DNA of 64,000 nt from contig JBGASK010000004.1 of the NCBI GenBank assembly GCA_044229785.1, forward strand, positions 138 through 64,137. Reading direction: 5' to 3'. The notes beneath the pieces are model-generated. The model had not been told where the DNA came from. It did not search any database and was given only the letters and a program-made list of their open reading frames with translations. The position numbers were made by a program, and so were the translations under genes. The DNA is from Ahniellaceae bacterium (lineage in GTDB: Bacteria > Pseudomonadota > Gammaproteobacteria > Xanthomonadales > Ahniellaceae). Of this stretch, positions 1 through 64,000 are shown piece after piece (the stretch's first letter is position 1; each line of letters starts with the position of its first letter).

Positions 1-1095
1 CACGGCGTCGGCCGGCAGGGAACTGCGGTCGCCGTCCTGATGGCGCAGGGTGCGGATCATCGCGGCGCTGGGGTCGTGCGAGGACAGGCCGCCGATCCAG
101 GTGCCGAGCCAGATCACGCCGTCGCGGCCCTGGGCCAGCGTGGTGACGCGACTGCTGCCGAGGCTTTGCCGATCGGCGGCATCGTGATCGAGGCGTTCCA
201 CCACCTGCTGGCGTGCGCGGTCGTACAGGAAGGCGCCGCGGCGGGTGCCGATCCACAATCGGTTGGTGCGGTCCAGCAGCAGGCTTTCGATATCCGGGCG
301 GTCGGCGTCCTCGGGCGTGGCGAAGGGCAGATCGATGCGCCGCGTGCCATCGCGGGCGAGACGCCACAAGCCGTCGCCGGCACCGATCCACAAGGTGCCG
401 GACCCGTCTTCGAGCAGGACGCGGGTCTGGCTGGTCGTCACCGGGCCGAGCCGGGCGTCGCGATGGATCTGCGGGGTCGATGTCTCGAAGCGCCACAGGC
501 CGGTCTCCGAGGCCAGCCACAATCCGCCCGCCGGCCCCGGCGCGATCGCACGCACGGCGCCGAGATCGTGGCCATTGATCTCGGGCACCGACACCGCGCG
601 CTGGCGATCGCGATCCAGCCATTGCACGTCGCCGGTGTGGAACAGCACCCAGATGCGGCCGTCGCCGGCGCGTTGCAGGTTGACGATGCGATCGGATGCC
701 AGCCCATGGTCGGCCGCGCGCCAGTGCGTCATCAAGCGGCGGCTGCGATCGAGCACGCTGATGCCGGCGACCGGATGCGCCGCGTACAAGCGGCCCTGGT
801 CGTCCTCGGTGATCGCGACGATGTTGTTCTCGGCCAGGGTGCCCGGGTCGTCGCGACGATGGCGCCAGACCTCGATGTGTTCGCCGTCGTAACGCGCCAG
901 GCCGTCCTGCGTGCCGACCCAGACGAAGCCGTCGCGGTCCGGATAGACCGCGCGTACCGAATTCGCCGGCAGCCCGCGATAGACATCCAGCGTGTCGAGG
1001 CGCGTGCGGTTCGTGACCAGGGCTGCCGTCGCCGCACCGGCACACAGCCAAGCCACCAGCCCCAGACCGATCCCGCGCGCCGCGCCCCATTTCAT
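1..1095 (-). CDS. Periplasmic sensor protein with two-component-regulator propeller (Reg_prop/Y_Y_Y-type) repeats, N-terminal part; the 3' end lies beyond the window start
   Basis: Absent from the ORF track because it is open at the window edge. My reverse-strand translation from the ATG at 1095 gives MKWGAARGIGLGLVAWLCAGAATAALV (signal/TM). It then shows repeated propeller-blade motifs (DGFVWVGTQDGLARY, GTLWIGAGDGLWRL, NRLWIGTRRGAFLY, GVIWLGTWIGGL). The frame stays open to base 1. Confidence 0.6.
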   Translation of the reverse strand, partial: MKWGAARGIGLGLVAWLCAGAATAALVTNRTRLDTLDVYRGLPANSVRAVYPDRDGFVWVGTQDGLARYDGEHIEVWRHRRDDPGTLAENNIVAITEDDQGRLYAAHPVAGISVLDRSRRLMTHWRAADHGLASDRIVNLQRAGDGRIWVLFHTGDVQWLDRDRQRAVSVPEINGHDLGAVRAIAPGPAGGLWLASETGLWRFETSTPQIHRDARLGPVTTSQTRVLLEDGSGTLWIGAGDGLWRLARDGTRRIDLPFATPEDADRPDIESLLLDRTNRLWIGTRRGAFLYDRARQQVVERLDHDAADRQSLGSSRVTTLAQGRDGVIWLGTWIGGLSSHDPSAAMIRTLRHQDGDRSSLPADAV

Positions 1096-1155
1096 GCCGT
1101 CGACTGTCGCGCGCCGGCCCGCGCAGGGCAAGCCGCGGGACGGTTAACATGCGTC

Positions 1156-1968
1156 ATGCCCGAGTTGCCCGAAGTCGAAACCACGCGCCGCGGCATCGCG
1201 CCGCATGTCGAAGGTCGCGTCGTGACACGCGCGGTGTTGCGTCGTCCCGACCTGCGCTGGCCGATCGCACGAGAGATCGAACGCGTTCTCGTCGGCCAGC
1301 GCGTGTCGCACACGACGCGGCGCGCGAAATACCTGTTGCTGCACAGTGCGCCCGGGGCGGCCGTCGTGCATCTCGGCATGTCCGGGTCGTTGCGCGTGCT
1401 CGACGGCGACGTGCCGGTACGGGCGCACGACCATGTCGACCTCGTCCTCGACGACGGCCGCCTGCTGCGCTTCAACGATCCGCGCCGTTTCGGCTGCCTG
1501 CTCTGGCAGCCGGCGGACACGACGCACGAACTGCTGCGCGATCTCGGCCCCGAACCCCTGGGCGACGCCTTCGACGGCGACTACCTGTTCGCGCAAAGTC
1601 GCGGCCGCAGCGCGCCGGTGAAGGCTTTCCTGATGGACCAGCGCATCGTCGTCGGCGTCGGCAACATCTACGTCGCCGAAGCCCTGTTCGCCGCCGGCGT
1701 GCGGCCGATGCGCGCGGCCGGCAAGGTCACGCGCCGCGACTATGCCGAACTGGCCGATGCCATCCGCCGCATCCTCGCCTACGCCATCGAACGCGGCGGC
1801 ACCACGCTGCGCGATTTCCTCAAACCCGACGGTGAACCCGGCTATTTCGAACAGGAACTGTTCGTCTACGGCCGCGACGGCGAACCCTGCAAGCGCTGCG
1901 GCACCGCCATCACCGCCCGCCGCGACGCGCAACGCGCAAGTTTCTACTGCCGGGTCTGCCAGCGCTGA
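1156..1968 (+). CDS. mutM: Formamidopyrimidine-DNA glycosylase (Fpg/MutM)
   Basis: Internal ATG of ORF 40..1968. Shows the N-terminal catalytic MPELPEVE motif and a C-terminal zinc finger (CKRCG...YCRVCQ). About 270 aa. The upstream part of the ORF is the antisense shadow of the sensor gene. Confidence 0.93.
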   Translation: MPELPEVETTRRGIAPHVEGRVVTRAVLRRPDLRWPIAREIERVLVGQRVSHTTRRAKYLLLHSAPGAAVVHLGMSGSLRVLDGDVPVRAHDHVDLVLDDGRLLRFNDPRRFGCLLWQPADTTHELLRDLGPEPLGDAFDGDYLFAQSRGRSAPVKAFLMDQRIVVGVGNIYVAEALFAAGVRPMRAAGKVTRRDYAELADAIRRILAYAIERGGTTLRDFLKPDGEPGYFEQELFVYGRDGEPCKRCGTAITARRDAQRASFYCRVCQR

Positions 1969-1978
1969 GCAGTCGCGA

Positions 1979-2380
1979 TCATCCAGCGCTTCCCGCGAGC
2001 ACCGCAAACGCGAGCCCCGCGCCCATTGCGATCGACGCGAGTCCGAGCGGCAGGGTGAATCGCGTGGCCATCGCCACGCTGCGTTGCGCGATGCGGGCGT
2101 GCCAGCGCCAGGGCATCAGCGCGAGTACGAGACTGGTGCCGATCAACACCCAGCCGAGTGCGGCAAACAACGTCGGTGTGGCCATCTTTGGCGCATGCGC
2201 GATGAAGGCGGCACCGACCAGGATGCGCAAGCCGAGTTCGAGGTAGTGCGCCGATACCGTTTGTGCGAAACCGGCGAGGAAGCGTCGGCCATGTGCGGGC
2301 GAGACCAGCAGCAACAGGCCGAGGGCGAGCAGATAGGCAGCCGCGGCCCAGGCCAACGCCGCCGCAACGGCCTCCATCAT
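1979..2380 (-). CDS. Small integral membrane protein (about 4 predicted TM segments), unknown function
   Basis: The C-terminal 133 codons of ORF 1979..2872 starting at MMEAV are strongly hydrophobic. The start overlaps the stop of the upstream gene (ATGA at 2377-2380). Confidence 0.55.
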   Translation of the reverse strand: MMEAVAAALAWAAAAYLLALGLLLLVSPAHGRRFLAGFAQTVSAHYLELGLRILVGAAFIAHAPKMATPTLFAALGWVLIGTSLVLALMPWRWHARIAQRSVAMATRFTLPLGLASIAMGAGLAFAVLAGSAG

Positions 2381-3507
2381 TCGGAAAATGCGCGCTGCAA
2401 TGCGCGACCGGATTCGTTGAGGAAGGGTTCGGCCTCGCGCCAGGGCAGCACGATGTCGTCGCCGCAGGCGCGCATGGCGTGGAAGAAACTGGTTGGGAAG
2501 ACGAGGCCGTCGCGGGTCGGATAGGGCGCGGAAACCGACATCAGGGCGATGACCTCGCGGCATTCGTCGTCGGCCAGGTTGCGCGGGTGGCGGGATTCGA
2601 GCGCCTTCCGGAAGGGGCTGTCGTCCAACACCAGATCGTAGTGCCGAGGTCCCTGCATCGCCGACTCGCCGCCGCGGATCCACGACCAGGCATCGATGCG
2701 GACACTGCGCTGCAGATCCCAGACCACGTAGTCGGTCGAGAAGCCGCCGTGGGCGCCGCCGCAGTAGGTCTCCGGCAGGCTGTCGCGTTGCACCAGCAGG
2801 GTGTCGGTCCATACCACTGGTTCGAGGCTCGCGCCGACGGGTTCGCCGGCCATGCCGCGGCCGGCTTCGCACTGGAATGCGAACACCGCACGATCACGCA
2901 GCCAAGCTTCGCTGGCGGCGCGGATCGCGGCGGCACCGGGCGAATCGGGCGCGGGTGCCATCGCGACGGCATCGGCGGTCGACCACAGTTCGTAGGACCG
3001 GCCTGCGAACGTCGCCGTGTCACGGGTGATGCGAATGCCGTCGGCGATCGGCGCGTCATAGGCGGCGCCGCATTCGCCGCTGGATGCGTCGGGCCCGGCC
3101 ACGCGCTGCAGGCGCAGCGGCAACACGCGCTGCCCGGTCGGATCGCTCCACTCGCCGAGCAACGTGTCCGAGCCGTCCGCGTGCAGGGACCAGTGGCCGG
3201 TCGGGGGCGTTGGATCGAACGCGGGCCCGCCCACTTCGCTGACGCGAATGCGGCCATCGGCGAGTGCGGCCATCAGCTGGGCGTCGCGTTGTTCGACCTC
3301 GTCGCCCTCGCCCTGCAGGCGCAGCGGGCGACGATGACGCAGGTAGTAATACTCGGCCTGGCCATAGCCGTTGAAGCAGGCCCGGATCTCGCTGCGGCCG
3401 AGCGTGCCGGCCCAGGTGCCGGCAAACCGTGGCGTCTCGTCGGCGGCCGGGGCCGTGGTCGAGAGCGCGATGCAGAACAACACCGGCAGGCGGCTCAGGG
3501 GCGACAT
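2377..3507 (-). CDS. Secreted/periplasmic hypothetical protein
   Basis: 376-aa ORF with an N-terminal signal peptide (MSPLSRLPVLFCIALSTTAPAAD). Composition is balanced. Translationally coupled to the downstream membrane protein. I recognise no family. Confidence 0.6.
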   Translation of the reverse strand: MSPLSRLPVLFCIALSTTAPAADETPRFAGTWAGTLGRSEIRACFNGYGQAEYYYLRHRRPLRLQGEGDEVEQRDAQLMAALADGRIRVSEVGGPAFDPTPPTGHWSLHADGSDTLLGEWSDPTGQRVLPLRLQRVAGPDASSGECGAAYDAPIADGIRITRDTATFAGRSYELWSTADAVAMAPAPDSPGAAAIRAASEAWLRDRAVFAFQCEAGRGMAGEPVGASLEPVVWTDTLLVQRDSLPETYCGGAHGGFSTDYVVWDLQRSVRIDAWSWIRGGESAMQGPRHYDLVLDDSPFRKALESRHPRNLADDECREVIALMSVSAPYPTRDGLVFPTSFFHAMRACGDDIVLPWREAEPFLNESGRALQRAFSE

Positions 3508-3531
3508 GGGTTCACCGTGGTTGCGAGGCGG

Positions 3532-4884
3532 TCACGATATCGCCGCAGCCACCACCGCCGCGCGTTGCCGCAGCTCCGGAATCGCCGTGGTTTCCCACAG
3601 CAGGCCGCGCGCGAGTGCGCCGACGGCGTACAGGCCGGGCACGGCCCGGCCCTGCACATCGAGCACGCGGTTGTGTTCGTCGACTTGAAGACCCAGGCCG
3701 AGCGGATGCGCGCGCACGAGCCCCTGTGCGATCAGGCTGTCGACCAGCGGATCGACGCCGCGTTGCAGCGGGCCGTCGATGCCGGTGGCGCGCAGCAGGC
3801 GTTGCGCGTTCAGGGTGTCGACTTGCGCCTGGCCTTGGCGGCGCAGGTCGAGCGCGAGCCCGTCGCCCTCGACCCGCACGCGCAGCAGGCGGGCGGCGAC
3901 GATGCGCAGTTCGCCCGCTTTGATCCAGCGTTGTTGTTCGCGCCAGAGCTCCGGTGCGCAGCGATGGCGATGCACTTCCCAGTAGCTGCGCAGGTGGCGC
4001 AGGAAGCGGCTTTGCTCGGCAGCGGACAAGGCGCGCCAGATCTCGGCGATGTGCGGACGGATGGCGTCGAACGCTGCATGCCAGTCGTCGCGTTGCCCGC
4101 AAGCGCGGCGCAGCGTGCGCAGCAGCGCGCGCACCGAGCGCTGCGACCAGGCCGAGCGCACGTCGTCGTGCAGCGGTTCGGCCGGCAGCCGCTGGTCCGG
4201 ATGCGGACGCGGCAGCAGGCCGTGGCGCGAGATCGCCGTGATCGGTGCGCGATGGCCGCGACCGCGCAGGTGCAACACGTGGTCGAGCATGCTCAGGCCG
4301 GTGCCGAGCACCACGACCGACGCGTCGGCGGCGAGACCGTCCGACCAGGCGTTGCGCCACGGATCGTCGACGTAGTGCGGACTGCGTCGCGTCGCGTCGT
4401 CGAGCATCGGCAGCGGCAAGGCCGGCAGCGGCCCGTTCGCGAGCACGACCTGGTCGACTCCATCGCGGCGCTCGCCGGCGCCGACGATGAAGCCGGCGCC
4501 CGCGCGTTGCACCGATTCGGCGCGCCGCGCCACCACTTCGATGGGAAACGGCGACGCCTGCAACAGGTCCGCCCACTGCGCGCGCAGATAGGCGCCGTAT
4601 TCCACCCGTGTGCGAAACCCGTCGCGATCCGGCCCGCTCAGGCCGAGCCAGTCGGCGAAGGCGCCAACCTGCGACGGACTCAGGCCGAGGTCGGCGGCGC
4701 GGGTGTTCAACAGACTCCGTCCGGCCGAATCGGCATAGGCCAGGCCGGTGCAGGCTTCGCGCGCATCGGCATACACGACGATGCCGGCGATGGCCGCACC
4801 GCGTTCGCGCCAGAGACTCAGCAGGGACAGGGCACTGAAACCGGCGCCGATGACGGCGACGCGGGGCGACGACCGCCGGGTCAC
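3532..4884 (-). CDS. FAD/NAD(P)-binding oxidoreductase (YdhS-like, NAD_binding_9-type)
   Basis: 450 aa. N-terminal Rossmann fingerprint VAVIGAGFSA, a second dinucleotide motif VVVLGTGLSMLD, and a C-terminal GLYAVG. Confidence 0.75.
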   Translation of the reverse strand: MTRRSSPRVAVIGAGFSALSLLSLWRERGAAIAGIVVYADAREACTGLAYADSAGRSLLNTRAADLGLSPSQVGAFADWLGLSGPDRDGFRTRVEYGAYLRAQWADLLQASPFPIEVVARRAESVQRAGAGFIVGAGERRDGVDQVVLANGPLPALPLPMLDDATRRSPHYVDDPWRNAWSDGLAADASVVVLGTGLSMLDHVLHLRGRGHRAPITAISRHGLLPRPHPDQRLPAEPLHDDVRSAWSQRSVRALLRTLRRACGQRDDWHAAFDAIRPHIAEIWRALSAAEQSRFLRHLRSYWEVHRHRCAPELWREQQRWIKAGELRIVAARLLRVRVEGDGLALDLRRQGQAQVDTLNAQRLLRATGIDGPLQRGVDPLVDSLIAQGLVRAHPLGLGLQVDEHNRVLDVQGRAVPGLYAVGALARGLLWETTAIPELRQRAAVVAAAIS

Positions 4885-4934
4885 GGTCGCGCCCCGGCAT
4901 GTCGTTTGGGCATAAGCAGATGGGGCACGGGAAT

Positions 4935-4955
4935 TTCCGACCGAACAGATCGGAA
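4935..4955. promoter_or_regulatory. Inverted repeat TTCCGA-N9-TCGGAA in the divergent promoter region; candidate Rrf2 operator
   Basis: Seen at 4935-4940 and 4950-4955, between the minus-strand oxidoreductase start (4884) and the Rrf2 start (4971). The function is inferred. Confidence 0.2.
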
Positions 4956-4970
4956 TTGTAGCGTTCGCCC

Positions 4971-5408
4971 ATGCTCACGATGAAAGCCAAATACGCGCTG
5001 CGCGCGCTTTCCACCCTCGCCCGCCATGGCGGCAAGCCGCTGCCGGCGCATCAACTCGCCGACCAGGCGCAGGTGCCGGAGAGCTTCCTCGAAGTGATCC
5101 TGTCCGAACTGCGCCGCGCCGGTTACGTGTCGAGCAAGCGCGGCCTGCAGGGCGGGCACCAGCTCGCCAAGGCGCCGGAACAGATCGGCCTCGGCGATCT
5201 CATCCGCACCATCGACGGCCCGCTGGCGCCGATCCGCTGCGCCAGCCTCACCGCCTATCGCGCCTGCAGCGACTGCCCCGATCCTGCGTCCTGCGCCACG
5301 CGCCTGCTGATGACCGACGTGCGCAACGCCATTTCCGACGTACTCGACCGCCGCACCCTGCGCGACCAGGTCGAACTCGAATCCATCCGCGGCGATCTTG
5401 CCGCCTGA
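4971..5408 (+). CDS. Rrf2-family transcriptional regulator
   Basis: MKAKYALRAL...HQLA..A.VPESFLEVILSELRRAGYVSSKRG..GG is the typical Rrf2 winged-helix N-terminus. A Cys cluster (C..C..C) follows. The start may instead be the MKAKY methionine at 4980. Confidence 0.88.
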   Translation: MLTMKAKYALRALSTLARHGGKPLPAHQLADQAQVPESFLEVILSELRRAGYVSSKRGLQGGHQLAKAPEQIGLGDLIRTIDGPLAPIRCASLTAYRACSDCPDPASCATRLLMTDVRNAISDVLDRRTLRDQVELESIRGDLAA

Positions 5409-5430
5409 GCCACGACCGAGGAGACCGACC

Positions 5431-5610
5431 ATGACCGCCTCACGCGCACCCGAATTGCTGCCGCCACGCAGCGAGTCGTATCTGCGCCTGATCCCGGAAG
5501 AACGCGCCGTGATCGAGGCGCTGCGCGAACTGCCCTACGGCGCGCTCGAAGTCGTGGTGCATCAGTCGCGCATCGTCCAGATCACCAAGACCGAAAAAGT
5601 CCGCGTCTGA
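5431..5610 (+). CDS. YezD-like small protein (DUF2292)
   Basis: C-terminal YGALEVVVHQSRIVQITKTEKVRV matches the remembered DUF2292 signature (G.v.i.vhdg.vvqie..ek.r.). A GAGGA RBS precedes the ATG at 5431. This family is commonly linked to sulfur assimilation genes. Confidence 0.7.
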   Translation: MTASRAPELLPPRSESYLRLIPEERAVIEALRELPYGALEVVVHQSRIVQITKTEKVRV

Positions 5611-5675
5611 ACCCCTGCCCGAACCACACCGACCGGACGACCGGAGGTGGCCCAAACCGACGCCCTGGAGGCCAC

Positions 5676-7094
5676 ATGCCCGTCCGATCCCGATTGAGCC
5701 TTGCCCTGATGCTGGTACTGACCGCCACGACTGCCCGCGCCGACGACGCCACAGACATCGCCGATCTGCGCGAACGTCTGCGCCAGCTCGAAACGCGCCT
5801 TGGCGAGCGTGCGCCCGATCCCGATGCCCGCACGGCGCTCGGCGATCTGGACCAGCGCCTGCGCATCCTCGAACGCAAACTCGAAATCCAGCAGGAAGAC
5901 GCCGTCGCGAAGGCGCCGTCCATTCCGGTCGTCGCGATCAACGACAAGGGCCTGTCGATCAGGAATCAGAAAGGCGACTTCGAGCTCAAGCTGCGCGGCG
6001 GCCTGCAGTTCGACCATCGCGCCTTCTTCGACGACACGCCCGCGGTCAGCGACAGCTTCCTGTTCCGCCGCATCCGGCCCTCGCTCGAAGGCGCGCTCGG
6101 TGCGCTGGTCGGCTTCCGCATCACGCCGGAACTGGCCGAAGACAGCACCAGCCTAATCGACGCCTACATCGACGTGAAGTTCGACCCGCGCGCCTCGTTG
6201 CGCGTCGGCAAGATCAAGGGCCCGGTCGGCCTCGAACGCCTGGCCTCGTGGAACGCGCTGACGATGATCGAACGTGGTTTCCCGACCGAACTGGCGCCGA
6301 GCCGCGAGCTCGGCGCACAGGTCTTCGGCGAACTCGCCAAGGGCGAGATCAGTTATGCCGTCGGCGCCTTCAACGGCGCGGCGGACGGCCGCAATGCCAA
6401 TGCGAACGATGTCGACAACAACGCCGAGTTCGAGGGCCGCGTATTCTTCGAGCCGTGGAAAAACGACGCGAATGCACTCTCCGGACTCGGTTTCGGCATC
6501 GCCGCCACGGTCGGCGAAAAGGACGGCAGCGGCAATGCGCTGCTGCCGCGCTACCGCACGCCCGGCCAGCAGGTGTTCTTCAACTATCGCGCCGCGGTGT
6601 CCGCGGCCGGCGATCACCGGCGCATTTCGCCGCAGGCGTACTACTACCGCAACGCCCTCGGCCTGCAGGCCGAATACATCACGTCGGAACAGGAGCTGCT
6701 GCTGCCGAACGCCGCGAATTCGCGCGTCGACCTCAAGCACGAGGCCTGGCAGTTCACCGGAAGTTACGTGCTGACCGGCGAGGACGCGGGCTACAAGGGC
6801 ATCGTGAAGCCGAACGAACCCTTTGAAATCGGCGGTCCCGGCTGGGGCGCGTTCGAACTGGTCGGGCGTTACGGCGAACTCGATGTCGATGACGACGCCT
6901 TCCCGCGCTACGCCGATCCGGCCGTGGTCGCCTCGCAGGCGCGAGCGCTCGGCATCGGCCTGAACTGGCTGCTCACATCGAACCTGAAACTTCAATTCAA
7001 CCTGACTCGGACACAGTTCGACGGCGGTGCTGCGAACGGCGCCGATCGTCCCGACGAGAACGCGTTCTTCTCGCGCGTCCAGGTCGCGTTCTGA
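5676..7094 (+). CDS. Anion-selective porin of the OprO/OprP (phosphate-selective porin O and P) family
   Basis: 472 aa with a signal peptide and an N-terminal coiled-coil ([12 protein letters not shown]...RILERKLE). The body is beta-barrel-like, with the [17 protein letters not shown] and [11 protein letters not shown] motifs typical of this family and a terminal aromatic residue (F). Confidence 0.82.
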
Positions 7095-7116
7095 TCATCT
7101 TGCAAGGAATCCCGCC

Positions 7117-8124
7117 ATGAACCTCCTGATCCGACGCATCGCCTTCGCCGCCCTCGCTCTCGCCTCGTTCTCCGTCGTCGCGAAGGACATCGAGCTGCTC
7201 AACGTGTCCTACGACCCGACCCGCGAGTTCTACCGCGAGGTCAACACCGCCTTTGCCGCACAATGGCAACGCGAACACGGCGACGCCGTGCGTGTGCAGA
7301 CCTCGCACGGCGGCTCCGGCAAGCAGGCACGCGCCGTCATCGACGGGCTTGGTGCCGATGTCGTCACGCTGGCGCTCGCGTTCGACATCGATGCCATCGC
7401 CGACAAGGCCAGGTTGCTGCCCCCGGACTGGCAGAAGCGCCTGCCGCGCAACAGCGCGCCGTACACCTCGACCATCGTGCTGCTGGTGCGCAAGGGCAAT
7501 CCGAAGGGCATCCGCGACTGGGGCGACCTGGTCAAGCCCGGCGTGGCGGTGATCACGCCGAACCCGAAGACCTCGGGCGGCGCGCGCTGGAATCATCTCG
7601 CCGCCTACGCATATGCATTGCGCCGGAACGGCGGCGATGTCGAGAAGGCCAAGGCCTTCCTGACGGCGCTGTATCGCAACGTGCCGGTGCTCGACACCGG
7701 CGCGCGTGGTTCGACCACGACCTTTGCGCAGCGCGGCATCGGCGACGTGCTGCTGGCCTGGGAAAACGAGGCCTTTCTCGCACAGCAGCAGCTCGGATCG
7801 GACCAGTTCGAAATCGTCGTGCCCTCGCTGTCGATCCTGGCCGAACCGCCGGTTGCCATCGTCGACCGCAATGTCGATCGTCGCGGCACGCGTGCCGTCG
7901 CCGAGGCCTATCTCGCCTTCCTGTATGCGCCGGAAGGCCAGCGTCTCGCCGCCAGGCACTACTACCGTCCGCGCGAACCACAACACGCCGCCGCGGCCGA
8001 CATCGCGCGCTTCCCGAAGCTGGCGCTGGTGACGATCGACGGCGAGTTCGGTTCGTGGGCCAAGGCCCAGGCCGAGCATTTCGCCGACGGCGGCATCTTC
8101 GACCAGATCTACGCACCGCGATGA
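7117..8124 (+). CDS. sbp: Sulfate/thiosulfate ABC transporter periplasmic binding protein
   Basis: Internal ATG ([10 protein letters not shown]..., signal peptide). Conserved [43 protein letters not shown] and LAWENEA blocks. Confidence 0.93.
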
Positions 8125-8131
8125 TGCGACC

Positions 8132-9010
8132 ATGAGCGCCGTGCTGGAACTCGACACGACCACGAATGCGCCGACCCCGGCTTCGCGCGCCCGCCGCGTG
8201 ATGCCGGGCTTCGGCCTGACGCTCGGCTACAGCGTGGCCTGGCTGAGCCTGATCGTGTTGATCCCGCTGGCCGGCGTGTTCATCAAGACCAGCGAACTCG
8301 GCTTCGATGGCCTCGTGCGCGTGTGGACCGACGCGCGCGTGCTTGCCGCGCTGCAGCTGAGCTTCGGCACCGCCTTCGTGGCCGGTGCGTTCAATGCCTT
8401 GGCCGGCACCCTGGTCGCTTGGGTCCTGGTGCGTTACGAGTTTCCGGGGCGGCGCATGATCGATGGACTGATCGACCTGCCGTTCGCGTTGCCGACCGCA
8501 GTTGCCGGCATCGCCCTGACCGCGCTCTATGCCGGCAACGGCTGGGTCGGACAATGGCTGGCGCCGCTCGGCATCCAGGTCGCCTATGCGCCGCTCGGCA
8601 TCGTCGTGGCGCTGGTGTTCGTCGGCCTGCCCTTCGTCGTGCGCACGCTGCAGCCGGTGCTGGCCGAAGCGCGCGTCGAACTGGAAGAAGCCGCGGCCAC
8701 GCTCGGCGCGACCCGGCTGCAGACGCTGCGCAAGGTGCTGTTGCCGACGCTGTATCCGGCCATGCTGACCGGCTTCGCGCTGGCCTTTGCGCGCGGCGTC
8801 GGCGAATATGGATCGGTCATCTTCATTGCCGGCAACCTGCCGCGCGTCACCGAAATCGCGCCGCTGCTGATCGTCATCAAGCTGGAGGAATTCGACTACG
8901 CCGGCGCCACCGCCGTCGCCGCGGCGATGTTGCTGCTGTCCTTCGCGTTGTTGTTCGCGATCAACCTGCTGCAGGCCTTCGCGGCACGCCGCGCCGGGCG
9001 CACGCGCTGA
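8132..9010 (+). CDS. cysT: Sulfate ABC transporter permease CysT
   Basis: 292-aa polytopic membrane protein with the EAA-loop (EEAAATLGA). It sits between sbp and cysW. Confidence 0.92.
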
Positions 9011-9011
9011 G

Positions 9012-9872
9012 ATGCAGACCATGACTCGATCGACGTCGTCACCGACCACCGAACCGCGCTGGCTGCGCCGCCTGCTGATCGGCGCCGCGCTCGCCTTCAT
9101 CGCCTTCTTCCTGCTGCTGCCATTGGCCGCGGTCTTCGTCGAAGCCTTGCGCCACGGGCTCGACGCCTACCTGCGCGCGCTGCGCGAACCCGATGCGCTG
9201 GCCGCGCTGAAACTGACCCTGCTGGTCGCGGGCATCGCGGTGCCGCTGAACCTCGTGTTCGGCGTCAGTGCCGCCTGGCTGATCAGCAAACACGACTTCC
9301 GCGGCAAGGCCTTTCTGGTCACTCTGATCGACTTGCCGTTCTCGGTGTCGCCGGTGGTGTCGGGCCTGGTCTACGTGCTGATCTTCGGCGCCCAGGGCTG
9401 GTTCGGGCCGTGGCTGATCGAACACGACATCCGCATCATCTTCGCGGTGCCGGGCCTGGTGCTCGCCACCGTGTTCGTGACCTTTCCCTTCGTCGCGCGC
9501 GAACTCATCCCGTTGATGCAGGAACAAGGCCGCGACGACGAACTCGCCGCACTCACGCTCGGCGCCTCGGGCTTCCAGACCTTCCTGCGCGTCACGCTGC
9601 CGAACATCCGCTTCGGCCTGCTCTACGGCGTGTTGTTGTGCAATGCGCGTGCCATCGGCGAGTTCGGTGCGGTCAGCGTGGTCTCGGGCCACATCCGCGG
9701 CCTGACCAACACGCTGCCGCTGCACGTCGAGATCCTCTACAACGAATACGACTTCGTCTCGGCCTTCGCGGTGGCGACGTTGCTCGCCTTCCTCGCGCTG
9801 ATCACCCTCGGCCTGAAGGCCTTGCTCGAGTGGCGTCATGGCCACCAGCTTGCGGCGCGCACGCGCCACTGA
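9012..9872 (+). CDS. cysW: Sulfate ABC transporter permease CysW
   Basis: 286-aa permease paralogous to CysT ([29 protein letters not shown]). Confidence 0.92.
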
Positions 9873-10710
9873 TCCGGAACCTTCCATGCAGATCCGCATC
9901 CAGCACCTCGACAAACACTACGGCCGATATCCCGCGCTGCGCGGCGTCGATCTCGACATCCGTTCCGGCGAGCTGATCGCCCTGCTCGGGCCGTCCGGTT
10001 CCGGCAAGACGACCTTGCTGCGCGCCATCGCCGGACTGGAAACGGTTAATGGCGGCCGCATCCGCTTCGGCGAGCGCGACGCCACCACGCTCAGCGTGCA
10101 GGAACGCCGGGTCGGCTTCGTGTTCCAGCACTACGCCTTGTTCCGGCACATGTCGGTGCTCGACAACGTCGCCTTCGGACTGAATTGCCGACCGCGCCGC
10201 GACCGTCCGGCGCGTGCCGACATCGAACGCCGTGCGCTGGACTTGCTGGCGCGCGTGCAGCTCGCGGACCTGCGCGATCGTTTGCCCGACCAGTTGTCCG
10301 GCGGACAGCGGCAGCGCGTGGCGCTGGCGCGCGCGATGGCGATCGATCCGACCGTGCTGCTGCTCGACGAACCTTTCGGTGCGCTCGATGCGAAAGTGCG
10401 CGTCGAGCTGCGGCGCTGGCTGCGCGAAATTCACGACGCCACCGGCTACACCACGGTCTTCGTCACCCACGACCAGGACGAAGCGCTGGAACTGGCCGAC
10501 CGCGTCGTCGTGATGAATGGCGGACGCATCGAACAGATCGGCACGCCGGACGAGATCTACGCACAGCCGGCCACACCGTTCGTGTTCGATTTCGTCGGAC
10601 GTTCGAACCGCTTGCGCGGTCGCGTCGACCAGGGCCGCTTCCGGCCCCACGGCCAATCGCGGTCCTGGGCCTTGCCGGAACCGCTCGCGGATGGCCCGGC
10701 GCAGCTGTTC

Positions 10711-10718
10711 GTGCGTCC
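10711..10718. repeat. Target-site duplication copy 1 (GTGCGTCC)
   Basis: An identical octamer abuts the other end of the element at 17834-17841. Confidence 0.85.
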
Positions 10719-10740
10719 GGTAGTGGGTCAGTTTGAAATC
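10719..10740. repeat. Terminal inverted repeat, transposase-proximal (GGTAGTGGGTCAGTTTGAAATC)
   Basis: Reverse-complementary to 17812-17833 with one mismatch. It begins GGTAGTG, fitting the GGnnnTG termini I recall for the IS1 family. Confidence 0.85.
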
Positions 10741-11585
10741 TTCCGGGTCTGATGCTCGTCGATGATCCTCACCATGTCCTCCAATGAGAGGAGATACGGG
10801 GTCACTCCAGCCGCCATCGCCGGTGTCACACGCAGCGATTGGTGAATGCGGACGAAGTTGTAATGCATCATGTAGATCGCGATTGCGTACACATGGTTCT
10901 CCAGTTTCTTGGAGAACGCGTTTGTCAACCGCGTGAAGCGGCGGATCGACATGCGCATCGTCAGGTTCTGCCGCTCGACGAAGCTCGTCGATAGGTGCGC
11001 CATGTCCGGAGCGCCGGTGACGACTTGTTTCAGGACGCCCGTGCATTCGGCGGGGCTGTACCGCCGATCGTTGTCGCGTCCATCAGGGGCGCCGTACACC
11101 TTTATAAGTACCCCGTAATCGATGCCCGCGCCGAACACATCCTCGACGGCCTGCAGATACGCCTTATTGCCGTCAGTCGTGAGTTGTACTCGGCTGGCGA
11201 GCCGCGCAGCCAGGTCCGTCATGAATGCTTGTGCTGCGTCGGCATCGCGCGTGCCCACGTGCCAGCACGGAATCACCTTGGTGTCGGCGCAGATGGCAGT
11301 CCAAGTCCACACATCGCCGGCCTCGCCGGCGGCCTTCATCAAGGCAGGTGCGTTCTTGGCCTTGGCATACACGAAAGACCAGATTTCGTCGCATTGGATC
11401 CGCTTGCAAGGCAGGTTTCTCAGCATTCGATCCTGGTAGTCCAGGAACGCATTCCCGGCCTCGACCAAGAGCTTGACGATCGTGTTCTTGCTCGCGCCCG
11501 TGGTGCGCGAGATCGACCGAATCGACATGCCCTCAACCATGAGGCCAAGAACCGCAGCGCGTTTTTGAATGGACAGTTTGTTCAT
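10728..11585 (-). CDS. IS1-family transposase (single ORF, DDE type)
   Basis: 285 aa. N-terminal HTH ([21 protein letters not shown]). Conserved blocks [67 protein letters not shown] and [19 protein letters not shown] match remembered bacterial proteins annotated as IS1-family transposases. Confidence 0.85.
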
Positions 11586-11632
11586 GCCAGCCGGACATGA
11601 CCCTTATGCTTGAGAACAGTTTCAACTCGGAC

Positions 11633-11647
11633 TTCATTGCCAATGAA
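11633..11647. promoter_or_regulatory. Perfect palindrome TTCATTG-C-CAATGAA, copy A, 48 bp upstream of the transposase ATG
   Basis: Seen directly. The 24-nt context (11633-11656) matches copy B at 21/24. The 11-mer ATGCTTGAGAA at 11606-11616 is also shared with the copy B region. Confidence 0.45.
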
Positions 11648-11880
11648 CATCGCAGGCACGAAGAAACGATGCCATTGACTTCAGGCTGGCGAAGTTGAAC
11701 AAGAAAGGGATTTATGCGAGGCTGTCACCCGGTGGTTCAGCGCCACCGGGTGAGGCCTCTTACGCTATGCAGCAGTAGTGGCTGTTCACCGAAGATATCC
11801 TCCTTTCGCAGGCATTCCCGCTGCGCTCGGGTTGGGTGGTTGGACGCCCCCTCTTTCTCAAGACATCGTCGCTGATCGAA

Positions 11881-11919
11881 GCCCAGCCCCATTGCCGTGG
11901 GGCTGGGCGTTCACTTTTT
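11881..11919 (-). terminator. GC-rich hairpin immediately after the stop of the HTH-like gene; possibly bidirectional
   Basis: GCCCAGCCCC-attgccgt-GGGGCTGGGC (11881-11908). On the plus strand it is followed by cacTTTTT. On the minus strand it lies directly 3' of the stop at 11911-11913, but without a clear U-tract. Confidence 0.45.
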
Positions 11920-12360
11920 GGAACTGGTCAACGACCAGCCAAGCTTGCGATCCGGAGTGAACAGCGGATTACCGCTCAAAATCCGCGCAATTGTCTGCTG
12001 TCGATCCTTCCCACCGACGTCGACCTGACGCCGTGTCAGTTCTGCCAAGAGATCCGCAGTGCGGTGCGGTCGGCCGTCCTTCAGGACATCGATCACGGCT
12101 TGAAGAATCTGCTTCCGCGCCGAATCCGGGCGGCCGCCCGACGCTGCTGCAGTAGCGGAAAAGGTTGTCGGACTCAGCGATGCAGATGATCTGGATTTCT
12201 GCTGCCCTGTTTGGCCACCCACCGCAGGCTCTTCCTGTAGAGCAGCGTAGGCGGCAAGGAACTGCCGCAACGCATCTCGCCGACCATTCAGACGCTGGAA
12301 TTCATTCTCGATGGCATCCAGTTCCTTGCGATAGCGCTCAATATCCACCAAATCGGTCAT
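11911..12360 (-). CDS. Small coiled-coil plus winged-helix (HARE-HTH-like) putative DNA-binding protein, passenger gene
   Basis: Start chosen at MTDLV (GAGGG RBS about 6 nt upstream). N-terminal heptad-like segment (IERYRKELDAIENEFQRLNGRRDALRQFL), then a low-complexity linker. The C-terminal ILQAVIDVLKDGRPHRTADLLAELT...IARILSGNPLFTPDRKLGWSL resembles the HARE-HTH pattern from memory. Confidence 0.5.
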   Translation of the reverse strand: MTDLVDIERYRKELDAIENEFQRLNGRRDALRQFLAAYAALQEEPAVGGQTGQQKSRSSASLSPTTFSATAAASGGRPDSARKQILQAVIDVLKDGRPHRTADLLAELTRRQVDVGGKDRQQTIARILSGNPLFTPDRKLGWSLTSSKK

Positions 12361-12441
12361 GCCCGCCCTCATTGAATTCATGGGGATCGTAACAGTCCAT
12401 CGAACTCGTGGATAGAGGAAACAGAGAGGAAATGCCCATGA

Positions 12442-12456
12442 TTCATTGCCAATGAA
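12442..12456. promoter_or_regulatory. Perfect palindrome TTCATTG-C-CAATGAA, copy B, in the divergent region between the HTH-like gene and the secreted-protein operon
   Basis: 82 bp upstream of the ATG at 12360 (minus strand) and 177 bp upstream of the ATG at 12633 (plus strand). It is followed at 12467-12487 by a second palindrome, ATGCTTGAG-aag-CTCAAGCAT. Confidence 0.45.
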
Positions 12457-12632
12457 TATGGGAGGAATGCTTGAGAAGCTCAAGCATTCGGATCGAATCG
12501 CGCCGCAGGTTCGACATCATTTCTCTCCATGACGAGCAAGATGTCAGAACTGACAGGGCTCGATTGAACATGGGGGAATTTGGGCGGAACGTGCCTGTGC
12601 TAGGGTGGATCGAACATCGAAAGGAGGCGGTG

Positions 12633-13670
12633 ATGGTCAAGTCGTCGGCACGGAACTTATTGCTTGCCGTGGTTGCGGCTCTTGCCCCATCCAGCGAGCT
12701 GTTCGCCTCTGAGTCCTGTGGCATCACGCTCACGCTTCTCAAATCCGGTTTCGAGACCGGAGAGCAGCCGCAGTATGCGGAAGTGCCGCCCGACAACACG
12801 CCCCTGTCCGTCGTCGTCGATTATCCTCCGGATGGCCTGGTCACCGCAGCGCCGAACGTACAGGTCTATGGCAGCCTTACCGGGCCGCCAAATACGGGCG
12901 TCGTGGTGAATGGCAAGGTTGTCGTCAACAACGCGACGAAGTACACCAGCCAACTGATCCCGTTGACGCTGGGCGCGAACACGATCACGGTGACGGCGAC
13001 CACCCAGGACGGTGCGATCCAATCGGTCTCGCGAACCGTCCATTACAACCCGAGTGCGGCGAACCCGGTCCGATTCGTCGGCGTAACCGCAGCCGATTTC
13101 GCGCCGCTGCGAATTCCGTTCACGCTCCAAGCCGCGCCACCGCCCGGACAACCGACGATCACCCGCGTTCAAATCGACTTGGACGGCGACGCCACCTTCG
13201 ATTCGGACAGCGCGAGCATCCCGTCCAACATCGCCCGCGACTATGCTGTTCCGGGCGTCTATCTTGCTCGTGCACGCGTGACCTTCGACGATGGCGACGG
13301 GATGACGCCGCCCGTCGTCCACGAATCGACCTTCCGCGTCCAGATGCACCAACTCGCCTACACGCGTGAGGTGCTGTGCACGGTGTACTACGCGATGAAA
13401 CATCGGCTTCAGGCCAACAACATCGCGAGCGCGTTGAACACCATCGCCACCGACAAGCGGAACCAGTACCAGACCATGTGGACCGCGGCCGGCGGCAACC
13501 TGCCAACGATTGCGACAGGGCTCGGCGACATCGCGCTGGGCAGAATCGCGGACATCAGCGCCGAATTGACCATGGCGGTGCCCGACGACGCAAATCCCGG
13601 CGAGTACCTGGGCTTCCCAGTGATGTTGGCAAGGGATGCGACCGGCGTCTGGCGCATCACCGGCATGTAA
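12633..13670 (+). CDS. Secreted protein with Ig/PKD-like beta-sandwich region, passenger gene
   Basis: AGGAGG RBS then ATG. Signal peptide MVKSSARNLLLAVVAALAPSSELFA. Middle region is rich in T/V/N beta-strand repeats with DLDGDATFDSD (PKD-like). The C-terminal about 100 aa is unassigned. Confidence 0.6.
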   Translation: MVKSSARNLLLAVVAALAPSSELFASESCGITLTLLKSGFETGEQPQYAEVPPDNTPLSVVVDYPPDGLVTAAPNVQVYGSLTGPPNTGVVVNGKVVVNNATKYTSQLIPLTLGANTITVTATTQDGAIQSVSRTVHYNPSAANPVRFVGVTAADFAPLRIPFTLQAAPPPGQPTITRVQIDLDGDATFDSDSASIPSNIARDYAVPGVYLARARVTFDDGDGMTPPVVHESTFRVQMHQLAYTREVLCTVYYAMKHRLQANNIASALNTIATDKRNQYQTMWTAAGGNLPTIATGLGDIALGRIADISAELTMAVPDDANPGEYLGFPVMLARDATGVWRITGM

Positions 13671-13682
13671 ACGGAGAGTCCC

Positions 13683-14672
13683 ATGCGTTACTGGTTCTGG
13701 TTGATCGCCCTGCTGCTACCGGCGCTTGCCGCCTGCAGCAACAGCGACTGCAAACTGCGCGTCAACGGCATCTGCTACGACAAGCAGCGGGAATCGGATC
13801 CGCCATTGAAGGCTCGCTGGCAGATTTTTGATGCCGACAGCGGCAAGCCGCTGGAAGGCGTGTGGATCAATTTCCTGTGGTACGGCAAGTCCGATTCGCG
13901 CGGCATGAGGCGTTGTGTCGGGGCCGTACTCGGTCGCACGGATGCCGACGGTATTTTCGAAGCCACGGCCAAGGACGGCAGCTGGCGCTTCGGTGGCCAG
14001 CCGCCCACGCTGTTCAAGCGCGACTATCAGCCGTTGCAGTACAAGTTCTGGGGTATGCAAACCGATGTCGCGACCGCGAACGTCGATGTTCAGTACTACG
14101 AACGCGATGCCTACCCTGCCTGGTTCAAGCGACTGGAAGCGCTCGGCTACAAGCATGTCGATGAAGGCGGAACGACGACGCACTACGACAAGAAGTACTC
14201 GACAGCGCTGATCAAGGACGGCATGGGACAGCACCCGTATGCCGAAGGTGGCCGCAAAGAGTTCTGGGTGACGCGACGAACCCTTCCGGCATACGCATCG
14301 GCGCCCGGGGTTGGCGCCATGTGCAAGTACGCGACCACCGACAATGTGGGATTCGACGAAGCGACGCTGCGGCTGCTGAGCTATGAGCGCGCAATGCACG
14401 CCTATACCTACCTATGCGATCCGCAGTGGGACACGATTCCTGCCGACTACAAGCGCACCTCGTCTCGCATTTTCGTACATCAGTCGCTGTGGCTTCTGAA
14501 CGACGAGGAGCATTCATTCAATCGCGCATTGAAGATCATTCCCGACTACCTCGGCGGGCCCTACAAGGCGTTGGACAGTGAAGACAGAGCACTTCGGCCC
14601 GAAGAACGGATTGCACTGTGTGACTGGCTTGCCCCGTACACGCAGGCACCCACCAAGAGCATGGAGCCGTGA
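13683..14672 (+). CDS. Lipoprotein, passenger gene (possible CarboxypepD_reg-like N-terminal sandwich)
   Basis: Lipobox LPALAAC after a hydrophobic leader, with a GGAGAG RBS. The segment FDADSGKPLEGVWINF...GRTDADGIFEA resembles carboxypeptidase-regulatory-like domains. The rest is unassigned. Confidence 0.6.
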   Translation: MRYWFWLIALLLPALAACSNSDCKLRVNGICYDKQRESDPPLKARWQIFDADSGKPLEGVWINFLWYGKSDSRGMRRCVGAVLGRTDADGIFEATAKDGSWRFGGQPPTLFKRDYQPLQYKFWGMQTDVATANVDVQYYERDAYPAWFKRLEALGYKHVDEGGTTTHYDKKYSTALIKDGMGQHPYAEGGRKEFWVTRRTLPAYASAPGVGAMCKYATTDNVGFDEATLRLLSYERAMHAYTYLCDPQWDTIPADYKRTSSRIFVHQSLWLLNDEEHSFNRALKIIPDYLGGPYKALDSEDRALRPEERIALCDWLAPYTQAPTKSMEP

Positions 14673-14673
14673 T

Positions 14674-17457
14674 ATGAGGACATGGATATTGCTGCTTGCG
14701 GCGGTTACCTCGGCGCACGCCTATGAAGTCGATACGCATGGCCGCATGACACAGACCGTCTACGAACGCTCTGTGCTGACCACCGACGCAGATCTATTGC
14801 GGCGACTGGGCTTCGATCGGCTCGAACTACAGAAACCGTTCCGGATGCCTTGGGAGCAGACGCCATGTTTACCGGGAATCGGTTCGCCGCTAATCGATTC
14901 CTATCCAGATGCCGCTGGCGATTGGCAGGGGCAAGCATTCGATGCGGATGTCTACTCGCGATGCCCAGACAGCTATGAAAAGCGGCTGATGCCCCCGGAA
15001 TACTCCGGGAGAATCGGGCCGCCGCCTTCGTTGGGTAACACGCCTGAGCTGCGAATAGCGGCTTGGTTGATGCGCGGCGCAATCCGAGAGGACGATCTGG
15101 TTAGCGGGAACTACTACGACCCGGCCGATGCGCCTGATGCCAGTCCTTGGGGCGAAATCGATCGTCCTACGCACCACTTCTACAGCCCCGTCACGAACAC
15201 ATCGGACGGTGCATTTACCCAAAGTGCATTGCCTTGGGCATTGGGGCAAGCCGACCCTTTCGCTGCCAGCCCTGCGCCAGATCCAGATCGGGACAATCAC
15301 TTCTCCTATGCCGACGCCGTGCGCAACTATGACCTGGCGCTGCGATTCAAAAGTAGCGGACCCGTCACTCGGAGCGTTTCCGAATCCGATGCCCGCGCTC
15401 GAGCGTCGTTGTGGGCTGGTGCGCTTATCTCGCTCGGCCACACGGCGCATCTGCTTCAGGACATGGCCCAGCCCCAGCATGTGCGTGGCGAAGCCCACAA
15501 CTACCTGTGCCGCGGCTTTCTGAGCAACTTCAATCAGGACGTGGCCAACCGCACTTACGAGAACTTCTCGAACTTCCGGGTCACTGACGTCTATAACCGA
15601 ACTGTCGTGCAGGCAGGCGGTACGGATACCTATATCGCGACCAATGCTTGCGAAGAACAGGAATGGCTGGACTTGTTCGCCGAAGCCGGATACTCCCCGC
15701 CGCCGGCACCTACGCCATTCACCAGCAGCAGCTACCCGATTCCATCGTTCACACTGGCTCGGAAGTTCTTCACGACGCGAAACGCCGGCGACCCAACGAC
15801 ATCAGCCGGACTCGGCGGTGCAATCAATAGTCGCGCAGGATTGGCCGACTACACCAATCGCGGTTTCTATTCGCAGGACTACGGTGCTGGCGCCTATCTC
15901 AGTCCGCCAGTACCGGGAGGTCCCGAACTCGTTCAGGGCGACATGGCTGCAACCATCGTTCCTGGACTCGGCACGCTGCATTTGCGCGCCTTGTACTGGC
16001 CTGTGCCCGATGTCGTCGCGCCGGGTTACGCAGATACCGGTCGCGATGCACAGGGACGCGCGCCGATCGCTTCGATGAGTTACTGGTCCTATCGTGGAAT
16101 CCCCACATCAAGCGTGGTGCTATCTCTCGCCAACTACACCCAGATGGCCGACATGCTGGGCCCAAGAGCCATTGCCTACAGCGCCGGTCTGGTCAACTAC
16201 TTCTTCCGCGGAAAGCTCGACGTTGAGGTTCCCGACATGACGCTGATTGCCGTCGTGAATCAAGGCGAGACGCACAGCGTCGATGTTGACGGCTATCCGC
16301 GCCGCCCAGACCAATCCATCTTTGGATTCACAAAGGTGCGATTGAAGGTGCGCAATGCGACTGCCGAGATCATCGAATCCGGCAGCGCCGCGCATTCGGT
16401 GCAGAACGCCAGCAACGGTCAACTGGTTGCCGTCGCCCGATACCACCGAAACGCTTGCTACAAGACCGATCTCAGCGGACAACGCACTCAGGGTTACGCT
16501 GCGATGCCGCCGGCACCGATCACGGTTCCGACGTGTACTGCCGCACTGCCCGAGCGTACCGATTACGAAGAGATCTCGGTCTCGACGCCGATCGCGATCT
16601 CGGGCGGCAACGCGTTGCCTGGCATGGTCGGCGCAACGTCTCCAGCATGGGTCGACAAGGTTTTCGATTTTGGTGCCGATCCCATCCCGATCAACGCGAC
16701 CGACCTGTTCATCCAAGTCGTCTATCGCGGCCAGTTGGGTGATGAACCTGATGGCGTTGCAGTCGGACGCCTGGACGTGCGTGAACCGACGTTTATCGCT
16801 GCGTACAACGGCAGCGATCATCGCTGGACGGGAACAGCTTGGGCACCAGGCAGCATCGGCACCACCACACGAGCTGCCGACATCTTCCACCTGTGCGGCG
16901 GAAGCCCAACGACAAAGCTGCTATATCGCAATGCGAATGCTCCTGCTCTGCGCTATTCAGTCGGCGCGTCGCCGCCAGATGCCGTTCGACTCGGAATCAT
17001 TACGACGGCGCCAGCCGGCAATCGCGTTTTTCGTGCACAACCAGTAATGATTCCGTCGCCGAGCGCCGAATATCGTATCTTCACGACCAAGGGAGCGATT
17101 CGCCAGGCGGGTCGCGAAGCGATTTCGCTGTCGACAACAGCCACGGACTGCACCGGCGAGCCCGTTGCTGGTGCGGATGTGTGGTGCAACACGCCGTCGC
17201 AACGGCGACGTGGGCAGATTCTTGGTGATGCACAACAAGCGGTCTATTACGCGCCGATCGGGTCGAATGCGTCCATCGATGTCGATGCAGCCGGGCTACC
17301 CGCATATTCGTCGCTCGTCGTTCGCAACGATGGCGAGAACCGGTTCCATGACGAAACGCTGGTCAACTGCCCATCGCCACCCGCACTGACTCAAGAGCAA
17401 GAGGAATTGATCAAGTTGCTTGAAGAGGCAGCTGCATTGGATCTCGGCGTGAACTGA
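14674..17457 (+). CDS. Large secreted protein with N-terminal zinc-dependent phospholipase C / P1-nuclease-fold domain, passenger gene
   Basis: Start MRTWILLLAAVTSAHA (signal peptide) lies 1 nt after the previous stop. The mature N-terminus YEVDTHGRMTQ, IREDD, THHFYSP and GHTAHLLQDMAQPQHVRGEAHNY line up with the Zn-ligand motifs of bacterial zinc PLCs: (W/Y)..THA, DHFWDP, HYLGD..QPMH. The about 600-aa C-terminal region is unassigned. Confidence 0.6.
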   Translation: MRTWILLLAAVTSAHAYEVDTHGRMTQTVYERSVLTTDADLLRRLGFDRLELQKPFRMPWEQTPCLPGIGSPLIDSYPDAAGDWQGQAFDADVYSRCPDSYEKRLMPPEYSGRIGPPPSLGNTPELRIAAWLMRGAIREDDLVSGNYYDPADAPDASPWGEIDRPTHHFYSPVTNTSDGAFTQSALPWALGQADPFAASPAPDPDRDNHFSYADAVRNYDLALRFKSSGPVTRSVSESDARARASLWAGALISLGHTAHLLQDMAQPQHVRGEAHNYLCRGFLSNFNQDVANRTYENFSNFRVTDVYNRTVVQAGGTDTYIATNACEEQEWLDLFAEAGYSPPPAPTPFTSSSYPIPSFTLARKFFTTRNAGDPTTSAGLGGAINSRAGLADYTNRGFYSQDYGAGAYLSPPVPGGPELVQGDMAATIVPGLGTLHLRALYWPVPDVVAPGYADTGRDAQGRAPIASMSYWSYRGIPTSSVVLSLANYTQMADMLGPRAIAYSAGLVNYFFRGKLDVEVPDMTLIAVVNQGETHSVDVDGYPRRPDQSIFGFTKVRLKVRNATAEIIESGSAAHSVQNASNGQLVAVARYHRNACYKTDLSGQRTQGYAAMPPAPITVPTCTAALPERTDYEEISVSTPIAISGGNALPGMVGATSPAWVDKVFDFGADPIPINATDLFIQVVYRGQLGDEPDGVAVGRLDVREPTFIAAYNGSDHRWTGTAWAPGSIGTTTRAADIFHLCGGSPTTKLLYRNANAPALRYSVGASPPDAVRLGIITTAPAGNRVFRAQPVMIPSPSAEYRIFTTKGAIRQAGREAISLSTTATDCTGEPVAGADVWCNTPSQRRRGQILGDAQQAVYYAPIGSNASIDVDAAGLPAYSSLVVRNDGENRFHDETLVNCPSPPALTQEQEELIKLLEEAAALDLGVN

Positions 17458-17528
17458 ATCAGGGTCACGACTCGGCGAAATGGAAGGCAGAGGAAAGCGA
17501 TGTCCGTCGACCAATCTGGGATGCTGAA

Positions 17529-17765
17529 CTACTTACGCTTCGTCCATCGAGCTAGGGCAGCCTTTTTGGCGATCTCGCTACGTCGCTTTGCGGACAAGCT
17601 TTCTGCGCGTGCAGGGCCACCTAATTGACCGCCAAGCTTGCCTCTGTCGACGGCCTTGGGATCCTTCCCGTCGTCCACAGAGTCCACGACTTGCCCAGTA
17701 GCGATGTCGCCTATCAACTTGGCCAAGGCAACAGAATCTCTCGGTCGTTGGATGCGCTTTCCCAT
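17529..17765 (-). CDS. Small basic protein with C-terminal RRSEIAKKAALARW motif, passenger gene
   Basis: 78 aa. The pattern GG..GG.ARAESLS..RRSEIAKKAA.ARW recurs in many small proteobacterial hypothetical proteins (memory). Function unknown. Confidence 0.5.
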   Translation of the reverse strand: MGKRIQRPRDSVALAKLIGDIATGQVVDSVDDGKDPKAVDRGKLGGQLGGPARAESLSAKRRSEIAKKAALARWTKRK

Positions 17766-17811
17766 GAATCAAGCTTGGCACATGGGGCATTCCGAGGCCA
17801 GACCAGGGAGG

Positions 17812-17833
17812 GATTTGAAACTGACCCACTACC
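17812..17833. repeat. Terminal inverted repeat, transposase-distal (GATTTGAAACTGACCCACTACC)
   Basis: Reverse complement is GGTAGTGGGTCAGTTTCAAATC, which matches 10719-10740 at 21/22. Confidence 0.85.
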
Positions 17834-17841
17834 GTGCGTCC
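17834..17841. repeat. Target-site duplication copy 2 (GTGCGTCC)
   Basis: Identical to 10711-10718 and directly abuts the distal IR. Confidence 0.85.
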
Positions 17842-18058
17842 GCACGACTTGCGCCTCGACCCGCGCGACGACGGGCTCGACGCCGTCGTGCAACAGGTGC
17901 GCCGACGCGCGGACCGACACGTGCTGAGCGTGCAGGTCGCCGGCCAGGACGCGCCCTTCGATCTCGATCTCCCGGTCCATGCCGACGCAATCGTGCCTGC
18001 ACCCGGTGCGCAGCTGCAGGTCGGCGCCACGCGGTATCGCGTCTTCGCGAGCGCCTGA
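17834..18058 (+). pseudogene. cysA 3' fragment (C-terminal regulatory/TOBE-like domain)
   Basis: (V)RPHDLRLDPRDDGLDAVVQQVRRRADRHVLSVQVAG...RYRVFASA continues the LFVRP of the 5' part in the same frame once 10719-17841 is removed. G+C returns to the flank level here. Confidence 0.85.
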
Positions 18059-18211
18059 TTCGTCTTGACTGAAATAGCGGCTTGCCAAACCGTGTCCGCT
18101 CCAATAGTGTCGGAACGTCACGCAATGTGACACGGGCGGAGTGGTGCCGGGGGGCACTCCATTAGTTTTCCGCTCCAGTTGAGGTTCAACCAATGGAACT
18201 GAACGAAGTAA

Positions 18212-18251
18212 GCTCCCTCGCTCCCTCGCTCCCTCGCTCCCTCGCTCCCTC
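18212..18251. repeat. Perfect tandem repeat, 5 copies of the 8-bp unit GCTCCCTC
   Basis: Read directly: gctccctc x5, ending 90 bp upstream of the TTG start at 18341. Confidence 0.95.
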
Positions 18252-18340
18252 TAGTTCGTGATGAGAGTCTGGATTCGGACGCGATTCTTGGTAACGATGT
18301 TCTGAATGCAGCTGCTGGCGGATTTTCCGTTTCGCGGGGA

Positions 18341-19024
18341 TTGAGTTTGGCAACGGCACTGGCACTGTTGATCAGCGCCTGGTCCCCGACAGTCGGCGCG
18401 TCGGATTCAACGACAGCCTGCGATGGCATTCCTGCTGGCGACGTTTGTGCCCAAGGACCACAAGTCCCGGTATCGCCTATTGATCGAGACCAATGGGTGC
18501 CGAGGGTCTTCCCAGACTTCCCGGATATTGGGTTCGACGACGACGAGAGCAGCTTCACTCCCGATGGATATGCTTCTTCATACCAGCAACTGACATGTGC
18601 GGAATGGACAAGCACAAATCTGAATTCGCTCCCCGACGGGTGCTCATCTTCGAATCCGCCACTCGCGGTCTCCCCCTCCGATCCACCTTGTGGTCCCGAC
18701 GGGAGCTGGGTCTCGCAATATCTACCGCAAACGGTCGCGGATGCTTGTGTGGCTCACGATGTTTGCTACAGCCAGTTGAATGGCGACAAAGATCGGTGCG
18801 ACGACGCATTTGATGGAAACTTGCTGCTCACCTGTGAGCGACAGTTTCCGTACCATTGGATTGTCCCATTGGATGCCGGATATCTCGCTTGCGTCAGTCA
18901 GGTCACAAGCTACTCGGCCGCTGTCCGACTGCCCTGGGCTAGCTCGCGATTCCAGGAGCTTCAGCGAGAAGCGCAGTGTAGGCAATGGCATCAGCGACGA
19001 GAGAACGAATCCGATTGCTCGTGA
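18341..19024 (+). CDS. Secreted cysteine-rich protein with phospholipase A2-like catalytic motif
   Basis: Signal peptide (M)SLATALALLISAWSPTVGA from a TTG start after GGGGA. ACVAHDVCY...DRCDDAFDGNLLLTC resembles the secreted-PLA2 C..HD.C(Y) ... C.CD..F..CL core (for example bee-venom group III). 11 Cys in the mature part. Confidence 0.5.
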   Translation: MSLATALALLISAWSPTVGASDSTTACDGIPAGDVCAQGPQVPVSPIDRDQWVPRVFPDFPDIGFDDDESSFTPDGYASSYQQLTCAEWTSTNLNSLPDGCSSSNPPLAVSPSDPPCGPDGSWVSQYLPQTVADACVAHDVCYSQLNGDKDRCDDAFDGNLLLTCERQFPYHWIVPLDAGYLACVSQVTSYSAAVRLPWASSRFQELQREAQCRQWHQRRENESDCS

Positions 19025-19091
19025 TCGATTTGGACTGTCTGTGCGCGATCGCGCGTGACGTGGTCGCGTACTTCACCAAGGAGAAACTCCA

Positions 19092-19976
19092 ATGAAACGA
19101 GCCATGACATTGCTCGGCGTGTCGGCATTTGTGCTGGTCGTGTATCTGGCAAGTCAACAATCGACTCGGCAAGTCGATATCAGCGATAGTGCTCCGGGCC
19201 ACTCGGACGAAGGTGAGCAATCGGATGCCAATAGCGAAGCGATGAACACGCATGCGCTGCAAGCCGGGGGCGAAACACTCGCGGTGCGCGATGGAGGACG
19301 AACAAATCCCTCCTATTACCTGAAGCCTCGACCCATCGAAGCGGTACATCTTGGTTTCCGGCCCGAGCCTGGTTCATTGCCGCTGGCACTACCACCCACC
19401 TCCCAGAAGAAGCGCTATCCGGGCGAACTGGAAGCTCGTACTCCGGAAGAGGCGGCCTGGCTGGACAGGCATGGATATCCAACGCAGGAAGAGCTTGACG
19501 CGCTTGATGCAATGACGGAACTGGAACTGGCGGAGAGGGCGGCGAGAGGCGATCTCGCAGCGATGGCATTGCTGGGCGAGAAGCAATTGCGCCAAGGCAA
19601 GATCGTCGAAGGCCAAAGCAACCTCAATGAATCGGCAATGCTTGGTTCGATCTGGGCAATATTGGCGCTGGCCGATTCGCAGAAAGCGCGCGGAAACACG
19701 ATAGGCGCCATAGAGTTGTACCAACTTGCCGCGTTGCGTGGTGATTGGCTTTCACCGTCGTTGCACATGCAAACTGGACTTCGCAAGGAAATCAAGACAG
19801 CGGAGTTGCTCTTCACGCCCGGAAACGTGGCGACCTTGTTCGCCAATATGCAGCGGCTGCGGGCACTGAGAGGCCTCCCTCCGTTGGGAGTGGAGACTCG
19901 GCCCAACCCATTCAATCGCCCGGGTGGGGACGATCCAGTCGGCGTATACCCGCGGAGTCGTGCGAACGCCAATTGA
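19092..19976 (+). CDS. Membrane-anchored protein with Sel1/TPR-like helical repeats
   Basis: GGAGAA RBS. N-terminal TM anchor (LLGVSAFVLVVYLA). Repeat-like segments ERAARGDLAAMALLGEKQLRQGK and AIELYQLAALRGDW. The family assignment is tentative. Confidence 0.5.
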   Translation: MKRAMTLLGVSAFVLVVYLASQQSTRQVDISDSAPGHSDEGEQSDANSEAMNTHALQAGGETLAVRDGGRTNPSYYLKPRPIEAVHLGFRPEPGSLPLALPPTSQKKRYPGELEARTPEEAAWLDRHGYPTQEELDALDAMTELELAERAARGDLAAMALLGEKQLRQGKIVEGQSNLNESAMLGSIWAILALADSQKARGNTIGAIELYQLAALRGDWLSPSLHMQTGLRKEIKTAELLFTPGNVATLFANMQRLRALRGLPPLGVETRPNPFNRPGGDDPVGVYPRSRANAN

Positions 19977-19994
19977 ATCGCTCGAGGTGTTCGC

Positions 19995-21047
19995 ATGACG
20001 CTAACCTTTTTCGGCGGACTGCCAGGTGCACCGTGTCGGGTCACCGTATTGCCAAGTCCGATCAAGAATGCCTGGCTACCCGATCACCGCGCGGCCTGGA
20101 GGGAATTGGCGGGCGAATTCACAAGTCTGCCTGACATTGCCCAGCGAACATGTTGGTGGTTCGCTCTGTCGATATTGTCAAAGTCCGACTGCGCGTCGAG
20201 TTGTATGGTCCGTCTGTCTCCCGCTCGCCGCCGCGCAGACCCGTCGAAGCAGCATTGGATCGACTCGATCGATCGGATCGCATCAGCTGACGGCATTGTC
20301 GATGGTCAGACGATGTTGCAATGGCGCGAAACCCTTCTCGGTCGGACACGAGCAGCATGGCGAACCGGCGGCGTCAGGTTCGGCGTGGCAGCGGACGGCG
20401 TCAACGATCTCTGCTTCTGTGTTGACGCCGACGCTGTTCCAGACCTGATTGCGGATTGGAGTGCATTCGTAGCGCAGCACAAGGGAGATCCTGGCGCAGC
20501 CTTGGTCGCCTTTCGGCAACTCGTGCTCATTCATCCGTTTCCCGATGGAAATGGGCGAATGGCCCGAGTGGTCGTCGCCCATTTGACAGCGGCTTGCGGA
20601 TTGCCGAGATTGCTGATGATGCCTGCGCTAGCGTTGTTTCGTGCGCGAAACGACGGCGACCGTGCGGACTACAGCACGGCCTTCGCTTCGGGCGACGCAT
20701 CGTTGTTCAGCCGCTTCGTCCTCGACCGAACCAAGCGCCTCTTGTCTACAGCTCGACAGCTCGCGCCTCGAATCGAGCGCGCTGTCGCCGATAATCTCCC
20801 GCCGGCCGCTCCCGGCTCATTTCCGTCGTTGCTGAATCGGCGACTGTCGGAGTGGCCCGTGGTTGCTGTGGAAGAACTGTCGAGGATCGGACGATGTAGC
20901 GCGCGTAACGTGCATCGGTGGTGCGAAACCTATGCAGGCAGCGGCGGATTTTCATACGACGGCTCGCAACTGGTGTGGCGCTCGCTGTTGGAAGATCTCG
21001 ATCGAATTGAACCGGAGTTCTGGGCTCCAGTCAGGGATTCGTTCTGA
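19995..21047 (+). CDS. Fic-domain protein (AMPylase-type motif)
   Basis: Canonical Fic motif HPFPDGNGRMAR, with a GAGGTG RBS. No [ST]xxxE[GN] inhibitory motif is found anywhere in the 350 aa. Confidence 0.75.
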   Translation: MTLTFFGGLPGAPCRVTVLPSPIKNAWLPDHRAAWRELAGEFTSLPDIAQRTCWWFALSILSKSDCASSCMVRLSPARRRADPSKQHWIDSIDRIASADGIVDGQTMLQWRETLLGRTRAAWRTGGVRFGVAADGVNDLCFCVDADAVPDLIADWSAFVAQHKGDPGAALVAFRQLVLIHPFPDGNGRMARVVVAHLTAACGLPRLLMMPALALFRARNDGDRADYSTAFASGDASLFSRFVLDRTKRLLSTARQLAPRIERAVADNLPPAAPGSFPSLLNRRLSEWPVVAVEELSRIGRCSARNVHRWCETYAGSGGFSYDGSQLVWRSLLEDLDRIEPEFWAPVRDSF

Positions 21048-21071
21048 ACGATCTTGAAGTCGGGAGGGCGG

Positions 21072-21992
21072 CTACCTGCGCGAAAGGCTGGCGACTGCAG
21101 AACCGATCACGACCACGGCGGCGCCGGCGTAGCCGAGTGCGGTGATGGTTTCCGGCGGAACGAGCGCCGGATTCAAACGGTGCGCGATCTCGACCGAGAC
21201 GACGGTGAGCAGCGGCGTCAGCGCCAGCACCACGCCGACGCGCGACGCTTCCCAGTGCGCCAGCGCTTCCGCGAAGGCGCCGTAGGCGGCGACGGTATTG
21301 ATCAGGCAGTAACCGAGCGCGATCGTGTGCACGGTGTCGAGCCCGACGAGCTGCGCGGGCGATGCGAACGGCGTCAGCAGCACGGCGGAGATCGCATAGA
21401 TCGCCATCATCACCGCGCCCGAGCCGAGGTGCTGCAGCATCTGCTTTTGCGCCAGCGCGTACACCGCCCAGACCACGGCCGCGACCAGCACGATGGCGGC
21501 GCCGAGCAGATAACGATCCGTCGGCACCGCGGAATGGCGGGATTGATCGAGCGCGAACAGGCCGAGTCCGATCGCCACCGCGGCGACGCCCGCCCACTGC
21601 AACGCATTGAAGCGCTCGCGGAAGACGACGATGCCGCCGATCGACATCAGCAGCGGCGCGGCCTGAATCAGCAGCTGCGCATTCGCCGGCGTGGTGTAGT
21701 GCAAGCCGATGGTGTAACCCACGAAGTTGCCGATCAGCATCACCGCGGCGAGCAGCAGCAACCACCCGCCGCTGCGCGGCAGCCCGCGGAACTGGGCGAA
21801 ACCGCCGCGCCATGCGGTCCACAGCGCCAGCATCAGCGCCGCCGCGACGAAGCGCGACCAGATCAGCGTCCACACGTCGATGTGTTCGATGACGAGGCGA
21901 ATCGCGATCGGCAAGGTGGCCCAGAACACGGCGGTGGTGATGGCCAGCGGCAGACCGATCTGCCAGCGGCCGGTGGCTTGGTGCAAGGCCAT
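21072..21992 (-). CDS. EamA/DMT-family transporter
   Basis: 306 aa with about 10 TM segments and two EamA-like halves. G+C returns to the core level. Confidence 0.85.
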   Translation of the reverse strand: MALHQATGRWQIGLPLAITTAVFWATLPIAIRLVIEHIDVWTLIWSRFVAAALMLALWTAWRGGFAQFRGLPRSGGWLLLLAAVMLIGNFVGYTIGLHYTTPANAQLLIQAAPLLMSIGGIVVFRERFNALQWAGVAAVAIGLGLFALDQSRHSAVPTDRYLLGAAIVLVAAVVWAVYALAQKQMLQHLGSGAVMMAIYAISAVLLTPFASPAQLVGLDTVHTIALGYCLINTVAAYGAFAEALAHWEASRVGVVLALTPLLTVVSVEIAHRLNPALVPPETITALGYAGAAVVVIGSAVASLSRR

Positions 21993-22049
21993 GGTCGTTC
22001 CCGTGAAGGCGGCGACGCTAACACGCGCCGCGATGGCAAACCGTGGGCG

Positions 22050-23768
22050 TCACGATGTCTTGCGCAACGCGACGCGCAATTTCGTTTGCAGGCCGCCGGA
22101 GCGCGCCAGCGGGCGCGCCAGTGCGGCCTCGATCGCGTCGTCGTTCGCCCACAACGACAACGACCGCTTCGCGCGCGAGGCTGCGGTATAGAGCAATTGC
22201 CGCGACAGGATCGGCGCATCCGGGGACGGCGGGAGCAGGACCGCCACATGTGCGTACTCCGAACCCTGGCTTTTGTGGATGGTGATGGCGTATGCGGTTT
22301 CGTGCGCCGGCAGCAGGGCGGGCACGAAGGCACGTGCCGGCACCGTAGCGTCGCCGTCGAACCAGACCTTGAGCCGACCCTGTTGATCCGGCAGCGCGAT
22401 GCCGACATCGCCGTTGAAAAGGCCATGCGCATCGTCGTTGCGCGTGATCATGACGATGCGGCCGGGAAACCAGGCGCGCTCGCCGATGCCGAATTCGCGA
22501 CCCAGCGCCGACTGCAACACGGCATTGACGGCAACGACACCGAATGCGGACTCGCGCAATGCGCACAACAGTTGACGCTGTCGCATCGTTTGCAAGGTCT
22601 TGGCCGCGCGCCCGGCGTCGTGACGGCCTTGCACATCGCAACCGCGCAACAACTCGACAAGCGTTTCGGACCAGCGCAGCAACCGCTGCCGCAACGCCCG
22701 CGCATCGCGCAACGGCTGTTGATCGACGACGCCCGAGCGGTAGGTGGCGCGCAACGCATCCGCATCGCCCTGCCGGATCGCGGCATGGGCGGCGCCGAGT
22801 TCCGGCGTGGCGCGGAACACGTGTTCGAGACGAACGAGTGCGGGCGAACTCGATGCTGCCAGGGCCTGCACCGCGTCGGTCAACACCGCGCCGGCCGCGA
22901 TCGATGCGAGCTGGTCGGCATCGCCGACGAGGATCAGGCGCGCATGCGCGGGCAAGGCCGCGAGCAAGGCGCGCATCTGGTCCAGATCGAGCATCGAGGC
23001 TTCGTCGACGACGACGACATCGCTCGCCAGCGGCTGCTCGACGTTGCGACGCCAGCGTCCGTGGCGCGGGTCGAATTCGAGCAGTCGATGCAGGGTGCTC
23101 GCCGACAGCGTCGCCGCCCCGTCGAGCGCCGGACGCCACGACGCATCGAGCCGCGCCGCCAATTCGACCTGACCCTGCACGATGGCCTGATGCAGTCGCT
23201 GCGCCGCCTTGCCGGTGGGTGCGGCGAGATGGATGGCAAGGGGCGCATCGCTGCGATGTTGCAAGGCCAGCAGCATGCGCAACACCGCCGTGGTCTTGCC
23301 GGTGCCGGGGCCGCCGGTCAGCACGATCAGCCGTTGCGACAGTGCCGTCGCGACCGCCTGCCGTTGTGCGGCGCTGCGCAGGTCGCCGTCGAACAGCACG
23401 TCGACGAAGGCGACATCGACCGCGCGGGAGCGCGTCCCTTGGCCGATGCGTGCGGCCAGCGCATCGGCCACGGCGACTTCGGCCGCATGCGTGCGCCAGA
23501 AGTAGAAGCGGTCGTCGCCGTCGAGCACGAAGGGCGTGACCGCGACGCCGTCGCCGACCAGGATCGAGGCGCGACAGGCGTCGAGCTCGGCGCTGTCGAG
23601 CAGCAACGCGGTATGTCCCCGGCTTTCGGCCAGGCTCAGCCGGGCAGCGCAGCGTGCGAGTTCGTGCGTGCCGCCGATCGCCCTTGTCCAGCGATAAAGC
23701 AGATGATCGACATCGCGCCATTCGGGTTCATGGATGCCGGTGGGTGGAGAGGCGAAGTCGAAGCGCAT
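22050..23768 (-). CDS. recD: Exodeoxyribonuclease V alpha subunit RecD
   Basis: Walker A LTGGPGTGKTT, DEASMLD, and TIHKSQGSE near the C-terminus. The start overlaps the recB stop. Confidence 0.92.
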   Translation of the reverse strand: MRFDFASPPTGIHEPEWRDVDHLLYRWTRAIGGTHELARCAARLSLAESRGHTALLLDSAELDACRASILVGDGVAVTPFVLDGDDRFYFWRTHAAEVAVADALAARIGQGTRSRAVDVAFVDVLFDGDLRSAAQRQAVATALSQRLIVLTGGPGTGKTTAVLRMLLALQHRSDAPLAIHLAAPTGKAAQRLHQAIVQGQVELAARLDASWRPALDGAATLSASTLHRLLEFDPRHGRWRRNVEQPLASDVVVVDEASMLDLDQMRALLAALPAHARLILVGDADQLASIAAGAVLTDAVQALAASSSPALVRLEHVFRATPELGAAHAAIRQGDADALRATYRSGVVDQQPLRDARALRQRLLRWSETLVELLRGCDVQGRHDAGRAAKTLQTMRQRQLLCALRESAFGVVAVNAVLQSALGREFGIGERAWFPGRIVMITRNDDAHGLFNGDVGIALPDQQGRLKVWFDGDATVPARAFVPALLPAHETAYAITIHKSQGSEYAHVAVLLPPSPDAPILSRQLLYTAASRAKRSLSLWANDDAIEAALARPLARSGGLQTKLRVALRKTS

Positions 23769-26700
23769 CAGCCTGCCTCCGCCGCCGAGGTCGCGAACAG
23801 GGCATCCACCGCGTCCAGAAAATCAGGTGCGAACCGGTGCCGCCACACGCCGCTGCCGGGCGCGAGGCCGACGGCACGCACGAACAGATAGATGACGTCG
23901 CCGAGCCGCAACGGCTGCGCATCGGCACGTTGTCGGCGCGCCAGATATCGCCGCACCGCGACGGCATACAGCAGCGCCTGCCAGCGATAGGCGTGATCGC
24001 CCATCGCGCGTTGCAATGCCTCGTTGTCGTAGTCCGCCAGGGTATTGCCGAGATGGTTGCTCTTGTAGTCGAGCACATGCACCGCCGCGTCGTGCACGAG
24101 CACCAGATCGATCTTGCCGCTGAGGAATCCGCGCAGTTCGGTCTCTCCCAGCCCGTCGGGAACGAGTCCGGCTTCGCCGGAACGTTCGCACAACGCGCGC
24201 AGGCGGCCGATATCCAGCGCGTCGAGACGAAACTGGAAATCCATCTCGGCGCGTTGCGCGCCTTCGTCGAGATCGCCGAGGCGCAGGCCGCGACCGAGGT
24301 CGGCATCGAGCGTGGCCTGCACGCGTTCGATCAGCGCATCGACCAGCGCCGTCTGCGTCGACGCGTCGACACGCAACCCCGAGCGTGCGAGCTGCTCGTG
24401 CACGAGGGCGCGTTGTTCGCGCATCGGCCGGCCGATCGAGCGATGTTCGAACACGGCGTGCACTACATTGCCGAACTCGGTGCCGCGCCAGTCGGACAAT
24501 GCGCCGAGGCGCGGCTCGCTGGCGTCGCGATCGTCACCGACCGGCGCGATCCCGGAGGCCTGTTCGTCGCGTGCCGCATCGTCGTCGCGCCAGGCATGTG
24601 CGCGCGCCATCAGCGATGAAAAACTGTAAGCGGCATCGATCCGCCGTCGTGCTGGCCAGCTGCGCGCCTGTCGCTGCGACTGCAGATCGGCGACCGGCAG
24701 CGGCGCCATGACGCGCTCGCGGACATCGATCACGGCCACCTGCGGACAGCGGACGCCGAGTTGGGCCAGGTCGATGCCCTGCAGCAGACCGGCCCAGGCC
24801 GATCCTTCGGCGCCGGCCGACGCGTCGTCCTCCGGCAACAGCAGATGGCAGGCGTGTTGCGCCCGGGTCAGCGCCACATACAGCACGCGCGCCCGTTCCC
24901 GGGCCGACTCGCGGGCGGCGCATGCGCGATGCGCGGCGCGGCGCGCACTGCCGAGGTCGACGCAACGCGTGCCGCGTGCCGGATCGGTCCAAACCGGAAA
25001 CTCGTCGCGTCGCCCGCGGTGCATGTCCATCAACGGCAGCAGCACGACCGGAAACTCCAGGCCCTTGCTGGCGTGCAGGGTCATGAGCTGAACGCGACCG
25101 GCATCGGATTCGATGCGCAGTTCGCGTTCGCCGCCGCGCGCATCCTGCGCGTCGCCGGCACTCGCGCACTGGTTCGCGAACCACGCCAGCAACTGCTGCC
25201 GGCCAGGCCGGACGTGTGCCTCGGCCTGGGCCAGTTCGCCGAGGTGGCGCAGGTCGGTGAGCGCTCGCTCGCCGTCGACGCGCGCGAGCAGGTGCGGCGC
25301 GTTCGCGGCGATGATGCGGTCGATGGCATGCAGCACGCCATGCCGTTGCCAATGCTCCGACCACTGCGCGAAGCGGTCGATCTGCGCGCGCCAATCCGCG
25401 TCGTCGACTGCGTACCGGCGCAGGTCGGCGTCGGTCGCAGCGAACAACCGTGTCGCCAGCGCGGCACGCAAGGCGCCGGCGTCGGCAGGGTCGGCGAGGG
25501 CGTGCAGCACGACGCGCAACTCGTTCGCCCAGATCGAGGCGAACACGTCGTTGCGCCCGGCGCCGACGCAGGGAATGCGAAGGCGCTGCAGGCGCTCGCG
25601 CAGATCGACGATATCGTCGCGGCGCGGCAGCAACACGGCGATGTCGCCAGGCGCCAGTGCGCGGTCGCCAAGCTTCCAGCGGCCAGGCGCCAGTTGGGCC
25701 GCGATCAGGTCGGCGCAATGTTCGAGCGCGTCGCCATCGCGCACATGCAGCTGCAGCGCGGCCGTCCTGCCTGCATCGGTGCGATGCAGGGGTTTGCGAT
25801 CGGCACGGCCTGCGGCCCGCACCGGCACGTAGCGGATGGTGTCGTCGTCCATCGCGAACGGATTCGTGCTGGCGGCGTACAGCGCATTGGTCGCCGCGAC
25901 CAGATCGTGCGTGGCGCGCTGGTTCACGGCCAAGGTCAGGCGCTGGGTCGTGGTGGCCGCCGCCCGCAGATAGGTGGCGATGTCGCCGCCGCGGAAGCCG
26001 TAGACCGCCTGCTTCGGATCCCCGATCAGGAGCAGCAGGCCGCGCGCGGCGCCGTCGCGGTCGCGATGCAGGGCGTCGAAGATTGCCCATTGCCGTGCGT
26101 CGGTGTCCTGGAACTCGTCGATCAGCGCGACCGGCCATTGTGCGTGCAGGCGATCGGCCAGCGCATCGCCGTCGTCGCGCGGCGCCGTGGTCTCCACATG
26201 CACGCGCGCGATCAGCTCGTCGAAGGTGAATTGTTCGCGCTCGGCCAGCCGCGACGCGCGCCACTCCGCAAGCATCGGCAACACGCGACGCGCACCCTGC
26301 GCGCACAGGATGGCGTCGCGTTCCGTCAGCACGCTCGCGGCGTGGCGTGCGAAGGCCGCGACCGGATCGGCGAGTACGGCATCGACGCCAGCGGGATCGA
26401 TCTGGTCGCGCCAGTACGTGTCCGACAGCAGGTCGCGCAGCGGCTTGTCGTCGACCTCGCCCGCCAGATTGCGAACAGCGACCCAGTCTGCAAGTTCGCC
26501 GAGGCGCTTGCGCAGCGCCGTCTTTCGCGATTGCATCGGCAAGGTCGCGGCGAAGTCGCGCAAGCGCATCGGTGCTTCGGCGTCATCGAACAACGCGAAC
26601 AGCTCATCGACATCGCCGCCGAGCACGGTCACGCCGGGCTGCAGCGCCGCACGCATCAGTGTCGCGCGTGCGGCCGGCGCCATCCGCGCCAGCGCCGGCA

Positions 26701-27253
26701 GTCCGCCGCGTTCGTCGTCGCCGGCCGCGTGCGCCAGCCAGCGTGTCAGGTCGTCGAACAATTCGTCGCGCAAGGCCTCGTCGGACACCAGTTCGCCGAT
26801 GCGCAGCGATGTGCCCGCCGCCAGCGCCTGTTCGCTGAGCACGCGTTTGCACAAGGCATGCAGGGTCGCGATCGGTGCGCGCTCGAGTTCGGCCAGGGCG
26901 CATTGCAGCCGCCACTGCACCTCGGCGACGGACACCTGTTCGATCGCGGCGTCGAGCCACGATTGCACGACCACCTCGTCGGGCGACGCGGGCACGGCGC
27001 CGGCACTCCAGCGCAGCGCCCACTGCAGGCGCGCGCGAATGCGTTCGCGCAGTTCGGCCGCTGCGGCCTCGGTGAACGTCGACACCACGATGGCTTCAGG
27101 CCGCAGGCCCTGTTCCACGATCAGGCGCAGGTACAGCACCGAGATCGTCCAGGTCTTGCCGGTGCCGGCACTCGCTTCGATCAGGATGCGCCGGTGCGCG
27201 GCCGCGCGCGGATCGAGTTCGAGGTCGCGCCAATCGGAAGCGGCCCGGGTCAT
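23768..27253 (-). CDS. recB: Exodeoxyribonuclease V beta subunit RecB
   Basis: Start at MTRAASDW (ATGA overlap with the recC stop). Shows IEASAGTGKTWT, UvrD-like helicase motifs (IDEFQDTD, GDPKQAVYGFRGGD, TLHASKGLEF) and a C-terminal nuclease motif (GKIDLV...LDYKSN). Confidence 0.92.
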   Translation of the reverse strand: MTRAASDWRDLELDPRAAAHRRILIEASAGTGKTWTISVLYLRLIVEQGLRPEAIVVSTFTEAAAAELRERIRARLQWALRWSAGAVPASPDEVVVQSWLDAAIEQVSVAEVQWRLQCALAELERAPIATLHALCKRVLSEQALAAGTSLRIGELVSDEALRDELFDDLTRWLAHAAGDDERGGLPALARMAPAARATLMRAALQPGVTVLGGDVDELFALFDDAEAPMRLRDFAATLPMQSRKTALRKRLGELADWVAVRNLAGEVDDKPLRDLLSDTYWRDQIDPAGVDAVLADPVAAFARHAASVLTERDAILCAQGARRVLPMLAEWRASRLAEREQFTFDELIARVHVETTAPRDDGDALADRLHAQWPVALIDEFQDTDARQWAIFDALHRDRDGAARGLLLLIGDPKQAVYGFRGGDIATYLRAAATTTQRLTLAVNQRATHDLVAATNALYAASTNPFAMDDDTIRYVPVRAAGRADRKPLHRTDAGRTAALQLHVRDGDALEHCADLIAAQLAPGRWKLGDRALAPGDIAVLLPRRDDIVDLRERLQRLRIPCVGAGRNDVFASIWANELRVVLHALADPADAGALRAALATRLFAATDADLRRYAVDDADWRAQIDRFAQWSEHWQRHGVLHAIDRIIAANAPHLLARVDGERALTDLRHLGELAQAEAHVRPGRQQLLAWFANQCASAGDAQDARGGERELRIESDAGRVQLMTLHASKGLEFPVVLLPLMDMHRGRRDEFPVWTDPARGTRCVDLGSARRAAHRACAARESARERARVLYVALTRAQHACHLLLPEDDASAGAEGSAWAGLLQGIDLAQLGVRCPQVAVIDVRERVMAPLPVADLQSQRQARSWPARRRIDAAYSFSSLMARAHAWRDDDAARDEQASGIAPVGDDRDASEPRLGALSDWRGTEFGNVVHAVFEHRSIGRPMREQRALVHEQLARSGLRVDASTQTALVDALIERVQATLDADLGRGLRLGDLDEGAQRAEMDFQFRLDALDIGRLRALCERSGEAGLVPDGLGETELRGFLSGKIDLVLVHDAAVHVLDYKSNHLGNTLADYDNEALQRAMGDHAYRWQALLYAVAVRRYLARRQRADAQPLRLGDVIYLFVRAVGLAPGSGVWRHRFAPDFLDAVDALFATSAAEAG

Positions 27254-30200
27254 GACGCGGACTCGAAGTCGGCGAAACCGATCAGGTCGCGCAGCATCGT
27301 CGCGGTCGCGATCAGGGACTGCGCTTCGGCGCCGTGCGGATCGACCGGATCGATGCCGCGCGCCAGCCATTGCGCGTAGCCCGGTGCGTAGTCGCGCTCG
27401 CCGGTGCGATGCGAGCTCGACGTCCAGGCCGAATGCATGGCGGCGACGCGTTTGTCCTCGTCATGCGTGGCGGCGGCCCAGGCCGTCTTCGGCAGATAAG
27501 CGAGCGGTTGCCGTTCCGCGGTCTGCCACAGCGCGATCAGCCGCGACAGGCGGCGCTGCAGATCGTCGCGCCGTGCGATGGGATCGACCGCATTCAACAG
27601 CGCGTCCCAGCGCGGGGCCTTGTCCTTCTTCGGCATCGTCAGCAGGCAAACGCGCAGCGGCTGTTCGGGATATGCCAGTCGCAGCAATGCCCATTCGATG
27701 AACAGCGGCAAGCGCGCGCGAAAGTCGAGATCGGCCATCGCCTTGTCCGGAAAGGCATCGAACAGCAGCCATCCGCGCGCACCGGCGTGGACACGCGCCA
27801 CCGTGCCCTGCACGCGGTGGGCGCCGATCGTGCGGTCGATGGCAACGGGTGCGCGCGGCGGCAGGCCGCGGGCGAGATCCGGATCGTCGGCGGCGACCTG
27901 GAGCAGGGCGTCGACCTTGTCGGCCATCGCCCGATACGCCTGCCGCCCGAGCGCGCCGGCCGGCAACTGTCCGGACAACCGCAGCCAGTCCGGCGCCTGC
28001 GCCGGCGCCGCGAATTCGCCGCGGGCCAGCAACATCGTCAGCAGCCGCTGCGGCAATCGTGCCTGCGGGTCGGGCGTCGCCGTCAGCGGTTCGCGCTGCG
28101 CCGCCTGATCGGCATCGAGTGCATCCAGACGCAGCTTCAGGCGGTCGCGCAGCAGATCGGCCGCGGGGTCGCGGAAATAACGCAGCAGGCGCGCCAGCGG
28201 CACGACATGTGCGTGGTCGCTGCCTGGCGCCGGCCGTTCGCGCGCGACGAAGCGTTCGGCGTCGGTGTCCTGCACGCGCACCATCGCCGCGTATTCGCGA
28301 CTGAAGCTCGACAGGCGCGGATCGCGACCATCGAAACAGGCGTCGTCGAAGGGTTGCAGCGGGTGTGCGACGAACCACGGCCGTGCGTCGCCGAGGCGCG
28401 ATGCCAGCCAGGCCAGCAGTTCCGCCAGCGGCGCCGCCGGATTGCGCGGCTTGCCGTCCTGCGCACCTTCGTGGTGGTAGCTCAGGTGCAGGCGGGTGCG
28501 CGCCGCCATCACGGTCTCGAGGAACAGGTAGCGATCGTCGTTGCGCGTGTCGCGGTCGCCGATGCGGGCGTGGCGCGGCATCAGGTCGAGGCCGTCGTCG
28601 TGGCCGATGCGCGGAAACTCGCCGTCGTTCAGACCGAGCACGGCGATCAGGCGGAACGGGATCGAGCGTTGCGGGACCATGCCGCAGAAGGTGATGCCGC
28701 CGAGCAGGAACGGCTGCCGTTCCGGCACGCGCACCAGCGCTTCGTCGACCAGGCTGCAGATGCTGGCGTGAGCAAGTTCCGGATCCGCGCCGGCGGCGCG
28801 GAACTGTTCGCGCAAGGCCCGCATCGTGGCCTGCAGGCCGGCCAGGGCCGTGCTCTCGTGCACGTCGCCGGGGTCGGCCTCGAACAGGTTCGCGAGCAAG
28901 GCCTCCATGCGCGTGCACCACTGCGTGGCCCTGGACGTGCCGCGCGCGGCGTCGCACCAGGCGGCGATCTGCGACAGCAAACGATCGAGCGCGCCGAGCG
29001 CGGCCACCGACACGCCCTGCACTCCGGCCACGGGCCACAATCCGGTGTGCGCGGCGGTCGCCTCGGGCACATCGTCGCCGTAGACGTGACCGGCGACCAA
29101 TCGCGCCAGACCCCAGGCGAAGCTGTGTTCGGCATAGGCGGGCAGGCCCATGCGTTCGCGCGCGTGGGCGTCCAGACCCCAGGCGACGCGGGCGTCGTCG
29201 AGCCAGCGTCGCAGCGCGTCGAAGCCGTCGTCGTCGAGCCGCAGCGCGCGCCGGATCGCATCGACCTGCAACAGATCAAGCACCTGCGCGGCCTCGATGC
29301 GCGAGCGCGGCAGTTGCAGCAGCGCCAGGAACGCGTCGAACAGCGGATGCGCGCGCCGCAGGGCCAGATCGGCACAATGCCAGGGCAGGTCGGACTCGGC
29401 GTGTCCGGCCGGCCCGAAGATGGCCGGCAGCAGCGGCGCGTAGGCAGCGATGTCGGGCGCCATCACGACGATGTCGCCGGGTTTCAGCGCCGGATCGGCA
29501 GCGAGCGCATCGAGCAGGGCGTCGCGCAGCACTTCCAGTTCGCGGACGCGGGTATGACAGCCGTGCACGCGCAGGCTGGCGTCGCGCAGCGGATCAGTGT
29601 CGACGGGTGCGGGCAGGTCGTTGCGCAACAGGCGGATGCCCTGCTGCAGCCATGACAGGCGGTCGACGACCGCGGCGGCGGCTTCGTCGTCGTCGCCGTC
29701 GCGCACGTCGGCGACGAGGTCCTGCGCCTGCTCCAGCAAGGCCAGTCCGAAGTGCTGGCCAAGTCGTCCCCAGGCGGCGAGCAGCGGATGACCCAGGGTT
29801 TGCAGTTCGCGTTCGGCGGCGTCGCCGGCGCCGAGGTGCTGCAAGCGTGCCAGGCGGGCGTGATCGTCGCCGAGGCCGGCCCAGTACTGCACGCAGGGAT
29901 CGGGGAAGTACAAACAGACCAGGCGATGCCGCGCTTCCGCGCACAACACCGCGAATTCGCCGGCGGGCAGATGGCTGAGCCCGAACACGTGCAGCGGCGC
30001 TTCGATGCGCGTTTCGGGTTCGGTCGCGCGGCGTTGCTGTGCGAACCTGGCCAGCAACACGCCGCGGTGCTCGCCCGCGAGTCCGCGTCGCAGCTGTCGC
30101 CACAATGGCGCCAGGAAATGGCGCGTCGGCACGCTGTCGCGGCCCTGCTCCCACGCCGACAGCCAATCCGGGCGATAGACCAGATAACGCGAATAGATCG

Positions 30201-30633
30201 CGGCGATGCGGTCGGCCAGCAGGAAGCGCCGATGCGCGTCGGCGCCGGCGAGGTAACGATGCAGCCGCATGTCGTCGACCGCATCAAGCGCGCCCAGCAC
30301 CGCCCAGCGCAGGGTGTCGCGGCGATACGGCGTCAAGGTCGCGGCCGGCGTCCCCAGTCGCGCCTGCATCTGTTCGTCCAGCCAGCTGCCCGGCAGTTGC
30401 ACCGCGAGATTGGCGACGACGTCGCCGGCACCGCGGCGCAGGGCCAGTTCGCGCGTCAGCCAGCGCTGGATGCCGGGATGCGCCGCAAGCACGCGCTGCG
30501 GCGCGAGCACGTCGTCCGGCGGCCACGCGTCGAGCAGCGCTTCCAGCGGCGACAGCAAGGCTTCCAGCCGACTGGCGCGATACACGCGCAGACCGCGCAG
30601 CACTGCATCCTTGTCGGCCTTGCCTGTGTCCAT
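27250..30633 (-). CDS. recC: Exodeoxyribonuclease V gamma subunit RecC
   Basis: Start taken at MDTGKADKDAVLRGLRVYRASRLEAL (typical RecC N-terminus), giving 1127 aa. The ORF-track extension upstream is R-rich and non-homologous. Confidence 0.9.
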   Translation of the reverse strand: MDTGKADKDAVLRGLRVYRASRLEALLSPLEALLDAWPPDDVLAPQRVLAAHPGIQRWLTRELALRRGAGDVVANLAVQLPGSWLDEQMQARLGTPAATLTPYRRDTLRWAVLGALDAVDDMRLHRYLAGADAHRRFLLADRIAAIYSRYLVYRPDWLSAWEQGRDSVPTRHFLAPLWRQLRRGLAGEHRGVLLARFAQQRRATEPETRIEAPLHVFGLSHLPAGEFAVLCAEARHRLVCLYFPDPCVQYWAGLGDDHARLARLQHLGAGDAAERELQTLGHPLLAAWGRLGQHFGLALLEQAQDLVADVRDGDDDEAAAAVVDRLSWLQQGIRLLRNDLPAPVDTDPLRDASLRVHGCHTRVRELEVLRDALLDALAADPALKPGDIVVMAPDIAAYAPLLPAIFGPAGHAESDLPWHCADLALRRAHPLFDAFLALLQLPRSRIEAAQVLDLLQVDAIRRALRLDDDGFDALRRWLDDARVAWGLDAHARERMGLPAYAEHSFAWGLARLVAGHVYGDDVPEATAAHTGLWPVAGVQGVSVAALGALDRLLSQIAAWCDAARGTSRATQWCTRMEALLANLFEADPGDVHESTALAGLQATMRALREQFRAAGADPELAHASICSLVDEALVRVPERQPFLLGGITFCGMVPQRSIPFRLIAVLGLNDGEFPRIGHDDGLDLMPRHARIGDRDTRNDDRYLFLETVMAARTRLHLSYHHEGAQDGKPRNPAAPLAELLAWLASRLGDARPWFVAHPLQPFDDACFDGRDPRLSSFSREYAAMVRVQDTDAERFVARERPAPGSDHAHVVPLARLLRYFRDPAADLLRDRLKLRLDALDADQAAQREPLTATPDPQARLPQRLLTMLLARGEFAAPAQAPDWLRLSGQLPAGALGRQAYRAMADKVDALLQVAADDPDLARGLPPRAPVAIDRTIGAHRVQGTVARVHAGARGWLLFDAFPDKAMADLDFRARLPLFIEWALLRLAYPEQPLRVCLLTMPKKDKAPRWDALLNAVDPIARRDDLQRRLSRLIALWQTAERQPLAYLPKTAWAAATHDEDKRVAAMHSAWTSSSHRTGERDYAPGYAQWLARGIDPVDPHGAEAQSLIATATMLRDLIGFADFESAS

Positions 30634-30793
30634 CGAACCCGATCCGCCGCGATCGCACCCACCATAGGCGCAGACCCGCATCGCGGCAACCGGCGCAGTC
30701 TCCCGATGCCGCGTCTCGGGATCTGAGACGCGGATGCGGACACTGCGCGCACCGGTTCTCCGGTTGCTGCTTCGACCGCCACGGTCGACTTGC

Positions 30794-30829
30794 GCCCGCG
30801 CCGGGCAGCCGGCGCGGGCCTTTTTCTTT
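30794..30829 (+). terminator. Strong intrinsic-terminator-like hairpin on the plus strand with no upstream plus-strand gene
   Basis: GCCCGCGCCGG-gcag-CCGGCGCGGGC followed by CTTTTTCTTT. A second 9-bp hairpin, CCGCGTCTC-N7-GAGACGCGG, lies at 30709-30733. Confidence 0.55.
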
Positions 30830-30860
30830 GGGCGCCTGCCTTTGGGCCATCCCGGAAACA

Positions 30861-30876
30861 TGTGATAACTTTCACA
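30861..30876. promoter_or_regulatory. Perfect CRP/Clp-type palindrome TGTGA-N6-TCACA
   Basis: TGTGAtaacttTCACA read directly, 80-95 bp upstream of the ATG at 30956. Confidence 0.5.
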
Positions 30877-30955
30877 ATTGAGGCCATCCGTGCGCCATGA
30901 CCACGGCGGTTTCTTCAACCAAATCCAACCATTCATCATCGCTTGGGGAAGTGAC

Positions 30956-32749
30956 ATGAAGTTCATCACTGCACGGCTTGCCGGGGCCGTCGTCGTCGGT
31001 CTGGGTCTGTACGCAGGCGCGGCTTCGGCCGAAATCGACAAACTCGCGACGTACGCCCAGATGCGCGGCATTGCCGGGGAACTGCAGGCGCTGCGCGGCA
31101 ATACCGCGGAGCAAGGGCGTTACACCCAGCTCCAGTCCCAGTTCGACGCGCTGCAGGCCTCGATGGGCGGCGATGATCCGACCCGCATGTACGAAGCCGG
31201 CGCGCGTGCCGCAGCCGCGGCCAAGGCCGTGCGCGCGGCACCCCCGGCGCCGACGGGCATGACGATCGGAACGACCACCTCGACCAACAGCACGCCGACG
31301 GCAGTGGCCGATGTGGGCGTGATCACGTCCACGATCACCATCGCCGGCGCCGGCACCTATCTGTGGGATGTGGATGTCACGACGGGCCTGCAGCACACCT
31401 TTGCGGCCGACCTCGACGTCACCCTCACCTCGCCCGCCGGCACGGTGGTCACATTGACGACCGACAACGGTGCCGGCAACGACAACATCTTTGACGGGAC
31501 CGTCTGGGACGACCAGGGCGGCACACCGACCACGGACTTCGTCTACGCAAACCTCACGACCGCCACGCCGCTGGTGCCGGAAGAAGCCCTGGGCGCCTTC
31601 CGCGGCGAAGACCCGAACGGCACCTGGACCATCACCATCAGCGATGACTTGTCGGGCGATACCGGTTCGCTGAATTCGTGGACGCTGGATCTGTTCACGC
31701 TGCCGATCGCGCCGATCAACACCACGGCGACCTTCAGCAATGCAACGCCGACGACCATCAACGACGTGGCCACGAACACATCGACGATCACCGTTTCCGG
31801 CGCCGGGACATCGCTGACCGCGTTGGATCTCACCACGGCCATCCAGCACACCTTTGCCGCCGACATGGACATCACCCTGACCTCGCCGGCCGGGACGGTG
31901 GTCACGCTGAGCACGGACAATGGCGCCGGCAACGACAATGTCTTTGACGGCACGAATTGGGACGACGACGCCAACCCGGCTGGCCAGGTGCCCTACACGA
32001 CCAACAACGGCGTGGCGACCGATAACGCCTACGTCAACCTGACCGCGGCGACGCCGCTGGTCGTGGAAGAAGCCCTGTCCGCGTTCATGGGCGAAGATCC
32101 CAACGGCGTATGGACGCTGACCATCGTCGACGATCTGACGGGTGATACCGGAACGTTGAACAGCTGGTCGCTGGACGTCACCACCGGCGTCGGCTGCGCC
32201 ACCCTGACCTGCCCGGCCAATGTCACGGTCGGCAATGCGGCCGGCACCTGCGGTGCCATCGTGAACTATCCGGCACCGACCGCCGATGCCGCGTGCGGCA
32301 CCGTCACCTGCGTGGCCGCGAGCGGCTCGACCTTCGGCGTGGGCGCCAACACCGTCACCTGCACGACGGCCGTGGGCAACCTCAGCTGCAATTTCAGCGT
32401 GACGGTCAACGATGCCGAGGCGCCGGTCGTGATCTGCCCGGCCGACATCGCGTTGGACCAGATCCCCGGCCAGGCGACCCTGCCGGTGACCTATCCCGCG
32501 CCGACGGTGTCGGACAACTGTCCGGGCGCCACCGCCGCCTGCAATCCGGCCAGCGGTTCGCCGTACTCGGTGGGCACCACGGCGACCACCTGCACGGCGA
32601 CCGACGCTGCGGCCAACACCGCCGCTTGCGCGTTCAACGTGACCGTCGGCGCCTTCATCCCGAACACGCCGATCCCGTCGTTGAGCCTGGCCGGCGTCCT
32701 CCTGCTGGCCCTGCTGGTGATTGGTCTGGCGTTCCCGGGCCGTCGCTGA
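30956..32749 (+). CDS. Surface/secreted protein with two proprotein-convertase P-domains, HYR-like domains and an IPTL-CTERM-type sorting tail
   Basis: Signal peptide MKFITARLAGAVVVGLGLYAGAASA. Two copies of ...HTFAADLD(V/I)TLTSPAGT.V.L..DNGAGNDN.FDGT.WDD...GEDPNG.WT.TI.DDL.GDTG.LNSW.L. Then Cys-paired CPA..V...Y.AP...D.C units (HYR-like). C-terminus IPSLSLAGVLLLALLVIGLAFPGRR. Confidence 0.8.
   Translation: MKFITARLAGAVVVGLGLYAGAASAEIDKLATYAQMRGIAGELQALRGNTAEQGRYTQLQSQFDALQASMGGDDPTRMYEAGARAAAAAKAVRAAPPAPTGMTIGTTTSTNSTPTAVADVGVITSTITIAGAGTYLWDVDVTTGLQHTFAADLDVTLTSPAGTVVTLTTDNGAGNDNIFDGTVWDDQGGTPTTDFVYANLTTATPLVPEEALGAFRGEDPNGTWTITISDDLSGDTGSLNSWTLDLFTLPIAPINTTATFSNATPTTINDVATNTSTITVSGAGTSLTALDLTTAIQHTFAADMDITLTSPAGTVVTLSTDNGAGNDNVFDGTNWDDDANPAGQVPYTTNNGVATDNAYVNLTAATPLVVEEALSAFMGEDPNGVWTLTIVDDLTGDTGTLNSWSLDVTTGVGCATLTCPANVTVGNAAGTCGAIVNYPAPTADAACGTVTCVAASGSTFGVGANTVTCTTAVGNLSCNFSVTVNDAEAPVVICPADIALDQIPGQATLPVTYPAPTVSDNCPGATAACNPASGSPYSVGTTATTCTATDAAANTAACAFNVTVGAFIPNTPIPSLSLAGVLLLALLVIGLAFPGRR
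31300..32180 (+). repeat. Tandem intragenic duplication (two P-domain modules, period 453 bp)
   Basis: The anchor string cagcacacctttgc occurs at 31391 and 31844. The surrounding about 130 nt align with only scattered substitutions. Outer limits are approximate. Confidence 0.7.
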
Positions 32750-32776
32750 GTCGCGGCGCCTTCATCCATGACCTCG

Positions 32777-32812
32777 AGGGCGGCCGCAGCGATGCGGCCG
32801 CCCTTTGTCTTT
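32777..32812 (+). terminator. Rho-independent terminator after the IPTL-CTERM protein gene
   Basis: AGGGCGGCCGC-agcgat-GCGGCCGCCCT followed by TTGTCTTT. Confidence 0.7.
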
Positions 32813-32867
32813 GGGCGATGGCCGGAGCGGGCTTGCGTGGCGCGAAGCCGACCCCACACCTGAGGCC

Positions 32868-33683
32868 ATGATCGATCTCACCCCGCCGCCGCCGCCGACT
32901 GCGGCCCAATTGCGTGCCGACGCGCAGCGCTTTCATCGCGTGCTGATCGGCGTCGCCCTGTTCGTCGTCGGCTTGGCCGCGTTGTGGTGGGCCGAACATC
33001 GCTTCAATCTCGACCTGCGTGGATTCTCGATCCATCCGCGAGATCCCGAATTCCTGGTGGGCGTGCTCACGGCGCCGCTGCTGCACGGCTCGCTGGAACA
33101 TCTGCTCGGCAACAGCTTCGGCCTGTTCATCCTCGGCACCTTGACGCTCTATCGCTATCCGCAAAGCGCGCGCATTGCGGTGCCGCTGTTGTGGCTGATC
33201 GCGGGCCTCGGCACCTGGCTGATCGGGCGCAGCTCCTTCCACATCGGCGCCAGCGGCGTGACCCATGGCCTGATGTTCTTCGTCTTCGTGTCCGGCCTGA
33301 TCCGCCGCGATCGCACCTCGATCGCTGCCGCCCTGCTCGCCTTCGCCTTCTTCGGCGGCATGCTCGTCACCATCCTGCCGCGCGAACCCGGCGTGTCCTG
33401 GGAATACCACCTGAGCGGTGCAATCGGCGGCGTGTTGGCCGCGGTGCTGCTGCGCAAGCGTGACCCGGCTCCGCCACGACGCAAATACTCGTGGGAGATC
33501 GAGGAAGAACTCGAACGCGAAGCCGAACGCCTGCGCGCCGAAACCGAACTCCCGAGCCCCGACCACGTCACCCCGATCTGGGACGGCCCCACCCGCCCCG
33601 ACGACCCGCGCAACGACCCCCGCCGCGGCATCGTCATCGTCTTCCCGCACCGCGAGCGCGGGGCGGATGAGCGCTTGCATTGA
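32868..33683 (+). CDS. Rhomboid-family intramembrane serine protease
   Basis: Internal ATG after GAGG. H-x4-H-x3-N motif (HGSLEHLLGN), catalytic GASG, and the TM6 His (YHLSGAIGG). Acidic/basic hydrophilic C-terminal tail. Confidence 0.8.
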   Translation: MIDLTPPPPPTAAQLRADAQRFHRVLIGVALFVVGLAALWWAEHRFNLDLRGFSIHPRDPEFLVGVLTAPLLHGSLEHLLGNSFGLFILGTLTLYRYPQSARIAVPLLWLIAGLGTWLIGRSSFHIGASGVTHGLMFFVFVSGLIRRDRTSIAAALLAFAFFGGMLVTILPREPGVSWEYHLSGAIGGVLAAVLLRKRDPAPPRRKYSWEIEEELEREAERLRAETELPSPDHVTPIWDGPTRPDDPRNDPRRGIVIVFPHRERGADERLH

Positions 33684-33718
33684 TCAGGCGCGCCGCGACA
33701 TCACGCACGAACACCGTC

Positions 33719-34057
33719 ATGCCGTCGACGTTCCAGGCGAACCGCCCGGTCGCGTATTTCGTGAAATGCTGGCTGCATTCGGATGCCGAAGCCGAGCTCG
33801 GCGACGCCGCCGAGCACTACGCCAGGCAGGCCAGCCCGGTCATCGCGGAAGCGTTCCTGGCCGAGTTCGAGCGCGTGGTCGGTCTGCTCGTCGAGAATCA
33901 GTATCGCTGTCCACATGGCGACGCCGATCTGCGCGTATTTCATTGTATTGACCCCGCCGAGGCACAACGACGAGACTCGGCGCGATCACGGTTTCGGCCC
34001 GCATCGTTCGGCCACGCAGTGATCGCCATTCACTCAAGAGCGGAGGATCACCGATGA
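33719..34057 (+). CDS. RelE/ParE-family toxin-like protein, possibly degenerate; no antitoxin gene seen
   Basis: [44 protein letters not shown]...LRVFH and the terminal VIAIHSRAE fit the ParE/RelE pattern. The middle (expected RFPY..Y block) does not. The stop overlaps the aqpZ start (ATGA). The start codon is uncertain. Confidence 0.35.
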
Positions 34058-34743
34058 AGGCTTACGGCGCAGAGTTTTTCGGGACGTTCTGGTTGGTGCT
34101 GGGCGGATGCGGCAGCGCGGTGCTGGCCGCGGCGTTTCCCGAGGTCGGCATCGGTTTGCTCGGCGTATCGTTCGCCTTCGGCCTCACCGTCCTGACGATG
34201 GCCTACGCGATCGGGCACATTTCCGGCTGTCATCTCAATCCTGCGGTGTCGGTCGGGCTCTGGGCCGGCGGTCGTTTCCCCGCCGACAAGCTGTTGCCCT
34301 ACATCGTCGCGCAGGTGCTCGGCGGCATCGCCGCGGGCGGCGTGCTCTACGTGATCGCCAGCGGCGCGCCCGGCTTCGACGTATCGGCAGGCTTCGCCTC
34401 GAACGGCTTTGCCGAACACTCGCCCGGCGGCTACTCGATGGTGGCGGCGCTCGTCACCGAAGTGGTGATGACGATGTTCTTCCTGCTCGTCATCCTCGGC
34501 GCCACCGACAAGCGCGCACCCGCGGGCTTCGCACCCATCGCCATCGGCCTGTGCCTGACCCTGATCCATCTCATCAGCATTCCGGTGACCAACACCTCGG
34601 TGAATCCGGCACGCAGCACCGGCGTTGCACTCTTCGTCGGCGACTGGGCATTGGCCCAACTCTGGCTGTTCTGGGTCGCTCCCATCGTCGGCGCCGCACT
34701 TGGCGCCTTCGCTTATCGCGCCATCAGCGACGAACCGAACTGA
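34054..34743 (+). CDS. aqpZ: Aquaporin Z
   Basis: [15 protein letters not shown] and two NPA boxes ([13 protein letters not shown]). 229 aa. Confidence 0.93.
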
Positions 34744-34880
34744 GACTCGCGCGGCGGGGTCATCTTCCTTCGACCGATCCAAGCCGGATGCGCCAAATCA
34801 TGAGCTTGCGCCATTGATGCACCCATTGACGCCCATTTGCACCCTCGAAGAATGGGTGTAAATGGGCGTACCATTGGGTC

Positions 34881-35957
34881 ATGCTCTGCACCGACAGCCT
34901 CCAGATCACCCCTGAGATCCTGGCGCTCATCGCCCGGATCGATGAATTCAAGGGCGCTTGGCGCGCCCTGGGCACGTTGGCGCCGGACCGGCTTTCGGCG
35001 CTGCGCCGCGTGGCCACCATCGAAAGCATCGGTTCATCCACACGCATCGAAGGCAGCAAGCTCAGCGACCGGGAGGTCGAACGCCTGCTGTCCAACCTCG
35101 CCATCCAGCAGTTCGAGACGCGTGACGCGCAGGAAGTCGCCGGCTACGCCGAACTGATGGACTTGATGTTTCGGGCATGGGCGGACATTCCGCTCAACGA
35201 GAATCACATCAAGCAGTTCCACCAGATCCTGCTGCAGCACAGCCGGAAGGATGAACGGCACCGAGGCCACTACAAGGCGGGCTCGAACAGCGTCGCGGCC
35301 TTCGACGAGAACGGCGTGCAGATCGGCATCGTGTTCGAGACGGCGACGCCGTTCGACACGCCACGCTTGATGGCCGAGTTAGTCACATGGGTCGACGCCG
35401 AGCGCACGAAGGCACACGACCCGACGCAGCTTCATCCTCTGCTGACCATCGCCATCTTCGTCGTCGTATTCCTGGAGATTCATCCGTTCCAGGATGGCAA
35501 CGGGCGCTTGAGCCGCGTGCTCACGACCATGCTGCTGCTCCAGGCCGGCTATGCCTACGTTCCGTACAGTTCGCTGGAAAGCGTGGTGGAAGCGAACAAG
35601 GAGGCCTACTACCTGGCGCTGCGGCAGACGCAGGGAACGATCCGCACCGACACGCCGAACTGGCAACCGTGGCTGCTGTTCTTCCTGCGCTCGCTGGCCG
35701 AGCAGGTGCGCCGGCTGGAGAAGAAGATCGAGCGCGAACAGATCGTGTTGGCCGCGTTGCCTGCGCTGTCGTTGCAGATCGTCGAGTTCGCTCGTGAGCA
35801 CGGCCGCATCACCATGGCCGAGGCCATCAAGCTGACCGGCGCGAGCCGCAACACCTTGAAGCAACATTTCCGCGATCTGGTCGAGCGCAAGCACCTCGAC
35901 CAGCACGGGCGCGGGCGCGGTGCGTGGTATGGATTCCACCTCACTTCGCCGCCATGA
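34881..35957 (+). CDS. Fic-family protein, class II (N-terminal inhibitory helix), with C-terminal winged-helix
   Basis: Fic motif HPFQDGNGRLSR, N-terminal inhibitory motif STRIEG ([ST]xxxE[GN]), and C-terminal HTH-like ITMAEAIKLTGASRNTLKQHFRDLV. Confidence 0.85.
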   Translation: MLCTDSLQITPEILALIARIDEFKGAWRALGTLAPDRLSALRRVATIESIGSSTRIEGSKLSDREVERLLSNLAIQQFETRDAQEVAGYAELMDLMFRAWADIPLNENHIKQFHQILLQHSRKDERHRGHYKAGSNSVAAFDENGVQIGIVFETATPFDTPRLMAELVTWVDAERTKAHDPTQLHPLLTIAIFVVVFLEIHPFQDGNGRLSRVLTTMLLLQAGYAYVPYSSLESVVEANKEAYYLALRQTQGTIRTDTPNWQPWLLFFLRSLAEQVRRLEKKIEREQIVLAALPALSLQIVEFAREHGRITMAEAIKLTGASRNTLKQHFRDLVERKHLDQHGRGRGAWYGFHLTSPP

Positions 35958-36568
35958 ATGCATGAACGCGCAACATCACCGGCGTCGGGCGTTTCATCCG
36001 CGAGAAGTCGATGTCGAGGCCGGCTTCAACATCGGCCGGAATGAGATGGGGGCATCCCACTTTCGCGTTTGCGACGCAGACTCCAGTCGGCAAACTTGTA
36101 TCGCGCGATTACCCTTTCCTTGATCGCCGCAGTTCATGCGAGCAAGATCGGGGCCAGTTCTTCTACAGCTTCGTTAGACGGCATGTCGAAGTCTTCCCAC
36201 AAGAACGCCGCGCTCGATTCAACACGACCGCTCTCTCACCGCGCATCGCACGCGCGCTCGTTCGGCAATCACGTTGCTGCGAACCTCGGCATTTCCCGAG
36301 AGCAACTTTTTCAGCGCGTCGAAACGGACACGGGTGTGGAACTTGAGGCGCCGGGCACTGAAGAAAAGCTGCTCATCGCAATGCACTACATGCAGGCTCA
36401 GTGCCGTGCGGCCGTCTAACCACGTGTCTATGGACTCCTCCCCCACGTCAAGCTGATTGATGCTGATTTGCATCATCACGGTTGGATCGGTGCAGTCGTC
36501 TATCCGTCCTCGACGTGGCGGGATCAACCGCCGGGACATCATGGGATCCGCAGGTGCATTCGCAAGGG

Positions 36569-37411
36569 TCACCCGTTGCCGACAATGAACTCGCGAATGC
36601 GCGCGGCGATGGGTGCCGGATCTTTCATCCACGAGAAATGCGTGGCCACGGCGGACTCGAAATCCGTCGGGACCAGATGGTGGCGTTGCGTTTTTGCGTT
36701 CGGCAGGCGCGCGACGAGGGCGTTGAAGGATGAGGGTGGGGCGAAGCGGTCGTCGCGGAGGTGGATGGCAAGCAGCGGGTGCGTGCGTGTGCGCAGTTCG
36801 GCGTCAAGATCGCCTTCGGGCCAGGCGTGGCGGTAACGACCGCGAAGGCCGCTGCGGATCCAGTCGTGGATGACCGAGCGCGCTTCGTTGCCGGCGAAGG
36901 CGGTGCGGCGGCCGGGGAAATAGCCGAACACGTCTGCCAGCAATCGAAACCACGTGAACACGAGCAGCAGCAAGGGTTGTTGCCACCACGGAAAACTGCG
37001 CCAGTACGGCGTGCCGCTGGCGACGATGACGACACCCGCCAGACTGGGGTCGCGGGCCAGAGCAAGTGCCGCGAATTGGGCGCCCAGGCTGTGTCCGCCG
37101 ATCCACACGCGTGCATCGGGATGCTTCGCGCGCAACGCGGCGATGCCGTCGCGGATGTCGGCGAGCAGGTCGCGATACCGCCAGTCGATGCCGCGGCGCG
37201 CGCGCAGGCTGCTCGATCCGGCGCCGCGCCATTCGTGACGGGCGAGGCCGATGCCTTCGATCGCCAGCAACTCGGCGAAACGCGCGTAGTGGCGTGCGGT
37301 CACCCCGAGCGCCGGCAGCCAGTACAGGAACTCGCCCCGCGTCGACCGGTGCACGATCAGTTCCGCCATTGCGCTGTCGCGCGCGGCGACGTGCAGGATT
37401 TCCGGCGTCAT
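36569..37411 (-). CDS. Alpha/beta-fold hydrolase
   Basis: Nucleophile elbow GGHSLG at the expected position. 280 aa. The start overlaps the yjdF-like stop (ATGA). Confidence 0.78.
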   Translation of the reverse strand: MTPEILHVAARDSAMAELIVHRSTRGEFLYWLPALGVTARHYARFAELLAIEGIGLARHEWRGAGSSSLRARRGIDWRYRDLLADIRDGIAALRAKHPDARVWIGGHSLGAQFAALALARDPSLAGVVIVASGTPYWRSFPWWQQPLLLLVFTWFRLLADVFGYFPGRRTAFAGNEARSVIHDWIRSGLRGRYRHAWPEGDLDAELRTRTHPLLAIHLRDDRFAPPSSFNALVARLPNAKTQRHHLVPTDFESAVATHFSWMKDPAPIAARIREFIVGNG

Positions 37412-38040
37412 CGTTTCAGGCCGAGTTCGCGATCATGTTGTCGCGACAGCAGCAGTTGCGACAGCATCGCGCCGCACATCGCCAGGAACATGTCCCACTG
37501 CGTGTCCCAGATGTCGCCCTGGGTGGCGAGGAAGGCTTCCGCCTTGCCGCCCATGATCACTGCCGACCACCACTCGATCATCTCGAAGAAGGCGCTGAAC
37601 GCGAGCGCGCAACTCAGGCACAGGTAGAACAGCCAGCCACCCGGCTTCAGCCCCGTTTTCCGCAACAACAACTCGCGCGCCAGGATGGCCGGCACGAAAC
37701 CCTGCGCGAAATGACCGAGGCGGTCGTAGTGGTTGCGCGACAGATCGAGCCAGTCGCGCACCCAGTCGCCGAGCGGCACCTTCGCATACGTGTAGTGCCC
37801 GCCAAGCACAAGGATGCCGGCATGGATCACGAGCAGCACGCACAGCAATCGCGTCAGCGGGAACCGCGACCACGCCAGCAGCACCAGCGGCAGGCCGAGC
37901 ACGACCCAGATCACTTCCATCCACCAGGTCAGGCGATCGGTCGGATGGATGCCGGATGCGACCAGCATGGCCAGCGTGACGGCAATGAGGGCCGGACCGA
38001 GCGTGCGGCCGGGCGTCTTGCGGGGTGAACCGAGCAGCAT
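37408..38040 (-). CDS. DUF2238-family inner membrane protein (YjdF-like)
   Basis: 210 aa and polytopic. The motifs NHYDRLGHFAQGF and EWWSA are recalled as DUF2238 features. Confidence 0.7.
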   Translation of the reverse strand: MLLGSPRKTPGRTLGPALIAVTLAMLVASGIHPTDRLTWWMEVIWVVLGLPLVLLAWSRFPLTRLLCVLLVIHAGILVLGGHYTYAKVPLGDWVRDWLDLSRNHYDRLGHFAQGFVPAILARELLLRKTGLKPGGWLFYLCLSCALAFSAFFEMIEWWSAVIMGGKAEAFLATQGDIWDTQWDMFLAMCGAMLSQLLLSRQHDRELGLKR

Positions 38041-38145
38041 CGAACTCTCCAGCGGGACGCGCGATTGTGCAGCCGGCGCGCGCGTCGTCCAAGGGTGGCG
38101 GCGCCGCTACACTGCAACGCAACGCGTCCGCCCGGACGTGACCGA

Positions 38146-38826
38146 ATGCACGAAGCCGCGATGTCGCACAGCACGCCCTACGGACTCGACGCTGCCGAAC
38201 TCGACGAGTTGCACGACTATCTGGTCGCGCACCCGGGACCGGACGGCCTGATGCTGGACGGCGTGCACGGGTTGTTGTCGGCCGTCGTCGCCGGGCCGGA
38301 GCCGGTGCCGGCCAGCGAATGGCTGCCGCATGTGATCGACGAGGAAACCGGCTTCGACGATGCCGATCAGGCCAACCGCATCCTCAGCCTGCTGGTGCGT
38401 CTGTACAACTCGGTGGTGCAGGAACTGGAAGCGCTGACCTACGAACCGATCTTCGGCGAATACGAGGACGAGGACGGCGGCGCCGACCTGGCCGCGGTCG
38501 GCTGGTGCGAAGGTTTCAGCATCGGCATCGACCTGCGCGGCCCGGTCTGGGAAGCGCGCATGAGCGGCGATCCGCGGCTGATGGACCTGCTCGATCCGAT
38601 CATCCGCATCTCCGCCGACGAAGGCCTGTTCGAATCCGACACCACCGAACAGCTCGCCGAACTCGACGACGACGAACGCGAACAGCTGCTGCGCGCCGTT
38701 GGCGGCGCCGTCGCCGACGTCCAGCAATATTGGCGCGAACAACCACCCACCCCCGACGAGGGCACCAACCCCGACCCGCAACCCAAACCCGTCCTCCGCC
38801 GCCGCGCCGGGCGCTGGGTGCATTGA
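38146..38826 (+). CDS. UPF0149 (YecA N-terminal-like) family protein
   Basis: LDELHDYL....GLMLDGVHGLLSAVVAGPEP.PASEWL and the WCEGFSIG block. The start is either MHEAAM (38146) or MSHS (38161). No SEC-C zinc motif at the C-terminus. Confidence 0.65.
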   Translation: MHEAAMSHSTPYGLDAAELDELHDYLVAHPGPDGLMLDGVHGLLSAVVAGPEPVPASEWLPHVIDEETGFDDADQANRILSLLVRLYNSVVQELEALTYEPIFGEYEDEDGGADLAAVGWCEGFSIGIDLRGPVWEARMSGDPRLMDLLDPIIRISADEGLFESDTTEQLAELDDDEREQLLRAVGGAVADVQQYWREQPPTPDEGTNPDPQPKPVLRRRAGRWVH

Positions 38827-38829
38827 GCC

Positions 38830-39222
38830 GTGACCATGCATCGAAGCCAGCTTGCCGGATTCATCATCGATTGCCGTACCGACGACCTGCCGCAGGCCGC
38901 GGCATTCTGGGGCGCGGCCTTGGGCATGGCGGTGCGGGCGCTGCCGGGCGAGGAAGGCGAGAAGTACGTGCGTCTGATCGATCCGGCCGAGCGCTTGCAT
39001 GTCGAGGTGCAGAAGGTCGAGCACGACAGCCGCGTGCATCTCGACATCGAGACCGACGATGTCGACGCGGAAGTGAAGCGGCTCGAAGCGCTCGGTGCGG
39101 GCGTCGTGAAGCGCGTGCATACCTGGTGCGTGATGCAGGCGCCGACCGGCCAGCGCTTCTGCGTGGTGCGCGCCGGCTCGAAGGAATTCGCCGAGCGCGC
39201 CAATCGCTGGCCGTCGCCCTGA
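38830..39222 (+). CDS. VOC/glyoxalase-like domain protein
   Basis: 130 aa. The pattern L.GFIIDC.TDDL..AAAFW..ALG...HLDIETDD.DAEV.RLEALGA is typical of glyoxalase-like small proteins. Confidence 0.65.
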   Translation: MTMHRSQLAGFIIDCRTDDLPQAAAFWGAALGMAVRALPGEEGEKYVRLIDPAERLHVEVQKVEHDSRVHLDIETDDVDAEVKRLEALGAGVVKRVHTWCVMQAPTGQRFCVVRAGSKEFAERANRWPSP

Positions 39223-39237
39223 CCGAAGGACGCCGGC

Positions 39238-41313
39238 TCAGGCGAGTGCGATGCGTTCGCGCTTGAACGGCACCGCGTCGAGGTCGACCTCGGGTTCGTC
39301 GAAGGCGCGTGCGGCCTTGTGGCCGGAATACACGGCAGCGGCCACCGTGCCGGGCGCGAACACATCGCCGACACAGTGCACTTCGCGCACGCCGGCATCG
39401 GCCCATTCCGGCGCGCGCGTCATCAGCGCCTGATACAGCGCATCGTCGGGATCGCGCATCGTCACCGGCAACAGCGTCTTCGCTTCGATGATCGTGCTCG
39501 GCCCACCGTAGATGCCGTCGAGTTCGATGCGCAGATCGCCGCCTCCGGCGCTTGCCGCCGCGATCTCGCATTGCGCATGGATTTGCACGCCGAGCTCGAT
39601 CAGGCGGCGCTGAACGCGCGACTGTTCCATCGTCTGTTCGGTCCACTCCGAGACCTTCGCCGCGGGCGTCACGTAATGCACGGTCACGCCGTCGCGGGCA
39701 TATCGCTCGGCCAGCGCGCCGGCGAGCACATAGTGGTCGTCGTCGTAGATCACCAGCGGTCCGGTCGCCGCGGCGCCGCGCAAGGCGGCGTCGGGCGACA
39801 GCACCTGCGATTGCACCTCGGCCAGGATCGATCGCCGATGCGTGCGCCCGACGCCGTCCGTGCGCCAATGCGCGCCGGTGGCGAGGAAGATCGCGGATGC
39901 GCCGAAGGCGAGGGCATCGTCGGCCGACACCGCACCGCCGCGCAAGAGCTGCACGTTCGGCATCTTCGCGATCGCGAGCAGGCGATGGTCGGCGACCCGT
40001 TGCCAGGTCGCGAGGCCGGGCAGTTTCGCTTCGAAGCGCAGTCGTCCGCCTGCGGTATCGGCCGCATCGCAGAGCATCACCTCGTAACCACGCTGGCCGA
40101 GCGCGCGCGTCAGTTCCAGTCCGGCCGGGCCGGCACCGACGACGAGCACGCTGCGCTGGCTGCGCTTCGGCGCGATGCGTTCCGGATGCCAGTCGCGCCG
40201 CCATTCCTCGCCCATGGTGGGGTTTTGGGTGCAGCGAATCGGCACGCTGTAGTTGTCGCCGGTGACGCAGATGTTGCAGCCGATGCATTCGCGGATCGCG
40301 TCGAGTTGTCCGGTCTCGATCTTCTTCGGCAGGAACGGGTCGGCGATCGACGGACGCGCGGCACCGATCAGGTCCATCAGGCCCGACTTGATCACCCGCA
40401 CCATTGCATCCGGCGAGGTGTAGCGACCGACACCGACCACCGGCTTCGTCGTCAGCACCTTCAGTTCGCGCAGATAAGGTTCCTGGAAACCTTCGGCCGA
40501 GAAGCGTGCAGTCTGGCTGTCGTTGCTCCAGTCGGCGATGTTCACGTCCCAGAGGTCGGGCAGTTCGGCGAGCAGGGCGATCGCGTCGCGGCCTTCGTTC
40601 TCCGCGGTCAGGCCGTCGGGACCAAGCAGTTGATCGACGGCGAGTCGGACCACGACGCCGCAGCGATCGCCGACCGCATCCTTGGTGTCCTCGATCAGCT
40701 CGCGCAGCAGGCGTGCGCGGTTTTCCAGCGAACCGCCGTATTCGTCGCTGCGCTGGTTCGTGCGCCGCGACAGGAAATGCAGGGGCATGCCGAGGTCGTG
40801 GCCGGCGTAGACGTAGACGAGATCGAAGCCGGCATCACGCGCGCGCAACGCGGCATTGCGATGCCAGCGGCGCACATTGGCGATGTCGCGTTTGGTCGCT
40901 GTGCGGGCCTGGATCGGATCGTAGGCGCGCACCGGGATGTGCGAGGGCGCGATCGGAATCTCGCGGCTGTAGCGGTTCGGCGTGGCATGGCCGTTGAACA
41001 TCAGTTCGATCGCGGCCAGCGCGCCGTGTTCGTGCACGGCGTCGGTCATGCGCCGCAGGGCCGGGATGTCGGTCTCGTCCCAGAGCCGGCCTTCGTGATG
41101 GGGCGCGATTTCCGACAGCGGCGAAATCTCGACTTCCTCGGTCGCGACCACGCCCCAACCGCCCTCGGCCTTGATGCCGCGCATGCGCGCCAGCGTCTGC
41201 GGATAGGCATGGCCCATGCCGTTGCAATGCGGCACCTGATAGAACCGATTCTTCGTCCGCACCGGACCGATCCGCACCGGCTCGAACAACAGGTCGTAAC
41301 GGGGATCGCGCAT
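39238..41313 (-). CDS. Two-domain flavoenzyme: Old-Yellow-Enzyme-like TIM barrel plus FAD/NAD(P)-binding domain (2,4-dienoyl-CoA reductase / trimethylamine dehydrogenase family)
   Basis: N-terminal FEPVRIGPVRTKNRFYQVPH, Fe-S ligand block CIGCNICV, and Rossmann motif VLVVGAGPAGLE. 691 aa. Confidence 0.85.
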   Translation of the reverse strand: MRDPRYDLLFEPVRIGPVRTKNRFYQVPHCNGMGHAYPQTLARMRGIKAEGGWGVVATEEVEISPLSEIAPHHEGRLWDETDIPALRRMTDAVHEHGALAAIELMFNGHATPNRYSREIPIAPSHIPVRAYDPIQARTATKRDIANVRRWHRNAALRARDAGFDLVYVYAGHDLGMPLHFLSRRTNQRSDEYGGSLENRARLLRELIEDTKDAVGDRCGVVVRLAVDQLLGPDGLTAENEGRDAIALLAELPDLWDVNIADWSNDSQTARFSAEGFQEPYLRELKVLTTKPVVGVGRYTSPDAMVRVIKSGLMDLIGAARPSIADPFLPKKIETGQLDAIRECIGCNICVTGDNYSVPIRCTQNPTMGEEWRRDWHPERIAPKRSQRSVLVVGAGPAGLELTRALGQRGYEVMLCDAADTAGGRLRFEAKLPGLATWQRVADHRLLAIAKMPNVQLLRGGAVSADDALAFGASAIFLATGAHWRTDGVGRTHRRSILAEVQSQVLSPDAALRGAAATGPLVIYDDDHYVLAGALAERYARDGVTVHYVTPAAKVSEWTEQTMEQSRVQRRLIELGVQIHAQCEIAAASAGGGDLRIELDGIYGGPSTIIEAKTLLPVTMRDPDDALYQALMTRAPEWADAGVREVHCVGDVFAPGTVAAAVYSGHKAARAFDEPEVDLDAVPFKRERIALA

Positions 41314-41370
41314 GCGGCACCTTCAATCGGGGTGCCGCATTGTAGGAGCGCCGCGTGCGGCGCGATGCGT

Positions 41371-42786
41371 TCAATCGGCCGGCGGCGGCCCATCCCAACC
41401 GCCGCCGAGCGCCTTGAACACGGCGATCAGGCTGGTGGCGGCTTCGGTATGCGCCTGGATCAGGCTGTCTTCGGCGGCGAGGCGGGCGCGGTCGGCGTCG
41501 AGCACGCTGAGGAAGTCGGTCAGGCCGTTCTCGTAACGCAGGCGTGCGAGCCGCGCGGCTTCCGCGGATGCGGCCGCCGCACGTTCGAGATGATCGCGCG
41601 CAATCGCACTCTGTTCGTACGCACGCAATGCACCGTCGGCGTCTTCCAGCGCGAGCAGCACGGCCTGTTCGTAACCCGCGATCGCCGCTTCGTGGCGCGC
41701 GCGTTCGACGCCGACGTTCGCGAGTACCCGCGGCAGGTCGAAGGCCGCCCACTGCAGTTGCGGCGCGAAGCTCCAGCGACCGGTGCCGCTGTCGCCGAGA
41801 TCGCCGCTGCCGGTTGCCGCGGTGCCGACGCCGCCAAGGAAGAAGACGCGCGGGAACAGTTCGGCCAATCGATAGCCGATCATCGCGCTGCGCCCGGCGA
41901 GTTCGCGTTCGGCCGCAAGGATGTCGGGACGACGACGCAGCAGATCGGCCGGCGTGCCGACCGGCACCAGATCCGGCAGCGTGTGCAAGGCTTCGACGGC
42001 GGCGAGACGCTCTTGCAGCGCCTGCGGGGTGCGTCCGGTCAGCACCGCGATGCGATAGGACGTGCGCGTGATCGCGGTGTCGATGCGCGGCACCGCTGCC
42101 TGCGTGCTTTCGTATTGCGCGATCGCGCGCTGCAAGTCGAGTTCGCTGCTGCGACCGGCATCGACGCTGGCCCGGGCGATGTCGAGCGCGGCCTTCTGGC
42201 CGTCGGCATTCTTCAGCACCACGTCGCGGCGCGCCTGCAAGCCGCGCAGTTCGAAATAGTTGCGCGCCACTTCCGCGGTGACCGCAACCTGCGTGCCCCA
42301 CAGATTGGCGATGGCGGCGTCGCGGAACGCGTTCTGGGCCTGCACGCCGCGCATGCCGCGACCGAACAGACTGACCTCCCAGCTGGCGTCGAAACCGACG
42401 TCGTAGAAATCGCCGCGCAACTGGTCGGCCGGCGCGCCCGGCATTTCCTCGGGCGAGCGCTTGGAGCGATCGCGCTTGCCGGTGGCGGTGACGACCGGGA
42501 ACAGATCGCTCAACGCGGCGCGGCGGCTGGCGCGGGTTTCGCCAAGCCGCGCCTGGGCGATGCGCAGATCGTGGTTCGCGGCCAGCGCGTCGTCGATGAG
42601 CGCCTTCAGCGTCGCGTCCGGGAACGCGTCCCAGTAGTGCGCGAGCACCTCGCCTTGTTGCAGGCCGGCGGCATCTGCATGCGCGAACTGTTCCGGCACG
42701 ACCGAATCCGGGCGCACGTAATCGGGGCCGAGCATGCAGCCGCTCAGCGCGAACGCGACGGCGAGACCGAGCAGGGCGTTACGCAT
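41371..42786 (-). CDS. RND efflux outer-membrane factor lipoprotein (NodT/OprM family)
   Basis: Lipobox LSGC, two coiled-coil repeat halves, and an 8-nt overlap with the RND pump gene. Confidence 0.9.
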   Translation of the reverse strand: MRNALLGLAVAFALSGCMLGPDYVRPDSVVPEQFAHADAAGLQQGEVLAHYWDAFPDATLKALIDDALAANHDLRIAQARLGETRASRRAALSDLFPVVTATGKRDRSKRSPEEMPGAPADQLRGDFYDVGFDASWEVSLFGRGMRGVQAQNAFRDAAIANLWGTQVAVTAEVARNYFELRGLQARRDVVLKNADGQKAALDIARASVDAGRSSELDLQRAIAQYESTQAAVPRIDTAITRTSYRIAVLTGRTPQALQERLAAVEALHTLPDLVPVGTPADLLRRRPDILAAERELAGRSAMIGYRLAELFPRVFFLGGVGTAATGSGDLGDSGTGRWSFAPQLQWAAFDLPRVLANVGVERARHEAAIAGYEQAVLLALEDADGALRAYEQSAIARDHLERAAAASAEAARLARLRYENGLTDFLSVLDADRARLAAEDSLIQAHTEAATSLIAVFKALGGGWDGPPPAD

Positions 42787-45700
42787 GAGTGGTCTCCGGC
42801 GGTGTCGAGTCGTGGCGGGTCGCGAACTTGCGGATCACGACGTAGAACACCGGCGTGAAGAACAGGCCGAAGAAGGTCACGCCGAGCATGCCGGCGAACA
42901 CGGTCACGCCCATCACATGGCGCACTTCCTCGCCCGCGCCGTGCGCGAACACCAGCGGCAGCACGCCGGCGATGAAGGCGAAGCTGGTCATCAGGATCGG
43001 ACGCAGGCGCAGGCGGCAGGCTTCGATCGCCGCATCGACGATGCCAAGGCCCTGTTCCTCGAGATCGCGGGCGAACTCGACGATCAGGATGGCGTTCTTG
43101 CAGGCGAGGCCCATCAGCACCACCAGACCGATCTGGGTGAAGATGTTGTTGTCGATCATGACCAACCCCAGCGACGCGCCCAGCGCGGTGCCGCCGAGTG
43201 CATTCAACAACCAGATGCCGCCGACCGCCGACAGCATGCACATCGGCACGATCAGAATGACCGAAAGCGGCAACGACCAGCTTTCGTACAAGGCCGCGAG
43301 CACCAGATAGACCAGCAGCACGCAGATCGGGAACACCAGCAGGCCCATCCGCCCCTGCGTCACCTCCTGGTAGGTCAGGCCGGTCCATTCGACCTGCATG
43401 CCCTGGGGCAGGACGGACGCGGCGAGGCCGCGCATCGCCTCGATCGCCTGATGGCTCGACAACACGGCCGGATTGATGCCGGCGGTGAGGTCGGCCGCCG
43501 GATAACCGTTGTAGCGAACGACCGGATCGGGTCCGAAGCTCGACGTGATGTCGACGACCGAACCGATCGGCACCATGCCGCCGGCGGCATTGCGCACCTT
43601 GATGCGGGCGATGTCGGCGACATCGTCGCGGAAAGGCGCATCGGCCTGCGCGTAGACGCTGTAGGTGCGTCCGAACAGATTGAAGTCGTTCACGTAGGCC
43701 GAGCCGAGATAGACCTGCAGCGCCGCGTAGATGTCGGTCAACGCGAGTCCCTGCTCCTTTGCGCGGACGCGATCGACGTGGGCGTCGAGTTGCGGCACGT
43801 TCGCCTGGAAGCTGGAATAGGTCGTCATCGGATCGAATCCGGCGGCACCCCGCAAGGCATTGGCGAGCGCCTGCGTCTGCTGGTCGAGATCGCCGTAGCC
43901 GGCCCCGGCGCGATCCTGCACATAGGCTTCGACGCCGGACGAGTTGCCGAGGCCGAGCACCGGCGGCGGCGTGGCCGAGAACGCAAGGCCATCCTGGATC
44001 GACGCGAATTTCCCGTTCAACATGTTGTTGATTTCGATCGCGGTGATATCGCGTTCGTGCTGCGGCTTGAGGCCCACGAACATCAGGCCGGTATTGCTGG
44101 TGTTGACGAAGTGCGCGCCATTGAGGCCCGGGAACTGCACGACGTCGGCGACACCCGGAGTCGCCAGCGCCATCTCGCCCATGCGCTCTATCGCCGCTTC
44201 GGTCCGCGGCAGGGTCGCGCCTTCGGGCAGGAACACCACGGCGAACAGGTACTGCTTGTCCTGCTGCGGGATGAAACCGGCCTGTACCCGCGAGAACGCG
44301 AGCACGGTCAGTCCGATCAGGAACACGTACAGCACGATCAATCGCGGCGCGCGCGCGATCGTGCCGCCGATGCGATTCGAATAACGCGCGCTGGCGCGGC
44401 CGAAGCGGCGATTGAAGCCGTCGAAGAACGGTCCGAACAGGCGATGCAACACGCGTCCGGGGGCATCGCGCGGGGCACCATGCGGTTGCAGCAAGACCGC
44501 GGCAAGCGCCGGCGACAACGTCAACGAATTGAACGCCGAGATCAGCACCGACGCCGCGATCGTCACCGCGAACTGGCTGTAGAACTGCCCCGACACGCCG
44601 CCGATGAAGGCGAGCGGGATGAACACGCTGGCCAGCACCAGCGAGATCGCGATGATCGGTCCGGACACTTCCTGCATCGCCTTGTGCGCGGCCTCGCGCG
44701 GCGTCATGCCGTCCTGGATGTGGCGTTCGACGTTCTCGACGACGACGATGGCGTCGTCGACGACGATGCCGATCGCGAGCACCAGTGCGAACAGGGTCAG
44801 CACATTGATCGAGTAGCCGAGCAGCCACAGCACCGCAAACGTGCCGACGATCGATACCGGCACGGCGAGCAGCGGAATGATCGACGCACGCCAGGTCTGC
44901 AGAAACACGACGACGACGAGCACGACCAGCGCGACCGCTTCAAGCAAGGTCGTCACGACCGAGTCGATCGACTGGCGCACGAACACCGTCGGATCGTAGG
45001 CCACTTCCCATTCGACCCCTTCCGGGAACCCGCGTTCGAGTTCGGCCATCTTCGCGCGCACGGCGTTCGACAGCTCGATCGTGTTCGCTCCGGGCGCCTG
45101 GAAGATCACGATCGCGGCCGCTTCCTTGTTGTTCAGCAGCGAATTGATCGTGTACGTGTTCGCGCCGAGCTCGACGCGCGCCACGTCCTTGAGCCGCGTG
45201 ATGTCGCCCTGGCCGCCGCTTTTCAGCACGATGTCGCCGAATTCTTCGGGGCTGCTCAGGCGGCCTTGGGCGTTGATCGAGAACTGCATCGGGCTGTCCG
45301 GATGCGGCGCCCCGCCGATGGTGCCGGCCGAGACCTGGACGTTCTGTTCGCGGATGGCGTTGACCACGTCGGTCGCGGTCAGTTCGCGTGCCGCGACCTT
45401 GTCCGGATCGATCCAGACGCGCATCGCATAGGCGCCGGCGCCGAACGCCTGGGCCTGGCCGACGCCCTGCAGGCGCGCGAGTTCGTCGCGGACGCGCAGG
45501 TTGGCGAAGTTGCTCAGATACAGCCCGTCGTAGCGGCCGTCCTTGGAGACGAGGTGCACGACCATGGTGATGTTCGGCGACGACTTCACCGTCGTCACGC
45601 CGAGCTGGCGCACCGCTTCGGGCAGTCGTGGCACTGCCTGCGCGACGCGATTCTGCACCTGCATCGCGGCCAGGTCGATGTCGACGCCGCTGCGGAAGGT

Positions 45701-45991
45701 CACCGTGAGCATCATCGTGCCGTCGGAACCGGCCGACGACTTCATGTAGATCATGCCTTCGACGCCGTTGACCGCTTCTTCGATCGGGGCCGCGACGGTG
45801 TCGGCAATCGTTTTCGGATTCGCGCCCGGATAGATCGCCGTCACTTGCACCGAGGGCGGCACCACGTCCGGGTATTCGCTGATCGGCAGGTTCGGGATCG
45901 CCACCGTGCCGGCCAGGAACACCAGCAGCGACAACACCGCTGCCAGGATCGGCCGGTCGACGAAGATCTTGGAGAAATCGGAGTGCGCCAT
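42779..45991 (-). CDS. RND multidrug efflux permease (AcrB/MexB family)
   Basis: Start at MAHSDFSKIFVDRPILAAVLSL. About 1070 aa with typical 12-TM / large-loop architecture and conserved blocks (VVENVER, GIVVDDAIV). Confidence 0.93.
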   Translation of the reverse strand: MAHSDFSKIFVDRPILAAVLSLLVFLAGTVAIPNLPISEYPDVVPPSVQVTAIYPGANPKTIADTVAAPIEEAVNGVEGMIYMKSSAGSDGTMMLTVTFRSGVDIDLAAMQVQNRVAQAVPRLPEAVRQLGVTTVKSSPNITMVVHLVSKDGRYDGLYLSNFANLRVRDELARLQGVGQAQAFGAGAYAMRVWIDPDKVAARELTATDVVNAIREQNVQVSAGTIGGAPHPDSPMQFSINAQGRLSSPEEFGDIVLKSGGQGDITRLKDVARVELGANTYTINSLLNNKEAAAIVIFQAPGANTIELSNAVRAKMAELERGFPEGVEWEVAYDPTVFVRQSIDSVVTTLLEAVALVVLVVVVFLQTWRASIIPLLAVPVSIVGTFAVLWLLGYSINVLTLFALVLAIGIVVDDAIVVVENVERHIQDGMTPREAAHKAMQEVSGPIIAISLVLASVFIPLAFIGGVSGQFYSQFAVTIAASVLISAFNSLTLSPALAAVLLQPHGAPRDAPGRVLHRLFGPFFDGFNRRFGRASARYSNRIGGTIARAPRLIVLYVFLIGLTVLAFSRVQAGFIPQQDKQYLFAVVFLPEGATLPRTEAAIERMGEMALATPGVADVVQFPGLNGAHFVNTSNTGLMFVGLKPQHERDITAIEINNMLNGKFASIQDGLAFSATPPPVLGLGNSSGVEAYVQDRAGAGYGDLDQQTQALANALRGAAGFDPMTTYSSFQANVPQLDAHVDRVRAKEQGLALTDIYAALQVYLGSAYVNDFNLFGRTYSVYAQADAPFRDDVADIARIKVRNAAGGMVPIGSVVDITSSFGPDPVVRYNGYPAADLTAGINPAVLSSHQAIEAMRGLAASVLPQGMQVEWTGLTYQEVTQGRMGLLVFPICVLLVYLVLAALYESWSLPLSVILIVPMCMLSAVGGIWLLNALGGTALGASLGLVMIDNNIFTQIGLVVLMGLACKNAILIVEFARDLEEQGLGIVDAAIEACRLRLRPILMTSFAFIAGVLPLVFAHGAGEEVRHVMGVTVFAGMLGVTFFGLFFTPVFYVVIRKFATRHDSTPPETTHA

Positions 45992-45995
45992 GGGC

Positions 45996-47174
45996 TCAGC
46001 CCTTGCCCTTGGCCGCCGCGGCCGGCGCCTCGACGATGGTGTTCGGGGCGTCCATCGGCACGTCGACGGGCTGCAGCGGCGCACCCGGGAAGAAGATCTT
46101 CTTCATGCCGTTGACGACGACGCGGTCGCCGCTCTTGAGTCCGGATTCGACGATGCGCAGGCCTTCGACCGCGGCCCCGAGGGTCACGTCGCGACGTTCG
46201 GCCGCGTTCTTGGCGCCGACCACGTAGACGAACTTGCGGTCCTGATCGGTCAACACCGCCTGGTCGTGGATCAGCAGGGCCGCGCGCTGGCCGGAACCGA
46301 GCAGTTGCACGCGCGCGAACAGGCCGGGCGTGAACACGCCGCCCGGATTCGCGAGCACCGCGCGCGCACGGATGGTGCCGGTGGCCGGATCGAGCGCGTT
46401 GTCGAGGAAGTCCATGTGGCCCTCGTGCGGGAAGCCGGTTTCGTTTGCCAGACCGACACGCACCGGATTCTGCGCCTCGCGCGAACTCGGGCGGGTGCCG
46501 GCACGCGCCATCGCCTGATAACGCAGGTAGGCGCGTTCATCGCCCTGGAACACCACGTGCACCGGATCGATCGACACGACCGTGGTCAGCAGCGATTCGC
46601 CCGGCGCGACCAGGTTGCCGGGCTTGATCAAGGCCGCGCCGGCGCGGCCGCCGATCGGCGCCGTGACCCGCGTGAACGACAGGTTGAGGCTGGCCTGGTC
46701 CAGGCGCGCCGCGGCCGAGAGCTGGTCGGCCTTGGCCTGCTTCAATTCGGCGTGGCGGGCTTCGGCTTCGCCCTGCGAGATCGCCTTGGCCTTGACCAGG
46801 CGGTCGGCGCGGGCGGCTTCCTGCTGCGCCAGCTGCACGCGCGAATCGGCACGGGCCACATCGGCGCGCGCAGTCGCCTCGGCAGCGCGGTATTCGCGAT
46901 CGTCGATGGTGAACAGCAGGTCGCCCTTCGCGACCGAACCGCCTTCAGCGAAATGCACGCCGGCCAGATAACCGGTGACGCGCGGACGGATCTCGACGGC
47001 GTCGATGGCTTCGGTGCGGCCGGTGTATTCGTCCCATTCGGCGACATCGCGTTCGACCACGGCCGCGACGTTCACCGGCGTCGGCGGCATCTGCATGCCC
47101 GCACCGCCGCCCTTGCCGCCGCCACACGCCGCCAGGCCGAGCACGGCCAGCACCATCCATCCACGCCAATTCAT
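45996..47174 (-). CDS. RND efflux membrane-fusion (periplasmic adaptor) protein
   Basis: Start MNWRGWMVLAVLGLAAC (lipobox). Contains the IRPRVTGYL and FTRVTAPIGGR motifs. 392 aa. Confidence 0.9.
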   Translation of the reverse strand: MNWRGWMVLAVLGLAACGGGKGGGAGMQMPPTPVNVAAVVERDVAEWDEYTGRTEAIDAVEIRPRVTGYLAGVHFAEGGSVAKGDLLFTIDDREYRAAEATARADVARADSRVQLAQQEAARADRLVKAKAISQGEAEARHAELKQAKADQLSAAARLDQASLNLSFTRVTAPIGGRAGAALIKPGNLVAPGESLLTTVVSIDPVHVVFQGDERAYLRYQAMARAGTRPSSREAQNPVRVGLANETGFPHEGHMDFLDNALDPATGTIRARAVLANPGGVFTPGLFARVQLLGSGQRAALLIHDQAVLTDQDRKFVYVVGAKNAAERRDVTLGAAVEGLRIVESGLKSGDRVVVNGMKKIFFPGAPLQPVDVPMDAPNTIVEAPAAAAKGKG

Positions 47175-47210
47175 TCGTCGCTCCCTGGCCGCCGCCGATC
47201 GGGCGGGCAA

Positions 47211-47232
47211 TTGTTCGACGAGTATCGAACAA
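47211..47232. promoter_or_regulatory. 8-bp inverted repeat TTGTTCGA-N6-TCGAACAA between the efflux operon and the ArsR gene; candidate operator
   Basis: Read directly in the 87-bp divergent intergenic region. Confidence 0.35.
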
Positions 47233-47261
47233 AGGATGTACTGGTTGCAAGCACGGAGAGC

Positions 47262-47669
47262 ATGGAACAATGCAGTCGCACATCGCCATTGCCTGTCGTC
47301 ATGCCACCGATCATCCGCGCCAAGCCGACCCGCCGATCTGCCGCCCGCCCGCGTGTGGCGGCCGAGCCGAAGCGACGCGAGCTGGTGCTGGAAAAGGTCC
47401 TGGCGGCGCTGGCCGATCCGACCCGGCTCGGCATCGTGCAGTATCTGGAACGCGTCGACGACGAGGTCAACTGCGCCGCCTGCAGTTGCCCCGAGCGCTC
47501 CAAGAGCACGATGGCGCACCACTTCAAGGTGCTGCGCGAGGCCGGCGTGCTTGGCACGCGCGAAGTCGGCACGCAGATCATGAACCACGTCCGCCGCGAC
47601 GATCTCGACGCCCGTTTTCCGGGCCTGCTGGACGCGGTGCTGAACGCCGCGCCGCCTTTGCGCCTCTAG
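47262..47669 (+). CDS. ArsR/SmtB-family transcriptional regulator
   Basis: LAALADPTRLGIVQYL....E.........S..STMAHHFKVLREAGV matches the ArsR HTH. An alternative start lies at 47301 (MPPII). Confidence 0.8.
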   Translation: MEQCSRTSPLPVVMPPIIRAKPTRRSAARPRVAAEPKRRELVLEKVLAALADPTRLGIVQYLERVDDEVNCAACSCPERSKSTMAHHFKVLREAGVLGTREVGTQIMNHVRRDDLDARFPGLLDAVLNAAPPLRL

Positions 47670-47759
47670 GCATTCGATGCCATCGCGCTTTCACTGCAGG
47701 CGCGAACGGCCTTTGGCCGAGGTCTGCCGATGTTCCGGCACCGGCGCGGCGACGACAGG

Positions 47760-48794
47760 TCAGGTGCCCGGCTCCCATCCGACCAGCCAGCAGCCCTGCT
47801 CGGCGGCCGCATGCACGAAGGCACTGGTCGCGTTCACGTCGTAGGCCGACAGCCGCAGCACGCCCTTCTCCGCCAAAGCGGCGAGCAACACATCGACGCG
47901 ACGCGCCAGCGCACGAACGTCATGCGGCGCCAGCAGCCCGATCGCGTTGTCGGTCTGCGCGCCGCAGGTGCGCAGCCACCACGGCAGCAGTTCGCGGCGC
48001 CGGCCGCCGACGTCGACCACGGCGAGCCACAGTGGCCATGCCGTCGCAACCGCGGTCGTCCATGCCGATACCTCGACGCGGGTTGCGGCGAGGTCGGAGA
48101 ACAGCGTGTCGATCGATCCGATCGTGATCGCGCGTGCATCACAACGTGCGAGACAGTGCATCCACAACAGCGGTGCCGCCGCACGCCTGAACTGCTCGCT
48201 GTCCACGCCCAGGGTCAGCGTGCCCGGCGGCAATTCGTCGCAGTGCTCCTGCATCGCTGCGTTGCCCGGGATCGTGGCCAGCACGCCATCCCACACCGCC
48301 TGCGCGATGGGTTCCGGCAGATACAGGAATTCGTCTTCGAACACGCCGGCCGCAAGCGCGAACAGGCGCGTGCGTGATGCGCGCCAATGCGGGACTCCGG
48401 ACGCCGGCACGGGCGACGATGGCCGCGGAAGCAGCGCCGCGAGTCGGTCACGCAGGGCCGCGGCGACGCCGTCATCGCATGCAAAGTCGGCACCCGGCAA
48501 CTCGCGCTGGCCCGCGAGCGCCGCTTCGACTTCGGGAAGTTCCAGGCTGCATCCGTTCAGTTGGTGGCCCCAATGGCCGACCTCGACCGGAAACACGCCC
48601 AGTTCGAACCGCAGCACCGGCTCGCGCTGGAACAGCACCAGCACGCAGATGTCGCCGGACCGATTGCGCCAGTGTCCGACCAGCTCGCCGCGACGCGCGT
48701 GGCCGCTGACGAGGTAGCGCCGCACGCGTTCCCCGTCGCCCTGCCGTTCATCCGCCGCCCCGATCTCCTGCCCTTGCTCGTCGCTCGGTTGCAC
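47760..48794 (-). CDS. Hypothetical protein (Trp-rich, no recognised domain), downstream of alkB
   Basis: 344-aa ORF co-oriented with alkB, with a 48-bp gap. Composition is varied, unlike the R/A-rich shadow ORFs. No motif recognised. Confidence 0.45.
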   Translation of the reverse strand: MQPSDEQGQEIGAADERQGDGERVRRYLVSGHARRGELVGHWRNRSGDICVLVLFQREPVLRFELGVFPVEVGHWGHQLNGCSLELPEVEAALAGQRELPGADFACDDGVAAALRDRLAALLPRPSSPVPASGVPHWRASRTRLFALAAGVFEDEFLYLPEPIAQAVWDGVLATIPGNAAMQEHCDELPPGTLTLGVDSEQFRRAAAPLLWMHCLARCDARAITIGSIDTLFSDLAATRVEVSAWTTAVATAWPLWLAVVDVGGRRRELLPWWLRTCGAQTDNAIGLLAPHDVRALARRVDVLLAALAEKGVLRLSAYDVNATSAFVHAAAEQGCWLVGWEPGT

Positions 48795-48842
48795 GCCGGG
48801 TCTCCATCGGACGCCGCGCCGATGGCGGCGGCAAGGGCGATC

Positions 48843-50015
48843 CTATCCCGCGCCGATCCCGTCGCCCAAGCCGAGTCCGCGCATCTGTCGCTCGCGCCGG
48901 CCCGGTTGGAAGTTGATGCGTTCGGGGTCGCGGCCGACCATCGCGACCAGGCGCGGGTCCATCACCCGGAACCACAGCGGCGGCACGTAGGACAGCAGGA
49001 ACATGCCGAAGTAGCCGGTCGGCAATTGCGGCGCTTCGTCGAAATGGCGCAGGCACTGGTAGCGCCGGGTCGCGTTGGCGTGATGGTCGGAATGCCGTTG
49101 CAGATGGAACAGTGCCCAGTTCGAGACCAGATGGTTGCTGTTCCAGGAATGTTCGGGTCTGCAGGGTTCGTGGCGACCATTCGGCAGGCGCTTGCGGGCG
49201 ATCCCGTAGTGTTCGATGTAGTTGGCGCTCGTCAGCTGGAAGTTGGCCCAGAACGAGGCCGCGATCAGGAAGGGCAGCACGCCCGCGCCCAGCCATGCGA
49301 TCAGCGCCGACCACAGGGCGAGCGTGATCAGCGCGGTCTGCACGATGTCGTTGTGCAGGCTGAAGCGCGAGCGGCCCAGCGCCTGCATGCGTTCGCGTTC
49401 GAGCCGCCACGCGCGCCGCCAGGCACCGGGCATTTCCCGCAGCAGGAATGCGTAGATCGATTCGCCCATGCGCGACGAGGCCGGGTCGTCCGGCGTGGCG
49501 ACATCGCGGTGATGGCCGCGGTTGTGTTCGACGTGGAAGTGGCCGTAGCCCGTCGGCGCGAGCACCAGTTTCGCCAGCCGGCGCTCGAAGGCACCGCGCT
49601 TGTGCCCGAGTTCGTGGCCGATGTTGATGCAGAAGCCGCCGACCACCCCGGTCGCGACCGTCACCGCGAGCACGCCATGCCAGGGCAATGCATGACGCGC
49701 GACGAACCAGGCCGCAAACACGAACGCGATCCACAGCAGCGGCACCATCATCCAGGCGATGACGCGGTAATACGGGTCGGCGTCGAGCTCGGCCATCGCC
49801 GCTTCCGGCGGATTGCTGCGGTCCTCGCCGACGATCAGATCGGCGACGGGCAGGCCGATGTAGACCAGCAGCACCGGCCACCACAGGGTCCAGACCTCCG
49901 CGCTCGCGAGGTACAGCAGCGGGCCGGCCGCGGCGAGCAGGGGCACCGCCATCGACAACAGCCAGGTGCTGCGCTTGCGATCGCGATAGGGAACGGACTC
50001 GACAATGGCGTTCAT
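48843..50015 (-). CDS. alkB: Alkane 1-monooxygenase (membrane di-iron hydroxylase)
   Basis: Histidine boxes HELGHK, EHNRGHH and LQRHSDHH. Start taken at MNAIVESVPY. Confidence 0.9.
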   Translation of the reverse strand: MNAIVESVPYRDRKRSTWLLSMAVPLLAAAGPLLYLASAEVWTLWWPVLLVYIGLPVADLIVGEDRSNPPEAAMAELDADPYYRVIAWMMVPLLWIAFVFAAWFVARHALPWHGVLAVTVATGVVGGFCINIGHELGHKRGAFERRLAKLVLAPTGYGHFHVEHNRGHHRDVATPDDPASSRMGESIYAFLLREMPGAWRRAWRLERERMQALGRSRFSLHNDIVQTALITLALWSALIAWLGAGVLPFLIAASFWANFQLTSANYIEHYGIARKRLPNGRHEPCRPEHSWNSNHLVSNWALFHLQRHSDHHANATRRYQCLRHFDEAPQLPTGYFGMFLLSYVPPLWFRVMDPRLVAMVGRDPERINFQPGRRERQMRGLGLGDGIGAG

Positions 50016-50173
50016 GGCGGACTCGCAGTGCGGGATGCCCCCAGTGTGCGTGGAACGAGGGCGACGGAACACCGATGCATTCGCCAGGAATTCGTCATTT
50101 CCTGCCAATGGCGCTTGCCGATCGCGCACCTGCCGCGCATCATCCACCGCGGTTCTTCAGCGGAGTGCGGACG

Positions 50174-50353
50174 ATGGACATGAGCAACGGTTCCTATGTC
50201 GTCGGCTGGGGCACCTTGTCCCTGGTCAACGCCGGACTGGCCCAGGGCAAGGGTCGCAGCGGCCTGAACTGGTGGCTGATCTCGCTGCTGCTCGGACCGG
50301 TGGCAACCTTCCTGATCGTGTTCCTGGATCCGGTCGTGAAGAAAGCGGACTGA
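50174..50353 (+). CDS. Small membrane protein (59 aa)
   Basis: GGAG RBS then MDMSNGSYVVGWGTLSLVNAGLAQ...NWWLISLLLGPVATFLIVFL (two hydrophobic segments). It ends 5 nt before the AraC start. Confidence 0.4.
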   Translation: MDMSNGSYVVGWGTLSLVNAGLAQGKGRSGLNWWLISLLLGPVATFLIVFLDPVVKKAD

Positions 50354-50358
50354 GCACG

Positions 50359-51399
50359 ATGCGCGCAGACCGCGCGCGTCGCGATCCGTCGACCGGCGGC
50401 GCTGCACCCGCGTTCCATCCGGTCTATCTGCGCGTGCTGGGCGCGGTGCTCGCGCGGCGCGGCGTCGATGCGCCGGCGTTGACGCATGCCCATGCCATTG
50501 CGGGCGACGAGGACGAGATGGTGCCCCTGGCGCCCGCGCGCGAACTGATGACGGCGGCGATGGCCGCGACGGCAACGCCCTGGCTCGGTCTCGAACTCGG
50601 CGCCGCGGCGCAGACCCATACACACGGCCTGGTCGGCAGCGCGGCGTTCGCAAGCGAGACGCTGGAGGCGGCCCTGAAGACGATCGCCCGATACGCGCCG
50701 TTGCGCACGCGCGCCCTCGACTTCGAATGGCGCACGCGCCGCGACGGCGGCGAACTCGTCATCACGACGGCGCTCGATCTGGGTCCGGCGCGCGGGTTCG
50801 TCTTCGACGCGATGCTGGTGATCGTCGAACGTGTCCTGCAATCGCTGTCCGGGCAGTCGCTGGCACGCGCCCGGTATCGCCTGCCCGGCCCTGCGCCGCC
50901 GTGGTGCGAGCGCTATCGCGACCATCTCGAAGGCGAGGTCGGGTTCGAACGCGGCGAACGCCTGCGCCTGCAATTTCCTGCGGTCTTGTTGTCCGCGTCC
51001 TGCCTGACCGCCGATGCCGCGGGCCACGCCCGCGCCGCCGAAGCCTGCACGCGCCTGCTCGATGCGCAACAGCAGGGGCGCGGCATCGGCGAACGCGTGC
51101 GCATGCTGCTGGCCGCCAGTGCCGACCGTTTGCCCGACGCCGCGGAGATCGCGACGCGACTGAATCTGTCGCCGCGCAGCCTGCACCGCCATCTCGCCGA
51201 CGAAGGCCTCGGCTTGCGCGCCTTGCACGACGAACTGCGCAGCGAACGTGCCCGCTTCTGGCTCGCCGAAACCGACCTGCCGGTGGAACGCATCGCCGAA
51301 CGCCTCGGCTACGCCGACGCCAGCAACTTCGCGCGGTGTTTCCGGCGCTGGGTCGGCCAGACGCCACGTGAATATCGGCGTGAGCGCCCGAGCACTTGA
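50359..51399 (+). CDS. AraC-family transcriptional regulator (AlkR-like position next to alkB)
   Basis: C-terminal dual HTH (IATRLNLSPRSLHRHL ... IAERLGYADASNFARCFRRWVGQTPREYR). 346 aa. Confidence 0.85.
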   Translation: MRADRARRDPSTGGAAPAFHPVYLRVLGAVLARRGVDAPALTHAHAIAGDEDEMVPLAPARELMTAAMAATATPWLGLELGAAAQTHTHGLVGSAAFASETLEAALKTIARYAPLRTRALDFEWRTRRDGGELVITTALDLGPARGFVFDAMLVIVERVLQSLSGQSLARARYRLPGPAPPWCERYRDHLEGEVGFERGERLRLQFPAVLLSASCLTADAAGHARAAEACTRLLDAQQQGRGIGERVRMLLAASADRLPDAAEIATRLNLSPRSLHRHLADEGLGLRALHDELRSERARFWLAETDLPVERIAERLGYADASNFARCFRRWVGQTPREYRRERPST

Positions 51400-51728
51400 A
51401 TGGCGTTCAAGAGGGCCGTGATATCGTTCATCCATCGCAATCGATGTTCAGAGCAATCGCCATGGCCATTCACAGCAGCCTGTTCGGATCTGTCACGGTT
51501 TCCGGCAAGGAAGCCAAGGCTTTTCGTCGCGCGATGAAGAATCCGGCGGCCTCGCCCGCGGCGGTAGATGCTGTTTTGCGTGGTCGTGAGATGGCGAGAG
51601 CGATCATGGAGACGGGCGTGGCTGTGTCGAACCTTCGGCCCAAGGAATCGACCAAGCGTCGAAGCAAAGACGTCGCTCGGTGAGCAATTCGCCCTCCGGC
51701 CTCCACTATCGGGCCATCCAGGCTGAAG

Positions 51729-51911
51729 ATGTCGTTGATCGCCGGTTGCCGTTACCTGCTTGTCGATGCCAAAGAATCTTCCGTTCGTTTCTACGAGCGA
51801 CATGGCTTCGCCAGATTGGGCGAATTGCCGGACGCCGAGAGCGACTTGACGTCGATGTATGTCGACTTGCTTCCCGTCGCCCGGGCTGTGTCCGGCGGCA
51901 ACAGACCCTAG
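51729..51911 (+). pseudogene. C-terminal remnant of a GNAT-family acetyltransferase
   Basis: LLVDAKESSVRFYERHGFARLGE...MYVDL is a GNAT C-terminal motif-B-like segment. The open frame reaches back only to 51684 (at most about 76 codons), so the N-terminal half is missing. The local sequence is visibly less G+C-rich. Confidence 0.4.
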
Positions 51912-51920
51912 ACTACGCCC

Positions 51921-53795
51921 ATGCTCAGTTTCTCCAATCTCCGCCTGCGGCGCGGGCCGCGGGTGCTTATCGATGGCTTGTCCGCGACCATCCACCGCGG
52001 CCAGCGGGTCGGTTTCGTCGGCCGCAACGGCACCGGCAAGTCCAGCCTGTTCGCGATGATCCTCGGCGATCTGCAGCCCGATCAGGGCGACGTATCCATG
52101 CCGAAGAACCTGACGATCGCGACGGTGGCGCAGGAAATGCCGCACACCGACCAGCCGGCGATCGAGTACGTGCTCGACGGCGACGCCGAACTGCGTGCGG
52201 TCGAGGCCGCGCTGGTCGAAGCCGAGATCGTGCACGACGCCGACGCCATCGCCCACGGCCACGAGCGCCTGCATGCGATCGGCGGTTATGCCGCCTCGGC
52301 GCGTGCGGCGCGCATGCTCGACGGCCTCGGCTTCAAGCCGGACCAGATCAACAACCCGGTCGATTCGTTCTCGGGCGGCTGGCGCATGCGCCTGAACCTG
52401 GCGCGGGTGCTGATGACCCGCGCCGATCTGATGCTGCTCGACGAACCGACCAACCATCTCGACATCGATGCCGTGGTCTGGCTGCAGAACTGGCTGCTGG
52501 CCTACGAGGGCACCTTGCTGACGATTTCGCACGACCGCGAATTCCTCGACGCGATCTGTACCCACACCCTGCATCTGGCCGAGCTGAAGGCGACGCTGTA
52601 CACCGGCAACTACTCGCAGTTCGAACGCTTGCGCGCCGAACGCATGGCCCAGCAGGCTGCGATCTCGGCGGCGCAGCAGCGCACCATCGCGCACTTGCAG
52701 AGCTTCGTCGACCGCTTCAAGGCGAGTGCGGCGAAGGCGCGCCTGGCGCAGTCGCGCGTGAAGATGATCGAACGCATCAAGCTGGTTGCGCCGGTCGTCG
52801 CCGACAGCGAATTCAGCTTCGACTTCCCGGCGCCGGACAAGCTGCCGTCGCCGCTGATCCGCCTGCACGACGCCGCCGTCGGCTACGGCGAGCGCACGGT
52901 GTTGTCGGGCATCAAGCTCAGTCTCGAGCCGGGCCAGCGCATCGGCCTGGTCGGACCGAACGGCGAAGGCAAGTCGACCCTGGTGAAACTGCTCGCCGGA
53001 GAACTCGACATCCGCAACGGCGAAATGACGCGCCATCCGGACCTGCGGGTCGGCTACTTCGCGCAGCATCAGCTCGAACAGTTGAACCCGGACGCGTCGC
53101 CGCTCGACCACTTCAAGGAACTCGATCCGAAGAAGGGCGAGCAGGAATTGCGCGGGGTGCTCGGCGGCTTCAATTTCGTCGGCGACCGCGTGTTCGAAAA
53201 GGTCGGGCCGTTCTCGGGCGGCGAGAAGGCGCGTCTGGCGCTGGCCATGGTGGTGTATCGCAAGCCGAACCTGCTGCTGCTCGACGAACCGACCAACCAT
53301 CTCGACCTGGACATGCGCCAGGCCCTGGAGATCGCGCTGTCGGACTTCGACGGCGCCGTGGTGCTGGTCTCGCATGATCGCCATCTCGTCGGCGCCACCT
53401 GCGACCAGCTCGTGCGTGTCTGCGACGGCGTGGTCGGCGAGTTCGACGGCGATCTCGACGCCTATGCGAAGTGGCTGAGCTCGCGCGGCAACACGCCGCG
53501 CAACGAGGGCGGCGGCAAGTCGTCGGAGCGGTCGCCGCGCCAGAACGACAAGGCCGCGAAGAAGCAGGAGCGTGCCCTGCGCGAGACATTGAAGCAGGCC
53601 GAGGCCGAGATGGAACAGTTGCAGAAGGCGATGCAGCAGGCCGACGCCGAAGTGGCCGCGCCCGGCTTCTTCAACCAGGACAAGTTCAAGGTGCTGGCCG
53701 CCACCCAACGCCAGAGCGAAGCACGACGCAAGCTCGACGAAGCCGAAGCACGCTGGCTCGCCGCGGCGGAAGCGGTCGAGGCGCTCGCGAACTAG
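51921..53795 (+). CDS. ABC-F family ATPase (YheS/Uup-like, no TM domain)
   Basis: Two ABC cassettes (GRNGTGKSS / GPNGEGKST, LSGG-type FSGGWRMR / FSGGEKAR, LLLDEPTNHLD twice) and a charged C-terminal coiled-coil. Confidence 0.9.
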   Translation: MLSFSNLRLRRGPRVLIDGLSATIHRGQRVGFVGRNGTGKSSLFAMILGDLQPDQGDVSMPKNLTIATVAQEMPHTDQPAIEYVLDGDAELRAVEAALVEAEIVHDADAIAHGHERLHAIGGYAASARAARMLDGLGFKPDQINNPVDSFSGGWRMRLNLARVLMTRADLMLLDEPTNHLDIDAVVWLQNWLLAYEGTLLTISHDREFLDAICTHTLHLAELKATLYTGNYSQFERLRAERMAQQAAISAAQQRTIAHLQSFVDRFKASAAKARLAQSRVKMIERIKLVAPVVADSEFSFDFPAPDKLPSPLIRLHDAAVGYGERTVLSGIKLSLEPGQRIGLVGPNGEGKSTLVKLLAGELDIRNGEMTRHPDLRVGYFAQHQLEQLNPDASPLDHFKELDPKKGEQELRGVLGGFNFVGDRVFEKVGPFSGGEKARLALAMVVYRKPNLLLLDEPTNHLDLDMRQALEIALSDFDGAVVLVSHDRHLVGATCDQLVRVCDGVVGEFDGDLDAYAKWLSSRGNTPRNEGGGKSSERSPRQNDKAAKKQERALRETLKQAEAEMEQLQKAMQQADAEVAAPGFFNQDKFKVLAATQRQSEARRKLDEAEARWLAAAEAVEALAN

Positions 53796-54724
53796 GGTGT
53801 CGCGAGGAACGGGTGCGTGGCCCGCCAGTGCCGCGCGATGTCGATGCGGCGGCATACCCAGACGCGCTCGTGTTTCGCGATGTGGTCGAGGAAGCGTTGC
53901 AGGGCGACGATGCGACCGGGCCGCCCGAGCAGGCGGCAATGCATGCCGATCGACAGCATCCGCGGCGTCTCCGCACCTTCCGCATACAGCGCATCGAAGC
54001 TGTCGCGCAGGTATTCGAAGAAGTGGCCGGCGGTGTTGAACCCCTGCGGCGTCGCGAAGCGCATGTCGTTGGTGTCCAGCGTGTAGGGCACGACCAGGTG
54101 CGGCTTGCGCGAGCCGTCGGACAACGCGACCTCGGTCCAGAACGGCAGGTCGTCGCCGTAGTAGTCGCTGTCGTACTCGAAGCCGCCGTGTTCGACGACG
54201 AGGCGACGCGTGTTCGGCGAATCGCGGCCGGTGTACCAGCCGAGCGGCGCGGCGCCGGCGAGCTCGCGCTGGATGGCGATTGCGCGCAGCAGATGTTCGC
54301 GCTCCACGTCCTCGGGGATGTTCTGGTAATGGATCCAGCGCCAGCCGTGCGAGGCGATCTCGTGGCCGAGCTCGATGCAGGCGTGCACGAATTCCGGATG
54401 ACGCTGCATCGCCATCGCGACGCCGAACACGGTGAGCGGCAGGCCGCGGCGTTCGAACTCGCGCAGGATGCGCCAGCCGCCGACCCGCGAGCCGTATTCG
54501 TAGATCGATTCCATGCTCAGGTGGCGATCCGGATAACTCGCGGCACCGATGATCTCGGACAGGAACTGCTCCGAGCCGCCGTCGCCGTGCAGCACGCAGT
54601 TCTCGCCGCCCTCTTCGTAGTTCAGCACGAATTGCACGGCGATGCGGGCGTCGCCCGGCCATTGCGCCTGCGGCGGGTTGCGGCCGTAGCCGATCAGGTC
54701 GCGGGGATAACGGGTGGTGTCCAT
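53792..54724 (-). CDS. puuE: Allantoinase PuuE (polysaccharide-deacetylase fold)
   Basis: N-terminal YPRDLIGYG..PP.A.WPG.ARIAVQFVLNYEEGGE is characteristic of PuuE. 310 aa. Confidence 0.82.
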   Translation of the reverse strand: MDTTRYPRDLIGYGRNPPQAQWPGDARIAVQFVLNYEEGGENCVLHGDGGSEQFLSEIIGAASYPDRHLSMESIYEYGSRVGGWRILREFERRGLPLTVFGVAMAMQRHPEFVHACIELGHEIASHGWRWIHYQNIPEDVEREHLLRAIAIQRELAGAAPLGWYTGRDSPNTRRLVVEHGGFEYDSDYYGDDLPFWTEVALSDGSRKPHLVVPYTLDTNDMRFATPQGFNTAGHFFEYLRDSFDALYAEGAETPRMLSIGMHCRLLGRPGRIVALQRFLDHIAKHERVWVCRRIDIARHWRATHPFLATP

Positions 54725-54751
54725 CGTCCTAGTGTCGCGATCCCGACGGGT

Positions 54752-56923
<2,172 letters not shown>

Positions 56924-57078
56924 CGGGAAGTCTTTCGGAGCCGGGGCGGCAGTCTAGCGGCGTGTTCCACAGGCCGATTCGTCGGCGGAAACTTCGTGGC
57001 CGGGCGGGTCTCGGGGCCGATTTTGAGCCCGGGTCGAGAAAATGGCGTCAACCAATTGATTCGGATCGATAATCACCC

Positions 57079-57113
57079 TTATCCACATCTTCTGTGGATA
57101 ACTGTGTGGATCG
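57079..57113. promoter_or_regulatory. Cluster of three DnaA boxes: TTATCCACA, then TGTGGATAA and TGTGGATCG in the opposite orientation
   Basis: 57079-57087 and 57093-57101 are perfect 9/9 matches to the consensus on opposite strands, 5 bp apart. 57105-57113 matches 7/9. Confidence 0.7.
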
Positions 57114-57198
57114 AGCATCCAACAAACCCGGCCGAGCGCGCCACGACGCGGCCTGCGGCCAGCCCGGTCAAAAACTAGCCATATCGCTATGTATTTGC

Positions 57199-57211
57199 AA
57201 ATCAATAACTT
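57199..57211. promoter_or_regulatory. Exact match to the IHF core consensus WATCAA-N4-TTR (AATCAATAACTTG)
   Basis: Read directly, in a locally A+T-richer stretch about 90 bp from the DnaA-box triad. It is adjacent to the 10-bp palindrome ATTTGCAAAT. Confidence 0.35.
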
Positions 57212-57344
57212 GCGAAGGCGTCGTTGGCAACGGAAGGTCACGTCCCGGCCACGTGACAGCGACTTGACAAGCTTTCCGGCGCCTGCGAACTACGCCGCAA
57301 ACGGGGGCCGTGCAGAAATGCGGCGGAGCGGCTGATTCGGACCC

Positions 57345-57372
57345 TGTCAACCGTTTTTCCGCAGCCGCGTTT
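57345..57372 (+). promoter_or_regulatory. ECF-type promoter-like motif (AAC-N16-CGT) upstream of the ECF sigma gene
   Basis: tgtcAAC-N16-CGTtt, with AAC at 57349-57351 and CGT at 57368-57370, about 35 bp upstream of the ATG at 57404. Weak evidence. Confidence 0.25.
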
Positions 57373-57403
57373 CCCGGTTTCGAGTTCCCCAACCGCGCCT
57401 ACA

Positions 57404-58021
57404 ATGACCCTGACCCTGGCGATGCACTGGATGGACAGCGACCGCCCCGCGACCCCGCGTGCCGGTACGCCGGCCGCCCGCAACCACGATGCGCTCGAGG
57501 CCTTCCTGCGCGGCATCGAGCGACGCGCATTGCGCATGGCCGAGTTGTCGGTGGGCGGACGCGAGGACGCGCTCGATATCGTCCAGGATTGCATGCTGGC
57601 CTTCGTGCGCAACTATCGCGACAAACCCGCCGCCGACTGGGCGCCGCTGTTCCATCGCGTGCTCGACAGCCGCGTGCTCGACTTCCATCGTCGCCACCAG
57701 GTGCGTTCGCGCTGGCTGGGCTGGATCGATCGGCTGGTCGGGCGCGACGAGGTCGACGAGGACCCGCTCGCGAACATCGCCGACGCCCACGCGCCGCAAC
57801 CCTGGCAGGCGGTGGCCGATGGCGAGACCGCCAAGGCCCTCGACGCCGCATTGCGGGCGCTGCCGAACCGGCAACGCCAGGCCTTCCTGCTGCGCGTCTG
57901 GGAAGGGCTCGACGTCGCCGACACGGCGCGCGCGATGGCCTGCAGCGAAGGCAGCGTCAAGACCCACCTGTCGCGCGCGATGACGGCATTGCGCGCGCAA
58001 CTGGAGCATCATCATGGCTGA
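57404..58021 (+). CDS. ECF-subfamily RNA polymerase sigma factor
   Basis: Region 2 (DALDIVQDCMLAFVRNY) and region 4 HTH (RQRQAFLLRVWEGLDVADTARAMACSEGSVKTHLSRA). The start could be a downstream Met. Confidence 0.85.
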   Translation: MTLTLAMHWMDSDRPATPRAGTPAARNHDALEAFLRGIERRALRMAELSVGGREDALDIVQDCMLAFVRNYRDKPAADWAPLFHRVLDSRVLDFHRRHQVRSRWLGWIDRLVGRDEVDEDPLANIADAHAPQPWQAVADGETAKALDAALRALPNRQRQAFLLRVWEGLDVADTARAMACSEGSVKTHLSRAMTALRAQLEHHHG

Positions 58022-61000
58022 GCACGACGAGGACCCGTGGACCGAACGCATCCGCCAGCAGCTCGATCACACCGCCCGCGATCTGGATGCGGCGACCTTG
58101 TCGCGGCTGAACCAGGCGCGGCAGACGGCCCTGCAGGCGGCCCGATCGCCGAGACCGCGTCCGTGGCTGTGGCCGGCGGCCTGCGCGACCGCGGGCTCGC
58201 TGGCGCTGGCCGTCGCGATCTGGCCGCATGTCGTTCCGCCGACCGTGCCGGTGCCCGCAGCCACGACGCAGCCCGAGGATTTCACGATGCTGGCCGGCGA
58301 CGAACAGCTCGATCTCTACCAGGAGCTCGATTTCTATGCCTGGCTGGATGCGCAGCCGCAATCGGGTTGATGCTGCCGGCGCGGGCCGCCGAAACGACGC
58401 CCAGCGCGGAGATGCTGCTGTACCTTGCCGAATTCGCCGACGACAGCGGCCAGCCCGAAGACCCTGTCGCGTTGACCACCGATCGACCCGCCCCGAATCC
58501 CGCCCCCACCAACCGCGAAGTTCCCGCTCCCGACGATGCGCCCGCCCGAACCCCGCCCGAGCCCCAAGCCGATGACTAGCCTGCGTGCGCTGTGTTGCGC
58601 GTTGCTGCTGGTCGTGGGCGCCGTATCCGCGGGCGATCGCATCGGTTTCGAGGACCTGACCCCGGCCGAGCAGGGCGTGCTGATGCCGTTCTCGGAACAA
58701 TGGGCGAGCCTGCCGCCGGAAACGCAGCAGAACCTGCGCCTCGGCGCGCAGCGCTGGAATGGCATGAATCCGCAGCAGAAGCGCGATGCGGCGCGCCGTT
58801 TCGGCGACTGGCAGAAATTGCCGGACACCGAGAAGCGCCGCGTGCGCGAGCGCTACCGTGCGTTCCGGCAACTGCCGCCGGACCAGCAGCAACGCCTGCG
58901 CGGGGCCTACCAGCGTTTCCAGCAGTTGCCGCCCGAACAGCGCGCGCAGATGCGGCGCAAGTTCGAACGCATGTCGCCGGGTGAGCGTCGTGCCTGGCTC
59001 GAAGGCATGCGTGCCGAACAGCAGATGGGTGCGCGCGAGCGCATGCTGCAGCAGATTCCGGCCGGGCAACGCGCCGCGATGCAGGAGATGGTGGCGCGGT
59101 TCACGCCGGCGGAACGCCAGCGCGTGCTCGCACGCCTGCGGGAACTGGGGCCCGAAGAACGGCGCGCTTTTCACGACAAGCTGCTGGCGATGGCGCAATG
59201 GCGGGTGCTGCAGACGCGGCAATTCCACGAAGAAGGTGGCGCCGCGGCCGATGCCCTCGGATTCCGCGCGCACGCTGCCGCCGTGCAGTTCGATCAGGTC
59301 CTTGACGATGGCCAGACCGAGCCCGGTCGAACTTTCGCCGGCAGTCGGGCGCGCCGACAGCCGCTGGAAGCGCTTGAACAGTTGTCGCCGATCATCGGCC
59401 GAAAGGCCCGGTCCGTAGTCGCGGATGGCGACGCGCGCGCGCTCGGCGTCGAGTTCGATCCAGACTTCGATCAGGCCCTTCAGCGGCGAGAATTTCAGTG
59501 CATTGGTCAGCAGATTCTCGAAGACCTGGTCGAGACGTTCGACGTCGGCCAGCACGATGGCGCCGCTGGCGGCGCGGAAATCGATCTGCTGCTGCTTCGC
59601 CTGGGCGCGCGCGCCGACACGGCCGATGGCATCCGCCAGCAGCACGGACAGATCGCACGGCACCGGCTGCAGCTTGATCTGGCCGGCGTCGAGCACGGCC
59701 GATTCGAGCAGATCGCTGACCAGCTTGAGCGTGCGTTCGGCGGCCGCGCCGATGATGCCGGCATGGCGGCGGGCATCGTCGATGGATTCGCGTTCGCTGC
59801 GGATCAGCTCGGCGAAACCGATGATCGAGCCGAGCGGATTGCGCAAGTCGTGCGCAGCGATGCCGAGCATTTCCGTCTTGATGCGGTCCGCTTCTTCGGC
59901 GCGGGCGCGGGCGAGCTCTGCGGCCTGCAGCGCCACGCCGAGGCGAGCGTTCGCTTCGGCGCGTTCGCGCGCGGCGCGGCGGCTTTCGACGAAGCGCACC
60001 GTCAGCAGCACGGCGATGCCGGCGAGCAGGATCACGGCTGCGGCCAATGCCCGCTTGAGCAACGTCTCCTGCGCCAGGATCTCGGCCTGCTGTTCGCTGG
60101 CTGCACGCAGGGCCAGCAGTTCGCGCTCGCGTTCGCGCATGTTCGCCGCGTTCGCGAGCAGTGCGTAACGCGCGTCGCTCTGCTCCTGGAACTGGCGCTC
60201 GCGCAGTTCGTGCGCGGTCTTCAGGTCGGTCAGCGCCTGGGCCGTGTCGCCCTGCAGTTCGTGGATGTCGGCCAGTTGCCGATGCAGGCCGATCTGCAGC
60301 GAACGATCGCTCTCGCCCTGGCGTCCCAGTTGCAGCGCGCGCCGGGTGAAATCGAGCGCGCGCTGCAGGCGGTCGCGGCGGCGCGTGCCCGACAATTCGT
60401 CGCCGGCTCGGCTGAAGTGCCAGCGCCCGAGTTCCGCCAGCGCATCGATCATCTCGGCGCGGGCGCCGACGCGGGTGGCCAGGGTCAGCGCCTGTTCGAG
60501 TCGCGAGACCGCGGCGGTTTCGTCGCCGCGCGCCGCCGCGACGCGCGCCAGTCCTGCCCGCGCCGCGCTTTCGCCGACCACGTCGCGATGTTCGGTCTGC
60601 AGGTCGAGCGCGCGCGTGAAGGCGTATTCGGCCTGATCGACGAGGCCGCGCGCCAGCGCGATCCGACCCTGCCCGAGCCAGATTGCGGCGACGTCCTGGG
60701 GCGGCACCAATGCCTTGTTCGCATAGGTGTCGTATTGGCTGAGCGCGGCCTCGTAGTGGCGTTGCGCGTCGTTCCAGGCCTGGCGACGCTCGAATACGCG
60801 GGCGATGTTGATCGAGGAGGCGATCAGGCCGGGCAGGTCGTCGAGGTCGCGCCACAGATTCTGTACGCGCTGGTGCCGATCCAGGGCCTCCGCATCGAGT
60901 CCCTGGCGCTCGAGCACCGTGCCATAACTGTTGCCCACCTTGGCGATCAGGCGCGGGTCGCCGAGGGCTTCGGCGGCGGACAGGGCCTCCAGCAGATACC

Positions 61001-61337
61001 CGCTCGCCGCCTGCAGCTGGCCGCGCAGGCGGGCGATCCGGCCGAGGTTGTGCAGCGCCTCGATGCGACCGCTCTCGTAGCCGCTGTCGCGCGCGCCGAC
61101 GAATGCATCCGATGCCAGCTGTTCGGCACGGGTCGGGTCCGTGCGCGCCAGATTTTCGGCCGCGAGATTGATCTGGTCGATGCGGGTTTCGGCCAGCACC
61201 CGCTCGGCATCGGCGCGGGCGACCGACTCGTCGACCGCAGCATCGACGGCCGGGACCAGGAACAGCCACAACAGCAGCCATCCGAACCGACGGAACAGCG
61301 GGCGCGAGGGGCGGTGGCGGCAACGCGGGGCGGGCAT
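57957..61337 (-). CDS. TPR-repeat sensor histidine kinase; the homology-supported part is 59217..61337, and there is no in-frame stop until 57957
   Basis: Signal/TM then TPR-like repeats and a TM (AAAVILLAGIAVLL). HisKA H-box AAHDLRNPL and HATPase blocks (NLLTNALKFS, DYGPGL, GLGLAIVKDLIELHGG, GATFFVELP). After ...FFVELP the frame continues as R-rich antisense of the sigma operon. Confidence 0.7.
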   Translation of the reverse strand: MPAPRCRHRPSRPLFRRFGWLLLWLFLVPAVDAAVDESVARADAERVLAETRIDQINLAAENLARTDPTRAEQLASDAFVGARDSGYESGRIEALHNLGRIARLRGQLQAASGYLLEALSAAEALGDPRLIAKVGNSYGTVLERQGLDAEALDRHQRVQNLWRDLDDLPGLIASSINIARVFERRQAWNDAQRHYEAALSQYDTYANKALVPPQDVAAIWLGQGRIALARGLVDQAEYAFTRALDLQTEHRDVVGESAARAGLARVAAARGDETAAVSRLEQALTLATRVGARAEMIDALAELGRWHFSRAGDELSGTRRRDRLQRALDFTRRALQLGRQGESDRSLQIGLHRQLADIHELQGDTAQALTDLKTAHELRERQFQEQSDARYALLANAANMRERERELLALRAASEQQAEILAQETLLKRALAAAVILLAGIAVLLTVRFVESRRAARERAEANARLGVALQAAELARARAEEADRIKTEMLGIAAHDLRNPLGSIIGFAELIRSERESIDDARRHAGIIGAAAERTLKLVSDLLESAVLDAGQIKLQPVPCDLSVLLADAIGRVGARAQAKQQQIDFRAASGAIVLADVERLDQVFENLLTNALKFSPLKGLIEVWIELDAERARVAIRDYGPGLSADDRRQLFKRFQRLSARPTAGESSTGLGLAIVKDLIELHGGSVRAESEGIGRGATFFVELPRLQHPPLRHRQQLVVKSAPFFGPQFPQACEHALAFRRREPRHHLLHRGALPGRNLLQHALARTHLLFGTHAFEPGTTLTRRHAFELAPHLRALFGRQLLETLVGPAQALLLVRRQLPERTVALAHAALLGVRQFLPVAETARRIALLLRIHAIPALRAEAQVLLRFRRQARPLFRERHQHALLGRGQVLETDAIARGYGAHDQQQRATQRTQASHRLGARAGFGRAHRRERELRGWWGRDSGRVDRWSTRQGLRAGRCRRRIRQGTAASPRWASFRRPAPAASTRLRLRIQPGIEIELLVEIELFVAGQHREILGLRRGCGHRHGRRNDMRPDRDGQRQRARGRAGRRPQPRTRSRRSGRLQGRLPRLVQPRQGRRIQIAGGVIELLADAFGPRVLVVLSHDDAPVARAMPSSRATGGS
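58014..58370 (+). CDS. DUF3619-family protein (anti-sigma-like partner)
   Basis: Overlaps the sigma stop by 8 nt. Has LD..TLSRLN.AR..AL, one TM segment, and the terminal DLYQELDFYAWL motif remembered for DUF3619. Confidence 0.7.
   Translation: MAEHDEDPWTERIRQQLDHTARDLDAATLSRLNQARQTALQAARSPRPRPWLWPAACATAGSLALAVAIWPHVVPPTVPVPAATTQPEDFTMLAGDEQLDLYQELDFYAWLDAQPQSG
58370..58579 (+). CDS. Small Pro/Asp-rich hypothetical protein
   Basis: 69-codon ORF coupled to both neighbours (start overlaps the DUF3619 stop, stop overlaps the next start). Low-complexity C-terminus with no signal peptide, so this is uncertain. Confidence 0.3.
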   Translation: MLPARAAETTPSAEMLLYLAEFADDSGQPEDPVALTTDRPAPNPAPTNREVPAPDDAPARTPPEPQADD

Positions 61338-61478
61338 CGGAAACCTGGAACACGGCGCAGCGGGCGCGGCGTCAAGGATAACCGACGTGACGGATCGTCA
61401 CAGACCGGCGTTGCGCGCCTGTGCCTGCCGTTCAGCCCGGCAACATCCGCTTACAACCGCGATGCGCGACCGGCTTGA
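58572..61478 (+). CDS. DUF3106-domain protein; only the first ~215 codons look genuine, and there is no in-frame stop until 61478
   Basis: Signal peptide MTSLRALCCALLLVVGAVSA, then repeated W..(L/M)..E.(R/Q)..(L/M)R..(Y/F) helical units (DUF3106-like) up to about 59200. Beyond that the frame is the codon-aligned antisense of the kinase gene. Confidence 0.5.
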   Translation: MTSLRALCCALLLVVGAVSAGDRIGFEDLTPAEQGVLMPFSEQWASLPPETQQNLRLGAQRWNGMNPQQKRDAARRFGDWQKLPDTEKRRVRERYRAFRQLPPDQQQRLRGAYQRFQQLPPEQRAQMRRKFERMSPGERRAWLEGMRAEQQMGARERMLQQIPAGQRAAMQEMVARFTPAERQRVLARLRELGPEERRAFHDKLLAMAQWRVLQTRQFHEEGGAAADALGFRAHAAAVQFDQVLDDGQTEPGRTFAGSRARRQPLEALEQLSPIIGRKARSVVADGDARALGVEFDPDFDQALQRREFQCIGQQILEDLVETFDVGQHDGAAGGAEIDLLLLRLGARADTADGIRQQHGQIARHRLQLDLAGVEHGRFEQIADQLERAFGGRADDAGMAAGIVDGFAFAADQLGETDDRAERIAQVVRSDAEHFRLDAVRFFGAGAGELCGLQRHAEASVRFGAFARGAAAFDEAHRQQHGDAGEQDHGCGQCPLEQRLLRQDLGLLFAGCTQGQQFALAFAHVRRVREQCVTRVALLLELALAQFVRGLQVGQRLGRVALQFVDVGQLPMQADLQRTIALALASQLQRAPGEIERALQAVAAARARQFVAGSAEVPAPEFRQRIDHLGAGADAGGQGQRLFESRDRGGFVAARRRDARQSCPRRAFADHVAMFGLQVERAREGVFGLIDEAARQRDPTLPEPDCGDVLGRHQCLVRIGVVLAERGLVVALRVVPGLATLEYAGDVDRGGDQAGQVVEVAPQILYALVPIQGLRIESLALEHRAITVAHLGDQARVAEGFGGGQGLQQIPARRLQLAAQAGDPAEVVQRLDATALVAAVARADECIRCQLFGTGRVRARQIFGREIDLVDAGFGQHPLGIGAGDRLVDRSIDGRDQEQPQQQPSEPTEQRARGAVAATRGGHRKPGTRRSGRGVKDNRRDGSSQTGVARLCLPFSPATSAYNRDARPA

Positions 61479-61509
61479 GCCACCTGTCCCGACCGCGCAT
61501 GCTGTGCGC

Positions 61510-62229
61510 ATGGACGCTCCCATGATCCTGCTCGTCGACGACGACCACCGCCTGCGCGAACTGACCGCGCGCTATCTCGAAGGCCAGGGCTTTCGGGTGG
61601 CGCCGGTGGCGCACCTCGCCGGCATGCGCCGCGAGCTGGAAAAGCGCCATGTCGACCTGATCGTGCTCGACCTGATGCTGCCGGACGGCGACGGCCTGAC
61701 CGCATGCCGGGACCTGCGTGGCGCCGGCACGACGACGCCGGTGATCATGCTGACGGCGCGCGGCGAGGACATCGACCGCATCGTCGGGCTGGAAATCGGC
61801 GCCGACGACTATCTCGGCAAACCCTGCAATCCGCGCGAGCTGCTGGCGCGCATCCGCGCCGTGCTGCGCCGCCAGGCCGCGGCACCCGGCGCGGCGCCGC
61901 AGGTGCAGGCGGAGACGATCCGCTTCGGCCCCTTCGTGCTCGAGCTGCACACGCGCGTGTTGCGCCGCGGGGGTGTTCCGGAACTGCTGAGCAGCGGCGA
62001 ATTCGCCGTGCTGGCGGCCCTTGTGCGACACCCGCGCCAGACCCTGAGCCGCGACCGCTTGATGAACCTGACGCGCGGTCTCGACCATCAGGCCAGCGAC
62101 CGCTCCGTCGATGTGATGCTGTCGCGGTTGCGCAAGCTGATCGAGCCCGATCCGCGGCGTCCGCGCTGGCTGCAGACAGTGCGTCAGGTCGGCTACGTGT
62201 TCGTGCCCGATGCGGCAGATTCGCCATGA
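61510..62229 (+). CDS. ompR: OmpR response regulator
   Basis: ILLVDDD.RLRELTARYL..QGF.V, LDLMLPDGDGL, DRIVGLEIGADDYL.KPCNPRELLARIRAVLRR and GYVFVP closely parallel E. coli OmpR. Confidence 0.9.
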   Translation: MDAPMILLVDDDHRLRELTARYLEGQGFRVAPVAHLAGMRRELEKRHVDLIVLDLMLPDGDGLTACRDLRGAGTTTPVIMLTARGEDIDRIVGLEIGADDYLGKPCNPRELLARIRAVLRRQAAAPGAAPQVQAETIRFGPFVLELHTRVLRRGGVPELLSSGEFAVLAALVRHPRQTLSRDRLMNLTRGLDHQASDRSVDVMLSRLRKLIEPDPRRPRWLQTVRQVGYVFVPDAADSP

Positions 62230-63473
62230 GCCGACGCAGTCTGCGTTCGCGCCTGCTGCTGCTGCTCGCGGTCGTGGTCGGTGCGGTACTGCTGATCGCC
62301 GCCGCGGTGATGTCGCAGCAAACGCTGGGCGAAGGCGCGACGCGTCTGGCGCGCATGGTTACCGCGGCCGTCGCGGCGCTGGACCGCGCCCTGCCCCAGA
62401 ACACCGGCGAGGCCGAGCGCGCCTCGCTGGCGCGTCTCGGTGTGCAGCTGAGCGTCGGCCCGCCCGCGCACGAAACGCCGAACGCCCTGCTTGGCCTCGA
62501 AGTCCTGCGGCGACTGCAGGCCGAGCGATCGATTCCCGACGAGCTGCGGTTCTCGGGCGGCCCGCCGGTGCGCTTGTGGTTCCGCTCGCGCACCGTGCCG
62601 GACCTGTGGATCGGGCTGCCGCTGGAGCATCTGCGCGAACCGGTGGCGCGGGCCTCGGTCTGGATCCTGGTGCTGGCCGGTGTCGTGGTCTGGATCGCCG
62701 CCGGCGTGCTGGCGCGGCAGCTGTTGCGTCCGCTGGAACGGGTCGCGGCGGCGGCCGATGCGGTGCTGGCCGGTCGTCCGCCCGTCGATCTGCTCGACGG
62801 CGCCAGTCTCGAAGTCGCACGCCTGGTCGATGCCCTGACCGCGGCGGCCACCGTGCTGCACGATCAGAATGCGGCGCGCGAACGCATGCTCGTCGGTCTC
62901 TCGCATGACCTGCGCACGCCGTTGGCGCGCCTGCGTTTCGCGCTGGAACTGGGCGACGACGCCGATGCGCGGCAGCGCACCGGCATGATCGCGGATATCG
63001 ACGAGATGGATGCCCTGATCGGGGAGGCGTTGACCTTGGCGCGCGGGGGCGGCGACGAAGCACGCCGGAGCGTCGATCTGGTCCCCCTGCTGCAGGACCT
63101 GGCACGACGCGTCGGGGTGCAGGCGGATGTCCGTTGCGGGTCGCTGCCGGAGCGCTGCTTGGCAACGGTCCAGCCGCTGGGCTTGCGCCGCGCCCTGGGC
63201 AACCTGGTGCAAAACGCGCTGCGGCACGGCACGGCGCCGGTGCTGCTCGACCTCGACTGCAGCGACGCGGGGGTCGAGATCCGGGTGCAGGACGCCGGCC
63301 CCGGGCCGGAGCACGCCGATGCCGGCACCCGCGGTTTCGGCATCGGCTTGTCGGTGGTGCGCGCCGTTGCGGCCGCGCACGGCGGCGAACTCGTCCTGCG
63401 GACGCTGGATTCGGGGTTCGCAGCGATCCTGCGCTTGCCGGCTACGGTGCCCGCAGCTTCGCGATCCCGCTGA
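62226..63473 (+). CDS. envZ: EnvZ-type sensor histidine kinase
   Basis: ATGA overlap with ompR. Two TM segments, a HAMP-like segment, H-box GLSHDLRTPLARLR, N-box LVQNALRHG and the G-box. Confidence 0.85.
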   Translation: MSRRSLRSRLLLLLAVVVGAVLLIAAAVMSQQTLGEGATRLARMVTAAVAALDRALPQNTGEAERASLARLGVQLSVGPPAHETPNALLGLEVLRRLQAERSIPDELRFSGGPPVRLWFRSRTVPDLWIGLPLEHLREPVARASVWILVLAGVVVWIAAGVLARQLLRPLERVAAAADAVLAGRPPVDLLDGASLEVARLVDALTAAATVLHDQNAARERMLVGLSHDLRTPLARLRFALELGDDADARQRTGMIADIDEMDALIGEALTLARGGGDEARRSVDLVPLLQDLARRVGVQADVRCGSLPERCLATVQPLGLRRALGNLVQNALRHGTAPVLLDLDCSDAGVEIRVQDAGPGPEHADAGTRGFGIGLSVVRAVAAAHGGELVLRTLDSGFAAILRLPATVPAASRSR

Positions 63474-63843
63474 CCAGCCACCAGCGCCGGGCGTCGGCGT
63501 CGAAACGCCAGCGGAAGCGCTCGATGGTCGACCTGCCTTCCTGGGTATGGCGGTTCACGAAGTCGATCTGCGCCACCTGCTCGACTTCGGTCGGCGACAG
63601 CTGCACCGGCGGTTGTTCGCGGTAGCCGGCGATCTGCAGCTGCCGGAGTCGCTCGATGTCGAAGGCGCTGGGTCGGGGCGCTTCCGGCGCAAGGAAGCCG
63701 AGCGCGTCTTCGATGCTGCCCCAGCGCACCGCGGCTGCGTATTGGTCGAGCGTGGCGTCGAGCAGCTTGTCCTCGTCGCGGGTCGAACTGCAGGCGGCGA
63801 GGAACAGGGCCAGGACGGCGACGATACGCGGCAGCAGATGCAT
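63442..63843 (-). CDS. Lipoprotein, unknown function
   Basis: Lipobox LAAC after a hydrophobic leader. 133 aa. Its 3' end overlaps the envZ 3' end by 32 nt (convergent). Confidence 0.6.
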   Translation of the reverse strand: MHLLPRIVAVLALFLAACSSTRDEDKLLDATLDQYAAAVRWGSIEDALGFLAPEAPRPSAFDIERLRQLQIAGYREQPPVQLSPTEVEQVAQIDFVNRHTQEGRSTIERFRWRFDADARRWWLVSGIAKLRAP

Positions 63844-63844
63844 G

Positions 63845-64000
63845 TCAGGGACTCCGTTTGGCGACGAACTTTCCGAACATGCGGCAGGCGACGCCGCCGC
63901 CTTCGGCGACCGCGACCTCGGCCATCATGGTGATGCGGGCCTTGCCGCGCGCGCGCAGATCGGCCATGAACTGGTCCCAGTCCTGTCCGGGCTCGGCTGC
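63845..64000 (-). CDS. C-terminal end of a hotdog-fold thioesterase-like protein (YiiD C-terminal-like); the 5' end lies beyond the window
   Basis: My reverse-strand translation: ...EPGQDWDQFMADLRARGKARITMMAEVAVAEGGGVACRMFGKFVAKRSP*. The stop is 1 nt from the lipoprotein start. The family call comes from the remembered TIGR02447-like pattern. Confidence 0.4.
   Translation of the reverse strand, partial: AAEPGQDWDQFMADLRARGKARITMMAEVAVAEGGGVACRMFGKFVAKRSP

Follow-up and report, generated by a model that had tools for sequence, protein, structure and literature searches.

The region described here lies in a window of 64,000 nucleotides, the whole stretch of DNA that was analysed. In this window, the segment from 10719 to 17833 (7,115 bp) sits inside cysA, the last gene of a sulfate-transporter operon, and splits it at codon 278. 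The features of the locus are the following (window coordinates, strand, description):

9886..10718, plus strand: 5' part of cysA (sulfate ABC transporter ATPase), codons 1-278; the insertion allele runs into the inverted repeat and stops after 10 added residues
10711..10718, no strand: left target-site duplication, 8 bp, GTGCGTCC, single-copy in the empty sites L095-L100
10719..10740, plus strand: IRR, transposase-proximal terminal inverted repeat, GGTAGTGGGTCAGTTTGAAATC, which holds the transposase stop codon
10728..11585, minus strand: transposase, single-ORF IS1-family DDE enzyme of 285 aa (Pfam PF03400) with an N-terminal HTH
11586..11910, minus strand: region upstream of the transposase gene (tnp), with a promoter/operator-like motif remnant and a hairpin
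11911..12360, minus strand: orf149, passenger gene, 149 aa (longest ORF 190 aa), present in every copy of the element and absent from the wider family
12633..13670, plus strand: p345, passenger gene whose product is secreted (signal peptide) and contains an Ig-like domain, Glucodextran_B (Pfam PF09136)
13683..14672, plus strand: lipo329, passenger gene, more variable than any other in the element, whose product is predicted to be a lipoprotein (lipobox LAAC)
14674..17457, plus strand: p927, passenger gene for a secreted protein of 927 aa, with an N-domain distantly phospholipase C/P1-nuclease-like followed by beta-sandwich domains
17529..17765, minus strand: gene for a small, conserved, basic protein (78 aa), the first one inward from IRL and on the same strand as the transposase gene
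17812..17833, minus strand: IRL, transposase-distal terminal inverted repeat, 21/22 identical to IRR
17834..17841, no strand: right target-site duplication, 8 bp, GTGCGTCC, the second copy of a perfect repeat
17842..18058, plus strand: 3' part of cysA (C-terminal regulatory domain), the remainder of the interrupted gene

The two 22-nt ends are related as inverted repeats, IRL being the reverse complement of GGTAGTGGGTCAGTTTGAAATC with one mismatch. At up to 3 mismatches, the 64-kb window contains two copies of the repeat, and 100 shuffles gave none. GTGCGTCC adjoins either arm, and both the IR pair and the 8-bp direct repeat are unique within the window. IS1-family ends follow the ISfinder rule GGnnnTG, with target duplications of 8-9 bp; both ends of the segment start with GGTAGTG and fit this rule. 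The G+C content of the segment is 0.593 and thus lower than that of the core DNA on either side (0.670 and 0.692). The positions of the repeats, the shared octamer and the lower G+C content had all been put forward in an earlier note on this DNA, and each was recovered. Neither a second transposase nor an additional IR is found between the ends, and since the window has a single transposase gene and no more than two copies of the IR, the locus does not have the make-up of a composite transposon. Rather, a single IR pair encloses one IS-type transposase together with passenger genes, and the duplication flanks the whole, which is the arrangement of a transporter IS (tIS). The whole element had no match among PLSDB plasmids (megablast), no RNA family was detected between 10000 and 21500 with Rfam at the gathering threshold, and a sigma-70 consensus scan of the element returned no promoter.

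The truncated 288-aa CysA product is itself recorded in the protein collection (P0132). Removal of 10719-17841 restores a CysA of 349 aa, reading ...AQLFVRPHDLRLDP..., which aligns without gaps to the intact CysA of relatives at 98.3-98.9% identity; the in-frame junction announced in the earlier note is confirmed. Empty sites, which the same note had named as a check on its reading, occur in six contigs from close relatives (L095-L100). All six carry an uninterrupted cysA with exactly one GTGCGTCC at the insertion point and are 96-98% identical to the window, at the nucleotide level, on both sides of the insertion.

The ends are also found elsewhere. On the IRR side, contigs with an identical transposase break off after ...CACTACC into three other flanks (L083, L084, and L088). 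On the IRL side, the break before GGTAGTG... leads into five other flanks (L114, L115, L118, L119/L123, and L120), and these contigs encode an identical 78-aa protein and the start of the 927-aa gene. No duplication is common to any two of these flanks. Hence, about nine insertion sites are represented. The cargo travels with the ends, as seen at the five IRL junctions linked to the 927-aa gene, in L084, where 4 kb of the same cargo lie at a different site, and in L111, a complete relative of 7,105 bp with 86% nucleotide identity, the same six genes and its own 8-bp duplication, CGATTTCC. Every copy at another locus ends at these IRs, a point on which the earlier note had let its interpretation depend. 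The element is a genuine, recently mobile transporter IS. The earlier proposal of a larger, probably still mobile, cargo-bearing member of the IS1 family is supported by the empty sites, by the copies at other loci and by the search for a second IR described below. What counts against it is that neither an excised circle nor a transposition event was directly seen.

The element belongs to a widespread family. Of 80 loci sampled from GTDB genomes, 60 contain a complete element whose IR tips are the same. The IRR tip, GGTAGTGnnTCAGTTTGA, hardly varies among these 60 relatives, and the consensus of the ends across the family is GGTAGTGg.TCAGTTTGA. Perfect 8-bp duplications flank 47 of the 60. Their lengths range from 1,817 to 7,478 bp (median 3,013), with extra DNA in all of them. 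The shared layout consists of IRL, a gene for a small basic protein, a variable cargo slot, and the transposase gene with its stop codon in or near IRR. This layout is common to hundreds of relatives, and the clade accounts for more than 550 loci in species-representative genomes from many phyla. At E<=1e-30, the transposase has homologues in 1,769 representative clusters; the 78-aa protein has 913 homologous clusters, and 57 of 61 elements carry a homologue of its gene. The 78-aa gene is thus a core gene of the element family and not cargo, and of the "five non-transposition genes" counted in the earlier note, four remain as passengers. One homologue of the 78-aa protein, in CP050295, is annotated "histone H1", and the 78-aa, 329-aa, and 927-aa proteins have no match in Pfam or NCBIfam. 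The small basic protein may act as a regulator or as a DNA-binding co-factor. The cargo of the relatives typically consists of small HTH, toxin-antitoxin or restriction-type genes, and none of the other elements in the comparison (61 in all) has as much genuine cargo as the window element. Two others of similar size were rejected as equally large cargoes: L013 (7.09 kb) owes its size to nested IS256-like and rve elements, and L029 (7.5 kb) to a nested element of the same family.

The space that separates the two core genes, about 5.9 kb, is taken up by the four passenger genes. When all six proteins were submitted to PADLOC, orf149 alone gave a match, LmuB-like and weak (E=1.6e-4), and it was not accepted as a defence system. 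The assignment of p345 to PF09136 is clear (37.8 bits for a cut-off of 27). In L084 and L085, lipo329 is 79% identical to its window counterpart, with the remaining genes at 99-100%. For p927, Foldseek matches of the whole protein were dominated by beta-sandwich proteins (transglutaminase C-domains), so that the N-domain was modelled and searched alone. With this model (pLDDT 89), 21 of 22 matches were PC-PLC, alpha-toxin or S1/P1 nucleases, all weak (E 0.07-9, TM 0.2-0.3), the sole other match being 6m32_A. A PDB profile search pointed in the same direction, with a weak match to Listeria PLC 8cqm (E=0.18) in which the HFYxP, HxxxDxxQPxH and YEN motifs align; there was no match to Pfam PF00882. 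The invariant H/D/E pattern of p927 (mature-chain numbering) comprises H6, D124/D125, H152, H243, D247, H253, H259, and E280. By this His/Asp/Glu pattern, by its HFYxP and HxxxDxxQPxH motifs and by its all-helical N-domain (in the model), p927 may tentatively be likened to the Zn phospholipase C/P1 nuclease superfamily (B. cereus PC-PLC, C. perfringens alpha-toxin, Listeria PlcB, S1/P1). However, it is very distant from these enzymes (12-16% identity, E 0.07 or worse), and its domain of about 400 aa has large insertions and precedes about 500 aa of beta-sandwich. The cargo may have enzymatic activity. Of the "secreted lipid-targeting module" of the earlier note, secretion stands on the signal peptides and the lipobox, whereas lipid targeting is at most hinted at by the distant phospholipase C/P1-nuclease-like domain. 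The secreted module of three genes, p345, lipo329 and p927, is kept in L108, L112, and L113, and elsewhere it also adjoins Tn7-like and IS21 genes.

Taken as a whole, window positions 10719-17833 very probably form one autonomous tIS of 7,115 bp, from the single-ORF, passenger-carrying branch of the IS1 family. The transposition chemistry can be sketched by analogy with IS1 and with DDE enzymes generally. The transposase, with its HTH and its candidate catalytic residues D66, D138, and E204 (conserved in 61 relatives), would recognise both near-identical 22-nt ends and move all the DNA between them as a unit. The target would be cut with a stagger of 8 bp, which would give the duplication of GTGCGTCC, and the element would in this way have landed in codon 278 of cysA.

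Three other interpretations have to be weighed against this one. Since the transposase gene lies at one extreme end, the real IS might be that end alone, about 1.2 kb long, with a distal IR due to chance or orphaned and 6 kb of merely adjacent DNA in between, as in a composite or one-off mobilisation. A partial match of 12 nt to the inner IR segment, CAGTTTCAACTC, is indeed present upstream of tnp (11618-11629). However, it lacks the GGTAGTG tip, and no second IR at 3 mismatches or fewer was detected beside the transposase, where the earlier note had placed the decisive check. Moreover, the distal end and its neighbouring small ORF are kept in 57 of 61 relatives, L111 repeats the six genes and the ends within a duplication of its own, and the IRL junctions are tied to the 927-aa gene at five further sites. 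A short IS is accordingly very hard to credit. It is also improbable, if somewhat less so, that the element is genuine and the window copy is now immobile and fixed in its lineage, the other junctions reflecting the past activity of sister copies. The cysA insertion was found in at least seven samples, to which a recombinant variant, L085, has to be added; the window copy may have been resident for some time. Upstream of tnp, GCTTGA is present in 37 of 61 elements, compared with 35 among 1112 control windows. This conserved GCTTGA(C) −35-like motif is missing from the window copy, which makes the expression of that copy uncertain. A remnant of the promoter/operator-like motif conserved in the family, TCAAGCATAAG, is found at 11603-11613 on the minus strand, and a hairpin with a 12-bp stem (11881-11908) directly follows orf149. 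Against immobility, this copy has an intact transposase ORF, ends that agree at 21/22 positions and a perfect duplication, and at other sites there are copies whose transposase is 100% and whose DNA is 99.9% identical.

The third interpretation concerns the name of the family: the transposase would belong to a separate, unnamed family akin to IS1, IS6, and IS1595, and "IS1-family member" would be a misfiling. Such a misfiling is unlikely, even if several features would agree with it. The score with the NCBIfam IS1 equivalog NF033558 is 60.4 bits, under the cut-off of 100, and there are additional weak matches to IS6/IS240 models. Identity to canonical IS1 is limited to the catalytic motifs. 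The ORF is uninterrupted, without the insA/insB' frameshift arrangement; its N-terminal 60 residues contain one Cys, hence no InsA-type zinc finger; and the conserved small gene of the family is absent from canonical IS1. A single ORF without zinc finger excludes the canonical IS1 group but not the single-ORF subgroups, and ISfinder does recognise IS1 subgroups, such as the ISMhu11 group, that have a single ORF and carry passengers. On the other side, the transposase exceeds the gathering score of Pfam PF03400 (DDE_Tnp_IS1; 28.1 vs. 24.1 bits), as do its longer homologues. In its C-terminal E-region, it is 37% identical to IS1 InsB along 46 aa (E=4e-6). The ends obey GGnnnTG with an 8-bp duplication, as in IS1, and homologues at 57-59% identity receive from PGAP the name "IS1 family transposase". 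Pfam, the rules for ends and duplication, and the names given by PGAP are what places the transposase in IS1 and not in a sister family. The sole 285-aa IS1-family transposase of the earlier note is in keeping with these data: there is one such ORF, it is IS1-like, and its TGA stop codon (10728-10730) falls within IRR.

The single-ORF tIS of the IS1 family can be compared with several known systems. Known members of the ISMhu11 subgroup reach roughly 4.6 kb. Compared by its description only, this group shares with the window element the IS1-type DDE motifs, the GGnnnTG ends, the 8-bp duplication, the single transposase ORF without frameshift and the passenger genes within the IRs; at 7.1 kb, the window element is larger than that upper size. 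In contrast to the small HTH, toxin-antitoxin or restriction-type genes that are typical of relatives, its cargo is a secreted-protein module. Canonical IS1 measures 768 bp; a −1 frameshift joins its insA and insB', and its InsA contains a zinc finger. The element and canonical IS1 (E. coli IS1A) have in common the GGnnnTG rule, duplications of 8-9 bp, the catalytic-region motifs DE.W, TDG, and ERxNLxxR...SFSK, and a small inward-reading gene at the IRL end, insA-like by position. However, the single ORF of the element includes an HTH of its own and lacks a zinc finger, its small protein is unrelated and Cys-free, and kilobases of cargo separate the two genes.

tIS also occur among the IS1595, IS6 (ISDsp3) and other families (PMC9330008, PMC7986276). 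As in tIS generally, an IS-type transposase and passenger genes lie in one IR pair and move together. For most tIS described so far, the load is one or two small genes, whereas the element carries four (about 5.9 kb), and in its clade cargo is the rule and not the exception. A literature search on ISMhu11 and IS1-family tIS returned general tIS definitions only. The element is a large new addition to a known class, transporter IS, and not a novel type of element.

A broader reading, possible though tentative, would bring these features together. The element would represent a vast modular IS1-like clade, undescribed in the searchable literature, in which a cargo slot is framed by two conserved genes, one at IRL for a basic protein (about 75 aa) and one at IRR for the transposase, and recombination between copies exchanges the contents of the slot. 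The small protein would act in transposition as a hitherto unrecognised co-factor or regulator. The cargo would serve in competition between bacteria, as a module made up of a phospholipase-like toxin and a fast-evolving lipoprotein partner, shuttled between IS1-like and Tn7-like vehicles.

The element offers an unusually clean natural case in which an IS-type transposase carries along, as one unit, about 6 kb of genes that have no part in transposition, and public data document its filled and empty sites as well as multiple independent insertions. With it, the practical size range of transporter IS in the IS1 family becomes wider, and a secreted-protein module comes to light that at least two unrelated kinds of transposon are spreading. 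Finally, the architecture of the family, with a cargo slot between the small conserved protein and the transposase, can be used as a simple rule to delimit similar elements by the hundreds, which appear in current genome annotation only as an isolated "IS1 family transposase" beside "hypothetical" or "histone H1" genes.

Excision of positions 10719-17841 from the window restores a 349-aa CysA that aligns end to end and without gaps to intact CysA proteins (98.3-98.9% identity), as expected from the in-frame rejoining of cysA claimed in the earlier note. Empty sites were searched with the reconstituted CysA as query, and intact proteins clustered at 90% identity led to contigs L095-L100. These match the window at 96-98% identity on either side of the insertion, have an intact cysA and carry each exactly one copy of GTGCGTCC at the insertion point (...CTGTTCGTGCGTCCGCACGAC...). 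In the window, this octamer adjoins both arms of an inverted repeat (IR), at 10711-10718 and 17834-17841. The left arm, GGTAGTGGGTCAGTTTGAAATC, is located at 10719-10740 on the transposase side (IRR) and the right arm, at 17812-17833 (IRL), is its reverse complement with one mismatch. At up to three mismatches, the window has no copy besides these two, and 100 shuffles gave none. The element measures 7,115 bp from IR to IR and has a G+C content of 0.593 vs. 0.67-0.69 in the core flanks; the repeats, the abutting octamer and the lower G+C reported from the first reading are thus all confirmed. A 10-bp duplication with a 21-nt IR is equally compatible with the window sequence. It was set aside because 47 relatives show unambiguous 8-bp duplications and tips starting with GGTAGTG, and 8 bp is therefore the correct length.

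The disrupted gene is the last of an sbp-cysT-cysW-cysA operon. The insertion cuts CysA after residue 278 and appends 10 IR-encoded residues, so that the C-terminal regulatory domain is lost. At least seven samples or assemblies, independent of one another, have the filled allele, so the host tolerates the insertion. This host, an uncultured gammaproteobacterium, has its nearest named CysA relatives in Xanthomonadaceae/Lysobacterales (62-65% identity). The element carries the following genes, in addition to a small one close to IRL:

10728-11585, minus strand: transposase gene (tnp), Pfam DDE_Tnp_IS1 above gathering score
11911-12360, minus strand: orf149, passenger gene with no assigned function
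12633-13670, plus strand: p345, signal peptide and Glucodextran_B-type Ig domain
13683-14672, plus strand: lipo329, lipobox LAAC
14674-17457, plus strand: p927, signal peptide

If a second IR stood beside the transposase, the cargo would be merely adjacent DNA. A search of the window found none there; the segment 11618-11629 resembles 12 nt of the inner IR but is devoid of the terminal GGTAGTG. Other copies of the block end at the IR tips. The identical transposase is encoded on 10 contigs, six of which have the cysA junction in common. L083, L084 and L088 follow the window precisely as far as ...CACTACC and then continue into three unrelated flanks, L084 with 4 kb of the same cargo, and a 91%-identical relative (L103/L107) provides a further flank. 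On the IRL side, contigs encoding the identical 78-aa protein and the start of the 927-aa gene gave five more flanks (L114, L115, L118, L119/L123, and L120), which diverge exactly before GGTAGTG. No IRL-side octamer matches any IRR-side one, hence about nine sites are represented. Moreover, L111 is a complete relative of 7,105 bp (86% nucleotide identity), with the six genes of the window element in unchanged order and its own flanking duplication, CGATTTCC. Together with the flanks that break at the IR tips, it shows that the 7.1-kb unit moves along with its cargo, and the near-identity of copies that this happened recently. The earlier proposal of a larger, probably still mobile, cargo-bearing member of the IS1 family is thus supported.

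Regarding classification, the element follows the IS1-family rules for its ends and duplication length and matches the Pfam model. The ERxNLxxR...SFSK region of the transposase aligns to IS1 InsB (E=4e-6), 61 relatives retain D66, D138, and E204, and plasmid homologues at 57-59% identity are named “IS1 family transposase” by PGAP. In contrast with canonical IS1, the two-ORF, frameshift and zinc-finger layout is missing, and the match to the NCBIfam IS1 model falls below the strict equivalog cut-off. ISfinder includes a single-ORF, passenger-carrying IS1 subgroup (ISMhu11), with sizes to about 4.6 kb. The element is best classed as a new transporter IS of the IS1 family, unusually large and recently active; transporter IS are an established category (PMC9330008, PMC7986276). 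Many homologues 43-48% identical to the transposase (P0391, P0407-P0510) are 400-670 aa long; their IS1-like domain is C-terminal and is preceded by up to about 400 aa without a Pfam match.

Transposase relatives occupy more than 551 loci in many phyla in a scan of species-representative genomes (best identity 66%), and phmmer against 1.84 billion representatives gave 1,769 clusters at E<=1e-30. In 80 loci fetched from the scan, the tip GGTAGTGnnTCAGTTTGA recurs at both ends. Complete elements were delimited in 60 of them (1,817-7,478 bp, median 3,013), 47 with perfect 8-bp duplications. Since every element is at least twice as long as the transposase requires, passenger DNA is the rule in the family. 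The relatives' cargo consists mainly of HTH_3, ImmA/IrrE peptidase, P63C, SocA/Panacea, DNA methylase, NotI, HNH, AbiEii-like ATPase, and Fic proteins. Two loci of comparable size were rejected as equally large carriers, L013 (7788-14877) being inflated by nested IS256-like and rve-type IS elements and L029 by a nested copy of the same family. The next largest elements reach 5.4, 4.9, and 4.8 kb, so that the window element and L111 have the largest genuine cargo in the sample. Family elements do insert into one another (L026 7951-13230, L029 3324-10891); in L026, one sits at the very tip of another, whose IR overlaps the duplication GTGGTAGT of the inserted copy.

ORF clustering of 61 elements yielded two ubiquitous genes, that of the transposase and that of a small protein of about 75-100 aa. 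Of the five non-transposition genes counted previously, four remain as passengers between these two core genes; the fifth, the 78-aa ORF (17529-17765, minus strand), is the small core gene. A profile of the small protein detects it in 57/61 elements, where it ends 317 nt (median) from the IRL tip. The start of the gene is about 65 nt inside IRL, and its strand is that of the transposase. The resulting architecture is IRL, small gene, cargo slot, transposase, IRR. The consensus reads KRPRD.NQLAK.IVDIATGE, an acidic linker, then GKNPAAVALGRLGGLKGGKARA..LS.E.R.EIAKKAA.ARW. A Pfam search returned no match, and 913 homologous clusters were found. On the Mesorhizobium loti plasmid CP050295, a homologue annotated “histone H1” lies two genes upstream of an “IS1 family transposase”. 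We infer that the small protein, whose position is analogous to that of InsA, may act as a DNA-binding regulator or co-factor. The motif R.EIAKKAA.ARW also recurs at the N-terminus of cargo proteins of ~330 aa in some relatives, encoded on the opposite strand (L055 8908-9909, L005 8900-9910, L024 element ORF 694-1671, minus strand).

Upstream of tnp, about 30-60 nt before the transposase start, GCTTGA(C) occurs in 37/61 elements; GCTTGA was present in only 3% of control windows. The typical form, GCTTGAC-N-GTCAAGCATAAT, resembles a promoter whose -35 and -10 regions are overlapped by a palindrome; the window copy has the TCAAGCATAAG half only (11603-11613). Between orf149 and this region, directly downstream of orf149 (11881-11908), the sequence can form a strong hairpin, with 9 G-C pairs in its 12-bp stem.

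Within the cargo, p927 falls into a family that has no annotation, comprises about 100 clusters and includes cultured members in Ahniella and Chiayiivirga. Invariant residues are H6, D124/D125, H152, H243, D247, H253, H259, and E280 (mature numbering). The family profile found one weak match among PDB sequences, the Listeria phospholipase C 8cqm (E=0.18), where HFYdP aligns with HFYNP, LGxvvHLlQDmAqPQH with LGLAIHYYTDISQPMH, and YENY with YENY. AlphaFold2 modelled both the whole protein and the N-domain with high confidence (pLDDT 90 and 89, respectively). In Foldseek, 21/22 N-domain matches are B. cereus PC-PLC, clostridial alpha-toxins, Listeria PLC or S1/P1 nucleases, all weak (E 0.07-9, TM 0.2-0.3). 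On this basis, p927 probably carries a distantly related domain of the trinuclear-zinc phospholipase C/P1-nuclease type. Lipid targeting, as opposed to nuclease or other phosphoesterase activity, is plausible, the balance being about even.

The p345-lipo329-p927 trio (Ig-like protein, lipoprotein, and PLC-like protein of ~920 aa) is found elsewhere at 66-78% protein identity, beside Tn7-like TniQ/TniB (L112 5954-10796, L113 5055-9897) and IS21 genes (L108 5936-10751). The trio thus constitutes a mobile module of its own, found on mobile elements that are unrelated. The most variable gene of the element is lipo329. In L084 and L085, the other genes are 99-100% identical to those of the window; lipo329 is 79% identical and of the L111 type (window 13683-14672, L084 35-1021, L085 146-1132, L111 2993-3982), which shows recombination between element variants. 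The lipoprotein gene is a recombination hot spot. The conserved small gene, the cargo slot in nearly all elements, the clade's breadth and the sharing of a secreted module with Tn7-like elements are absent from the searchable literature and may merit a dedicated survey.

Finally, a second insertion of about 3.0 kb (18059-21070, with a low G+C of 0.585) separates the cysA stop from the convergent eamA, which are 6-8 nt apart in empty-site relatives. Its proteins are:

protein 1, 227 aa: CxxHDxCY motif, weak secretory-PLA2 match (E=0.003)
protein 2, 294 aa: no family match
protein 3: Fic-domain protein, 31.7 bits

Neither IRs nor a target duplication were seen at its borders. At its left edge, the octamer GCTCCCTC is present in five tandem copies (18212-18251).
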